DNA of 64,000 bases. It comes from Yuukianura sp. NJ FZ-2021 (taxonomy: Eukaryota). Shown piece after piece: positions 1 through 64,000 of the stretch. The stretch is from contig CM102287.1 of the NCBI GenBank assembly GCA_046563655.1, positions 10,044,001 to 10,108,000 on the forward strand. The letters are read 5' to 3'. The position numbers and the translations under genes are program-made. The first letter of the stretch is position 1, and each line of letters opens with the position of its first letter. The notes below the pieces were generated by a model. It ran no database searches. It saw only the letters and a program-made list of their open reading frames with translations, and had not been told where the DNA came from.

Positions 1-14
1 TTTCACGACGCCAA

Positions 15-3452
<3,438 letters not shown>

Positions 3453-4099
3453 ACTAAAGTGGATTTCATAAATTAGACTAACCTAATTCCTCACTTAACC
3501 TAATCGATTAGGCTAACAACCTAATTCAACACGAGGCAGAACGTGTGCTAGTTTCTTTTTTGAAAAAAAATGAATTCTGAAAATTGTGAAATTGTGAAAT
3601 TACTGTGTGTATTAAGCATGTGCGTGCCAAATTGAATTAGTTCCAGTTGAAATTGTACAGAACAAAGTGCTTCCGAGGAAGAAGATGACAATGAGATGAT
3701 AGTCACCCTGGTTAGGCTAACTTTAAGTTAGGCTAACATTAGGTTATGCTGAGATTAGGTTATGTTGTGAATAAATTGGAGTGGAGATGGTTGGATAAGA
3801 GAAAGCGGAGAAAGTAGTTTAATGGAAACTTTTGATGAGATGGAAATGGAAAGTTTATTGAGAATCCACTCAAGCACCAGATGATACCCATCTTCACTTC
3901 ATCTTAGTCTTACACTCTGACTCATACACTTTTCGAAAAAAAAGTTTTTCAAAAAAAATTCAAAAAAAAAAATTCGAAATTTTTGTGTCTCAAAATATTT
4001 CAAAATCCTACGCACTGTACTGCTGCTTCTAAAATTTTTGCAGTGGTTGGACGCCGATTGATAAAAACTGAAATCTGGGCTTGATAAATTATAAAAATT

Positions 4100-7000
4100 G
4101 TCTTCACCAGTTTTCTGGATAAAAACCACTGCAGCTTGGCCAGGTCAAAGGTCAAGTGCCCCACCAACATTTTTTTTCAAAAATGGTGGCTCGGTGGGTG
4201 GGTCTGGTGGAGGGTGGGGCCGGGTGGAGCCGAAGGAGGGGAGTCGTAAGTGCACTTTATGAGATAAATGAGTCTAATACTTTCCCTTTCAATCTTAAAT
4301 CTCCTTCATCCATTCTCGTCCTAAATGGAATGGAGAGACGCATCTCGACAGATCATTTTTCCTCATCTTCCTCCAAACCTAACTTTAGCCTAACCTTAGC
4401 CTAACTCTAGCCTAATCCAACTCCTAAAACCTAACATAAAACCCAACATCCTAAAACATACTGACACAAGATAAACGCCCCAATCTCATTCCGCCTACTT
4501 TCTTTTCTTTTACTGCTTTCTACTTTCACTGCCTAAAAAAAGAGGAAACAAAAAAGTCACTTCTTCAAAATTCAACAAAAACAACTCATAGAAATTCAAA
4601 AAACTCCTTTTCGAAAACTTGCTAAAAAGTTGACTTTTTAGTACAAATCTCTCAGTTTGTGAAGCTTTTTTCAAAACCGTCCAATAATTTTAACTTTTCT
4701 AAAAACAAAATTTTGTGTCTTCCAAGATTGTACTTCAGCTTCGAACTACCTAAAAATGTCTTTTGTAGAACATTTTCAAAATGTCTTTTGTTTTTCAAAA
4801 TTTCTTGTTTTTTTTTGAAATTGGTGGTCCGTTTTGGAGAAATTGTTTTGTTCAAACATGTTCTAAATTTGAAATTGGTTTTGGCGGGCTTTTGTGACTT
4901 TGTAGCAGTGAATCCATAATCGTAAATCAAAGGGACTTTAGTGTAGTCACTGCGGGGGAGTCTGAAATGGTTTCATTTAGCCACAAATTAACCAATTAAA
5001 GTCCAACTTTCCACAATCCAGCAAGTCCTTACTTGGTACACTTTGGACAAACACTTTCTCCCCACAAAGGGGTCGAAGGGCCCCCCCCCCTTTGCACTGG
5101 AGGTGATTAATGACCCTTAATTCCCTGGTGGTAAACCAAGGAAATTGGTTTCCGAAGGGGTCCCCTCCCCCTTCTTTCATGTTTTTGATTAAGGGTCCCC
5201 CTACTCCTTGCTTGTTGTTTAAGGGTCCCCCTTGTGTAATGGTAAATTGAGCAGAAATGTATACAGTGAGCATGTAATCGAACATGTAATTGGCATAATT
5301 TTACAATTTAAACAACCCTGGGGTGCGAAAAGGGGTCAAGTGCAGAAAGGGGGCCCTTAAATGTTAAGGGCTCACACACATGTCAACTTTAGTTTATACA
5401 AAGGTCAAATCCCACTTAACCCTTCTATCAAAGTGTTGATCCCTGCAGCCCCTTCAGAACTGTCGCACAATGCCCCAGTCAAAATTGAAATTTTTTGAAA
5501 CTTGAAAACTTTGCGATTTTTGGTACAGAATTGTTCAGATTTTTCGTATTTTTTAAAAAGTGAGAGAAATTGAGTAGGAAAATGACTTTTTTCATTGAAA
5601 TTTTGAGTGATTTGTTTGAAATGTGTTTGTTGTGTCGGGAGTTGTTGGGAGGGCAGGCGTCGTGTGGGCCCTTGACTTCTTTTCGGCACCTCTTAAGGGC
5701 CCTCACAAGACACTTAAGGCCCCCTTTAGCCAAGGGCCCTTCCACTAGATTAAGCTTCCGCAAAACAGTTTCATTTTCCCTGTTACAAGTGTGTTAAGCT
5801 GAAACTGAGCCCTTACTTCCTTTGCAACTGACACGGCGCCTCACTATCTCTTGGTCAGACGAAAAGTGAGCCCTTAAGGGCCCTCCGTCACACGAATCAG
5901 CAAATTCAGGTCAATAGTTGACCCTGCTGACCTCACAAATTATTGCTGACCTTATAAAAATGCTTAAACGCCGGTTATTTTTTTCTACAAAAAGTGTATA
6001 ATAGATTTTGTTCTAAACAAGTTTGGATTTTCTCTTCGTTGATTTCATGAATGGATGGAAAATCCTTCAATGAAATATTTTGTTTTAAAAAACTTTTTTT
6101 AAAAAGTCTGTTTTAAAGAAGTGTTTGAAAAGAAGCCGGAGTCTAAACAAAATTTGAGTCTCTCATTCATTTCCGCCTCTTCCGGAACAAATAACGATCC
6201 ACTTTGTGTTTTAAACTGTTCTGTTCTAAATGGCACTTAGCTCTCTTAAAATCCCACTTAACTGTTCTAAAACCCATTCTGTTCTAAACAAATCTTGTTC
6301 TAAATCTTGTTCTAAATGGCACTTAAAGTGGCTCCGCTCTGACGAGTGGCAGCTCAAAATCCATTCAAATCATTCCAATCTCTTGCCAAATTAAATAAGT
6401 GCCCACTTAGCACCTTGCAAATTATGAAACACTCAAAAAAACATAAAAATCAACACCATCATCCAACAGTCAGCAACTTTTTTTTAACAAAAAACTGAAA
6501 TTTCGAATTTCATTTTTGACCTAAACAGATGCTGAGATGCTGTTTTAAAAAAAAACTCAGTTTAAAACAAATGTTGAAAGTCAGAAATCTCAATCTGGAG
6601 CAAATCTAACCAGAAAACAAAAATTTCTGTGAAATTTGGAACAAATTTTTCTTCGAATGGCGTTCGATTTTTAGAAGTTCAATTTTTGAAATTCGGAATT
6701 TAAAAAATTTTCTTTTGCTTTTGATGAGTCTAAGGTTAGAGGTCAAGTTTGGAAATTTCGAAAAACTAAAAAAAAACGGTTTTTTGAAAAGTAGTAAAAC
6801 GATATGAGTGAATTGAGTCTTAAGTTTTTTTTACAACTTATGAAGCCATGAAGTAGAGGGAAGGTCACGGGGTCAAGTGACAACGGAAGGACTTGAGTGT
6901 GTCTTTATTGGAATCCAGAGTAACAATGGACTTGGAAGGGCCCCTTTGGAATTGCGGCAATAATCGTAAAAAGGGCCCCCTCCTAAGGGCCCCCCTCATA

Positions 7001-7100
7001 AAGGGGTCCTCATTCATTATATTATGACTCTGATTTATTTGACCTCCAATTCCAGGGTGTCATCCTACCACTTTGTCACCGACACCAACCAAACACTCTT
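4100..7100. promoter_or_regulatory. Putative eve downstream cis-regulatory region
   Basis: Non-coding, with GC-richer islands carrying clustered CACTTA(A/G), ATCAAAG, CACATG, GGCGCC and AAGGG(C/T)CCC words. Function is inferred only from position and motif clustering. Confidence 0.4.
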
Positions 7101-8598
7101 TTCTCTTCTAAAAGCTTGTTCTAAACTTTTGTTCTAAAAGTTGTTCAAATAGAACAACTTCATCTGCAGAGATTTTCAAAATGGGTGAAATCCAATTCTA
7201 AAAATGTAAAACTGAGGAGCCAGAACTGGTTTAAGATATTTTCAACTTTTTTGAATTTTTGAACAAATTCAAAATGTGGACGCCTGTTTGAAAACGGCGG
7301 AGGGTGTGAAAATTAGTTGATAAAAAATGAAACTGATTCTGAGTATTTTCCATGATGATTTTCAAATGAACTTCATTTCTCTTGTTCTAAAATTTAAAAA
7401 AAGAGAGGGGAGAAAGAAGAAATAAAAAAGCGGGAGAAAGTAAAAGTGGAGAAAATTGAGAAATAAAAGAGTTGCCGGGGTTCGAATCCCGCGAGGGCCA
7501 TTTGGAGCCACTTTTTTCTTTTGCACAGAGAACGAAACGCATCATCAGCAGCATCAGCTACGAATGAAACTTTTTTAAAAAAAAAGAGAGCCCGCTTTCT
7601 CTGTTTTTAAAAAAGTGAAAGTCCCCTGATACACTTGGATTTCATCAGTACACTTCATGATTCTCTATTATTCAGGAAATAAACTTTTGCACTTTTCTCA
7701 AAGCACGAAAAATTCAATTTCATTTGAGTTTCGTTTTTTTTTAAACAACTTTTTTAAAAAAGGTTCACATTTTATTGCTTTACAACCCTACGCCCACTCC
7801 CAACCAAAGTGAAAATCTTGAAATCTCAATTAGCCCCGGGAATGATTCACTTAATTTAATTTACACTTTTAAAAAAATTCAGGATTTCAAAAAGTTTGAA
7901 AAATTTCAAGATTTCAAAAAGTTACAAAAATCAAAATTGTCATGATTTCAAAAAGTTGAGAAACGGAAAGTCGAATGAGGAAGGTGAACTTTCTTCTGCT
8001 CTAAAATCTTGACCAACACTTTTTGAAAATCTTGTTTGGATTTCAAAATTTTCAAAACAGTTGGTGGGTGGAGTAATTTTTTTTGGTTTTATGACTTTTC
8101 CGTGTGATAAGTGGATAATTTTGTTTTTAAGGGTTTCTCATTAAACCAAGATCATGTTCACTCATAAACTCATTTTCAAAATCCGGTTTTCTAAATTTGG
8201 AAATGACTTTTTTAGAAAATTGAGAACAGGGCACCAGATGAGCCTAATCCATCATGCCCAATTTAGATTCAATTACCACTTTCACGCCAAGTGTCTAAGG
8301 GAAGGATTCAAAGTGACCTCATGGGAATAAGTCCCCCCTTCAAATTTCTATAAGTCCCCCCCCCCTTAAACTAAAAAACGAAATTAACAAAACTGTCAAA
8401 ACACTTGACTCCCTCAGTGGATTTCGACAATCAATCATTCCCACCCTCCAAAATTTAAAAAAAGCTAAGATTTTTTTCAAAATTTAGACTAAGTTTTTAG
8501 TTTATTTTGACACTTTTGAAAATCTAGTTTCCAAATTTTGGAAAAGTTGAAATTTTGGAAATTTTGACACTTTTTGGAAGAGAGAGGCAGACTAGAGG

Positions 8599-10833
8599 TC
8601 AGCGAAGGGCCCACCCTGCTAAGATTGCCACAAACGTTGTCGCCATGACGACGTGTCCCTGCAGTCCCCCTGTTGCAGCAGTGGAGCCACCCATAGCTTT
8701 GGTTGAGTTGGCCAGAGCCTGATTGAGGGCCCTTAGCAAGGGGTACTTGAGTCCACAGTTGCCCAGGAAGTCGTCAGTATCTACTGACCAAACCATGAAG
8801 CCCTTAAGGCCCCTCTTCACCCCAAATTCCACCTAACAAATCAACACAACAACTTTTACAATACGCTCCCTCAACAATCAAAACTTTGGACACAACAATA
8901 GAATCGTAAAAGTTGAAATTTGTGGCACGTAGCCAAGGGCCCTTGCATTAAGGGCCCATGGGTACTTGACCTTTGAAATTGACCCAGTGGGGTAACTTAC
9001 TTTGCGCTGAATACTGAGTGGATCGTCGTAAGTCACCCACTTGTCACTGTCACGAATGAAGGGCACTTGGCCTTCGTCGTCCCAAAACTTTTCCCAGCCG
9101 GGGTTCGAGTCCAGCTCTCGGCAAATCTTAAAAAAAAAAAATTAAAAATTTGGTTTTTCGAAATTTTATATTCTAATTTTTCCTAATTATTGACCTCGTT
9201 GTATCCTAGAAATCCGTCTTCTTTTGTAAAGGGCCCTTGAAATCCTGTTGGATTCGCAGGAAGACCAAGACCGTTGTGCGACTGTGCAGAACCGTTGTTC
9301 TTTTCGTGTACGTGTTCATGCGTGTTTGCGTGTACGTGTTCATGCGTATTTGCGTGTACTTCATGCGTGTTTGCGTGTTTGAGCAAAAACGTTCTGCCGT
9401 AGAACGGAACGCCAAGGACCAGTTTGTTGGCTGGTACGCCTGCGCTGAGGAAATAGTCGATGGATTCTGTGACGTCGTGGGAGGAGCCATGCAACGGAGC
9501 GTTGTGATTGGTCAGCTGATCCCACGCACCGTGATAGTCATAGCACATTACGTGAAAGTGATCTAACACGGCAGCAAGTTCGGGCAGTTCGTACGCCGCG
9601 GCGGCGAGTGTCGTCGATGCTGAAACGGCCGCGGTGAGAAGCAGTTCGAACGGCTTAAAAGCTTGACGAAGTTCCTTGAAGTTCAAAATTTGTTTTCAAA
9701 ATTCAAAAATTTAAATATTGAAAATTCCAAGTTCAAAATTTGAAAATCCTGCCTGCATTAAAACAGTGAAGAGTTTTCTGTCTTCGGGAACACCACCGCG
9801 ATCTGTTGGAAACTCCCAGTCAAAATCAAGTCCATCAAAGTTGTGTTTCCTTTTCAAAAAATCCAAAATCTTCAAAAACCGAAACTTTTTTTTTTCAAAC
9901 TTTTCAAAATTTTGAAAATGTACCTCACAAATTCTAATACAGATTGGACAAACACTTTTCTAGAGTCATCAGTTGCTACCATTTGAGAGTACTTTGCACT
10001 GCCTTCATTCCAGCCACCAATGGCCACAAGGACCTTCAAGTGGGGGTACTTATTACGGAGGGCAGTGGCCTTGCTGTACCAGCCTATGAAACATTTCCAA
10101 ATTTCGAAATTCAAAATTCAAAAAACTTCAAAATTTTAATTTTTTGACCTTTGCCATAATCTTCTTCTAGATCCAAATAAGGGTCCATGGACTGAATAGT
10201 GTTAGTGTCGTTGTTGAGCCCTGCGAATGCGTAGACAAGGTGTGTGCAGAGTGCAGGGTCAAAGTGCCCTTGAAGGTCAAAGGCCCCCTCCCCTGCTCTG
10301 TACGTCGCCCAAGTACCCACGTAGCACACAACAACTTTCCCGTGACCTTTGACATTCAAAAAAAATCATTCAGCAAAAACTTCACCAAAAAATGAAATTG
10401 AGATTTAAAAAAATGTTAAATTCAAAAACCCATTGGATTAAAATTTCGTTTTGTAAAAGAATTGAAGATTAATTAGACGCTTAGTTAAGATCCGTAAATT
10501 GTGGTAGTTGTAAAATTTAAAGTTTAAATTTTTTTGTAAGATTTTAAAAATTTGAATTTGGTCACCGCTTGCCGCCATTTTGGAGTCGTCTGCTGCTTCA
10601 GTTCCCGATCGTGCCAGTAATGTTTGCACAACCAGGAAACATAGGACCTCTCTGACCCAGAGGTCAACTCTACAAAATCACAAAAATTCAAAAATTTAAA
10701 ACCTCAAAAATTCAAAAAACAAAAAATTCCTTTAAAACGTAAATGTACTTTGTGTACTTTTTGTTGTGTATTTGTTCTAATTTGCAAAAATGTGAATGTA
10801 AACTTACGGGTTTTTGAGCTTTGAGTAAAACAT
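8599..10833 (-). CDS. GH18 chitinase (Cht2-like), multi-exon, with hydrophobic C-terminus
   Basis: Exons give KVVVCYVGTWATYR, CTHLVYAFAG, LKVLVAIGGWNEGS, the intact catalytic FDGLDFDWE, MCYDYHGAW, KLVLGVPFYGRTF, WVTYDD and GFMVWSVDTDDF. The probable first exon is 10808-10833. Confidence 0.93.
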
Positions 10834-12217
10834 GTGATTAGATAATCACAGAAATTGTCGAGGTTTGCTAAAAACGGAACAGTTAAAGCCGTTTATGTCC
10901 AAATGACTGTCTAAATAGGCGTAAAAACAATGGTTTTTTGCAAATAACTGCTAAAAGTGTTGCAAATTTTAAAAAGTAGTGAAGATGTGTTTGTGTTTTG
11001 CTCAGTTGGAAATAGGTTATGTGACCACTTTTCCTTTTGTTCGTCTGTCAGTCCCTTTCAATTACTGTAAATTACACATGAATGCCTCAAGGCAAGGAGA
11101 ACTCCATTGTTACTCACAAATGAACAAGATGGAGTACAGACGTACTTAAAACTTCAAATTCGCAAAATATTTCATACTTGCAAAAAGAAATTGCGACAAT
11201 GTTTTTTTTCTTGCAGAAAAAAAAACTAACAAAAACTCACATGAGCCAGGAAAGGAAGGAAGCGGACATGGACAAACCGCAAAAAAAAAGTTCTAATATC
11301 TATTCTGCTTTTGTTTTTTGCAAATTCTAATTGTGTAAATTGGAATTTTAGTTTATGCTAAAAAAAATTTGAAGAAACTTTTTTCTCGAAATATTTTGAA
11401 ATTTGAGACTAAGCGTATGAGATCCATCTTGTGCATGATTCGGAGATGTCACCGAATTCCGTGAGATTCGGACTTATCGATTTTCCTTGTTTAAGAAAAC
11501 ACGAATCGGGTAAAACTTTTTGTGCTGTTTAGAATTAAAGTTTCACTGAAATCCTTAACTTTGCAAAATATTTGCAAACGTGTGCAAATTTTTCAACAGA
11601 GCTTTTACGCCATAAACTTAAATTTACGAAGGATTAGACGTAAATTGCGCAGCAGAATATTTGAACGACGTTGAACTTCGAGTGTCAAAAGGTCAAACAT
11701 TGTTTAATCTGTTTTGGTGCTAAAAAGTTTTATGGTGGATTTTTATTTTATGGTGCAGCAATTAACGAATTAAGCTCAAATCCTCTTCGAAAATGGCAAA
11801 GTAAGAATACCACAAATTTGCAATTTCAAATTAGCAATTTGCAAAAAAAAGCTCGTATACTAGTAACACAATTTGAGTCTTAACAAAGGAAACGGTACCG
11901 GCCTGTAAAAAGTAGACTATTAAATTTGCAATGTGCAAAATTTTTGCGAATTGGAAATCTTTATGGTTCGTTCCCGTTTTCTTCACGCTAGCAGGCGGGG
12001 ACATTGAAAAAATTTAAGATTTTTAGTTTGACAGTTGAATTGGAATGGAGTATGAGGGGGATTGGCAAATTTTTGGCAAAGATTGCAAAAAATTCGCAAC
12101 ATGACAATAATTCCCCATTGTTCTGTTCTTAGACTTCCAATTGTTGCGGATTTGGAACTTCTGAGTGACTTGAGTGAGGCGTCGTCCTATGCTGATGCTC
12201 GGGCTGACACACCGACC

Positions 12218-15200
12218 ATGGCAGGTCAACATCAGTCCGACTCCGAAGTAAGTTAAATTCGCGAATTCCAGATTCGCGAAAAGTTTTTCGCGAATTCAAA
12301 AAGTTTGCAAAAAGCTTGCGTTTAGAAAGTCATAAACTTTAATCCCAACCCAAGTCTGGATTAACAAATTTCGCAAAAACTTTGTGCTCTTTTTAGCAAC
12401 TTTTTTTGCAGTTTTGTCGCAGCGTGATTTCCCAAATGGGATAGGCTTAGACATGATTAATTTCTATTAGTTAATGCTTTAATTGAAGATTAGTTAATCA
12501 CAGTTAACTAATTCCTGAATGTCACCCCCACCATAAGCAAAGTTAAAGTTTGGGCTTGAGCCAAATTGGCAATAGCGAGGGAGTGACAGCTTTTGCATAT
12601 TGGCAAATTCGCAATTTGAATTTGCGAATTTGTGCATGAACAGTCCTCAGAGACTTGCAGAGTCAGTTTAGCTGTGCAATTTCACGAGTCAACAACAATA
12701 GGAGTCAAGACCATCTTCATTTCACAACAATTAAAAGCACACCGCACCCCACGAGCCTAAAGTTACAAAGGTCAACTTCAAACAACAAGTTTTTGTGTCT
12801 GCGCATGAGCAGTTTGACCTACAAGCTGAGTTGGAAGTCAGGTCAAAGGTCAACTACATTTCAATCAGTGTTTTTGGATCTGGAAGGAGAGAAATAGCTT
12901 GTGACCTTGACCCATCTAAAAATCGCTTTGTACATTTTCGGTTGAAGTACGGAAGGAATCGTTTAGTGTGATCATGGAAAACGTTTTCTTGTGAACATAC
13001 AATTTGGTCCTTGTTTGTGGTTAGAGTGATTGGATTTCATTGGATTCCCAAGTGTAACTGGTTTGTTTTTCTTTGTACTGTTTGTTATTTTGGCAAGTTC
13101 TGCAAAATTTGAAAAAATCTGCAAACCAGTCTTCCAATTTTGTGGTTGAATACATACAAAAAGAGTCCAAGGTAATTAAATTAAAGTCAATATAAAATAC
13201 TTAAGCTCTGTAATAATCAGCTCCAGAAAGTTATTCAAGGTAGGCATTGGACTAATCAACGAAAAGGAGAGCATGGAATCAGGAAATTCTTCAGTAAATA
13301 ATCATTAAATCGTTCAGAAATCGTTTCCTGGAAAGTCCATCCTGGAAAAGAAAGACAGAAATAAACAGATAAACTCTGAGAGGGATACAGTTCTTGACAT
13401 AGTGACCTTTGACCCGTGACGTAAGTTTTCCTCAGAGAGATTCCATGACCAAACTTAGGCAACAAGGGTGGGGAAGGGGGTAGTACTTATTTGGTAAAAC
13501 AGCTGACATTGTGCCTTTTCCTTGTGGGGACACAGAGGCCTTCAACCCTTACTTCAACCACTCCCTTCACTTTCATTTCTAATTTAGCCACTTTAAAACC
13601 CTCGATTGATTTTAATCTTGTCCTCGATTACCAATTGACTTGTAGCTCAACAGCAACTTAAAAGGCTCTCGTGTCAATTGAATTGAAGTGGTTAAAATGT
13701 TAATTGAGTTCAATTAACTTGTAACGGACATCAACATCCAGATCAAAGGTCAATCACACTTTTGTCTCCCGCCCACTCAACTCCTACACAAACAATAACA
13801 ATGGAATTTGACATTGGAAGTGGATCATCTCTTCTTCAGTAGCTTCATATCCACGGAGAGTCATCGTGAATCATGAGTCATGATTCATGACTCTTAAGAG
13901 TCAGTAAGGAAATCGTGATTGAATCAATCAGGTGTCGGTGTTGGACAATTTACAGGTATCTTCTAAGTTAAGGATGATTAGGGAGTGATTACTGAAATTA
14001 AGTGTTCTTGGGAGGTTAATCATTTGGATTCAATTGACCGGGGGATAAGAATACTAAAGGAATTGCTAAGTTACCGTTGTTGGATTGATACCATGGTGGT
14101 TGCATTTGCGTGTCTTTGAATGATAGAGGGGGTAGAAAAGAAACAAGGACGAACAATTTAAGTATCTGTTCTTATTCATCGTAACTTGGGAAAGAAAGAG
14201 TCGTTCCCTGAGACCTATTTCGTGTATCTATTATTCAATTATTAATCAGCTACTAAACTCTTCTCTAATGCTCTTTTGTTGTTGTATTTTTTAGGACACT
14301 CTGAGTAGTTTGAGCTTTGATGAAGATGGGATTCTAAGTCCGACGTCCGGTGGGAGTGACCTTGACCTTGGAAAGAAGTCACCAGTTCCCAACATGTTGG
14401 CCACCGTATCTTCACCAACAGTCACTTCCTTCCAGCCACCGCCCGTGCCAGCTCCTCGTACGCGTCTACAAGGACCGTCTTCAGGAACATTCAATCATCC
14501 AGTACCGGACAATACAGTACCGGCAAAACGTCCTCCTGTCGACATTAGAATCAATCCGGCACCGATGATGGACGACCGAAACAGTACCGGTTCATCTGAT
14601 TCTGTTCATCTCGACTTGGATCTTCCTTCACCAACTGGCTACAAAGCTCCGACAGGTTAGGTGACATTTTAAACATATGCAAAATCATTCTCAACTTTTA
14701 ATTTCCCTGTAACTTCACGAATCACGATGGGCGAATGTAATTGACAGCTTAAGAGTCACCGTCACGTACTGCCAACTTTCACGCTCAAATCAATTAAACT
14801 TTTGATTTCAGACGGAAGTGTTTTCAACTTTATACTGCCAGTACTTGGCAGTATGTGACTTTGAGCGTATCGCCGGAAATGAATCTGTGATTAACTTTTA
14901 CTAATCCAGTGTTCTGAAGAGCCGGAAGTGTCAAAAGGGGCGGAGTCAAAAGTGCAAAAATTGTCATCCCCCTTTTCATGGCGTAAACAAACATAAGAAG
15001 ATGCAGCTGAGATAGCCTCTAATTGACACTTCTGAGTCTTCAGAAATTCAGAAATTGCAAAGCAGAAGTGAGATTTTGTTTTTGTTTCAGTTATGGGGTC
15101 AGGAGAGCTAAAACTGAACTATGAGTTAGACTTTTACACTGGGTTAATTAATGCTAACGGCACTTCTCTCACTTCCTTCACACACTTAAGTATAACAGTT

Positions 15201-18200
15201 TCTAACTACTTCTCACACCGCACATAACGTTACTTCAAAAATGTATCTCAGAAAAGATGCATTGTGTTTTTTAACTTTTGGCTCTTCTCCACTTGGCCAA
15301 TTCCAATTATCGGCTCTCAAAAGTTAAAATTAACAAAGTGGTCCACTTCTTCACTAAAGTCTCAAGGAGGCTGTGCGTGTAATTTTCCGCTTTTTTTTTT
15401 CTGAAACTCTCAAGTTAGGCTAAGTTTTTGCTGAAACTCTCAAGTTGGATTAAGTTTTTGCTGAAAATCTCGAGTTATGTTAAGTTTTTGCTGAAATTCT
15501 CAAGTTTATGTTTAGTTTAAATTTTTGCTAAAATTCTCGATTTTTTTTTGCTGACTGGCCTACAAGTTGGTGTAGAATGTGTGCTGTACACCTTGTTTTA
15601 GCCATTGAGCTATGACTATGTGAAACATTGTGTTCTGAATCTGATTGTAAACTCTTGAGGTGATTTCATGTTTGCAATTTTTTGCAAAATTGCGAATCGT
15701 GACTCACTCAGTTCCACTGACTACCTTAGTCGTGTCTCATATGTTGGTGGAAACAGAATACTAGAAAGTTTGCTCGGCTCAATTTAATTGTGAATTCATA
15801 AACTAAGTTTTTATAAGTGTTTTAGTGTTGGCTGACATTACCTATCACGAATCTGTTTAATTTCTGTCAGAAAGTGTTTAAAATCTGCTTAAGTTTCGTT
15901 TTTGGCACTTAGTTTGTTAAAAATTTTAATTTTGTGTTTGGTTTTGTGATTTTAGTGGATTTTCCGACGAGTCCAAGTCAACTGAAGCTTCAGCTCGGTC
16001 CAGCGTTTTATCCAAAGGAAGAAGAGCCGGGTGAGTAAATTCGCGAATTTTTTGTGCAAAAATTGAGCTTTTGGTGCCAAGTTTCGCAACATTTTTACTA
16101 TTTCCTGTGCGTGGACTACTAAAAGTAGAGTTTGCAATTTTTTGCAACTTGTGCTTTTTGTCTAAACTAAACGCAAAGTCACCTGTTGATTAAGTGGTGA
16201 AGGCTTTTTAACGACAGTTTCTTTTTTACATTGCGTTTTTTGAGCTCATTGTTTTGGTCGTGACTGATGGGATAATAAACGAAGCCAAAATTATCCATTG
16301 CATAAACCACTTTTACTATTTAGTAAAGTGCTTAATCAAAAATGATCAACTTTTGCAAATTGCGAAAGTTGCAAATTTGGTCGTAGAGCAAAATTGGCAA
16401 ATCCGAGGTCTATAACGTATTGACTATTGTTTAATTAGCACTAGGAAATGAAGGAATCAAAAATCTTCTGAATTTCCTTTAAAGGAATTTCAAATTTCAA
16501 GTGCCAAAGTTAATTCACTTTTGCAAGTTGCAATTTTTTTGCAAGTGCTGAGGAGGAGGAAGTTTTGTTGAACAGGATGGAAGCTATAATTAGCAAACAA
16601 TGAAATTTGGCATTGCGAAACGCCAACACTTCAAACAAGCGGGGCCGCCGCTTTGAAAAAGCTTGAAGCAAATTCGCAATTTGCAAATTCCATTTTTTGC
16701 AAACTATTTGCACTGGTTTTCCATTTTGGGATTTAAGGGCGGAGGAGGAAATTTCGGAAAACAAAGGGTCAATGTCAGTTTCAAAAAAATTTCGGTGGTG
16801 AACTCAAGAAAGAAAAGAATTTTGAGCTAAAATTTTTAAACTAAAAGAATTTTAAATTGTTCTTTTTAGTTCACAGCCGAAATTTAAACAGAAAATTTTG
16901 AATTCAAAATTTTTGTGACAGATGGATAAAGTTGCATTTGAGATTCAGAGTTGTTGGAAGTTTGCAATTTGCAAATTGCAGACGACGAAATTGATGTTTA
17001 GAATTTTAAATTTTGTTTTTGCATTACTTTTCCATGTGTGCAGAAAAAATTGTGCAAAGTTTTGTTCCTTGTTTCTGTCACTCAACGGCTAAAAAAGCAG
17101 TTGAGATCATGACTAAAAATCACAAACTCGTTTTTGACTTTGTTTTTTCATGAAAGTGTTAAAATTCTGAGGAAAACCTTGAAAAGTTTTAAAAAATTTT
17201 TAATGAATGATTCAGGAATTGACAAAAAACGAGAAATTCAGAATTTTGAAATTCGAGAGGCTCGGCTTCTCGACAAAACTTTTTGAGATGTTTTCTTCCG
17301 CAAAGCAGGTTTGCGATTAAAAATTTTTGCACTTACTCGGTTGATTTTCAATTTGCAAAAAAGTGGTCATAAAGTTCTCGGACACCGTTGTTTTTTTGAG
17401 TGTGAAGAAGACATTGACCTCGGAGTTTGGGTGGTGACAGGGCGGGAAAGTTTAAATTTTAAAACCGTTTAAAAGTTCTCATCATCACATCATCTTCTAA
17501 AACAGTTTTTAGTAAAACTGTGCTTGAAAGTTTATGCGGACATGGTGTAATTTCTTCCGCCAAAATTTTTTCGCACTTGGTTTTCGCACACACACACCGA
17601 AACGAAAGAGATTCTCACCACAGTGCAAAAATCACAACCCTTTCGCTCTTTTTGCCAATTTTTGCCAAGCTGAGAATCTCTTGCAAAAACAAAAGTTCGT
17701 GAGAAAATGAGAAAAATTAAAACCACAATTCATTCCTCTGCTCAACTCAGGAGGAAAACGAGTTCTTTTTGACAGAAATGAGAATTGTGTTTTTGCAATG
17801 TGTGCGAATATTATTTTTTGCTAAGCTACAGCTAAAGTTTTAAGGGTTTTAACAAGGGCAGGAGTGTATGAGAGGCTTATTGCACTCTAACATGCTTGAG
17901 ACGTGTTTGTGGTTTTAGTTTTTAAATTGCAGGCAACAATGAAAGTAATTGAAGAAAAAAATTGTTGTTTGAATTTTGTAGGGCGTGTGAGTGAAGACGA
18001 CGTCAGTTTTGCTTCCTCTTGTCGTGCTAAATTGGACTTGAATTTCCAAAATGGCGGAGTCAGACTCACCAAGAGAGGTAAAGTTTCAAAAAAAATTATG
18101 AATTTTTTGATGAACTTTTTTGATAAAGTGTTTCAACGAACTTTTTTTTGATGAAGTTTGATTATGATTTGCGTGAATATTTTTTGACTGGCTTTAATTT

Positions 18201-21200
18201 TGGTCGTGTTTTGATTTTTTTTTCTATGTTCCGTTTGTCTCGCATGATTTGCGATTTTTTTTGCATCTTCGGTTCCCTTGTGCCAATTTTCGTGGTGAAG
18301 ATGATGGAGTTGTGTTTGAATTGAGTGAAAGTGAGCCTCCGAGCATCGCAGTGTCTGAGTCACATGATCAATTAGAAGATTACATCGAAGACTTCTACCT
18401 TCCTCTGAGCCATGAAAGTGTAATGCAGAGACAACAGAGTTTCAGAAGAAAAGTTCAACAGCAATTGGAAACGGCAGCAACGGAAAGAGCAGTTTCAGAA
18501 CTCTCTAAATTTGAAACCATGTTGGCAACTTATGAAGAAGAGGAAGATGCTGGCAGTATTTCTGACCTCGGTGACCTCAGATCCGCACAAGTTTTTCCTG
18601 GAAGAAATTCTGGACAGAAGTTGCATTTCGACTACAATGCTCCGCTTCAGTCACTTCCATACTCAGAAGCTCCCGAGAGTCTTCTGGACATTGATGCCAT
18701 TTGTAACACACATGCACCGAATCTAATGCGGCGCATGAGCAATGACGATGCATCGGCGTCGATTGGTTTAGAATCGGAAGAATCGGCCTACTTCATTCCC
18801 AAGACAACGATTGACAAACTGTATGCTGTTTATGACTCTACCAATTTCCATAACCTTTATACCCTCTCAGGAGAACTAAGACATATTCTGTCTCCAATGG
18901 AAATTGAAGAAATTGTGGCCAATAGAGTACATCTGGAGAAGGTCATTGACCCCAATGTCATCGCTGCTCTTTCCATGCCATGGTCACTAAATGAGTCTAG
19001 CTTACCCTCCTACGACATGTCACTGCAAGGTCAAGGTCACGAAAAAGTGAAGATCACCGAGGTTGAATTGAAAGACACTCCGAGCAAAACTTCGTCAATT
19101 TCAAACGGATTCCATTCCAGAAATACTTCAGATGCAAGTGACGACGAAGCATCGACCACAAGCACACCAACTCTGTCTGGGCGTTGTTCAAGTGGATTTG
19201 ATACGCCGGACTCCACACTTGGTGGGGCCACGGGAGACCACCATGGTGGGACCACCGGAGAGCATTTGAGAAGAGGATTTGAGCGTGGTGGGGCCGATAC
19301 GGCTTCGTTTAGGAGAAGAATTGCGTTGGCCAAGTCTCTTCAGGAAGAAATGGAAGGTGGGATTCACAAAATTCAGGATGATGGAGAATATAATTCAATT
19401 TCGTTGGCGGCGTCACCAAGAAGTGGCTCTCGTGGTGGCTCAGCCCCACCGCAAGAACAAGATGAAATGTGGGGCAGTTTGGAGAGTCTGAATGACCTTG
19501 AGATTGAAGATGACAGTGAAGGTGGGGCCGAAGATGAGCTGTGTTTTGTAAGAAGAGATTCCAAGAGATTTGGAAAATCAACAGAAAATGAAGAACGGGT
19601 TGTTCAAGGGCTCTTTGTAGAAACGAAACCGTCCAGAAGTTGTCAAGGGACCCTGACAAGGGTCCGGGTGCCCTTGAACTTGTCGCAGATTGAGATGGAC
19701 GAGGAATCGTCGTCGCCTAGCAAGGAAGACTACGTTTATCGTTAGTTTTTTGCTTTTTTGAAAAAAAAATGAAAGATTTTTTGAGTTTACTTTGGATTTT
19801 AAACTTTGTCTTTCATAAATGTTTGATTTTTGGGTTTTAATTTTGATTTTTGGTTTTCAGTTAAGAAACATCCGAAGAAACGCATTTCACTGGACGCGAG
19901 TGTGCTGCGTACGACGTCTCTGACGGACTTGGAAGACAGTTCGCAAGCGACTGATGCTGATGTGACACTGTCCGAAGTATTTCATTCGTGTTTGAGCGGT
20001 CAAAGGTCAAAAGGTCAAAGTCCAGATGATTTAACGATTCGGAGTAATTCAGGTGCGACCACAGAAGAAGACGTGACCCTTGACCTTGACACGCCTGATG
20101 ACATGGCAGATTCCATCCTTGGAAGTGAGTTGGGTAACTAACCGGACTAACAAATTGAAATTCAAAATTTGAAATTTTGAAAATTTTGGGTTGAAAATTT
20201 TTGGAAGATTTTTATGATTGTTGACTTTTTTCCAGGACTGGAATCTTTGTCAGCGTCTGGCTCGTCAGTAGGACTCGTTATGGCAGCGAATGTTCCGGAA
20301 GTGACCTCGGGTCACCTCGGATCAGCTGATTTGCCAGAATTCAAGTCTTTTTCAGTGGGATTAACTGAGATTCAGATTGACCTCAGAGCAATTCAGCCTT
20401 ACCGGAGAGTCATTTCCCATGGAGGGTACTTTGACGCTGAGAAAAAAGTGGCCATAATTCTGTTCTCAGGGTGCTTTTTACCGGACAGAAGTCGCAGAGA
20501 GTACTTGTACATCATGGACCAACTTTTTCTGTAAGTTTACTTGGAATAACTTTTCGAAAAATGACTTTTTGAAAAGAGTTTTTTTTTTTGAAATTTTGAA
20601 ACAGGTATTGCCTGTCGAGCTTGGAGGAGCTGATAGTAGACGACTACATTTTGGTGTACTTGCACGGAGCGACACCGAAATCTTCTCAGCCGAGTTTCGG
20701 CTGGCTTAAAAGATGTTACCAATTGCTGGACCGAAAATTAAGAAAAAACTTGAAGGGCCTGTACTTGGTCCATCCCTCGTTTTGGCTAAGAACTGTGGTG
20801 GCCCTTACAAAACCATTTGTTAGGTGAGGTTTCAAAATTTCGAACTTTGGAATTTCATAATTTTGAATTTTGAGAATGAAAACTGATTTGCTTTGGATTT
20901 GTGTGTTTCAGTTCAAAATTTAGTAGCAAAGTGCAATTTGTGAATACACTGGCGGAACTTTGTCTGGAACTACCGACTGAGCATTTAGTAATTCCTGAAC
21001 CCGTTTTACAGTGAGTTGAATTCTTGTGTAATTTAACTTTTGAATTATTTTGAATTACGTTGTAATTACTGTTTGTTGTTGGTGTTAATTACTTGTGATT
21101 TGTGTAATTGTAATTAAGTAATTGTCCATGTGTCAAAGGTTTGATGGTGCAAGGAATGCAGAAGATCATTATTGAGAAGAGAGCTCTCTACCCACTGCCA

Positions 21201-21608
21201 AGTGCTTTAACGTTCTTCTAAACTTTAATTTAAATTCCAATTTCGTAAAAAAAAAATAAATCTCTTAAAATCAAAATGTCTCTCTAAAAAGCGAATCCAA
21301 AGGTAAAGAAAGTTTGAAGCTTTACGAAAACTTTGCGCATGTGTTGCAAAAATTGTCATTCTCGTGTGATCTGCTGCTCTTCACAAAAATTGCACGTTTT
21401 TATCTAAAATTTTTGTTTTGTTTTTTGTACTTCATATCATCTTTTTTGCATGTTTTTGCACATTTGTAATTTCCTGCGGCCCGGATGCTGGTTTTAGTTT
21501 GCTAAAACGAAAATCTTGAAATCGTTTTTGGTAAAAATGTGATTTTGATGTTTTTGCAGATATGACTTTGACCAGAAAGTGAGTGCACTGAAACGGCATA
21601 TGATGTGA
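12218..21608 (+). CDS. BNIP2/PRUNE2/caytaxin-like BCH-domain protein; exons ~12218-12247, 14295-14655, 15956-16030, 17982-18077, 18301-19740, 19861-20133, 20237-20530, 20605-20823, 20912-21010, then 21139-21175 or 21560-21608
   Basis: C-terminal BCH motifs are present: IDLRAIQPYRRVISHGGY, FSGCFLPD, YIMDQLFLYCLSSLEELIVDDYILVYLHG, WLKRCYQLLDRKLRKNLKGLYLVHPSFW, KPFVSSKFSSKV. The upstream exons join in consistent phase. The start codon is uncertain. Confidence 0.85.
15391..15540. repeat. Minisatellite, ~30-bp unit (taagtttttgctgaaactctcaagttaggc), about 5 degenerate copies
   Basis: Directly visible tandem repetition in an intron. Confidence 0.85.
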
Positions 21609-22378
21609 TTCGTGACCTCTGACCTCAAATTTAAAATTGCTCATGGAGGAGGAAGAGTCAGTGAAAAAAATGATCCGGTGCCAGTGCCTCTCTACAATTG
21701 AAAATTAACCAAAGTGTCAATTTAATTAACAATTTAATTACGAGTATTTGCGAAAAGCAATCAAGTTAAAAGTTAATTAAGTTTCTGAGTTAATTGGGAA
21801 ATTAATTAACTTTGTTTGCCATAATCGAGTAGGAAACCAGGAAGTTTTTAGTAACTTCTTCCTCAGGGTCAATTTTTTTTGTAACTTACTTGCACTATTT
21901 TCGAAAACATGTTAAAAATGATTCTCCTGTTTCTTTGAAATTCCATTTAACTTGACGTGCCTCATAATTGTAATTTAGTAATTATTTAGAACAGGAGTTA
22001 ATTAATTTAATTGTAATTACTGAGTTAAACAAGCTAAATGGAAAAGGAGGCTGCTAATTACTAAACTGCCTTCGAAAGTACTAACTTCTTACAAATGTAA
22101 TTGAGATTTGTGTAAAAATGCGTGTAAAAGCAATCAATCCAAACCAAAAGTAAAACAAAATACCATTGACTGATCAAACCAAAATTTTGAAAGATGTCTC
22201 TCGTAATTTTTTCATAGTCATGGAAACTTCAAATTTCTAAAGTTCTGTTTTATGTTTTCAGGCTCCCTGGATTGGACAGGAAGTTTCACTATTTCCATTT
22301 GGAGGAATTTCGAATTTGGAACTGTTCGAATTTCATTTTTGAAATCTTGTTCAAACAGGTTTTTGAAAATCTGGCAAG

Positions 22379-25300
22379 ATGGAAGGACGTGGAACCAAAA
22401 AATCGAAACGAATTCCGGAAATAAAGTTGGCCACGACTGAGGAGTTGCGTCGTCAGTCTCTTTCTATACTCAAAGTTCCGACGCTGGTGAGTTTTTTAAA
22501 AAGTTAATTAACACTAAATTAATTAAGTTAGTTAATTAGTTAATTTGGTGTGAAATTCATTTTGTATTTGTTTTTTTTTTCAGAATTGGAAAGGAGTTGA
22601 CCTAGGTCACGATGAAAGCAGCGAAGAAGAAGAGGTTGGACAAATTGAGTTGACGGGAACTTGGAAGTACATTCCATCCTGGAAGGATCCAGACGATGAT
22701 TGGTCGTTCGTTGGCCAATGGGATCAGCCTCCACCGGATGTCGGAGGTGAAGATGAAGATGAAGAAGAGGATGAAGAGGAAGATGAAGAAGATGAAGATG
22801 AAGTTGAAGGCGAAAATGACGATCTTGAGCTGTTTGGACCACATGCTCGAGCAAGATTCATTTTCAAACGACGTCAAAAGTCATGTGACGGACGACTAGA
22901 AACTTTTACTGGCAAAACGTCCAAGAAACGTCCAGGACCCTCTACAGCCAATACCGGTAAAACAAACCGGTAAAATGTTTAAACCACTTTTGTGTTCATT
23001 TTGGTCGTTTTTTGTAGGAACGTCATTTCTGGACTGCAAAGTGTCGGAACCGTTGTTCGGACTTTTCAAAAAACCGCGATTCGTTTTCGAAACACAATCC
23101 GATGGAGAAGAGGACAACGTCCGAAGAGGACGCGAACTTCGGGTGATTCAATTCAATGACAACTCGGTAATTGAGCCCCAGTTTCGGATTTGGCGTCGAA
23201 CGGCAGTTTCCGGTACGCATGAGCGATTAGAAACTCCGGAACAAGAGGAAGAGGACATAGAAGATATTTTGAGTCTGGAAGTTCTGGAGTTACTGCAACC
23301 GCAGTTCACGGGCAGAGCGGTGACTTTTGCCGAGTACAAAGCCGTTTTTGCAAAAGTTCTGGACGTACCGGAACGCGTTTTACCGAAATGTGTTGGCGAA
23401 CTTTTTACGAAAATTGATACATTCCGGGTAGGAAAAATCACGTGGGACGATTTCTGCGATTTTCTGCAACAAAAATATGCTGAGAGAGCAGAAACGGAAT
23501 ATACATCTCCACCGATTGATGTCGTCACGCCCTGTAAACCATTCGAAACGGGTAAAAACAGCTTTTCAAAATTTTGATTTTTTTTCGAAAGTTGATTTTT
23601 TGACATTTGACCTCTGTTTTTTAGTTCATCGTATGCCGATCACTCGAGCGATTACGCTTCCGGATCGTGGACTTCTGACCTTCAGTGAAGATGGAATTTT
23701 ATCGCTGTTTCACAGCGATTTCAAACCAAGAATTTGGAGAGCACTTGTAAGTTTTCGTTTTTGACAATTTTGGAATTTTTTTGTGAAAAACCTTTGAATT
23801 TTTTTCTACCTTTGACCAGGGCCGACCAGCAGGTTTGAAGTCGCAGCGTATCAATGACAAGAAAGCGAACAAGTGGTACACGGACATTGTTCTGATTCAA
23901 GAAGCTGGAAAGTACATTGTTCCAACAGGGTAAAAAAAAAGTTGAAATTTTTTAAAAGTTTGAATTTTTTGAAAGTTCTTTTTAATTTTGAAAAATGACT
24001 TTTAGAGAAAAAGAGCTCCAGTTTTATGACAACTCGACTTATGACCCCTACTGCCAAATTGCCCATTTGTACTCTGTTCCAATCCATTTGGATGCGAAGG
24101 TCACAGGTCAAGGACTGGTGGTCGTCATGGGTGACACGCAGGGCAACATCACAATTCTGGAAATCGCTGAAACCATTTCAACGCTTCGGTACTGGTCACA
24201 ACATCGCAGAATACAGAGTAAGGTCAAAGGTCAAGTGAGGTCAAAATGTCAATTTCATTCACACTTTTTGTAATAATTGCAGATATTCCAACCATTTATG
24301 TCCATGAGGCTGTGGGAATTGACAAAGGAGTCAAGTACATCAAGCACAAAGTCCACAATGACATGGTCACTTATGTCATGTTCCTTCCCAGCATGATGAG
24401 GGTACAATTTTGAAACATTTTCTCAAAATTTTGAAGCATTTTCTCACCATTTTGACCTGTTTTCTGGAATTTTTTAGTTTGTGAGTTCTTCAGTTGACTC
24501 CAAGCGACCTTTGATGATGCAGCGAATTCAGGATTTCAAAAGCGCAAACGCCATGATGGAAGATTTCAGCGCCGGTTACATCGAGGGCGTGACTGATATC
24601 GCTTCTAAACCTGTCATGTCCTTGTCAGTTGACAACGTTCGCTTTCCGCTAGAAGACGGATGTCGCAGTTTTGATGTGTGGGAGGACAAGAAGTTAGTTG
24701 CTGCTGGTGGGCTGGACAGACTCGTCTGGGTCTGGAACCTCTACTGTCCAAATCAGGTTTGACCTTTGACATTTTTGGATTTTATATTTCAAATTCTCTA
24801 ACTTTTTTGTACTTTCCAGCCTGTTGCCAAGTTACGTGGCCACAACGGATCAATTTTTCGAGTCGTTTTCGAAATCGAAAGTGACACACTGTTTTCCGTG
24901 TGTACTGACAAGGTCATTCGTATCTGGACTCTCTACACCAACACTTGTATCCACGTCGTGGACGAGAAGATGACCAAGTTGCGTGGACCTGCGCTCTACT
25001 GCGTTTTTCCCACCACGGAAGCCATTTTCATCCAAACTTCAGCCGAGGCTTCTTATCTTCCGCTGAAACGCAAAGGGGACGATGACATGGTAAAACTTTT
25101 CATATTTGACCTTTGACCTTGCAGTATTTTGAACTTTGACCCTCGAAGTATTTTGACTTTTCTAGGTCGAGGGAATGACCCACCCAGACGCAATTACTGC
25201 CATCAAGTACAATCCACAAATGGAGTACTTCATTACATGCTCAACTGAAGACATTTTCGTGTGGGACTGTCGAACGGGGAAGCAAGTCAATGAATTCAAC

Positions 25301-27365
25301 ACGATTGGAGGTGACGGATCGATGCATTTGGATACAATTGCTTCCCATGCAGAAAAAACAATGGAGGCTCAAAGTGAATTTGTCATGACCAAACCACTTT
25401 TGCGCGGAAGAGAACAGGTAAGATCAAAATCAAGGTCAAGTTTATCCAAAACGAGGTCAAAGGTTAAACTTTTTTTCATTTTTATAGGTAGATACGTATG
25501 ACGTTGGACCGGTCACTGCTGCTGCTCTGGATTCGTTCGGCCGACGATTTTTTACGGCCCATACGAACGGAGTGATCAAAGCCTGGAATTTTTACAACGG
25601 AAGAAACTTGTACAATTTGTACAAACCGCTCAACAATAAGCCAATCTGTGACATGACCTACATCACGGTCAACGAAACGCATCGGTACCTCGTCACGGTG
25701 GGATGGGATCGTCGTGTCGTAGTTTACATTGATACTCAGGTCAGGAGGTCAAGGTCAACAAGTTTGAAAACTTTTTTTGAATTTTGAATTTTGAAAACTT
25801 TTTATGTGTGTAGGGTCCAGAAGTTTTAGCTCACAGTGGCCTACCCGACCCGCCGCTGATTTTTAGTGACGAAAATGGAAATCATGAAGATGATGTTTGG
25901 GCTGTGAGCTTTGGATATCCACAGTTACTGGCCTCGGGTGACTACAGCGGTCGGCTTCTTGTTTGGAACATCAATTCTGGACGAGTTGTAGCCAATTTGA
26001 AAGTAAGTTTCTTGAAAATTTGAAATTGAAGTTTTAAATTTTGAAGTTTGTTTCTCTCTTTTTAGCCAAATAAGTGCCAGGACAAGAATTCTCTCAAAGA
26101 CACTTTCATCACTGCATTGACTTTTTTTGAACATCGGTGGCACAACAGGAAAACGACGTACCTCATTTCCGCTGGGCCGTTTCATCTCATTCACATTTGG
26201 AGAGCCAATACAACGCGAGAACTGAACGTTGGATCTGTTGGTTGGATTTGCCCATGCGCACTGCCATCTGATTCGATCACGGCCATGTTAGTTAACTTTT
26301 TCAAGTTTTTAGAACAAGAAAAACTAGAAAACTTTTGGGAAAAACTAAATTTTGCTTTGAAACTTAACAGGAAGACGTCCTTGGCCAATTGCAATTTGGT
26401 AACGGGAGATACGAGTGGATGTGTTTCGATTTGGGAAATGGAAGACAGACTCGGAGATACGGAACCCACCGAGTGGTTTTCAAAAGACCAAAAAGTTGGC
26501 GGCAGAAATCGGTTGACGATGTATCACCGCGGAAGTGTCACTGACCAACAGTTGGATCCCAACGAACAAGGATATGGTAGAGGACCAACACAATTGAGGC
26601 TTCTACGCACTTGGAAGTGTCATGTCGACGGTTTCGCTGCACTTGAAATCTGTGAAACTTATGGACTCATCGCCACCGGAGGGAGAGACTGTTCTGTTCG
26701 AATTTGGGACATGCAGGGTAAGTTTCAGATTTGAAAAACGTTTTTGAATTCAGAATTTTTAAGTTTTTTGAGTTCAAAATTCTAAGTTTTTTTTTGAAAC
26801 AGGGCAATACTTGGGCTATCTTGGACAGGAAGCTCGTTGGCACGTTGGTGACACTTTGTCATATCAAAAATGGTTTCCACGTGACGTCATTTTGGACATG
26901 AAGAGAATTCGAGGTCACCACATTTTCAAGCAAGCGGATCCACCGAAAATGGCGATTGAAGTTGCAGCAGAAAGGAAAGCCAAAGGAATCGTACGTGAAC
27001 ATTTTCAAATTCAAAAAATTTTGAACTCAGAATTTTGAAAAAAAAAATACTTTGAATTTGAATTTCAGGACCAAAAGCATCACCACCATCTTTCTGACCG
27101 TGAAGTTACTTCGATGGCCTACAGATACCAGAGTCTTGGAAATCTGAATTTTGTGACACAGACGTGGTTCATGCCTGACACTCCGGTTGGACCACATCGA
27201 CGAATGGGTGACAGACCTTCGATGAGTGACCTCGTAGAAGTTCCTGGAACTGTTCCACGCAAGGTCAAAGGTCACAAGTACGAAAGCAAAGACGACGTCA
27301 GAGCCTGTGCTCAAGCTAGACTTCAATTCAAGAAGAAAGGAGCAACTGTGCCTGGAAAACGTTAA
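22379..27365 (+). CDS. EF-hand plus WD40-repeat protein (WDR49/WDR64/WDY-like), many short introns
   Basis: Acidic N-terminus, EF-hand-like LFTKIDTFRVGKITWDDFCDFLQ, then WD repeats (AAGGLDRLVWVWN, CTDKVIRIWT, VTVGWDRRV, IATGGRDCSVRIWD, YLGQEARW). Confidence 0.8.
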
Positions 27366-27657
27366 CGCATTTTTTACATTTTTCAAAAACTTTGAAAAAG
27401 TTCTGTGTAAAACCTTGAAAAAACTTCAAAAAAGAACAAAATATTTTATGAGATTTTCCATCAAAAAGCCTCAAATTCATGAACAGCGCGTGTTCTTGTG
27501 TTTTCATTTTGAAGTTGCTTAGCAACCACCATTTTTTGCGAAAAATTTAAGTCCAAGGAAAGAGGGATACAAATTTCAGAGAATTCAGAACACAGGTTCT
27601 GCTTTTCCAAAAATTTGGAAAGTGTAGTGCCAAAAATTCTGGAAAATTTTGAAAATC

Positions 27658-29470
27658 ATGAGTGAAAACGAAGGTAAAGGAAATCCGGATTTAGTTGCAG
27701 TATGGGAAGTTCCTTTACAGTCTGGCCTCTACTCAATTGAATTTGAACATGGAACTACTACTGGAAAGAGAGTAATTAGAGTCAATGGGAAGGTGAGTAA
27801 TCACGATTACTTTGAGTAATCGATTACTTACTACATTTAAGTTTTAAAAATCGGTTTCTCATGATAAAAGGAAATCATGAGACGAGAATGGATGTTCAAA
27901 TTGGTTGGAAATGAAGAATTTGTTTTGGATTCTTCAAAATGCAAAATTCGGGTTGACCCTTATGGACTCTTTGCGTATCGATATGGACTGGAGGTCAACG
28001 GGAAGCCATTTCGCGACTTTGTTGAAATCCAATCCAAAATTTTGAAAACTTGGGTCGTACAGGATGAAGAAACGGAAGGCGCTGAATATCGGGTCGTACT
28101 TGGTAAGATTTTAAAATTATTTACAAGAAACGACGTCTGAAAAACGTTTAGTAATTTTTTTTTGCACCAATTGCATGTGGAATGTTGTTGTGTAACTTGA
28201 TCTGAGCGATGGAAGCGCTAGAATCGCTGCAAAGTTTAAATTCTAAAAATTCAGAAAAATGAGGAAGATTTGCTAGTTTTGAAAGAGTGTTTTACATGGG
28301 AAGCCTTCGAGAGAGCAGAAATGTTGATCGGATATTGTACGGAGCAAAGAGGCAGATAGGAAGGTTCCTCCTGTATTGCTTTGTGTATGGGAGTTTGAGT
28401 TGCGGGAAAAGTAGAGGGAAGGAGAGGAGCCTTTTTGGCTCGCAGAATCTCCTGTCAACTCGGATAGTTTCCCAGCAGCTTCCTTCACAAACCAATACAA
28501 AATCTCTCCCCCCGAAAATTTAAATTCAAAAAACTTTAAAAATTCATAACTTTTGAACGGAAAGAGATAGAGAATTTTACTCTACACGCTGAATTCACAA
28601 AAATGTGTAGAATTTTTAAAAAATTCTAAAAAGCACCCTAAAGCTGTCAAAATTTTGATGGTGTGCTTTTTTTCTGTACTTCTTGTTTTTTATTTTTTAA
28701 AATTTTGACATAAAACTGTTTAGGACGATGTCGTATGACTAGATCCTAGCGCTGGAGCCACAGAAATCGCTGCAAAATGGAAATTTTTCGAAGTTAAAAA
28801 CTGCCAAAAATGAGTGTGTTGGTAGGGGAGTGAAAAAGTTGAATTGAAAAGTGATGACTTTTGAATGGATTAATCCCTCAACTTTTTCATCCATTCAAAC
28901 TCACCTCCATACAAAATCATTTCAAAAATTCAAAAATCTTTGCAAATTTAGATTTCGGGAGTTCATTACCTCTCAGAACTAATCGCGACTAGGTTTTAAA
29001 TACGTAAAAGTTTAAAAAAAGTTTTTGAAGAAATTGTAAGAAATACTGATGAGACGCCAGTTAAAATTTTTAATAATTCAGTCCATGTATTTCCCATATT
29101 TTTTTCTAAGCTGACTTTTTCTATTTTTCATACGGCGTCAAGGCTACACCTAATTTAAACTCCGAAACTTTTTCTAACTTTCAAATCCTATTTCTTCAAA
29201 ATTTTAGAAAAGTCTACACTGGATTTGTGGGTTAACGGGGTCAAAGTGGAGACAGAAAGTGAGTTTGTTGATGGTGGAACGCAGACGCACTTCATCGTTG
29301 GATCTCTGCCAGCTACACTACATGCTTTCAAGACAGGAGTAAAGAAACAACGTAAGAATTTAAATAAAATGTAATTAAAATATAAATAAATAATTTTAAA
29401 ATTATTAAATTCAGCCATCATCTACTCCATGACGGTCAACGACCAAGAAATTCCAGAAGCCCAAGAATAA
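27658..29470 (+). CDS. FAIM: Fas apoptotic inhibitory molecule; exons 27658-27792, 27871-28102, 29208-29351, 29415-29470
   Basis: DLVAVWEVPL...IEFEHGTTTGKRVIRVNGKEIMRREWMFKLVGNEEF...YRVVLEKSTLDLWVNG...EFVDGGTQTHF. Confidence 0.93.
28175..29145 (+). mobile_element. Non-autonomous interspersed repeat, copy 1, in FAIM intron 2
   Basis: A ~300-bp core (ggagcaaagaggcagatagg...gttgcgggaaaagtagaggga...ctcctgtcaact) recurs inverted at 60330-60620. The terminal module at 29055-29145 recurs at 60131-60225 and 61371-61465. Confidence 0.75.
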
Positions 29471-29776
29471 CAACTCAGAGCCTAAAATTCATGAATCTTT
29501 TCACACGCTTCGTTAATTTCTACATCTTTCTCGCAAAAAAAGCTAAAAATTTTACCTCATCTTTCAAAACAAAAGTCATGCAAGGATAATTACTCAACTA
29601 AAAAGCTTGCCAAAACTGTTCGTTTTGTTTTCAGCAAAACTCTCGTCATTTGTGCAAAAATTAGATAAGACCAGTGTGATAAGATTGGCAATAAATCCCT
29701 CAACAAGTATTGACGATCTTCCCATTCGTCATTATTCGCAAGAAAAAAAGTTGAAAAATTCCGAATTGGTGTCAAA

Positions 29777-31606
29777 ATGCTGCTGAAATCCAGTTTTGGT
29801 CAACTATTGACTTTGTTAGTTCTGTCCTGCGTCTTCCTAAGGTCAGAGGGCGACACTTGTACACCAATCGTTGAAAGCCTAATCGAGAGACTCGGCGGAT
29901 GTGACTCCGTGACATGTCATACTGGACTGAGCCAGAAAACTTGCGAAGATATTGGAGCCGTTCTGGAAGAGGGAGCTGCGATGTGCGGATGTTGTCCAGG
30001 ATGTGTCAAGTACCAACTGAGTAAGATCTAAAAATCATAAATAAATTTTTAGTTATGTGTTAGAAGTTAGTTTATAGCTAAAAGTGTTAATAATTACTTT
30101 TCAGAGTATCTTGAAGAGTGTGATAAATGTGACGAAAAGTATGACTATGATCCGGCATGTACTGACCAGCTCATTTGTCCCATTCTGAAGTGCTGTCCAC
30201 GGGGCCTAGAATGCTTCCACACGGGGTTCAAAGAAATGTGTGTCCCGATGCCTAAGAAACCCGATTGCACTAATAAATGTTTCGTCAAAAGATCACTAAT
30301 TGAATACGAAAATGAATTGTACCAACCGCCACAACTCCGAAACCTTCCAAGCTGTAACGAAGATGGTACGTTTGCTCCAGTCCAATGCAAAGGAACCAAA
30401 AGTGAAGGAGACTGCTACTGCGTCGACGAATGTGGCAAGAGAACGTTCGGACGAGCACTGTACGAAAATGCAGCAAACATGACGTGTGGTAAAGTTTTGT
30501 CCAATTTTGAATTTTCTCCTTCCGCTCCGATAAAACATAGTTGTTGAGAGTTCGTTGATTTTGAAAATTCCAGGATGCTCCACGTTGGTTCACAATCTTC
30601 GAAAAAAGGGCCAAATCGCCACAATTCACTGTACGGAGGATGGAGATTTTGAGCCTCTGCAATGTGACACGGATGTAAATCTTTAGAATTCTGAATGTTA
30701 AAAACTAATTTTAAAGGTTAGTAACTAAATTCATCTTACCAATTTAGAGCGGCCTTTGCTACTGCGTGGATGAAAAGACTGGAAAAACGACTGGAGAAGT
30801 TCTGCCGGAAAATCAGTTTCGGCTTCTCCCTTGCTTCAACGCTTCGGACGAAAATTTTTCAAGTGGGGCAAACTATCTTCGTGTTTGCGAAAGCGAGTGG
30901 GCGGCTGCACAAAAAGTGACGATTGAAGGAGCGATTCATGGACTCAAGTACACTCATACAGCACTTCAATGTGACTTTGACGGTGGATATGCTCCAGTAT
31001 ACTGGGACATGGTGGACACCGTTGGCCAGGATCGTTGTGTCCATCGCTCTGGAGATACACTGGGCAACTACTTCAGATCACACGCTGAAGCGCCTGTCAT
31101 GGACTGCAGTAATTTCAAAATCTGAAAAAAACAAGATTTCGTTATAAAAAAAAACTTACAAACTGTTTTTTGAATTCAGTTTTTCTAAAGACAAGTAACT
31201 TGTTTTGTAGATTGTGCTCGTGACAGCGTTTTCAGAGTTCCGTTTCGCGGAACTTGTCAACAGGAAAACAGGCCAACGAGTACGACAGTATTTCAGGAAG
31301 CTGCTCCAGGCAGTTACAAACCCTATGAATCTGATCAGACAAATGCTTGGTGTGTAGACTTGGACGGCGTAAGATTTTTCAAAATCAATCTCAAATTCAA
31401 AAAAAAAAAGTTCAAAGGTTAACTTAATTTTTGAATTTTTTGTTACATAGTATCCGTATGGTCCAACCATACCGAAAGAATTGATATGCTGTCTTGAAGG
31501 TAGCCAAACCTGTGACGATGCTGATTGGTGTGAGGCTGATCCTGATCAAAACAGACCGTACAAAATCCTGGACTGTTCTCGCTATGAATTAGGACGACAT
31601 TACTAG
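29777..31606 (+). CDS. Secreted cysteine-rich thyroglobulin type-1 repeat protein
   Basis: Signal peptide, then repeated Tg1 motifs: PSCNEDGTFAPVQCKG..CYCVD, CTEDGDFEPLQCD..CYCVD, CDFDGGYAP, AWCVDLDG. The last exon is 31451-31606. Confidence 0.88.
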
Positions 31607-32562
31607 AAACAGAAACCTTAAAAAAAACAAAGTTTAGTAAAAAGTTCAAAATCAAAATTTTAAAATAAACAGATTACACGCCACTTACCACCAATTCCGA
31701 CAGAAAAATCGCTAAGAACTACAATTTCATCACTTTTTACAAAAATTTTTTTTGGCTGCAAATTATTTTTCTAAAACTATTTAAAATTGTGAAATTGAGT
31801 TTACTTTTTAAACGTAGCCGGGTTATAAACTATTGTGAGCACCGAAACTTTTTTCAGCTTTTTGAGACAGATTTTGAACAATTAGCATATAAGCTTGCCG
31901 TTATTTAAAAATTTTAAAAATGTTAGTGCGTTATAAACTCACTGGTTTGTCAGGTACAAAAATACGCATAAGTGAAAGGACAAATATTCAGATACATCAC
32001 AAACCAAAAAAGAATCGAAATTTGTCAAATTTTGGAAAATTAACTAGGAAATTAGAATTTTAAAAGTGAAAGTGAAACTTAAAGTTAGTTTATCACTATT
32101 AAACAAGTTAAGATTCTTAGAAAACGGGGTTAAAAAATTAAAAATTAGGAGTAACATAATGTTGCATTGACTTAAAAAAATTACAGTGCTACCTCTTAAA
32201 TTAATTGCTGTTTACCGCTAATTATAACCTCGAAATTAACAAAACCTCACCCTTCTGATTGTCACTTTTCAAAAATTCATGATTTTCGAAAACAAAATCT
32301 GTTAAATATAACTTTTTCGATCCTATCGTTAACTTATAGCCGTTTTTGCGTCAGTTCTACTGCTTCCCGTTATTGTGTGAGTTTTGCGGAGGAGATTAGA
32401 CATTTTTTGTTCAGAAAATACTGTTTTGGCTCATTGCACAACAAAACGGCAACAATAGACATTAATGTAAAGGATGAGACTTGAGACTGAATGAGTTGCA
32501 TGAATTGTGTGTTTAGAGGCTGACCGTAATTGACCTCGAGGTCACGTGACCTTTGACCTCGG

Positions 32563-35500
32563 TCAATCCGAAGTGATTTCGTCCATTCGACGTCGAATTG
32601 CCAGTTCCACTACTTCGAGACTCGCCCAGTCCAGTTCCGGAATAAGGCAAAGAACGGCTGAAAGGAGATTTGACGTTTTGGATCTCTGGCGTGTCCGAGT
32701 CGTTTCGCTTCTTCCCGAAACGCTGCCCTGCGGAATTCCACGGTTACGCTGCTGTTGTTGTTGCATTTCCGAGTCGTAGTATTGCTGGACTCGTTCATAG
32801 TCGGAAGCAAACTCGGCTACTCGTCTTCCTCCATTTCTTCCCGTCATTGGATATCCATCTTCCGGACTTTGTCTCTAAAAGTTCAAAAATTCAACAAACT
32901 TACTCAAAATTCAACTTTTAAACTAAAGTTACTAAAATTTCAGAAAAGCAAAGAAGCTGAATTCTACCGGCCCATCGGAAAGTGGTGGATTTGCTGGAAT
33001 CGGAGCAACATGACCCAGCGGCGGACTGTTTGAGTGAGTAGAATGAGAATCAGCTGACGAGACGCCGCTGTCCCGCCTTCCAGGGATTAGTGGGCCAGTG
33101 TTACTGTTAGCATTGGTAATGAGCGTATTGTTGTTATGATGACTGTGGGTGGTTTTAGGAAGAGAGGGTGGACTTAGCTCAGCCGATTTCAACACAGTTT
33201 GACTCTCCTGTAACATTAAAAGTTAGTTAATTGTTAGAAAAGCGACCTTTGACCTTCACCGACAACAAAAAGCTAAGCAATAAAAATTAATTTTACATTT
33301 TGATAATGATATTCCAAATGTGGTGGAGATCGTCTCATTTCCATCGTTTCTTCATCAGAAGCTACTGCTGAAACTCGAAAATTCCCTCCAGGAGGTGGAC
33401 TGTCGTCGTAGTAAGTCACAGTTTCTGGAGAACGTCCCTGAAAATCAAAAGTTCAAGGTCAAGGGTCAACAAAAATTTTGACTTTTTTGAAAATTTTGAA
33501 AAAATATATGGTTTCAACTTACTTTTGTGTTGGTCGAGAGCGGATGTTCCAGCAAAAGTCCAGTTTTCATGGCCAACTCCACTTCTTCTGCTGTGACCAC
33601 CGCAGTATCCAGTATTTCGAGGTTGGGCAAAGCTCTAATGACGGTGGCTCGGTACAAGTGACCAGCAGTATCCACACAAGGATTTTCAGACAGAAGGAGG
33701 CGACGGAGACGCGGCAAGTCTTGCAAATAACAAATTTCAGACAAATCCCGGATTTCATTTCGACGAACATAAAGTTCAACCAGGTTTCCACAAAACTGAA
33801 AGTCAGCCAACGTCGAAATATTGTTGAGACTGAAAAAACAAAAACAAAAATTAAATGACGAAAAAACCAAAAAATTTCAAAATCATCAAAAACTGTTCCC
33901 TCTTCAACGCCATTCGCTCAAAACACATACGTTTTTTGTCACGCCTGCTTGACTCAGATTTCACATTTTTTTAAATAAAAATTACAAAAACTAGTTAGAA
34001 AGAAACATAAAAAAGTTCCAAACATTTTTCTAAAAATTTTCGTTTTTGAAGATTTCATCAAAAACTTTTCCTTTTCCAACGCCATTCGGTCAAAACGCAT
34101 GAGTTTGTGCGTCCCAGATTTCATAAATTGGTCTTTTGGTTTGCTAAAAAAAGAAATCTGTTCGACTACCGTTAATTTTCATGAGTTTTTCCCGTTGACC
34201 AATTTTGTCAAAATGAGTTTTACTAAAAGCATCATTCAGTGAGTAGTAAAGTAAAAGAGTACAGTTGTATCACTCACATCAAATTCAAAATTGCTCCAAC
34301 ATTTCCCAACTAAAGCGAAACATTGTCTTTTTGCCTTTCAAAACATAAAATGAGCAATTCACCACTGCAATTTCCGCTGCCAAATCCTTAAAAGTCAGTT
34401 TCAAGTCCCCTTTCACAACTTCAAAAAAAAAAGTCTTGGCTTGACCAGTCATGCAAAGACAATTTAATGGATCTTTTGCTATTATCCAAAAAAAGTGAAA
34501 AAAAAAAGTAAAAATTTCACGAATTTTTCATTCTCTCATCTCTGATTTTTACAATTTCCTAAATCATGTTTCTCTACACGCAGGACAACACGCAATCTGC
34601 AACAATTTCGCATTTTTTTTTAATTTTACAGCTAAAAAGCAGAAACCAGAAAGAAAAGTTCAAATTTCAAAAATTCAGAAACGTTGGCCTTCAAACTATA
34701 GAAGTTTCAAATAATCGAAACTTCTAATAATTGAAACTTCAATTAATCGAAACTTCGATTAATCGATTATTTCTAACTTTTAATTAACTTGAATTAAAGA
34801 TGGAGAAACAGCAGTCGAAAATCGGTCTCCGCCTACATATTCTGCGAACTTCGAAAACAAAATTTTCTGGAAAATAGAGAAAAGTGACGGAAGATAAGAT
34901 TCGAAAAGCCTAATACAAAAATCAATAGAGTGAAAAAATTGGGAGTGGACTCAATTTTGCGTATTTTTTGGACAACAGCTTTCCATTTAGGGCAAATTTC
35001 ACCTTGAAACTAAAATTCTCACCTCCACTAACTTTTTTTAACTCTGTAAAATTAAGAACTAAACTTTTATAGGATTGTTTTGCTAGTACTGGATCCAGGA
35101 AAAACAAACGCTATGCACATTAAACGCTGAATTTGAGATTAATGTTGTCGATTACTCAGCATTTCTTTGAAGGATCTTCAGTTTTTTCTTATGTAACTTA
35201 ACACGTTAAAAATTGTGATTGTATGCAAAATAAGTGATTCAGGCGTGGAGAGACAGGTTAGGTTGGATTCCTGATTCTTTGCCAAAACCCACGCACTTAA
35301 CTTTTAAAAAATTCTCACACTAAAAACTAAATCTACCAAACCAGCATAGCGTGTAGGATTCCTTTCGTATCTGGTTTTCCTTTTAAGCAAAACTTCAAGA
35401 GTGCTCTTCATTTCTCTCTTACAACGAAAAAACAAACAAGTCCTCCAAATAACCAAAAATGTTAAGTTAGAGATGAACATTTTCAATTTCATTGGGATTG

Positions 35501-35955
35501 CACAACCACGAGGGTGGTGTTTAGTAATTGGCACTTTGGAATAAAAACAAAAGCTAAACTTTGACCTTCTAAACCACAAGGTTAATGGAATTGCTACTTT
35601 TGACCCAAGGAAAGGAAGGAGATGTGCATGAAAGGAAAAACATGAAAGTTGAATTGAGGAATGGAAGATCACATAATTGTAAAATGTTTGAGAGCAATCG
35701 TACCTTAGAGACAGGACTTCCACATTTCCGAATCTCCGAATAACGCTGATGTCAGAGAGCTCCGATCCCCAGCAATTGAACTTCTTAACGGAATTGAGGT
35801 CAGAGGTCTTTGTCCGAGCTAGAAGAGACACAGAAATAAACAGCTTTGAATTTGATGTCAACGGAACAGACACTTATGATCCGAAATATTGTTTGGAACG
35901 GTGGCGTACCAATGACCATGTCTTCTGTTAGCTTCTTCGCCGGCATGTTGGGCAT
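32563..35955 (-). CDS. CFAP410: Cilia- and flagella-associated protein 410 / C21orf2-like LRR protein
   Basis: [33 protein letters not shown]...VEVLSLSLNNISTL...ELYVRRNEI...LSENPC...YRATVIRALPNLEILD. The conserved C-terminal NLLSAVLCLIPELD is also present. Confidence 0.92.
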
Positions 35956-37414
35956 ATTCCTTCCCCCCAAGCACCAGCAGTCCTTGGTTCAATTTTGACT
36001 GAAGCGGAATGTTAAGCACTTCTGGAACTGAGCGAGTCCAATGTCAGCATTCAGCAACAAACAGCACCCACTGGAATTTCAAAACAAAACAAAAAGTCAC
36101 AGTCTTGTTGTTGTTTCTCAGGAATCGTTATCCTAACGACGGTTGTCAAGGACGTTGCTTGGGGACTGAGATTACTTTTGTGCATTATGAGTATGACACA
36201 AGTTTTCCAAACATTTTTGGATTCTACACACGTTATGAGCTGCCTTTTGTTAGAGTAAATTGAAATGTTCAATCCAAAACACAGGAAACGGAAGTTAAAC
36301 TTAGAACGGCCATTGTACGGCACACAGAACAGTATGATTGTGGTTGTGAAAAGGCAAAAGGAGAGCAACGAAGAGCGATGACGATGACAGTGTCCAACCG
36401 ATTCGTCATGCGACACAGCTCAGCTTACCACCGTGACAAATCTGCAATGCATAAGATCTCGATGTCTATGAGATGATTATTATTGCTAAGGAGGACAATT
36501 GAACTTACTGGACGTTTCTCCAGTGACATCGATGTCTCCAGATTGGATTAATGAAAGACCCGTCGTCAATTGGTTCAATTAACTAATGAATTCAATTGTC
36601 CCTGTCCTAGTGTCATCAATTAACCAACCACCAACACCAACCAACAACAGAAACGTAACTGACTCACTCAGCAGGAGAGGAGCTGTTGACAAAACAAAAG
36701 TCAAATTCTTTGTGTTGATTAAAAAAAAAAGAATTTTCACACCTACAGAGTCTGACTAAAAGCTACCACAAGTGTGTCAAAGTCACCTTGCCTAACAGAG
36801 CTGGGCAAATAAACCTAAATAAACTTTTGATTTGTAAGTGATGAAATATTAAATAATTAAATATTTTTTATATATAAATAAATAAACAAATACTTAAACA
36901 TTTTAGGACTAATTATTATTTGAATTAAGTAGTTGTAAGTTTAATTGTTGACGTTTGACAGTGTCCACTTATGTTTGGTATGTGGGTGGTGGAGTGGAGA
37001 ACCTTTTGTCCAACTTGTTTACAGTGAAAGGAAATGCCATTGCGAAACACTTGTTTTGGCAACGACAAAACATAATTTTACAGTTGCAAAACATGTTTTG
37101 GAATGCCAATGTCTGGCTAACTGTAGTTGCAAAATTGCGAAACAACCGGCTTCAAATTCCGTCGTGCAAAAAGATAAAAAAAAAGTACTAAACTTGTTAA
37201 TTTTCTCAATTACTAATTAAATTGAAACCGATTTGCTAATTAACAGTCGATTTGCGTAAACATAAGTTGTTTTTTTTGAAAACGACAAGGGGCAAGTGTA
37301 GCAGCGAGTGTAAACTAGACCCCCCACTCCCTCCAGCTGACACTTCAACAATCATCGATTGTCAATTCCTTTGTGACGAGACGAGCTGTGTTAATTGGTT
37401 TAAGTTTTTACAAA

Positions 37415-38101
37415 ATGGCTACGTCTGAAGCTATGGAGGTTCAAGAGAAGATGCAAAAGGCAATGAAGGAAATGGTTAATGAACTGGACAAGTCAAGACT
37501 CAGGAAGATTCAGGTTAGCCAAACAGCATTCCGAGACAAAGAAAAATTACAGAAAAATTCTTGTCTACTTGCCTAATTGATTAATGGTTTTGGTGTTTCC
37601 AGCTACAAATGCATCAGTGTGCAGCCAAATGTTGTCAAAATGAATCCGCCAGCCTAGAACAAGCTCAGCATTGTGTCGAAAACTGCTCCACGACAGTCCA
37701 GGCAGCTCATAACTACGTTCAGCACGAGATTAGCCAATTCCAGGTGAACTTTGCACGAGACAAAAATACTTCTGCACATTACTTGAATAAGCTCTATAAT
37801 CTAATTGAAAATTATGCAGGAACGGATCCAGCGGTGTATTATGGACTGTCAAGACCGTGCTAAAGATCAACTGAGCCCAGATGCTTCAGACCGTGAAGTA
37901 TGTCTCCAAAGTTTATACAGACTACGAATGAATATTGTTTAATGTACACTGGAAGGAAATGATGACTGATGTTTAATTGAATAGGTGGAGAAGACAAAGT
38001 CACAGTTCGAGTCTTGTGCCATCAAGTGTGCCAATGACCACATAGCTCTAATTCCCAACTTAGTCAAGAAAATGCAAAAAGCCTTGGACATGATGAAGTG
38101 A
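37415..38101 (+). CDS. FAM136A: FAM136A-like protein; exons 37415-37513, 37603-37743, 37820-37897, 37985-38101
   Basis: LRKIQLQMHQCAAKCC...QHCVENC...FQERIQRCIMDCQD...FESCAIKCANDHI gives the twin-CX3C pattern of the family. Confidence 0.9.
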
Positions 38102-38875
38102 CAGACATCGGAGTCTAACCTCAGCCTTCGGTCAGACCATTTTGTTAATTAGTCATAATTTATCGTAATTATGTAGTGTTCCTCCACATTGAATTTCAAA
38201 CGACAGAACACACGTGACAAATTAAGCAGGTTAACGTCATTAACGTCAATTAAAATTCAAATGTCAATCACACTTTGGCCAAATAGCAAGATTAATTTTT
38301 TTTTGAATTTTCATTGTTTCGCTAGTCCCCGGCCCTAAAACGTTTATTTTTCGTCGACAAAGGGCTTAAATCTTTTAAGTTAAAAAGCATAACGTCATGT
38401 CCAAAAATTTTGTGGAATAATCAGTAATTGCTAGAAAAAATTATGAATTGTGCAAATTTTTGTCACAAGGTCGCCTTTTTTTATGCGAAGTTGTGCAGAG
38501 TTGAGTGTTTTTTAGTTTTCCCCTTGCGCATACACGAATAGAGTCCATGTGCGAATGCTTACTACGTGAAAGAATCATATGATTTCTTCTGGATTTACAA
38601 ATACAACGGTTCATATCCAGGCTAAGCAAGTTTTGTAGGCTAATCTGTCCACTTGAGCTTGTGCTCTCCGAGAGAACTGAACAACAACAGATAAAGGAGT
38701 AGTAAGTTAATCTAAATTTAACTTTTAACAATAATTACTTTTTTACCAGTCTCATTTTATAACTCGTAACTCTTTCTCTCACTTTCAGTTCCTCAAACTG
38801 TGTCACTTCATCAACACTCAACACTCAACATAAGCTGTGCACTTATAAAAGGAACTGCGACACTTTGATCAACGC

Positions 38876-42509
<3,634 letters not shown>

Positions 42510-42994
42510 TAGTCATGTCATAAACTTCGTACAGGTTATGTTCATGTAATTAGTTTGTTAATTGAATGTTACATTTAGTTCCAACTCCAAGTCATGTTCA
42601 TGATGCATTTGGAACATGACAAGTAAAGGAATATGTAATTGAACTGTGGATAAGCATTCGTCTTGTCAGTTTGTGTCTTTTGGCCTTGACGGAAGGGGAG
42701 GGACGAGACACTGGGTTTGTCCACGTTGTCACCCCTTTTCACCTTGTCACCTCCATTCAAGGTGTAGGCTAATGTTGGACTAGAAGGGAGGATGGACGGA
42801 GGTTGAATGGTCAGACGTCATCAAGATCTTGGACGACTTAGACGTGATCAAGAATCTACTGAAAAGTGTGCAGAGAACTGAGAACTGTAAGTTTTAAACC
42901 GGAAGTTTCGTTCACGTTAAGTGAGGTTCCTTTCCACGACGTTAATACTAACTTCATTTGATTCTATTTTTGACTTTAGAATTCGGATCATAAG

Positions 42995-43682
42995 ATGGCT
43001 CACCACAACCTGGACACATTCGCAATGCGTTTCCTTGAGTACAGGGGAAAGGTTAGGCCGCCCCTGTACGCCGTGATTAAGATGCTTGAAAAGCTGCAAG
43101 TTCATAACAATGTGGAGCTCATTAGCCGCCGAGAAGAAAGTCTTACCGGGATGATCAGTGCTTACAATCAATTAAGACAGAGAAAGGAGTGCGCAGGACT
43201 TGCAGGTTAATTAATACTCTCAATATGAAACGAGGCAGCTTTAGTAGGGAACACTTTATAATTTCTGTTCTTTGATTGTGTATTTTATTAGATGGGACTG
43301 ATCTCGAAGATCCATTGTCCACGAAGGAAGTGTCTGAGTGGATTCAATCCCTCATTCCCAAAATTAGATCAGCCCTGCGTGATTTTAAAAACAGTGAGGC
43401 AGGATGGGGCAACGTACAATTCCACAAGAAGATAGAAAATGGGGCCTTAGCAGTGGAAGATCCAAAGGGGCACATTGAGCTTTTGGGACGACTGTTCTGG
43501 GAATTAGATGAGTTTTGCGATGTCATAGTTGGTCCCGTTACTGGAGGTATGTCAATCTTTCCAGCATATCCTGTGATTGCCGCATGAATCTCATTGGTTT
43601 TGGTCCAAATTGCATGTTTAGCTTCAGTTTAATATATTTTGCATAATATATTTCAGTGGTTGAGCTTGTTCCGGAGGAGTGA
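42995..43682 (+). CDS. Uncharacterised protein, paralog A; exons 42995-43205, 43292-43546, terminal exon 43657-43682 (or 43810-43832)
   Basis: In-phase splice sites and clear similarity to the gene at 47392-48233. No recognised domain. Confidence 0.65.
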
Positions 43683-44061
43683 AATGCATGCTTCCCCCCC
43701 ATGACTCCATGGACGAACTATTTTACGCTCACTCTGTCCCTTTCAACTTATGACCTCAACCTTCTATTTTATTTGACCTTGATTTAGTTGACTGCTTTAT
43801 TTATTTTAGGTTCTGGTAGTCCTCGTCAGTGAAGGGCACCCACGGAAACCCACCTCCACCTCATGCCTTAAATTCTTCAAAAATACTAAATTCCAAAACT
43901 TCTAATGCCCATGTGTGCTGAATTTAGGGTGTCTGTAAGGTGTAAAACTTATTGAATTCGATACATAAAATAAATTATTTGCCAGAGACACTGTATTGAA
44001 TCTAAATTCTAAACTACTACATAATTCATTAAAAGTTCTTGTACTGCGATACTGCGAAAGT

Positions 44062-46188
44062 ATGAGTGACCCTCCTGTTGCACGGGGTCAACATTCGGAA
44101 GGAACGTCCACCAAATCCATGTCTGTATTTGTATGGCAACCTGGAGATTCGACCTTCCAGAACGGAGGTCATACAAAGGTCATTACTTTTCCAGCAGTTA
44201 CACTCGTAGTGGTAGCATTTGTGTTCATAGTCGTCGCTTTCTCCACTCCAGCTTGGCTCGAAACGGACGGAGAACTTCCGGAACGGGAACCAAAGTTCAT
44301 CAAAATCGGTAAGTTTCAATTTACGCATCCTATAATTAATTTTTTTTTTTGTGAATACTCAATTAATTCAAATCGCATTCATTGGTTAATTTCATCTTTG
44401 TTGCTCATTCAGGGTTGTGGGAAGGGTGCTTTGATCGTTTACAAGACGATGGACACCAGTACGACAACGTCATTACTGGATGTTGGTACTTATTGGCAGA
44501 GGAACTCTACCACCTCAACGACCTCATTTTTCAACGTAAGACCATTTTCCGCATCTAAAAATCAATGCTCGGTCCAGATCAATTTTAACCCATAACATAA
44601 GACGAGGTCAGGTCAATCGAAAACATCCACAATTCGTTTTTTTTTGTCAACAACCTGTCCGGCCCCACCCTCCTAGTATATCCATACCCATTGTTGTGCT
44701 TTTACTCTGTCCACATTCCATTCCACCACCCATTCACCTGTATACCTGTTGGTACCGTTGTTTGGATTCTACAGATCTTAAGCCCTATACCCACCGACGA
44801 CCCTCCCTGGGTCTTTCTCTGCAATTCCAATTTTAGAGCGAGTCATAAACAGTCGAAATGCACAACAAATTAAATATTTCACACCCTTTTCCAACGTTCT
44901 TAACGTTCCGCAATTAACAATTATGATTCAGCTCCATCTCTAACATGTTACTAATTCCGTGTGCAGTTTTTGAATTAAGGGAATTGTAATTCGTCGTAAC
45001 TCTCTTTTCTTGTCGAGTGACACTTCCAACCGTTTTTATCTCTGCAGTCACTCTTTGTCATCAGTCGAGGTGACAAGAGGTCAAGTAAGGTCGGATTAAG
45101 TCTAATTTAGTAATTTATTTTTAAAAAGTGGGATATTTTACTAGTACTTTTTGTTGAAAAGCGGATTTGGAAAGGTATGCATTCTTACCGTGCAGATTAC
45201 CCTGTCACTTTTCACCCTCACCGGACACATCCAATTCGGTCCATCATGATGGACGACTACTTGGACTCTTACAATCCCATTCGACGCACAATGTCCGGAA
45301 GGTGTGGCCTTGGAATCTTCGTCCTAGCTACACTTCTTATTACAATTGCCTTTTCTACCCCATATTGGCTCGAAAGTGACCCCAGAATTGTGGGCTCAAA
45401 GTTTGAAAAGCTTGGACTTTGGACGCATTGTTTTCGGTCCTTGCCGGACCCTTATGTCCAAACCCTCAATCGATTCTATTCTGGGTGTCGATGGATTTTT
45501 GATCCCTTTACAACAGGCTACTCCGAAATCCGTGGATTTTTGGTTCCACGTAAGAAACGTCTTTAAAACGTTTATGAAATTTCGAATATTTTCAAATTTT
45601 GAACCTTATGCTGTTACGATTGGAAATTATGGACATAATTTTGATCTGGACTGAGCAGGCTTCTTAATTTCAAAATCAATTTTCGAAATGTTTAAAATAA
45701 ATTTTTCTGTTTTCAGCTTTCTTCGTTGCAGTTCAATTTTTCTTTACGATTTGCTTCATTACGCTCCTCATGGTTTGCATCCTGGTGCCGATGTACTTGC
45801 TATGTTTCGGACCGGACCATCAGTACTACGTACTTCTCATCAAAGTCATCGGGATGATCCTCATCTTCTCAGGTTAGTCACAAAGTGATTCATAACCGAA
45901 ACCTAACTTTATTACTGTGATTTATTATTAATTTGTGTCTCTTTTTGTTGCTTTTTAGCATTCTTTGGGTCTGTGGCGGTGATTGTGTTTGGAGCAATGG
46001 GGGACAGCAGACACTGGATGCCTGACTGGCAGAACAACTACTTGTCCTGGTCATTTGCTCTGGCTGTTGTGGGGGTCGTTTGTGAATATGTGGCTGGGAT
46101 TTTATTTTTGGTCGAAGGCAGAGTTCAAGCTCGCAAGAGGAAACTACGTGAGTCTCAGTCGGCCTATACAATGGAGACGAAGGCCTGA
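44062..46188 (+). CDS. Claudin isoform A (Kune-kune-like N-terminal half); exons 44062-44308, 44413-44535, shared 45717-45872, 45959-46188
   Basis: TM1 followed by AFSTPAWLETDG..PKFIKIGLWEGCF..YDNVITGCWYLLAEELYHL, the claudin W-GLW-C-C signature. The phase-1 donor at 44535 fits the shared acceptor at 45717. Confidence 0.7.
45246..46188 (+). CDS. sinu: Claudin isoform B (Sinuous-like); exons ~45246-45549, 45717-45872, 45959-46188
   Basis: RRTMSGRCGLGIF...WLESDPRIVGSKFEKLGLWTHCFRSLPD...GCRWIFDPFTTGYSEIRGFL closely resembles Drosophila Sinuous. The start could be at 45177, 45246 or 45291. Confidence 0.88.
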
Positions 46189-47391
46189 CAAGAAGGGGAC
46201 TTAAGGGCTCCTCTGTCTCCAAGGACAAGACATGAACATGACGACGACCCTTCGGAGGACCCGCTTGATTTAACAATAGAAGTTCATCGTCCTATCAAAA
46301 CTGTATCTTCATCTCTGGTCACAGAACTGTAAAATGATCCATTCCAAAACTAATTTAATTAGATTGACGTAAGGCAGCTAACTTATACTGAAAAGTTTTT
46401 AACACAGGAATCTCATTTCAAAAAAATTCCGTCCTCTCTGTAACGTAATGACACTAAGAAGTACTTACTGTCATCCTATTTTGCTAAATGGACCCCCTAG
46501 CGATAATTAAGCAATTAAGTACCCTATTTATCCGGCACGACGTACTAAATTGACTTAAGTTTAACGTCGGACGGACGTTGATTCATATGGACCAAAAAAA
46601 AACAGGGTTAATTTTATTTTTCTAGGGACTGTCCCATTGTGTGCCGCTTTTTAGTTGTAAAATTGTAATTGTTGATGTGAGTAGATTTTTAATGGTTTAA
46701 TTTAGATTTAGGTCACACCATAACCCATAACTTATATCCAACAATTTATACTGCCAGTACTAGTTTACGTACCGCCACCGGTGACTAAGCTTTTGTAAAA
46801 CTTGAAGTTGTGTTAGTACTAATTTAAGCTTTAAAAGTGAGCTAACCTAATTAGTATTCCATCCATTTCTTTCACATTTTTGACACCTTCCCGGTATTTA
46901 TAATACTTTTATCATGCAAAAGTTTGAATTAATCAAAGGAAGCAATTATTACAGAATAAACTTAGCCTATTAAACGTTTATTCGACGGAATGTTAATGTT
47001 TGCTATAAAATTGACGCAAATATTCCACTATTTCTTTGTAGTAGTTAGACTTAAATTTTAATAACTTGGAGAATAACAATTGGCGCAATGTTTTAATGCG
47101 CGAAAATGTAAAAGAACGTTGCCACCAAGATCCCTCCATATCTCGAGCCACGTAGTGTAAAGGCCTTAGCCTAAGGCTAATGTTAGGAAGGGAGTTGTAG
47201 GGTCTCAGACGCCATCAGGGCCCTTTAGGAGCTTAACGTTCTCAGGAGTTTGTTAGAAAGTGGAAGGAGTATTTCCAGGAACGGTAAGAAAGTACATATT
47301 AAACCGGCAAGGTTCTAAGCTTCCTTTCAACGTGGTTACTACAGAAAAGTTACTTTTAACATTTTGAATTTAAGATTTTGTAGTTTGGACG

Positions 47392-48233
47392 ATGGCTGGT
47401 ACTGCTCATGTTGGCCATGATCCCTTCATGTTGTATTATTCAAAGTACAGAAAAAGAATCCGCCCGCTGTTGTACGCCCAAATCAAACTTTTGGAAAAAT
47501 TCAAAGTTAAAGAATGCTTCCAGAGGAAGGCTGCTCACATGCTGGACGATATGAGGGGATACTATAATCAATTGCGTGAATCGAGGACATGTATGAGACT
47601 CCAAGGTAAGCAGAAATATATTAAACTATTAAAGATTAATATATTTTGTTAAGTTATTTTACATTAACAATAACATGTGAAATTGTTAGCGTGAAAAGGT
47701 TTTTTGGTTATAAAAGCGAACTAGTCTGTTTTAGAAATTTTTTTTGAGTGACAAGACCTATGACAACCCAAAAAAACGGATCTACGGTAACTCCCGGAGG
47801 TCAGAGGTCAACTCAAACATTTCCCACGAGCCTTTCTTCGAGTTAACCAGAACAGACAAGTAAAAACAGACTAGATCGCTTTACTAAACCGGTTTTTGTG
47901 TTGCATTTCGCAGAGGACAAATGTTTGGAAGACGACGATCCTATGGAAATAGAACTGTACGATGATGTTGTTGACTTACATCATATATTGCAGATGCAGA
48001 TGGGCAAGGCTGTATGGAGGTTTCAAGATGACATGACACGTATTCGATTTCGAACATCAATACCGACAACACGTATTGATCGAGAAAACACTTTGGCTGA
48101 GGATGACCCGTGGGATCATTGTGAAAGAATGATGCGACAAATCGATGAATGGAAGAAGTTGGGCCTCAGCGGAATACGTCGGCACGCGGACCCATACGAC
48201 ACTCCATATACTACTGCAATCCGAAGCTTATAA
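47392..48233 (+). CDS. Uncharacterised protein, paralog B; exons 47392-47605, 47914-48233
   Basis: YRKRIRPLLYAQIKLLEK...YNQLRESRTC aligns with paralog A (YRGKVRPPLYAVIKMLEK...YNQLRQRKEC). The intron position and phase are the same. Confidence 0.7.
47706..47890. mobile_element. Small MITE-like element in the intron of paralog B
   Basis: Inverted ends aaagcgaactagtctgtttta (47713-47733) and aaaacagactagatcgcttt (47863-47882). Confidence 0.55.
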
Positions 48234-48998
48234 GCTTCTAGTCTTAAGTGTCGCCGTGGGTTGGGGATCATTGGTTTGAGTGTTGGGGTTTGAGTAAACA
48301 AAAGATGGATCCACTCTTCCACTGCACTAGGGTCTAAAATAAACACAATTAAAATAATAGAAATCTGTAAATTTAACCAGACTTTAACCGGCGGAGGAAT
48401 ACAAGAATTTTGATACCTTGTATGCCAAGATTAATTGACGCATAATTAAGTTAATTGAGTTTAAAGGTGGAACTAGTTTGCACTAAACTCCGTTTAACTT
48501 TAACCTGCAATGGTCGAACTGGCCATTAAACGGGTTAAGTTATTTGAAGTTTGACTCTATAGAATACCCCGCCATGCTCTTCCGCAGGTTTCAATACGTT
48601 GCTTGCCCTTCTACGTCGATCCTACGATTTTTGCGCTTTTAAGAGTTGCACCAATTAAAAATGACGCTTTCGGTGCGTTAAAGCAGAGGGAAACTTAAAC
48701 TAAAAGGGGTCTAGACATTAAACATTAAATGAGAATTTAGCCATTTAGCCAAAAGAGGAGGGGAAAATGAGAAATTGAATACACTTACCCTATTTAAACC
48801 TTTATTCTACGGAATGTTAATGTTTGTCTTTACAATTCTACTTGAGTATAACGCGGATTTTTCTGTAGAAAGTGGAATATTTTAGCTTGAGTGGGTAGAC
48901 TAGTTCATGCAAGTGTCGAGCATGGGAAGTTCCCGTTCGTATCGCCTTGGATCTGCGCCATCTTGGATTCGGCTGAATTAGGAACTTCGCTTAATTTT

Positions 48999-49366
48999 CT
49001 AGAATGCTGCCGATGTGGTTTTGTTGTTGGCATAAAACTGCTGGGCAGAGATGAGGATGGTGATGAGGTACATGCAGGCGGCAATCCAGCAGTTGTAGGC
49101 ACTGGCAGAAAATGCTTGATCACGGTCACTATTGAACTTGGTTAGATCCGTATAGTGTTCTTCCAGGGAAATATCTTCTACGAGAGCTACGCTCTGGATG
49201 TAGAAGAACAGCCCCATCAGGATCTAAATAAAAACGACAGTTCCAGCACATTCGTCTGGATAACGTTTCTATGATATAATACGATACAAAGACATACCAA
49301 TTGAACAAATCCCCAACCGCTGAGGAGTAAGCAGCACAGAGAAAGCTTTGGGCCACAGACTGGCAT
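48999..49366 (-). CDS. RNASEK: Ribonuclease kappa (V-ATPase subunit f); exons 49298-49366, 48999-49223
   Basis: MPVCGPKLSLCCLLLSGWGFVQLILMGLFFYIQSVALVED...AYNCWIAACMY; 97 aa with two TM segments. Confidence 0.94.
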
Positions 49367-49964
49367 CTTGTCACTAAGAATTGATCCTGGAGAAGAGTGT
49401 ACTCTTGTCTCTGACAAACAGAAACAATTAGCATGATTTGTCCCAAAATTCTGCAAAAAGTGTCAGACAACGATTGCTTTAGCTTTACGACTTACCGAGG
49501 TGTCTCGTCTGTACTTTGACAGACAAAGTAACAAAAACTTGACCGAAGGTATTCTCCAGACTCTCAGCCTATCAATTTTTTCTGAACCTGATTAACCGAT
49601 GAATGACGAATACCACAATTAATCAATTACTTTTAAAAAATCAACTGTTCAACAAAACATATGATCCAAATCTAGAAAAGATAAGTTCCATTTGCCAATG
49701 AACAGAAAATCAACTGGGCTGGGTCAATTTGCATTTTGTGGGTTGCAGTGCAGCTGACGCTACACTAACCCCGTGCCACCTCTGGTTGCGTTTGGCATCT
49801 GCATTAAATAAGTGAAAAACTAAAAGATAGTAAATAAGTAAAATATTAGTTTATACAAACCATAATTGTTATAATTAAATAGCATTCAATTGAGGTTTTT
49901 AATTATTTATGCTTTGTAAATTTTGAAAGAACTTAGGGTTTCCTACAGACAGCTGTTGGGTAAA

Positions 49965-50245
49965 GCGGTGGAGTTTCGCAACCTTTAGTTTTGCCATTTG
50001 AAATCGCCATTGCTTTTTCTCAATTGTAATTGCGAAATAGAGGAAAGTTTTGTAGTTTCGCAGTAAACCGAAGGAGTTTTGCAATGGCAAAATATACAAA
50101 GCAGGAGTTTCGCGATGGAGAAATAAACAAAGAATGTGTTCTGCCATAGCGAAATAAGGAGTTTTGCCATTCCGAAATAACAATAAAAGGAGTTTTGGAA
50201 TTGCGAAATAGAAGATGTTGTTTTGGAATTACGTAAAAGTGAATT
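49965..50245. repeat. Degenerate ~30-bp tandem repeat (aggagttttgcaatggcgaaata-like)
   Basis: Recurrent ggagttttg...gcgaaata units between the divergent RNASEK and MFSD14 genes. Confidence 0.7.
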
Positions 50246-51515
50246 GCACTTCCACTCACCTGAATGTTAATTGATAAGAATCAATTAACACTTACTATCT
50301 CCTCCTTCCAGTTCCAGCAGAAGACAGACAGACAAGGTGACTCCATCAACTGCATACAATTTACAGTTACCTTTGGAGTCTCAAGTTGTTAAAGTCATAG
50401 TCAATTAGTAATCGCCGCTTTTAAACCAATTTCAACGGTACTTCATCTGGATCCGGGTCAACTTCAAGAACTCTACACTCTAGTGTCAAAGTCGATGGCT
50501 GGTGAGTACAACTTAATTAGTTTAGTTTAAACTAAGAAGTAGCTGGCTATACATACGTAAGGATGAAGCAGTATAAGTAGGAACAAGATTCTTGAGTTGG
50601 GACTTGGAACATTATTGGATTACCGGAAATGTAGGTCATGCTATCGTTTATTTAAAGATTTAATCTTTAGTAACGTTTGGTTTACGTTTTTAGTGTCATC
50701 GCTTTTGCTTGTTACTCAAAGAAGCTATTGTAGAGGAGCCATCATCGTCATCTACTTTCGAAAGTCTACTTTGTCATGATGATCATTGCTAAATAGTCAT
50801 CTAAAACCTCACTCACCTCTTGCAATTCCTCCTCCGTCCACCTCATCACATGCATTAATTACTGGGAAGAGCTGCGAATTCAGCTGCGTAAGAACCTTGG
50901 GGGAACTAGAATTCCGCACTAACTAATCTAAACGCAATGACTAATGGTAGAATATTTTAGAAAATCATCAGATGAGACTCTTGAATTGCATATGAATTCC
51001 ATCTTGGCTTATTCAGTTCACCCTGGAGTCTCTAATATTGTTTTATTTCTTCGTTTCAGGTACAAGCTGAATGAAGATCTAAAGTTCAGAGAACATCAAT
51101 TCCCCAAACGCCGTATTCCGAATCATTCGTCGCAATTTGTTATCAAGTGCAAGAGCGTGGTGATTACAAGTGGAGTTGTGGCTATCACTCCTTCCGATTG
51201 GATTTTTTTTTGTCAAGCCCCACTCTGTCCAACTCCTAACTAAATATACTGAGGTGACACCGGACTGATTGAGCGGTTCAAGTGTCTTTGTGGTCGGTTT
51301 GGTTGAAAACCACACTTTTTTGGTGGAAGTGGACCGAGGAAGAGTGATACTGTTCCAGTGGATGTGACTCTGGTAGTGAATAATTTCACAACTCCATTTC
51401 TGTCCATCACTCTTCTAGCTCCAAAGTGACAAGCTTACAATTCAATTCTTTAACTGCTGCCTGAAGCATTGACCTCAGTTGACACGATACGCTGGACTCT
51501 GATGGGGGATACAAG

Positions 51516-54500
51516 ATGCCTCCAAGAAATCCGCGCAAAGTCATAGGCTACTTTGTCAAGAGGCGAAAAAGAGATAGAATGCTAACCGTAAGTCAAAACC
51601 CATTTTCTCATTTTTCTAAAATTCAAGGTCTCCGTGTCTATTTATGGAAGTGGAAGTTTCGTTTTTCAAAATTTCGAAAGTCAAAACATAGACACATTGA
51701 TTTGGGAATAGCCTAGACTTGGGTAATAATTAGTCCTGTGACGGAGTATAATTACGATGCTTCTGCTGTTTAATTTAGAAAAGTTGAACGAGGGTGGAGT
51801 CCAAGTTGCATTTTTAGAAAAAGTCAATATCCACGTGGAGTTTTCTAAAAACAGCAATTTTCCAATTTCTCAATTGATATGCACAGGGTTGTTGTTGTGG
51901 AAAAGCATAGTAAAATTTTGGTGATGGACAGGATCACACAGTTATTTCACAAGTTTCGAAGTGGTCACACCGTTTTCGAAACCAAACGAGGAAAAAGTGC
52001 CAGTTTTCCTCAAAATTTCGAAAAAATCAATCGTGGTTTCTTTCACTGTATAATAAGTTTTGTTTTCTGTATGTAAAACTTGATAGAGTTGAAGTTTTTC
52101 GAAAGAATAATTGGATTTTGGCTTGAAATTTTTAAAAAAAGTATTCTGAAAAATTTATGAAGTAGTGACGAAATAGACTTTTCTAAAAAGTCCTTCAAAT
52201 GGAACTGGCTTTTGTGAATAATTTATACTTTTGGCCTTCTCTTGAAATTTTTTTACGAAAAAATAATTTGCAAAAGTGCAAAAACGGAATGTTTAGCGAC
52301 TATTTCTGACTGAACGGCGTCGATTTCTGTCTACCGTCAAGGTTTCGTAGGTGCTGTTGCTAAAGTGAAATTTGTGTAAATTGTTGATTAGTTTCATGCA
52401 GAAAAAGTCCAGTTTTAGAAATAATTTGCTGTGCAGCAGTTGATTCGATTTTTATTTTTGTCAGTCAGTTGGATTGGTCATGAAAATATTTTGTTTGTTT
52501 AGGAAAAGTGCTGTTTAGTGAATCCAAATTTATGGAGTGCTTAGTTGTAAATTTGTAAAGACATGATTGTTGTACATACACATTCGAGGAGATCGTCAAC
52601 AGCATCTCAAGGTCAAAGTTCAGGGCCGTCCACTACTACAGTTACAACAATCAGTACAATCAGTTACAGCGATGACAATTTGCCACTGCCAATTCCAGTC
52701 ATCCCGAGCCTAAGCGATTGCCAAATTTCAATTGTCGACTCATTTCCGAACGATCCCGAACCCCCTACCAACCTCTGTTGTGCTCTGCATCAGTCCATGG
52801 TAAGCACAATGTTAAACACATCATGAGGGGTCAAAGGTCACATGGCGGTGGGTCAAGGTCAAAATCATACTTGACCCTGGGTCAACTTCACTAGTCGCAT
52901 TTTTCAAGTCACGCAATTTTAAAATATTCAGTTTGGTTAGACTGGGAAATTTGTTTAGCGACGGAACTTAGAAATAGAATGTTGTAAAGTTTTTAGCAAA
53001 AATGAAATTTTGAAAATTTATGCAAAATTTTCCGGGAATTATGCTATTTTTCCTTTTGTTATGTGTGTTTCAACTGTCAAGGTTTGGTTTTGAGACGTGA
53101 TGGATTATGCTTGAGTTTCTGAATAATTTGAATTGAAATTTAAAATTGAACCTTTTTGAAGTCATGATGTGATGGAACGTTTGATTTTGAACTTTTTGAG
53201 TTCAGTTTTTGAGAATGAGGAGAAAGAAAAAGACTGAAAGTGACAAGGTGCTAGTGGAATTTGAAATTTCACTGGAATCGGAAGCAGAGGAAGCAGAAGA
53301 TGAAAGTGAGGACAGTTATGTAATTGCGCTGCCTGGAACTGTGTCAACTGGAGTCATTTTCTTGGTAAAGTAATTAACTTGTCAATTTAGTTTCAATTGA
53401 AGTTTCAATTAGTTTCCAACGAAATAGGCATAGTTTAAATGAGTTTTTACAGGAATGAATTAGTAAACTGGAAACCAAAAGTAAAAGAAGAAAAAAAGTG
53501 ACCGGGTTGCCTTGAACTTTCAAAAAATAGTTTTTGGAAATGCAGAAATCGATTGAGTTTTTTTTTTCTTTTGAAAACGAGAAAGTTGTGAAGGTGGAAG
53601 GGAAAGTGCTTTCGTTTCTTTCGGTTTTTAGGTTTCCACTTTCTCTGGTTAAGTGAAGATGATGACGAGGAGAAAGTTGGAAAAATCGAAAAAATGAAGT
53701 TCATTTTCCAACCAAGTTTTTTGTCGTTTGTGGAAAGAAAGTGGGCAGAGAAAGTTTTTTAATCTAAAAGTCAACAGAAGAAACCGTATACTTTTTGCAG
53801 AACCTTCTTCAGTGTACTTTTTCATTCTTTCGTCATAATTTTTTCAGTTTTGATGAAAATTGTTTTTTGATTCTGAATTTCACAAAATTGGATTCCTTCA
53901 ATTCTCTTTTGATTTGGGTTTCTAGCAAAATGGAATTGTGGAATCCAGGAACTAAGTCTGATGAAACTATTTGCTTTTTTTGTTTGTTGAAATTCGAGGG
54001 TAACAAGTTAAGTTAGGATTTGATTGTACTAGTACTGGATTTGTTTAATTTGTAAATCGATAATTTTAGAAATAGGCTTGTTTTGAGGTTGACAAACTCT
54101 GTGCTGAATTAGTTTCCAGAAACTTGTTTCTGGACTCTGGAAGTAATTACGCCACGTACAAAAACTTTGGTGCCATAAAATTCCAGACCACGAATTTCCA
54201 TTGTTAGTTTCTCAAAGCTGTTTTCCCATTGTTCATTCTTTCGCAAATGTTCTCACATGAGAATTAATTCGTGTGTCAAATGAGTTTAAAATGGTGATTC
54301 ACCCAAGCCAAGAAAGAGCTAAACACAAAAATCTCTTCTAAAAATTTAACATTTTCTGAATTTCCCAAAAAGAAAATGTTGGGGAAAATTTTGACTTGTT
54401 TGTTTATCTTGAAGGAAAGCGAACTAGAGAAATTATTTGCTTTTGTTCGGTTTTCTTTGGTTTTTCTCTTTGTCAATTTGGTCTGGACTTGGAGGTGTAA

Positions 54501-57500
54501 ATAATTGAGTATTTTCTAGTTTGTGGGTTTTCTGTGAGGGAAGGTAAGCATGAAAAGTAGAGAAAGTAAGGGAAAACTGAAAGTATAAAGGAAAAGTAGA
54601 CAAATTGTAGGGAAACTTGTAGGAAATGTTGCTCTCATCTCCTTCTCTCCTGCGTCAATGTGGTCAATGTTTTTGTTGTTATAAAATCAAATGTAATGGG
54701 TTAAGAGCTTTACTTTCTTGGTTTTGGTTTTAATCCTCCTGTTTCGTGCTCTTTTGTTTTCGAAAAAGCTAAATTTTGTGAGAATTGTGCAGGAAATGGG
54801 GCTGGCAGTTGTTATTTTCTGGAAGAAAAGAAAATTAGGAACCTCTGAGGTAGAAATTTTATGGAGGAAGTAAATTTTTTATGATGTGGGTAGGATAATT
54901 TGTAGACTACAAATTTTTAATGTAAATTTTTGAGACTACAACTTTTTAGTGTAGAATTTGTAGAGTAATTAGGGAAAGTAGATGGAAAGATGATGGTTGG
55001 ATGCCCTTGGCATGACAGCAAAGAAAGAATCGATAGGAAAGATTCCAGCCGCGACGGCTCCTTCTCAAGGTTACGCTTTGTGTCTCCAAAAAAGTGAAAA
55101 ATTGTCATAGTCTGAGTTTGAAACGAAAAATGAAATTACGTTTTTATGAAATTTTGAAGAAATTTTGTTTTTGAAATTCATGTAAAAAGAAGAAGTTAGT
55201 TGAGTTGATTTTGTTAAGGTTGTAATTTAATTGTGAAATGAACTTGAATGAAGCGTGGGACGTTGAAGATGTTTTTTTTCCTGGTTAAATCTTTGTACCG
55301 GAGAAAGTAGAAAGTTAAGCTCCACTTTTTTTCCGTTGCGGTTGGAAACTGTGAGAGAGAAAGACGTCAGCAGGCGTCCCACTTCCAGTCGTTGCTCTCA
55401 TTCCAACCAGGTCACACGCTTTCTGGACTTGGTCAATACTAAAATCAATGTGAAAGTTTTACACATTTTAAAACCAAAAACCCAATTTGAAATTTTGAAT
55501 TTTTTGATTTTTGTATCAATCACGTGTGGAAGAGTTTTGCTAAGGTCAAAGGTCACAGGGAGGATTTGAATTAGTGAAACACTTGTGGATTTCCATGTTG
55601 CAATTTTTAGTTTCGCAATGAGGAAATTTTGTAGGTGAAATAGATCTTGTGTGAATGGGAAATTTAAACTTGAGCTGACATTGACTTTGAGAGAAGAGGC
55701 GGAAATTAAGTAATGGGTGGTGTGAAATTGGTAGGTTTGTTTGATTTTCTTGAGGTTAAGTAATTAGGAAGTAATTAAGTAATTATAGGAATTGTAATTA
55801 GTGAATTCAAGAGTAATTAACTTTAATTGCGAATTTCAGGGATCGGGTGTTGGAGAGCCATCAGTCAACCATGCCCTGGTTATTATTTTTCTCGAATTTT
55901 TCGCCTGGGGTCTCCTCACGACTCCCATGATTTCGGTAAGGAACTGGAAAAGTTAATTGCAAGTTAAAATTAAAACTTAATTAGTAAATGTGCTAATTTT
56001 TGATTGTTTCAGGTATTAAATGAGACGTTTCCAACTCATACTTTTCTAATGAATGGACTGATAATGGGAATCAAGGTGAGTGGAAACTTGTAATTTGCAG
56101 TTTAGTTGAACTTTCAACTTGTAATTGAAACTTGTGAAAGTTTAATTTGAAGTTGACCTTTGACCTTGACTTTTGCAGGGGTTTTTGTCGTTCCTGAGTG
56201 CTCCACTGATAGGTGCCCTGAGTGATGTCTGGGGTCGGAAGTTGTTTCTAGTCCTCACGGTGTTCTTCACTTGTGCTCCGATTCCACTCATGCAACTGAA
56301 CACTTACTGGTACTTTGCTATGATCTCCATCTCTGGCGTCTTCGCAGTCACTTTCTCAGTCGTCTTTGCTTATGTCGCTGACGTCACGCCAGGTAACCAG
56401 TTCATCTATTTTAAGAAGGCGGGTTTGAAAATCGCGCAAAAGTTTTATTTTTGTTTACTTTTACCCCGGTTGACTTAAGATAGCTGTTGCGCATGTGTAA
56501 CATGTGCAACAGCAACTGCGCATGAGTGTCTTCTTTGTTCAAATCAGGTCAATTCCTTATTTTCATTTTATCTTATGTTTAACGTGGTTTCTCTTTCGTT
56601 AATTAATTGTTACTTCCATCAATAATGGGTAAGGGGAAATGTGTTTCCTGGCAATCGAAGGAGATGATTGCCAGTACAGTGCTAACATTTCTAGAAGAGA
56701 AAAGAAAATTTGAGAACGAAATGAAGTTGGGACACATGAAGCATTCGGATATTCCCATATCTGAATGTGACCGATAGAGCAGGAGCAGGAAAGCGCGTAA
56801 TTGTGCAGAATATTGGTTCGGAAGATGGATTCTTGGGACTCGGGAAAGAATCTATTAGGCTATATTATAAAGGCATGTCATTGAATTAGAAAACCTAATC
56901 ATGGAAACGGAAAACTTAGCAAATACCTTTATAAGAACAAATCAAGACCGTATAATTATTGATTTGGGAAATGGGTCGTCATCCGACACTGAGTCCAGCT
57001 CAGAATCCAGCGATTAAGTTTAAAAAAAAATTTCACTTAATTAGGATATGGGTTGTCGTAATTAAACTTTTGTCCATGGGTAACCTTCAGAGGAATTAAG
57101 CGTCAATTTTAATTTACCTTTTCTGAGTACGACAAATTGGTCGCGCCTTAACTCAACCCGTCAAATTTTACTTGCGTTGCTACTAGGAACAGCGCAAAAA
57201 TAAATTTGAAACCCGCCTTCTTAAAATAGATGAACTATAATTGACTAATTAATCAATTGACAAGGTCAATTTTAGTAATTGAGTGGTTTTTTGGTGGAAT
57301 TTTCAGGCGAGCAGGAGAGATCAGCGGCGTATGGCTTGGTGTCGGCCACTTTTGCAGCCTCACTCGTCACATCACCAGCGTTAGGTACGAAAAATGTATT
57401 AAAAATGAATTTTTAGGAAGTGTTATTGAAAATTTGACCTTTGACCTTTGATTTTTGTGTGATTCCAGGAAGTTACTTGGAGATGACATATGGGATCCAG

Positions 57501-58893
57501 ACGGTAGTGTCGCTGGCCACTGCGATAGCGGCACTTGACGTCCTATTTGTTCTCGTAGCAGTTCCTGAAAGTCTCCCGCAGAAATTGAGAGTCAATGCCT
57601 GGCAACCGTTGGCTGTAAGACGAAGAATTTTAGAATTTGATGAAGTTTTTCGAAATTTTGAGAATTTTTGAATCATTTTTTGCGTTTTTGTTTTGACAGT
57701 GGGAACAAGCTGATCCGTTTGCGGCTCTGAGAAAAGTTGGACAAGACAAAACGATTTTGCTACTTTGTGTTACCGTATTTCTTTCGTATCTGCCTGAGGC
57801 AAGCAATTTTCAAAATTCTAAAGTTTAATTCAAAATTGTAATGAAATTGTGAAGTTTTTAGACAAGACTTGTTGATTTGTGTTTCAGGCGGGTCAGTATT
57901 CCTGTTTCTTTGTGTACCTTCGACTGGTGGTGGGATTTCAACCAGAAGAGGTGGCCATGTTCATAGCGATGGTGGGAATCATGTCAGTGGTGGCTCAAAC
58001 GGCAGTCATGGGACTCCTCATGAAGAATCTGGGCTCTCGCAGAACAATTATCATCGGATTGCTCTTTGGAATGACTCAGTTGGCTTGGTATGGCCTAGCA
58101 TCTCAGAGATGGTAAGATTTTAACAAAGAAAATTGAAAATTTTGATAGTTTTTGAAATGAAAACACAATTTGGTAACTGACTTATTTTGTTATTTTGACT
58201 TGTAGGATGATGTGGTGTGCAGGAATCCTTGCAGCAGTTTCCAGTATTACCTACCCAGCAATATCTGCTTTTGTAAGCACTTCGGCAGATGCAGATAAGC
58301 AAGGTACGAGTCTCAAACTTTCAAAAATTGTTTGAAAAAATGTTTTCAAAATTTTAAAAACTTTGTGTTTGAACAGGATTGGCTCAGGGAATGATCACAG
58401 GGATGCGTGGGTTGTGTAATGGTCTTGGTCCAGCCGTCTTTGGAGTAATATTTTACCTCTTCCATGTGGATTTGAATGAGGAACTTGCTGTTGTGAGCAA
58501 GGAGAAACCACATGCTGCCAGCATGGTCAGCGCAAATCATACTGTTCGACCTGCCACAGCACTTGACGATAATGTAAGTTCAAAAAAACGAAATTTAAAG
58601 TCACCTGAGTGAGATTTTTGAAAAGTTTTGTATTTTTCTAAAACTTTTTCCGAATTTGTTGATACTGATTGTAGTGGCTTTTGCAGCTCATTCCTGGTCC
58701 ACCGTTTCTCTTTGGATCTCTGATGGTTCTGCTGGCCGTGGCAGTGGCCGTTTTCATTCCAGACAAAAAGCACAGTAAAATCAGAAGACCTTCGTCTTCT
58801 GACCTTGTTGACCTGGAGAATCCGCATTGTGGACAATCAAGTTCTCAGACCATGGCTCCACTCATTCCGCATGGAGATCCAGTCATTCTATGA
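51516..58893 (+). CDS. MFSD14: MFS transporter HIAT1/MFSD14; alternative first coding exons 51516-51587 or 52563-52799, common exons from 55840
   Basis: GVGEPSVNHALVIIFLEFFAWGLLTTP, FLSAPLIGALSDVWGRK, VTFSVVFAYVADVT, SYLPEAGQYSCFFVYL, GMRGLCNGLGPA, IPGPPFLFG. Confidence 0.95.
56398..57237. mobile_element. ~840-bp non-autonomous TIR DNA transposon
   Basis: Perfect 28-bp TIRs AGTTCATCTATTTTAAGAAGGCGGGTTT at 56399-56426 and 57209-57236, flanked by TAAC and TAAT. The interior carries a broken ORF remnant. Confidence 0.9.
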
Positions 58894-59948
58894 ACATAGA
58901 CTAAGAACTGTAAAGTATTTAAGAGCTTTCAGGAGAGAAGAGACAAAGGTTAAACCTTGACCCTGCACAGAGGTCACTTCAAGGGTCAAGTCACCGTCCC
59001 AAGGTCAATGTCAAGGTCAATGTCACTTGCTTTTGGAAGTTGGAGTTCCTCTCAGTTTAAGTAGCGAGTCACGTTTTCTAATTTATTTTGACACCAAATG
59101 AAGCGCCACTTCCAACACACGTAGAATCGCTGAGCGATTGTACAGCCGTGTTCGTATGTTTTGTGTTTAGAAAAAATGTTTTGTGAAAGTTTACCATTTG
59201 TAAGGTGAAATAGTACCAAAATAGTGAATTCCTAGGTGATACTATTAGTTTAGTTAATTTTAACGTAGGTGTGACGTTAAGGTTAACTTTACCATTACAT
59301 TTGTTTAGTGTAATTAACTTAACAAAGGAGGTTAAGTTAAACGCAGATCCGCAGTTGGTGTTTAGATTAAGAAAACTTTGTAAATACACGAAATTTTTAG
59401 GTTCCATCGCATGGTTTTTAGAAACAGACGCACCTTGAGCACATATTTTTCTTTGTTGTGAACTAGACCCACCAATATTTTGAAATTTAAGTTTTTGAAA
59501 AATTGTATTTTGGAAAATTTCGACTGAAGGGATAAGATGGCTGAGGAAGGGCAAAGATTGAAGCAAGAGGAAGAAAATACTTTTTATATTTTTTATTTTG
59601 AAACTATTCTTCTGAGATGTATTTAACAAAGTAATTATTACAAAAATTATGTAATAAGTTAATTGAAAACAAGTTAATTACCGTAACCTTGCTCCTCGTC
59701 GTCATGCTTTTTATCATGTCCAATTCCAATTGATTAACTAAATTGAGAAAGTGCCCGGAGTTGACCTTGTGATCATCACGCTAATTCAAGTTGCAAATTT
59801 AGTTTAAAGTTGGGTAAATTGTAATTAAAATGTAATTTTAGCTAAGGTAATTACTACTCAATCAGTGGAACGTCAATGTGTAGTAAATAAATTAGTTAAA
59901 AAAAATGGACAAACAGGAATTACGAACAAGTTTTTTTTTATTGCGAAT

Positions 59949-61829
59949 TTACGACGTTGTAGTTTCAGGCTGTGCTGGCGCTTGTGCTGGATCTGAGCGA
60001 GCGTATCCCGAGTATCTGCAAACCAAAACTCAGATTTAGTTTTAAAACATTGTGAGTTTTTAGGTTTTACTTTTGACAACTTAATACAAAAAAATAAGCA
60101 AAAATGAAATTGAAATTGTGAGTGAAAATACTTTGACGCCACATGAATAATTAAAAATATCATATATAATAAAAATGGACAAAATGCATAAGGCGAATTA
60201 TTTTTAATTTTAGATGGCGTCAAAACTAACAAAAAACTTTTATAATTTTTCAAAAGAAAAGTTTAACATTTTGAACTTTGCAGCGATTTCTATGGCTCAA
60301 GCGATCGGTTCAACATGAAGAACAACATTCGAAACTGTCGGAGTTGACAGGAGATTATACGAGTTAAAAAGGTTCCTCTCACTCCCTCTACTTTTCCCGC
60401 AACTCCAACTCCAATACAAAAAGCACTACAAGAGGAACCTCCCTATCTGCCTCTTTGCTCCGTATAATCTCCGATCAACTTTTCTGCTCTCTTGAATGCT
60501 TCCCGTGTAAAACACTCTTTCCAAAACACACCAAATCTTCCTCATTGTTCTAAATTTTTTAAAATTCAACTTTGCAGCGATTCCTGCGCTTCCATCGCTG
60601 GAATCAAGTTGCACAATAACATCTTACATAAAGTTGAGACAAAAAATGTTCAAAAAAACATCTCCAAATTTTTTAAATGCAGCCTTTTTTGAAAAAATTT
60701 AAAAAGCTTACTCAAAATGTTCTGGCTTGGTGACCTGGATAGGATTTCCATTCTGGAGGTAACCCATCGGTCGTGACTTGAAAATCGGTCGTCTACTGCC
60801 CGATTCAAGGCCAAGTCCACGTCCTTCATGGTCTGACGTTCCTTCAGCTTCAAGGCCATCCTGATTGATCATCAAAATTCCAAAATTTTAAAATTTTAAT
60901 TTATGAAATCCTTCTTAAAATTTTGAAACAGTTTACCCGAGCATATGCATAGTAGTCAAAATGAGCTGGCGGTTTTGGTGGGGCGGCGGCTGCCCCACCT
61001 TTGTCCTCCATTTCCACCACAGTGTTTGATTGGACAACGGAAGTTCCGGTGGGAACAGTTTGCGTTACGATGGGATTTGGAAGTGGGGCTGGTTGTTGCT
61101 GGTATACTTGTGGCAGTACTGCTTGCACCACCCCCTGATTGGGGTAAAGTACTTGGGCAGTATTTGGCACCGTGGCGGTCGTCGTCTGAGCTGAAGTCAC
61201 CGTGGATCCTGATAGCAGTTGTGGAACTCCTACGCCATTCATGGTCTGAGGAGCTGAAATTTCGGAAGGAAATGTTAAAAACTTCCAAATTTCCAATACC
61301 CAAATTCAAAATTTTGAAAAATTATGAATTTAAAGTTCGAAAAAGTTTTCAGACTTGAAATTAAGAACAACCTTGACTGACGCTGTATGAAAAATAAGAA
61401 AACGCAGAAATGAAAAACTATATAGAAAATACATAGGCCGAATTATTAAAAATTTTAACTGGCGTTAAACCAAGTCATAAAAACTGATTTTGCCAAACTT
61501 TTTTTTGAGCTGAATTTTGCAGCACTTTCTGTTAATCAGGCGTAAGGTTCAAGTTACAGGGCATCATTTCACATAATTTTGAAATTCCAATTCCAAAATT
61601 CAAAATTTCAAAACTTACAAGAGTAGTAGGGTTGTTGAAATTGCATTTGCATGGGAAACCCGAACTGATTTCCTATTCCGTATTGTTGCCCAATTCCATA
61701 CTGTTGGCCCATGTAGGGATAAGTAGTTGCATACATAGGGTATGTTCCGTAGCCATACTGCTGTGGGTAGTAGTAATTGGCAAACTGAGCACAACTAACG
61801 CCAACCAAGCCAAGAATGAGTAGCAACAT
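59949..61829 (-). CDS. Secreted low-complexity Q/Y/G/P/T-rich protein; exons 61619-61829, 60937-61253, 60712-60860, 59949-60015
   Basis: Signal peptide MLLLILGLVGVSCA, YYPQQYG and GQQYGI repeats, and four exons joining in frame through GT-AG introns. Confidence 0.75.
60131..60625 (-). mobile_element. Interspersed repeat, copy 2 (same family as 28175-29145), intronic
   Basis: Reverse-complement similarity to 28180-28480 and 29055-29145. Confidence 0.75.
61371..61572 (-). mobile_element. Interspersed repeat, short copy 3 (same family), intronic
   Basis: The reverse complement acgccagttaaaatttttaataattc...tatttttcatacagcgtca matches 29055-29139. A degenerate tgtaacttga...gctgcaaa module is also present. 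Confidence 0.65.
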
Positions 61830-62129
61830 TTTCAAAATTTTGAAAAAAAAGTGACAAAAACGTTTGAAAACAAATACCAAAATTTAAAAAAAGTGGGAAG
61901 ACTACTGATACTAGGAAGACAAACTGAGCGTTTAAATAGTGCTGAATTGAGGTCAAGTCCAAGGTAAGTGGGGCACAAGGTCACGCAGAAATCCCTGTTT
62001 GAACAGAAATTTTGAACAGGTACGGTAACCTTCACCTTCTTTTTCATTGTTACCCTTCTATTTACTGCTTTTTCCAAAAACAAAACTTTTTTTTGAAAAA
62101 TAATCTGCTAACTATGGTTTCTGTAACTG

Positions 62130-64000
62130 TTAACTTGTTTCAAAATTCCAAATTTTGCCATCTCGACATCCCGACCAAATCATTGAATAATTCGGATCAA
62201 AACAGGAATCTAAAACAGACGACCGCATTCCACACAAGGTCGTCACTTTGGCATTGATTTTTCGTATATCATAAACTGAGATCTGTTCAAACACAAAATG
62301 AAAATTAAGAAACCAACTCATTTTTCAGATTTTCAACTTTTTTCGAAATATTTTTGAAAAAGTGGTTACCGCGTTCTCTTCAAATCCGGAAGCAATGTAT
62401 TTCCCACAGGGTGAAAGTGCTGGACGGCAATTCTGTACAAATCTTTGCTTGTTCACATCCAGATCTCCAATGCGACAAACACATCTGAAATTAAAGATCC
62501 GTAATTACTTTACAATTACAAGTTACTATGAATTACTCTGTAATTACTGTGAACTACTTTATAATTACTGTGAACTACTTTATAATTACTATTAATTACA
62601 GTGTAATTACTTTGCAATTCGTAAGTCCCATATTTTGATTGGATCGTAGTGTGAATTTGTAGCTGTCAGGAACAAATCACAGAGGAAAGTCGCTGCAAGT
62701 CCTTTGGGCGTTTCGTTAATTCGAATTAAAGAAATTGGTTTCGAGTGAGCATTTGAAATTGACACAATTTCTTTTTCAGCATTGAGGTCAAACGCTGCCA
62801 AACACTTATTTGAACCACTCCATAGAATTGTACCTAACATATAAAAAAAATCAAAACTTCACGTTTTGAATAATTCAAAATTTTCAAAAATTAGAAAATG
62901 GGAGTGACTTGCTTGAATAAAATTGATTCGGTGCTGCTAGAGCTCTAATTTGCTTAGGACTCATTTGGAAACGACCAGCTTCCAGTGTTACCGAATTTGG
63001 TTCTTGAATTCGAAAAGCGTAGAGCACAATTTCGTTATCTTCTGGCTGGAGAATGAATTTGTCCAAGTAAAAAAATTGAGCATGAAGATGTTCTTTGAAT
63101 TTGAATTTGGAATTTGGCACTTGAAGTGAAAGAACTTCCTTCTCCAGTTTCCAGTTGACAATGTCAGTCTTTCCAGTATTAGTTCCAATCAACTAAAATT
63201 TTCAAAAATTCTTATCATTTTCAAAACGTTGAAAGAAAACAAAATAATTTTTAAACTTAAAACTTAAAAATCCTTACCAAATGATGTTTGTTGTTGAATG
63301 AGAACTGTAGGGAAGTAATCCGACTTGGATCTTTCAAAAGACACATCGGTTGAAACTGTGGATACGTTTTGAAAATGATCAAAGGCGCTGCATCTCCACC
63401 GACAGCCATTTCATGACCGTTGACACTAAAAGTCATGCGCATTTCAGACAGACTGGACAACCGCGTGGGTAAACACAGTCCATCGGATTTCACTTGCTCT
63501 TCAAACAAATTGGAGTATCCATCGTATCGTTTTTTCTGTGAGATGAAAACAGGACGAGCAGATACCGGAGGCGAGTCGTTTTCAGTTCCACTACCATTGG
63601 CATAGGGTTTTCTGGAAGAAGGTGCTGTTGGTGCTGTTGACATCCGACGATTGCGAAATGTCGCTGGAGAAGCGAGTGCTGCCGTAGTAAGCGACATTCG
63701 ACGGAATGCTGCTGGAGAAACCATTCCAGCCGAAACTGATGGCTTGACGGATTGACATTTCGGCGGAAGTTTTGAAGTTCCAGCGGAACTGGAACGTCTA
63801 AAATGAGAAATTCCAGAAGTCGGAGGACGCCTTTTCAGCGTACCGGCTGGAATGGGGCGTTTCGGAGGACGAGGACTAGAGAGCTTCTTCCGTAAAACGG
63901 ATTTCACTTCGATTGGTTTTCTAAAAACAAAAGTATTATTTTTCAAAAGCGATTAATTTTTTCAAAAAAAAAGTGTGAACTTACGTTGTGCAAATAGTGA
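62130..64000 (-). CDS. WDR27: WD repeat protein 27-like, 3' part (continues beyond the window)
   Basis: AQFFYLDKFIL, APNQFYS, AAFDLN, LFLTAT..IKIWDLR, LSPCGKYIASGFEENA and ISVYDIR match the WDR27 C-terminal motifs. The stop is at 62130. Confidence 0.75.
62525..62610. repeat. 21-bp intronic tandem repeat (taattactgtgaactacttta), about 3 copies
   Basis: Directly visible. Confidence 0.8.

Follow-up and report, generated by a model that had tools for sequence, protein, structure and literature searches.

A springtail claudin gene with two candidate alternative heads, Kune-like and Sinuous-like, on one shared back half

Background

Claudin-18 is among the claudin genes that have alternative first exons. 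The closest known mechanism to the one proposed here is, judged by analogy, that of vertebrate claudin-10a/10b: CLDN10 combines two alternative first coding exons in a single claudin gene, the encoded loops differ strongly in charge, and function as anion or cation pores has been measured (PMC6862131). CLDN10 encodes a tight-junction claudin and has no specific orthology to the springtail gene described below, which is known from sequence alone. Unlike CLDN10, the springtail gene has one head that is split by an intron, and its two heads correspond to two separate essential insect genes.

These insect genes are sinuous (CG10624) and kune-kune (CG1298). In Drosophila their products are two of the three claudins known to be needed for septate junctions and for tracheal tube size; each is required singly, and the two are each other's closest paralogues (PMC2172325), with 35% identity between CG1298 and Sinuous (Wu et al., PMC2172325). 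Drosophila sinuous yielded a single 247-aa isoform from 11 cDNAs and 5' RACE (PMC2172325), and dipteran RefSeq Sinu isoforms differ only by a short N-terminal extension. At the level of titles and abstracts, we found no paper describing a two-headed Kune/Sinu claudin gene.

Here we analyse a claudin locus in a 64,000-nt stretch of the genome of the springtail Yuukianura sp. NJ FZ-2021, referred to as the window; all coordinates are positions within it. From the sequence we consider it likely that this is one gene in which two alternative 5' heads, each comprising the first transmembrane segment (TM1) and the first loop (loop 1), are joined to a shared back half to give two four-TM claudins. 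The gene would be an orthologue of insect sinuous by its downstream head and probably also by its back half, with the upstream, two-exon head A belonging to the Kune-kune lineage and the downstream, one-exon head B to the Sinuous lineage.

Results and discussion

Exon structure and predicted products

The locus consists of five exons on the + strand. Exon A1 (44062..44308, 247 nt) opens with the ATG at 44062 and ends on the phase-1 donor G|GTAAGT; it encodes a cytoplasmic N-tail, marked by the conserved sequence KSMSVFVW, followed by TM1 and the opening stretch of loop 1 (WLETDG...PKFIKIG). The remainder of loop 1 of head A (LWEGCF...GCWYLLAEELYHLNDLIFQ) lies in exon A2 (44413..44535, 123 nt), which runs from the acceptor ...CATTCAG|GG to the phase-1 donor C|GTAAGA. 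The alternative head, a Sinuous-type TM1 and loop 1, occupies exon B (45177..45549, from its probable start codon), which likewise has C|GTAAGA as its phase-1 donor. Shared exon C1 (45717..45872, 156 nt), preceded by the strong acceptor TTTTTCTGTTTTCAG|CT, carries the completed Pro codon, TM2, a short intracellular loop and TM3, and shared exon C2 (45959..46188) carries loop 2, TM4 and a cytoplasmic tail ending ...SAYTMETKA at the TGA stop (46186-46188). The limits of A1, A2, C1 and C2 were drawn from sequence and reading frame. A polyA-like signal of the upstream open reading frame (ORF) is found at 43969, about 90 nt before the ATG of A1.

The single base C left by either A2 or B, together with the first two bases of C1, forms a CCT (Pro) codon, and the acceptor at 45717 is the only one that puts both heads in a four-TM frame. 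The preliminary description of this DNA, which had proposed two tandem TM1 plus loop-1 modules with phase-1 C|GTAAG donors completing a common Pro codon, is borne out by this exon model. It had also held that only one TM2-TM4 half is present; a tblastn search with six claudin-like proteins agrees, with no second such half in the 64 kb and no other match at E < 0.005. Weaker tblastn matches at 48111-48209, 59514-59702 and 60258-60341 fall in ORFs that are not claudin-like. No Pfam family was found in the unconserved ORFs beside the claudin gene.

Splicing as modelled leaves open frames of 251 aa for the A form and 229 aa for the B form, the latter counted from ATG 45246. A hydropathy scan gave four strong TM segments in both forms, with an additional borderline hydrophobic window in the B form (residues 95-113, score 1.67) that adjoins TM2. 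Both heads contain the motif W...GLW..C...C, and their loop 1 lengths are 62 and 64 residues. The Pfam profile Claudin_2 (PF13903; length 192, gathering score 29.1 bits) matched exon B over profile positions 1-81 (58.5 bits, E 1e-15) and exon C2 over positions 134-192 (48.2 bits). On the A exons taken alone it scored 21.7 bits for A1, below the 29.1 cut-off, and gave no match for A2; with its exons spliced, head A matched full-length members of the claudin family in BLASTP (E 3e-24 to 1e-10). Profile score and the combination of four TM segments with the loop-1 motif both place the gene in the Claudin / PMP22 / EMP superfamily.

The locus has the exon design of claudin-10a/10b, in that there are two 5' modules, both of which bring their own start codon, TM1 and loop 1 and lead with the same donor phase into one common exon. 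As in CLDN10, the two loops differ in charge, the net charge of loop 1 being -9 in A and +1 in B. We assign no functional meaning to this difference, because septate-junction claudins have been argued to be unlikely to form charge-selective pores (PMC4582180).

In the proposed mechanism, each head would begin at its own start codon, end on its phase-1 donor and join the acceptor at 45717, giving two claudins with a common TM2-TM4 and tail and with differing TM1 and loop 1. The choice of head would be made by alternative promoters. Head B sits within the A2-C1 intron and needs no acceptor, which is comparable to exons 1a and 1b of vertebrate claudin-10. Between A2 and B there is only one match to the arthropod initiator consensus, TCAGTC (45061..45066, + strand), a weak candidate for an internal promoter of head B; the corresponding interval of a related metagenome contig, L002, has one too (7235). 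By our own arithmetic about 0.3 such matches are expected by chance per 700 nt, and these are too few to be more than a hint.

The bounds given for module B in the preliminary description hold at the 3' end (45549); the start that it placed at 45246 does not, as the conserved frame begins further upstream. Ahead of that position head B still has an open frame whose peptide is conserved ([YF]R[AV]DYPV[TS]), with synonymous codon changes such as CGT/AGG. An in-frame ATG is present at 45177 in the window, ATG 45246 belonging to the second in-frame Met pair, and the Orchesella cincta protein P0187 begins at the Met equivalent to 45177. Head B probably starts at ATG 45177 rather than at 45246, on this comparative reading.

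Affinities of the two heads

We found that head B falls in a starred clade with named sinuous/sinu proteins, both in a first head tree (support 99/97) and, as a clade of 21 rows, in a later one (100/95). It has 82 relatives, three of which are named sinuous or sinu: the Lycorma 'claudin family member sinuous' and the 'sinu' proteins of Euwallacea and Chelonus. Head B therefore belongs, as a head, to the Sinuous (sinu) orthologue group, and in both head B and the tail ...E-T-K-A the springtail gene matches insect sinuous/sinu proteins.

Head A grouped with insect Kune-like proteins. In the first head tree it lay in a starred clade of 10 rows (97/92) with these proteins and with a spider and a scorpion, and in the later tree its grouping with the insect proteins had support of 81/82. 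An exclusive clade of springtail A heads and insect Kune-like proteins was not rejected (p-AU 0.47), where it should be borne in mind that the groups in our AU tests were named after the trees had been inspected. These results place head A in the Kune-kune (kune) orthologue group, with the insect proteins themselves taken to be Kune on inference, and the earlier likening of module A to Kune and of module B to Sinuous stands.

The best non-springtail matches of head A are a hymenopteran 'claudin' (P0093, 50.6%) and a Drosophila setifemur protein (P0092, 264 aa, 44%); together with the front exons from Choristoneura, these are the presumed Kune orthologues with which it groups. P0092 appears to be the Kune orthologue of its species, although no source names it: the name 'kune' was not found for it in a protein atlas, where it falls in claudin-family clusters. 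Its 264 aa match what we take to be the length of Kune, and it is 38% identical to a fly-like Sinu. Among the insect Sinu proteins compared, none carries an A-type head. Decapod A-type heads were not resolved with the Kune clade in the later head tree, and a clade of all A heads had support of only 30/25.

The shared back half and the age of the layout

The two trees built from back halves placed the springtail shared half with insect Sinu back halves (91/90, then 81/84; neither clade starred), and insect Kune-like back halves formed a clade of their own (96/95). The springtail half lay outside the Kune-like clade in both trees, though a Kune-like placement has p-AU 0.31; AU tests on its position left alternatives at p 0.45, 0.31 and 0.44, none of them rejected, the value of 0.44 belonging to a clade that joins the insect Sinu and Kune-like back halves. 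The shared tail ...SAYTMETKA resembles the insect ...E-x-E-T-K-A. The preliminary description had seen in this half a mixture of Sinu-like and Kune-like motifs; the trees, at the unstarred support given above, tilt to the Sinu side and away from an even mixture. Insect Kune-like proteins have a back half of their own with the native end S/T-x-I/V, whereas the springtail window holds no second back half and the normal stop leaves ...ETKA. On these sequence features the locus is not a kune gene, and its Kune type is confined to head A.

Crustacean records extend this pattern. Decapod A-type proteins are listed in RefSeq as 'isoform X2/X3' in eight species and as 'sinu isoform X1' in Panulirus ornatus; in Penaeus vannamei (LOC113827154 isoform X2) as in P. 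ornatus, the A-type head is followed by a Sinu-like back half whose tail terminates in ...FTLEGTKA. These isoforms are already in the public annotation, where they are automatic, uncommented and uncharacterised, and crustacean records are the only ones in which an A head is followed directly by the shared half. The back half of an Armadillidium vulgare B-type protein (P0305) shares 71-76% identity with those of decapod A-type proteins, and the tails are nearly the same. Malacostracan back halves formed one starred clade in which A and B forms are mixed (98/99 and 99/98 in the two trees): A-type and B-type proteins have each other's closest back halves, and isopod and krill B-type proteins carry a back half sister to the decapod A-type one. 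The grouping expected if the back half followed the head type was rejected (p-AU 0.0004 and 0.006). A third lineage shows the same pattern, P0079 grouping with P0094 and P0253 (98/97). No B-type isoform was found among the decapod records, and the crustacean case is known from proteins and genomic ORF fragments.

These comparative data bear on whether the two-headed gene is an ancestral state or a lineage-specific fusion, which the preliminary description had left as alternatives, and they favour an old origin; the one-gene state is probably old. Less certainly, the two-headed state would be old within Pancrustacea, and insects would later have duplicated the gene, each copy keeping one head, to give kune and sinu. 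Because both head types occur in chelicerates (head trees and records), the ancestry could reach back to arthropods as a whole. Taken together, an ancestral two-headed gene in Pancrustacea and possibly in arthropods, an insect duplication that split the heads, stop-codon readthrough in springtails (see below) and up to four claudin forms make up a tentative scenario, which we consider somewhat less likely than not.

The alternative that fares best against an ancestral two-headed gene, and one that we nevertheless consider unlikely, is a lineage-specific fusion, starting from an ancestor with kune and, downstream of it, sinu as two complete tandem genes. Springtails, and separately some crustaceans, would then have lost the kune back half, and the remaining kune front exons would now be spliced to the second exon of sinu. 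Such an arrangement is implied for a moth: in two Choristoneura fumiferana models (P0220 and P0260), Kune-like exons are fused to sinu exons lying downstream, so that the two genes would stand there in tandem with matching order and orientation. The back-half trees also fit an old separate kune gene that lost its own back half, because the springtails group with Sinu and the Kune-like back halves stand apart. Against this, the deletion would have to have happened at least twice, or three times when springtails, Malacostraca and the lineage of P0079 and P0094 are each counted. Moreover, the clade of Sinu plus Kune-like back halves is compatible with the data at the p-AU given above, and faster change in the Kune back halves after an insect duplication would mimic the observed tree.

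On the reading of an ancestral two-headed gene, the data suggest that the separate insect genes kune and sinu began as two forms of one gene. If so, nature would have supplied a clean case of isoforms turned into paralogues, and an example, open to dating, of how alternative first exons trade off against duplicated genes. If springtails and crustaceans do make both claudins from one gene, the non-redundant part of the two proteins would narrow to the head of TM1 and loop 1. The claudin-10a/10b design, with one back half and two differently charged loop-1 heads, would then have arisen either independently or very early in animals.

Conservation of the heads in springtails

The gene products have their best matches in the springtails Allacma fusca and Orchesella cincta. 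Because the five exons A1-A2-B-C1-C2 recur with the same order and phases in the metagenome contig L002 and also in an A. fusca model (P0003, 361 aa), which runs through A, B and the shared half one after the other, the exon layout is more than chance. Exon A1 is 60.7% identical to L002 5994-6239 and has its A. fusca counterpart in residues 1-83 of P0003. Exon A2 is 88% identical to L002 6314-6439, with an equal length of 123 nt and an identical donor, and 83% identical to A. fusca; exon C1 is 93% identical to L002 at an equal length of 156 nt. Between the window and L002, 92 of 102 residues are identical in head B (dN/dS 0.056) and 116 of 127 in the shared C half (dN/dS 0.023), where silent sites are saturated (pS 0.64-0.78).

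The last point bears on head A, for which neutral evolution had been named in advance as an outcome that would speak against an alternative head. Compared with L002 it retains 87 of 122 identical residues (71%), with pN 0.21 against a saturated pS of 0.78, no stops, no frameshifts and its splice sites kept; compared with A. fusca it is 60.6% identical over 109 aligned residues. This indicates that, despite the saturated silent sites, module A is under purifying selection.

We also considered a single protein containing both heads, with A2 spliced in frame to the AG at 45195-45196 inside exon B, and regard it as improbable. The A. fusca model is built in this way, and a phase-1 AG lies at the same codon position in four of the four springtail loci examined. 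Such a protein would have five hydrophobic segments, so that head B and all that follows would face the membrane the wrong way round for a claudin, and the A. fusca junction is one codon off the AG of the window, suggesting a predictor's choice within an open frame. Furthermore, Orchesella P0187 starts at head B, as does P0001, a transcript-like contig of 918 nt from a springtail-like organism that encodes B and the shared half.

Still more doubtful, to the point of being very improbable, is that head A is the decaying relic of a dead upstream kune gene that is not expressed with this gene. Neither a database protein nor a transcript record has the shared half directly after a springtail head A; the sole springtail model containing A is that of A. 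fusca, and a word-index search with its A region returned only the query itself (one of 24 candidates). The gap of only about 90 nt after the polyA-like signal at 43969 also points in this direction. A relic would not be expected to keep, at saturated silent divergence, its frame, both donors, its acceptor and 71% identity with L002; head A is moreover conserved in A. fusca, and its donor phase still fits C1 in both genomic loci (the window and L002). A recent tandem exon duplication, by which head A would be a fast-evolving, springtail-specific copy of B with a convergent likeness to Kune, is scarcely credible: A and B do show about 37-40% identity across TM1 and loop 1, and springtail A held with the whole B clade was not rejected (p-AU 0.16), but a clade of springtail A with springtail B was (p-AU 0.00035), the intron at G|LWE in A is absent from B, and the similarity of genomic ORF fragments from decapods breaks off at the same borders, A1/A2, A2/C1 and C1/C2.

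Candidate readthrough of the stop codon

Downstream of the shared tail, the TGA-C stop is followed by 47 in-frame codons (46189..46332, + strand; ...SSSLVTEL, then TAA). We regard this as a candidate readthrough tail, predicted from sequence, with a PDZ-ligand-like end; readthrough of TGA-C would supply a T-x-L/I terminus resembling the one that Kune-type proteins have natively. In the Drosophila and Anopheles genes for which readthrough has been described, TGA-C is likewise combined with an in-frame extension conserved across species (Jungreis et al. 2016, PMC5100048). Two of the three supplementary files of that study contain no entry for sinu, CG10624, kune or CG1298, and nothing was found in the main text of PMC13278127. 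No Rfam match was found in 43000-48000 at E up to 1, nor any SECIS-like or other known RNA, and the predicted RNA fold of 46180-46300 is no better than that of shuffled sequences (z +1.49).

A TGA-C stop followed by an open in-frame run was found in all five springtail loci, namely the window and L001-L004. The run of the window, ending VTEL, was equalled or exceeded in 242 of 5000 shuffles. Corresponding figures are 390 of 5000 for the 35 codons of L001 (ending VTML), 655 of 5000 for the 49 codons of L002 (VTSL), 34 of 5000 for the 72 codons of L003 (VTTL) and 59 of 5000 for the 95 codons of L004 (STEI). The other two frames after the stop are mostly closed; L002 and L004 depart from this, with open runs of 56, 54 and 51 codons. 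A leaky stop context and an in-frame extension kept between species, the sequence marks of programmed readthrough, are both present: all five extensions end in T-x-L/I, and between the window and L002 the last 15 residues are largely conserved.

Structure of the claudin locus

Five plus-strand exons with canonical GT/AG borders (44062-46188, read from the sequence) make up a claudin gene with two predicted alternative heads, each encoding TM1 and the first extracellular loop (loop 1), and a single shared half encoding TM2-TM4 and the tail. Head A consists of exons A1 (44062-44308, ATG at 44062) and A2 (44413-44535), head B of one exon ending at 45549, and the shared half of C1 (45717-45872) and C2 (45959-46188, TGA stop at 46186-46188). 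Exons A2 and B each leave one C ahead of the GTAAG and C1 begins with CT, so that the same Pro codon is completed with either head. Scripted joining of the exons gives proteins of 251 aa (A form) and 229 aa (B form), each with four strong segments in a hydropathy scan and a loop 1 of 62-64 residues with W...GLW..C...C; the B form alone has a borderline extra hydrophobic window (95-113), which adjoins TM2. Pfam Claudin_2 was above threshold on exons B (58.5 bits) and C2 (48.2 bits), reached 21.7 bits on A1, under the 29.1 threshold, and had no match to A2. A tblastn search of the 64-kb window with six family members as queries found no second back half, and weak matches at about 59.5-60.3 kb were rejected as claudin, the underlying ORFs being unrelated. 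Thus the preliminary description of a tandem two-head, phase-1 locus with a single back half is correct, and the observation is confirmed. Its interpretation as a Kune-like and a Sinuous-like head is supported, as a prediction from genomic and protein sequence. Alternative first exons of a claudin gene are a mechanism already known in kind; new are their occurrence in an arthropod claudin gene and the predicted kune-sinu link so made.

Conservation among springtails

Among named proteins, the closest belong to the springtails Allacma fusca and Orchesella cincta, which makes a springtail the most likely source of the window. Of 154 candidates from a search with exon B, 82 were relatives, and three of these are named sinuous or sinu (Lycorma, Euwallacea, Chelonus). 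In Allacma fusca, gene model P0003 (361 aa) is a single chain running from head A through head B to the shared half. Metagenome contigs scanned with a C2 alignment yielded 11 loci, four of them springtail-like (L001-L004). L002 has every exon in the order and phase of the window (A1 5961-6234, A2 6318-6440, B 7307-7610, C1 7733-7888), plus an intron in C2 (8030-8101), absent from the window, that splits the Trp codon before MPDWQNN; L001 and L004 start at exon B and are therefore uninformative on head A.

Silent sites are saturated between the window and L002 (pS 0.64-0.78). Identical residues number 87 of 122 aligned in head A (pN 0.21), 92 of 102 in head B (dN/dS 0.056) and 116 of 127 in the shared half (dN/dS 0.023). 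Head A is thus not evolving neutrally, and we reject it as a decaying relic because its frame, internal intron and phase-1 donor are all retained despite this saturation.

Evolutionary affinity of the two heads

In trees of TM1 and loop 1, head B falls in a starred clade (99/97; 100/95 in a 21-row clade of another tree) with named insect Sinu proteins, other springtail B heads, krill and isopod B-type proteins and a pseudoscorpion protein, in agreement with its earlier description as Sinu-like. Head A and the A heads of L002 and Allacma group, as had been proposed, with Kune-like insect proteins: a Drosophila setifemur 264-aa protein (P0092), a hymenopteran 'claudin', an aphid protein and Choristoneura front exons (97/92, starred, in a clade that also includes spider and scorpion; 81/82 in the other tree). 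We infer that these insect proteins are Kune orthologues, a name of our own giving, because CG1298 is the nearest Drosophila relative of Sinuous (35% identity; Wu et al., PMC2172325), and P0092 is the best Drosophila non-Sinu match among the matches listed (best 150 of 482, HMMER search with the shrimp A-type protein P0004) and is 38% identical to fly-like Sinu. A single clade of springtail A and B heads was rejected (p-AU 0.00035); constraining springtail A heads with insect Kune-like heads cost 0.17 log-likelihood units (p 0.47).

Age of the two-headed layout

The preliminary description allowed either an ancestral state or a lineage-specific fusion. Several observations together favour an old two-headed gene, later duplicated and split in insects. 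Malacostracan back halves, known here from protein sequences (in decapods, those of A-type proteins), group in a single starred clade in which A and B forms intermingle (98/99; 99/98 in a second tree); that of the isopod B-type protein P0305 shares 71-76% identity with its decapod A-type counterparts, with a nearly identical cytoplasmic tail. A third lineage shows a like pattern (P0079, B-type, with P0094 and P0253, A-type; 98/97). In eight species, decapod A-type proteins bear the label 'isoform X2' or 'X3', and that of Panulirus ornatus is called 'sinu isoform X1'. Similarity in decapod genomic ORF fragments ends exactly at the exon borders of the window. Trees that sort back halves by head type were rejected (p-AU 0.0004 and 0.006), the AU-test groups having been picked after the trees had been viewed.

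Insect back halves form separate Kune-like (96/95) and Sinu (100/99) clades, and insects therefore have two full genes. Two Choristoneura fumiferana models, P0220 and P0260, run from Kune-like exons into sinu exons further downstream, an arrangement implying that in this moth the two genes lie in tandem, Kune-like before sinu. These fusions are annotation errors, yet useful for gene order, as is P0010 (Anopheles epiroticus, 467 aa), in which sinu is joined to a paralogue from another subfamily lying downstream.

As an alternative, tandem kune-sinu pairs may have lost the kune back half more than once. The springtail shared half leans to insect Sinu (91/90, 81/84), which would also fit such a loss; AU tests of its placement rejected none of the arrangements. 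Decapod A heads have no well-supported grouping with the Kune clade in the TM1 and loop-1 tree, and no decapod B-type isoform is among the records compared.

Proposed mechanism and loop charge

Because head B sits within the A2-C1 intron with a donor and needs no acceptor, the simplest mechanism would be two promoters, one per head, the last head exon of each primary transcript being spliced to C1. The proposed design is that of vertebrate claudin-10, in which, according to PMC6862131, alternative exons 1a and 1b supply TM1 with the first extracellular segment and confer opposite charge selectivities. The net charge of loop 1 is -9 in head A and +1 in head B of the window, -5 and +2 in Allacma, and -6 in head A of Penaeus; septate-junction claudins have been argued to act in cis and to be unlikely as selective pores (PMC4582180). 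A read-through protein with both heads, as in the Allacma model, has five hydrophobic segments in a hydropathy scan and is probably a prediction artefact.

Start of head B

Head B and its donor at 45549 stand as first described; its start at 45246 probably does not, as the open coding frame reaches further upstream. There it encodes the peptide [YF]R[AV]DYPV[TS], kept in the window, L001, L002, L004, Orchesella cincta P0187 and Allacma. Its codon changes are synonymous (CGT/AGG for Arg, GAT/GAC, CCT/CCG/CCC) and alter only the DNA of a conserved peptide, so that this N-extension is coding (window 45177-45245; L002 7244-7306; L004 about 25-93; L001 about 21-65). It opens with Met in the window (ATG 45177), L001 and Orchesella; L002 and L004 have ATT or ATA in place of the ATG, preceded by CAAA, and no in-frame ATG in view, which points to initiation at a non-AUG codon or to a further exon upstream that is out of view.

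The Ala/Val codon before Asp has wobble base A in all four loci (window 45195-45196, L001, L002, L004), and a phase-1 AG is thereby retained inside exon B. This AG could be an acceptor, cryptic or real; in the Allacma gene model the head A-head B junction lies one codon from its equivalent.

Candidate stop-codon readthrough

In all five springtail genomic loci ...METKA is followed by a TGA stop with C as the next base, and the downstream frame is open for 47 codons in the window (46186-46332, ending VTEL), 35 in L001 (1139-1246, VTML), 49 in L002 (8271-8423, VTSL), 72 in L003 (307-525, VTTL) and 95 in L004 (1457-1744, STEI). Every extension ends T-x-L/I, and the database proteins P0002, P0005 and P0116 have W at the TGA position. 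The last 15 residues are almost identical between the window and L002, the remainder having drifted, and extension G+C is 0.47-0.56 vs a window mean of 0.38. Kune-type proteins natively end S/T-x-I/V, and the Sinu end is viewed as a PDZ site by Wu et al. (PMC2172325). This looks like conserved readthrough. At the candidate site Rfam gave no match to a SECIS-like element and no notable RNA fold was found; neither sinu nor kune was found in two of the three supplementary files of PMC5100048 or in the main text of PMC13278127.

Genomic neighbourhood

Upstream lies a multi-exon, plus-strand UTP-glucose-1-phosphate uridylyltransferase (UDP-glucose pyrophosphorylase) gene (about 37400-42530; Pfam UDPGP, E 1.7e-36 on one exon), its synteny preserved with L002 1-5540. 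The flanks of the claudin gene (42530-44060 and 46340-48775; about 1.5 and 2.4 kb) are absent from L002, and their ORFs at 42980-43210, 43276-43587 and 47374-47652 match no Pfam family. The upstream flank brings an AATAAA (43969) to within about 90 nt of the head A ATG. Between the ORFs at 42998-43102 and 47404-47508 there is weak similarity (48.6% over 35 residues).

Follow-up and report, generated by a model that had tools for sequence, protein, structure and literature searches.

Organisation of a sinuous-type claudin gene

In the window—by which we mean the whole stretch of DNA analysed, 64,000 nucleotides in length—all claudin matches were confined to positions 44104-46263, and the features described below lie on the forward (+) strand. 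Judged from profile matches and from the names of its closest relatives, the gene located there, from a springtail-like hexapod, belongs to the Claudin_2 family and is orthologous to insect sinuous. The Sinuous-type exon 1b (45246..45549; MMDDY...MSGRCG...GFLVP) matched the Pfam profile Claudin_2 (PF13903) at 7.9e-16 (58.8 bits, above the cut-off of 29.1), shared 64% identity with a Culicoides 'claudin domain-containing protein 1' and ends in a phase 1 donor (c/gtaaga), while its translation displays the W-GLW-C-C signature of extracellular loop 1 (PYWL...KLGLWTHCF...GCRW). Exon 2 (45717..45872; P-FFVAVQFFFT...ILIFS), placed from the sequence and by tblastn, was matched in the metagenome loci L001, L002 and L004, as well as in the proteins P0004 and P0009. 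Exon 3 (45959..46185) contains TM3, TM4 and the cytoplasmic tail, with the end ...SAYTMETKA; it matched the same profile at 1.5e-12 (48.2 bits, also above the cut-off), with an identity of 79-85% to P0004 and P0002 and of 57% to the Culicoides homologue P0009, and its matches included Allacma, Timema and Culicoides proteins with an ETKA end. Hydrophobic stretches in the translations of exons 1b, 2 and 3 give a four-pass layout. The nearest named protein was that of Allacma fusca (Collembola; P0004), and many relatives of P0009 bear the names 'claudin family member sinuous' or 'sinu'. Among the 120 listed relatives of P0009, 37 end in ETKA and 33 in ESKA; the strong conservation of ETKA among hexapods clearly marks the short form as the chief functional product.

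Upstream of exon 1b lies an alternative 5' module in two parts. Part 1 (44062..44308), recognized as an ORF, would encode TM1 and the start of extracellular loop 1; it has in-frame ATGs at 44062 and 44119 and is followed after 44308 by a phase 1 donor (g/gtaagt). Its match to Claudin_2 stayed below the cut-off of 29.1 (E=1.3e-4, 22.3 bits), but residues 15-83 of the Allacma protein mapped to it by tblastn, and locus L001 carries an equivalent upstream of its own exon 1b. Part 2 (44413..44535; GLWEGCF...LNDLIFQ), bounded by the acceptor cag/g and the donor c/gtaaga, shared 83% identity with residues 80-120 of the same Allacma protein and can join exon 2, since its donor is in phase 1. The first-pass annotation of this DNA had proposed two 5' halves and, with two C-termini, four claudin forms. 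Both halves proved real and splice-compatible—each ends in phase 1 with C/gtaaga, and the layout in L001 is identical—so that four forms are possible.

A TGA-C stop conserved with an open frame behind it

Exon 3 runs into its stop as ...ACG AAG GCC TGA CAA GAA..., with the TGA at 46186-46188 and the candidate leaky context TGA-CAA at 46186..46191. Past this codon a further 47 codons follow uninterrupted in frame (46189..46329), translated as QEGDLRAPLSPRTRHEHDDDPSEDPLDLTIEVHRPIKTVSSSLVTEL—an acidic, Pro/Ser-rich stretch in which an in-frame Met is absent—up to a second stop, TAA, at 46330..46332, where the next base is A. The extension has a GC content of 0.47, against 0.35 in the next 300 nt. 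The stop context, the length of the open frame and the GC-richer composition, all noted in the first-pass annotation, were confirmed. Taken alone, the open frame in the window is mildly unusual and constitutes weak evidence: in 5000 mononucleotide shuffles, 47 codons stayed open with P=0.041 at the composition of the extension plus downstream sequence and with P=0.080 at that of the extension alone, and one control frame in L001 was open for 56 codons. It is by comparing relatives, and not in the window taken singly, that the extension gains significance. Used alone as a query, it matched no longer protein and no Pfam family, and no stable RNA fold was found after the stop (z=+1.49; 187/200 shuffles fold at least equally well).

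We compared 24 related metagenome loci—four with the METKA end (L001-L004), two more distant (L021 and L022) and 18 others. L001-L004 all have TGA followed by C, with in-frame extensions open for 49, 35, 72 and 95 codons, respectively, that end in VTSL, VTML, VTTL and STEI; the second stop is TAA in L001-L003, as in the window. In L021 and L022, TGA-CAATTA precedes 362 and 339 open codons with the ends ESCF and ESSF; against the protein atlas, the tail of L022 gave sub-threshold look-alikes only (best 0.84). Overall, TGA with C at +4 was present, and the frame open, in 7/7 extension-bearing sequences with DNA; the conservation of TGA-C and the lack of in-frame stops that the first-pass annotation had proposed to look for in related species were thereby borne out. 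In the other 18 relatives, C at +4 did not occur, the first stop being TAA (9), TAG (6) or TGA-A (3), and a long conserved extension was found in 0/18, with 2-55 codons (mostly ~10) before the next stop. Moreover, three database proteins (P0003, P0006 and P0011) run past the stop for 94, 127 and 39 residues and end in VTTL, STEI and STEI, their TGA being written as W by the gene caller's choice of code, which is no evidence on translation. The insect-like P0101 (TGA then A, tail ...SEMFS) was left uncounted, as it resembles translated UTR, and the read-through tails of P0015, P0043 and P0088 were left out as junk. Across the ETKA group the extension is poorly conserved, both in sequence and in length (35-127 codons). 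The residues right after the stop are similar across loci (QE/QE/LE/LK/QR, and QLA.GS in L021 and L022).

The first-pass annotation had described UGA-C as the leakiest stop context and readthrough as common in insects and crustaceans. PMC13278127 likewise ranks UGA-C as the leakiest of the contexts and gives UGA-CA[A/G]N[U/C/G]A as a known readthrough motif, and PMC5100048 reports abundant readthrough in insects and one crustacean. L004, L021 and L022 alone match UGA-CA[AG]N[UCG]A throughout; neither the window nor L001 does.

Protein-type conservation of the extension and the case for readthrough

The substitution pattern shows that the extension, its end included, is conserved as protein sequence. 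When the window is compared with L001, whose extension differs from its own by 6 nt in length, 20/39 aligned residues are identical, 12 of those with different codons, and differences fall on the three codon positions as 16:12:27 (P=0.011). Over the last 16 codons, 11 residues are identical, 8 with synonymous differences, and the ratio is 4:2:11 (P=0.008). The corresponding controls were not significant, either in frame +1 (P=0.15) or in the UTR (P=0.65). In the pair L021-L022, 172/313 residues are identical, 112 with synonymous differences, and the position counts are 112:76:210 (P=1e-15). The codon-level conservation that the first-pass annotation had proposed to test is supported by the third-position excess in these two pairs but not by the more distant ETKA pairs, window-L002, window-L003 and L001-L003, where the test was not significant (P 0.16-0.31). 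Silent sites are nearly saturated, since 28/47 conserved codons of the upstream coding sequence differ synonymously, and dS (NG86) was saturated for nearly all pairs, hence no dN/dS ratio is given. In the closest pair, dN reached 0.48 in the extension vs 0.07 in the coding sequence. Past the second stop, alignment between relatives is lost in the 3'UTR, further down which a conserved non-coding 12-mer occurs.

Could the frame be open by chance in an untranslated 3'UTR, with the interspecies similarity reflecting regulatory sequence? The window's own P values (0.04-0.08), the 56-codon chance ORF in another frame of L001 and the non-coding 12-mer lend this view some support, but it would have to accommodate the 72, 95, 339 and 362 open codons in relatives (shuffle P 0.002-0.008 for L003 and 0.002-0.014 for L004, while neither L021 nor L022 was matched in any of 5000 shuffles), the third-position bias with synonymous differences beneath conserved residues, the 6 nt by which the extension of L001 differs in length from that of the window, and a GC content that falls exactly at the second stop in 7/7 sequences (0.47-0.56 in the extensions vs 0.21-0.35 in the next 300 nt); we consider it very improbable. 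A bypass of the stop by alternative splicing, from a donor upstream of the TGA to an in-frame acceptor inside the extension, is also improbable, if slightly less so. The sequence gtgagt at 46148..46153, within codons R-E-S, has a good donor consensus, and a rare alternative C-terminal splice form of a Drosophila sinuous cDNA has been reported (PMC2172325). The first-pass annotation had offered this site as a route around the stop, a suggestion that we reject because the site is not conserved: GTGAGT is found in 1/5 loci, the other four having CGAGAA (L001), CGGGAG (L002), CGAGAG (L003) and CGTGAA (L004), and we interpret it as ordinary coding sequence. Furthermore, the loci have no GT position in common over the 45 nt that precede the stop, and METKA is conserved right up to it. 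A spliced-out segment would need neither an open frame nor similar residues, so the frame open from the first codon past the stop in 7/7 DNA sequences, and the resemblance of the residues directly after it, both argue against such a bypass. Recoding of the UGA by other means—as selenocysteine, or through A-to-I editing that turns UGA into UGG—would fit the specific retention of TGA in 7/7; however, the tail in which the codon sits is disordered and the position is no redox motif, a local search revealed no double-stranded structure to guide an editing enzyme, and no SECIS or other Rfam element was detected in the window at 45900-49000 (E<=5) or in six loci (E<=1), apart from a weak miRNA-like match in L022 (E=0.027). 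We regard this as the least probable route of all. An independent small ORF was likewise rejected: the extensions are mostly without in-frame ATG—Met is absent from those of the window, L001 and P0011, and L002 has only an M at position -2—which makes an AUG-started ORF unlikely.

Programmed readthrough, yielding a long Sinuous isoform with a putative class I PDZ-type C-terminus, is the best explanation of these data and, in our assessment, a probable one. From the sequence comparisons we infer both readthrough past the stop and its efficiency: most ribosomes would terminate at the UGA (46186) and release a protein ending in ...METKA, while the first stop, lying in a leaky UGA-C(A/U)A context, would for that reason be decoded by a near-cognate tRNA in a fraction of ribosomes. 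Ribosomes that continue would translate the 47 codons up to the UAA-A stop, adding a rapidly evolving and probably disordered linker that terminates in V-T-E-L. A single mRNA would in this manner provide short and long Sinuous, with a docking tail on the long form only—presumably for the PDZ scaffolds of septate junctions.

The terminal motif and its setting among known systems

A class I PDZ-binding C-terminus has the form x-[S/T]-x-hydrophobic-COOH. The V-T-E-L encoded at 46318..46329 resembles such a ligand by pattern, and [VS]T.[LI] is terminal in 8/8 extensions of the ETKA group (VTEL, VTSL, VTML, VTTL twice and STEI three times). Its placement is exactly C-terminal in all eight, regardless of tail length, and thus matches what a PDZ ligand requires. 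The switch of the C-terminus from ETKA to VTEL by readthrough, as proposed in the first-pass annotation, is supported by the conserved TGA-C (7/7), this terminal pattern (8/8) and the third-position bias. Binding of the motif to PDZ domains is suggested by the four-residue pattern. Many further proteins of the family have HTTI, HTDI, DSTV, GSTV, CSEV or QTDI as their immediate C-terminus, the last found in an unnamed 264-aa protein of Drosophila setifemur, and the C-terminus of Drosophila Kune is TDI. The looser ELM class 1 pattern would admit ETKA, perhaps as a weak PDZ ligand in its own right, and the switch may therefore be from ligand to ligand and not from none to one. Upstream of their ends, the extensions also contain runs of Ser/Thr and a partly conserved block, [VI]R[IV]..H[RP]P.

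It is conceivable, though unlikely, that the tail is translated and its conserved end serves a purpose other than PDZ binding, for example as a phosphorylation site or as a signal for trafficking, ER export, endocytosis or degradation. The upstream block and Ser/Thr runs would be compatible with such a role; the four-residue pattern on which the PDZ case rests was matched by chance, as [ST].[VILF], in 2/18 untranslated control tails; and PDZ ligand status calls for direct demonstration, a caution voiced in the review PMC3879130. On the other hand, both the strictly terminal position of the conserved feature at any tail length and the many family members that end directly in comparable motifs favour a PDZ ligand.

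Readthrough of the springtail-like sinuous stop is a well-supported candidate for a new example of a known recoding type. Like the readthrough genes of Drosophila and Anopheles, as presented in Jungreis et al. 2016 (PMC5100048) and the 2026 preprint PMC13278127, the gene has a conserved TGA-C first stop, a disordered extension in frame whose substitutions are of the protein-coding kind, and a Pancrustacean host; unlike them, it is a different gene in another hexapod class, and its readthrough is predicted from sequence. Supplemental Data S1 of the Anopheles/Drosophila catalogue (PMC5100048) lists none of sinu, kune, pck and CG10624. PDZ recognition sites have been predicted within readthrough extensions, and the tail described here shares with the extensions in the available text of Pancsa et al. 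2016 (PMC4999894) a disordered character and a short terminal motif, the cases described there being predictions for other proteins, with no claudin among them. Our literature search found no paper tying readthrough to sinuous and, for Collembola, an incidental mention only; papers naming both 'stop codon readthrough' and 'claudin' seemed to do so incidentally, as judged by titles and the starts of abstracts.

Septate-junction claudins are core barrier proteins whose anchoring to cytoplasmic scaffolds is poorly understood. If our interpretation is correct, a conserved readthrough isoform bearing this claudin's sole clear [ST]-x-[LI] terminus would create anchored and free pools from one mRNA, comparative evidence for functional readthrough would extend to springtail-like hexapods, outside the catalogues consulted, and springtail gene models ending at ETKA (e.g., Allacma P0004) would miss an isoform. 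A fuller reading, advanced tentatively and with considerable doubt, would treat readthrough in sinuous as a regulated switch of long standing among basal hexapods, retained by two or more lineages within the family—one with a short tail ending in VT.L/STEI and the other with a 340-360-residue tail behind a virus-like UGA-CAA-UUA. The share of PDZ-tethered claudin might then be tuned by termination efficiency, not by transcription or splicing, and in combination with the two first-loop modules this would generate four junction proteins differing in sealing and anchoring. The readthrough context of the Tobacco mosaic virus type is stop-CAA-UUA, with which TGA-CAATTA in L021 and L022 corresponds in full and the window in its TGA-CAA; unlike the viral case, this is a cellular gene, and the next codon in the window is GAA, not UUA.

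Finally, Drosophila Sinuous (CG10624; Wu et al. 2004, PMC2172325) is an orthologous four-pass septate-junction protein of the claudin family, described as a single isoform of 247 aa with a PDZ site on its ordinary terminus, whereas the ordinary terminus of the window's Sinuous is ETKA and a clear [ST]-x-[LI] end is reached solely beyond the stop codon. In brachyceran flies the termini are divergent, as in ELVRG and MMHGGK.

Identity and layout of the claudin gene

The claudin gene in the window comprises exon 1b (45246-45549, ending with the donor c|gtaaga), exon 2 (45717-45872) and a last coding exon, exon 3 (45959-46185), which runs up to the TGA. Exons 1b and 3 matched the Claudin_2 profile (PF13903) at 58.8 and 48.2 bits, respectively, against a Pfam cut-off of 29.1. 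A protein search with exon 3 returned nine longer proteins, the best named match being a protein of the springtail Allacma fusca (79% identical), and the ...ETKA terminus recurred in the matched Timema and Culicoides proteins. Relatives of the Culicoides protein in many insects bear the names 'claudin family member sinuous' or 'sinu'; among the 120 listed, 37 end in ETKA and 33 in ESKA, and the C-termini have diverged in brachyceran flies. Together, these relationships identify the gene, at the level of sequence, as the orthologue of sinuous in a springtail-like hexapod.

An alternative 5' module (44062-44308 plus 44413-44535) precedes exon 1b. Each module has an ATG of its own and encodes TM1 and the first extracellular loop, and both end in phase 1 with c|gtaaga, so that exon 2 could be joined to either. 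Since phase and donor agree and the related metagenome locus L001 has the same arrangement, the two 5' halves proposed in the first-pass annotation are sound. The Allacma model P0004 (361 aa) concatenates both modules, apparently a mis-annotation. Adjacent locus tags in a bee (K0M31_013591 and K0M31_013592) belong to a first-module-type gene and to sinu—a hint that the first module may derive from an adjoining paralogue. Elsewhere in the window, exon-sized ORFs matching Glyco_hydro_18 (9186-9695, minus strand), WD40 (26066-26731, plus), Thyroglobulin_1 (30071-30544, plus) and UDPGP (UTP-glucose-1-phosphate uridylyltransferase family; 41185-41850, plus) are ordinary eukaryotic gene content.

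Open frames behind the first stop codon

In the final coding exon, ...RKLRESQSAYTMETKA is followed by TGA (46186-46188), with CAA as the next codon. As the first-pass annotation described, 47 codons (QEGDLR...SSSLVTEL) stay open in frame up to TAA (46330-46332), and GC content declines from 0.47 within this extension to 0.35 over the next 300 nt. Taken alone, such an open frame is no more than mildly unusual (P=0.04-0.08 for 47 open codons in 5000 shuffles), and another frame of a related locus was open for 56 codons by chance.

A pattern scan of metagenome contigs provided 24 related loci; in each, the frame was followed from the exon 3 match through the first stop to the next one. Group A, the claudins ending METKA, consists of the window (TGA-CAAGAA, 47 codons, ending SLVTEL), L001 (TGA-CAAGAG, 49 codons, SLVTSL), L002 (TGA-CTAGAG, 35 codons, VSVTML), L003 (TGA-CTAAAG, 72 codons, HMVTTL) and L004 (TGA-CAACGA, 95 codons, PTSTEI). 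In L004, ...KQKK and MRES... are separated by an additional intron (974-1414, about 440 nt), so the last exon, with only 14 codons ahead of the leaky stop, was located separately. Three database proteins, P0003, P0006 and P0011, continue past METKA for 94, 127 and 39 residues, ending VTTL, STEI and STEI; their W at the TGA is the gene caller's code choice rather than translation, and the sequences show the frame to be open in three further organisms. All eight group A sequences (five DNA and three protein) have a frame that stays open behind the stop and ends in [VS]-T-x-[LI]. Prokaryote-style gene callers translate TGA as W on eukaryotic contigs (P0003, P0006, P0010 and P0011), and protein databases therefore contain readthrough-like products by accident—a handy route to open frames behind TGA stops.

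Exon 3 identity is 46-53% in the more distant L021 and L022 (group B), both of which have TGA-CAATTA; the frame behind it stays open for 362 codons in L021, up to ESCF, and for 339 in L022, up to ESSF. These tails (L021:481-1572 and L022:3256-4278) are 55% identical, with long identical blocks such as SRHPRSVKVIHIQKRKTESYDYKQS, and matched no Pfam family. With its virus-like context, this claudin is a second readthrough candidate, and a much longer one. The remaining 18 loci (group C) are mostly intron-less and transcript-like, with claudins ending PMEQRV, ERTV and the like. Their first stops are TAA (9), TAG (6) and TGA-A (3), and their extensions span 2-55 codons, two of which end in [ST].[VILF] by chance. 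The TGA-C context singled out in the first-pass annotation is thus present in L001-L004, L021 and L022, and none of the 18 group C loci has C at +4.

Coding signature of the extension

The chance of an open frame, estimated by shuffling, was 0.002-0.008 for L003, 0.002-0.014 for L004 and 0/5000 for both L021 and L022, and in 7/7 DNA sequences the extension, at 0.47-0.56 GC, gave way to 0.21-0.35 past the second stop. Between the window and L001, the closest pair, the proteins encoded by exons 1b and 2 share 91-96% of their residues. Silent sites of this pair are close to saturation, because synonymous differences affect 28 of the 47 conserved codons 5' of the stop and dS is not computable by NG86; in agreement with this, the 3'UTR past the second stop is no longer alignable except for one 12-mer. 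This 12-mer, AGGAATCTCATT (window 46406-46417), is identical in L001 and may be a regulatory site.

Within the whole extension of this pair, 20 of 39 aligned residues are identical, 12 of them despite synonymous differences, and differences fall 16:12:27 by codon position (P=0.011). The last 16 codons hold 11 identical residues, eight with differing codons (4:2:11, P=0.008). Neither control showed this third-position bias (frame +1 of the same block, P=0.15; UTR, P=0.65). The L021 and L022 extensions share 172 of 313 residues, and for 112 of these the codons differ synonymously; by codon position, differences fall 112:76:210 (P=1e-15). Among more distant group A pairs the bias was not significant (P 0.16-0.31), and alignment of their tails is poor outside the end and some patches, e.g., RPGSSKSFATTSGVG, common to L004 and P0006. 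On these patterns the extension behaves like coding sequence. Constraint on it is clearly weaker than on the claudin body, given a window-L001 dN of 0.48 in the extension vs 0.07 in the body.

Proposed passage of the stop and putative function of the tail

Separate initiation of the extension appears unlikely, since the window, L001 and P0011 lack an in-frame Met there; L002 has one at position -2 only. Splicing around the stop had been offered as another route on the strength of a cryptic donor (gtgagt, 46148-46153). The hexamer is present in the window and is not conserved, the R-E-S codons reading CGAGAA, CGGGAG, CGAGAG and CGTGAA in L001-L004; over the final 45 nt before the stop, the window and these four loci have no GT position in common. 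Moreover, the frame is open from the very first codon after the stop, with similar initial residues across loci, neither of which an excised segment would require. Splicing around the stop, like editing at it, is unlikely. No SECIS element or other Rfam family was detected in six loci or in window 45900-49000, and no stable RNA structure was found 3' of the stop (z=+1.49). Contexts matching the UGA-CUAG of L002 and the group B CAA-UUA are familiar from mammalian and tobamovirus studies. At the second stop, the window, L001 and L002 all have TAA with A as the next base. No other stop context is reported to be as leaky as TGA-C, and UGA-CA[A/G]N[U/C/G]A is among the readthrough motifs already described (PMC13278127); L004, L021 and L022 fit this motif in full, whereas the window and L001 match its UGA-CAA portion only. 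The simplest mechanism is thus ribosomal readthrough, and the comparative evidence (TGA-C, open extensions and coding signature) supports the first-pass reading of readthrough in sinuous.

By one estimate, 5-6% of Anopheles and Drosophila stop codons undergo functional readthrough, which is conjectured to be abundant throughout Pancrustacea (PMC5100048). Readthrough is not surprising in a pancrustacean; yet sinuous offers a clean case, open to testing, in a protein at the core of the junction, from springtail-like hexapods, which the catalogues consulted do not cover. Supplemental Data S1 of the 2016 catalogue (PMC5100048) lists none of sinu, kune, pck and CG10624 (Drosophila Sinuous), and the main text of the 2026 preprint (PMC13278127) mentions neither sinu, claudin, PDZ nor septate. 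In the literature searched, no paper linked sinuous with readthrough; papers pairing stop codon readthrough with claudin look incidental by their titles and abstract openings, and the one match for Collembola was incidental too.

The tails are 35-127 residues long and matched no protein family; their composition favours Pro, Ser, Thr, Gly and acidic residues. All of this fits a disordered linker. Only the extreme C-terminus is invariant among group A tails, and it conforms to the class I PDZ-ligand rule; many other members of this claudin family end directly in HTTI, HTDI, DSTV, GSTV, CSEV or QTDI. Readthrough extensions are reported to be disordered and motif-rich, PDZ sites included (PMC4999894), and septate-junction components include the PDZ proteins Varicose, Discs large and Scribble (PMC8006247). 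From the C-terminal pattern, the similar endings in the family and these junction proteins, we infer that the long isoform would acquire a putative scaffold-docking end. A PDZ function of the tail is plausible, and a review cautions that PDZ-ligand-like motifs require direct proof (PMC3879130). Under the looser ELM pattern, the ETKA of the short form may also count as a weak PDZ ligand, given its strong conservation.
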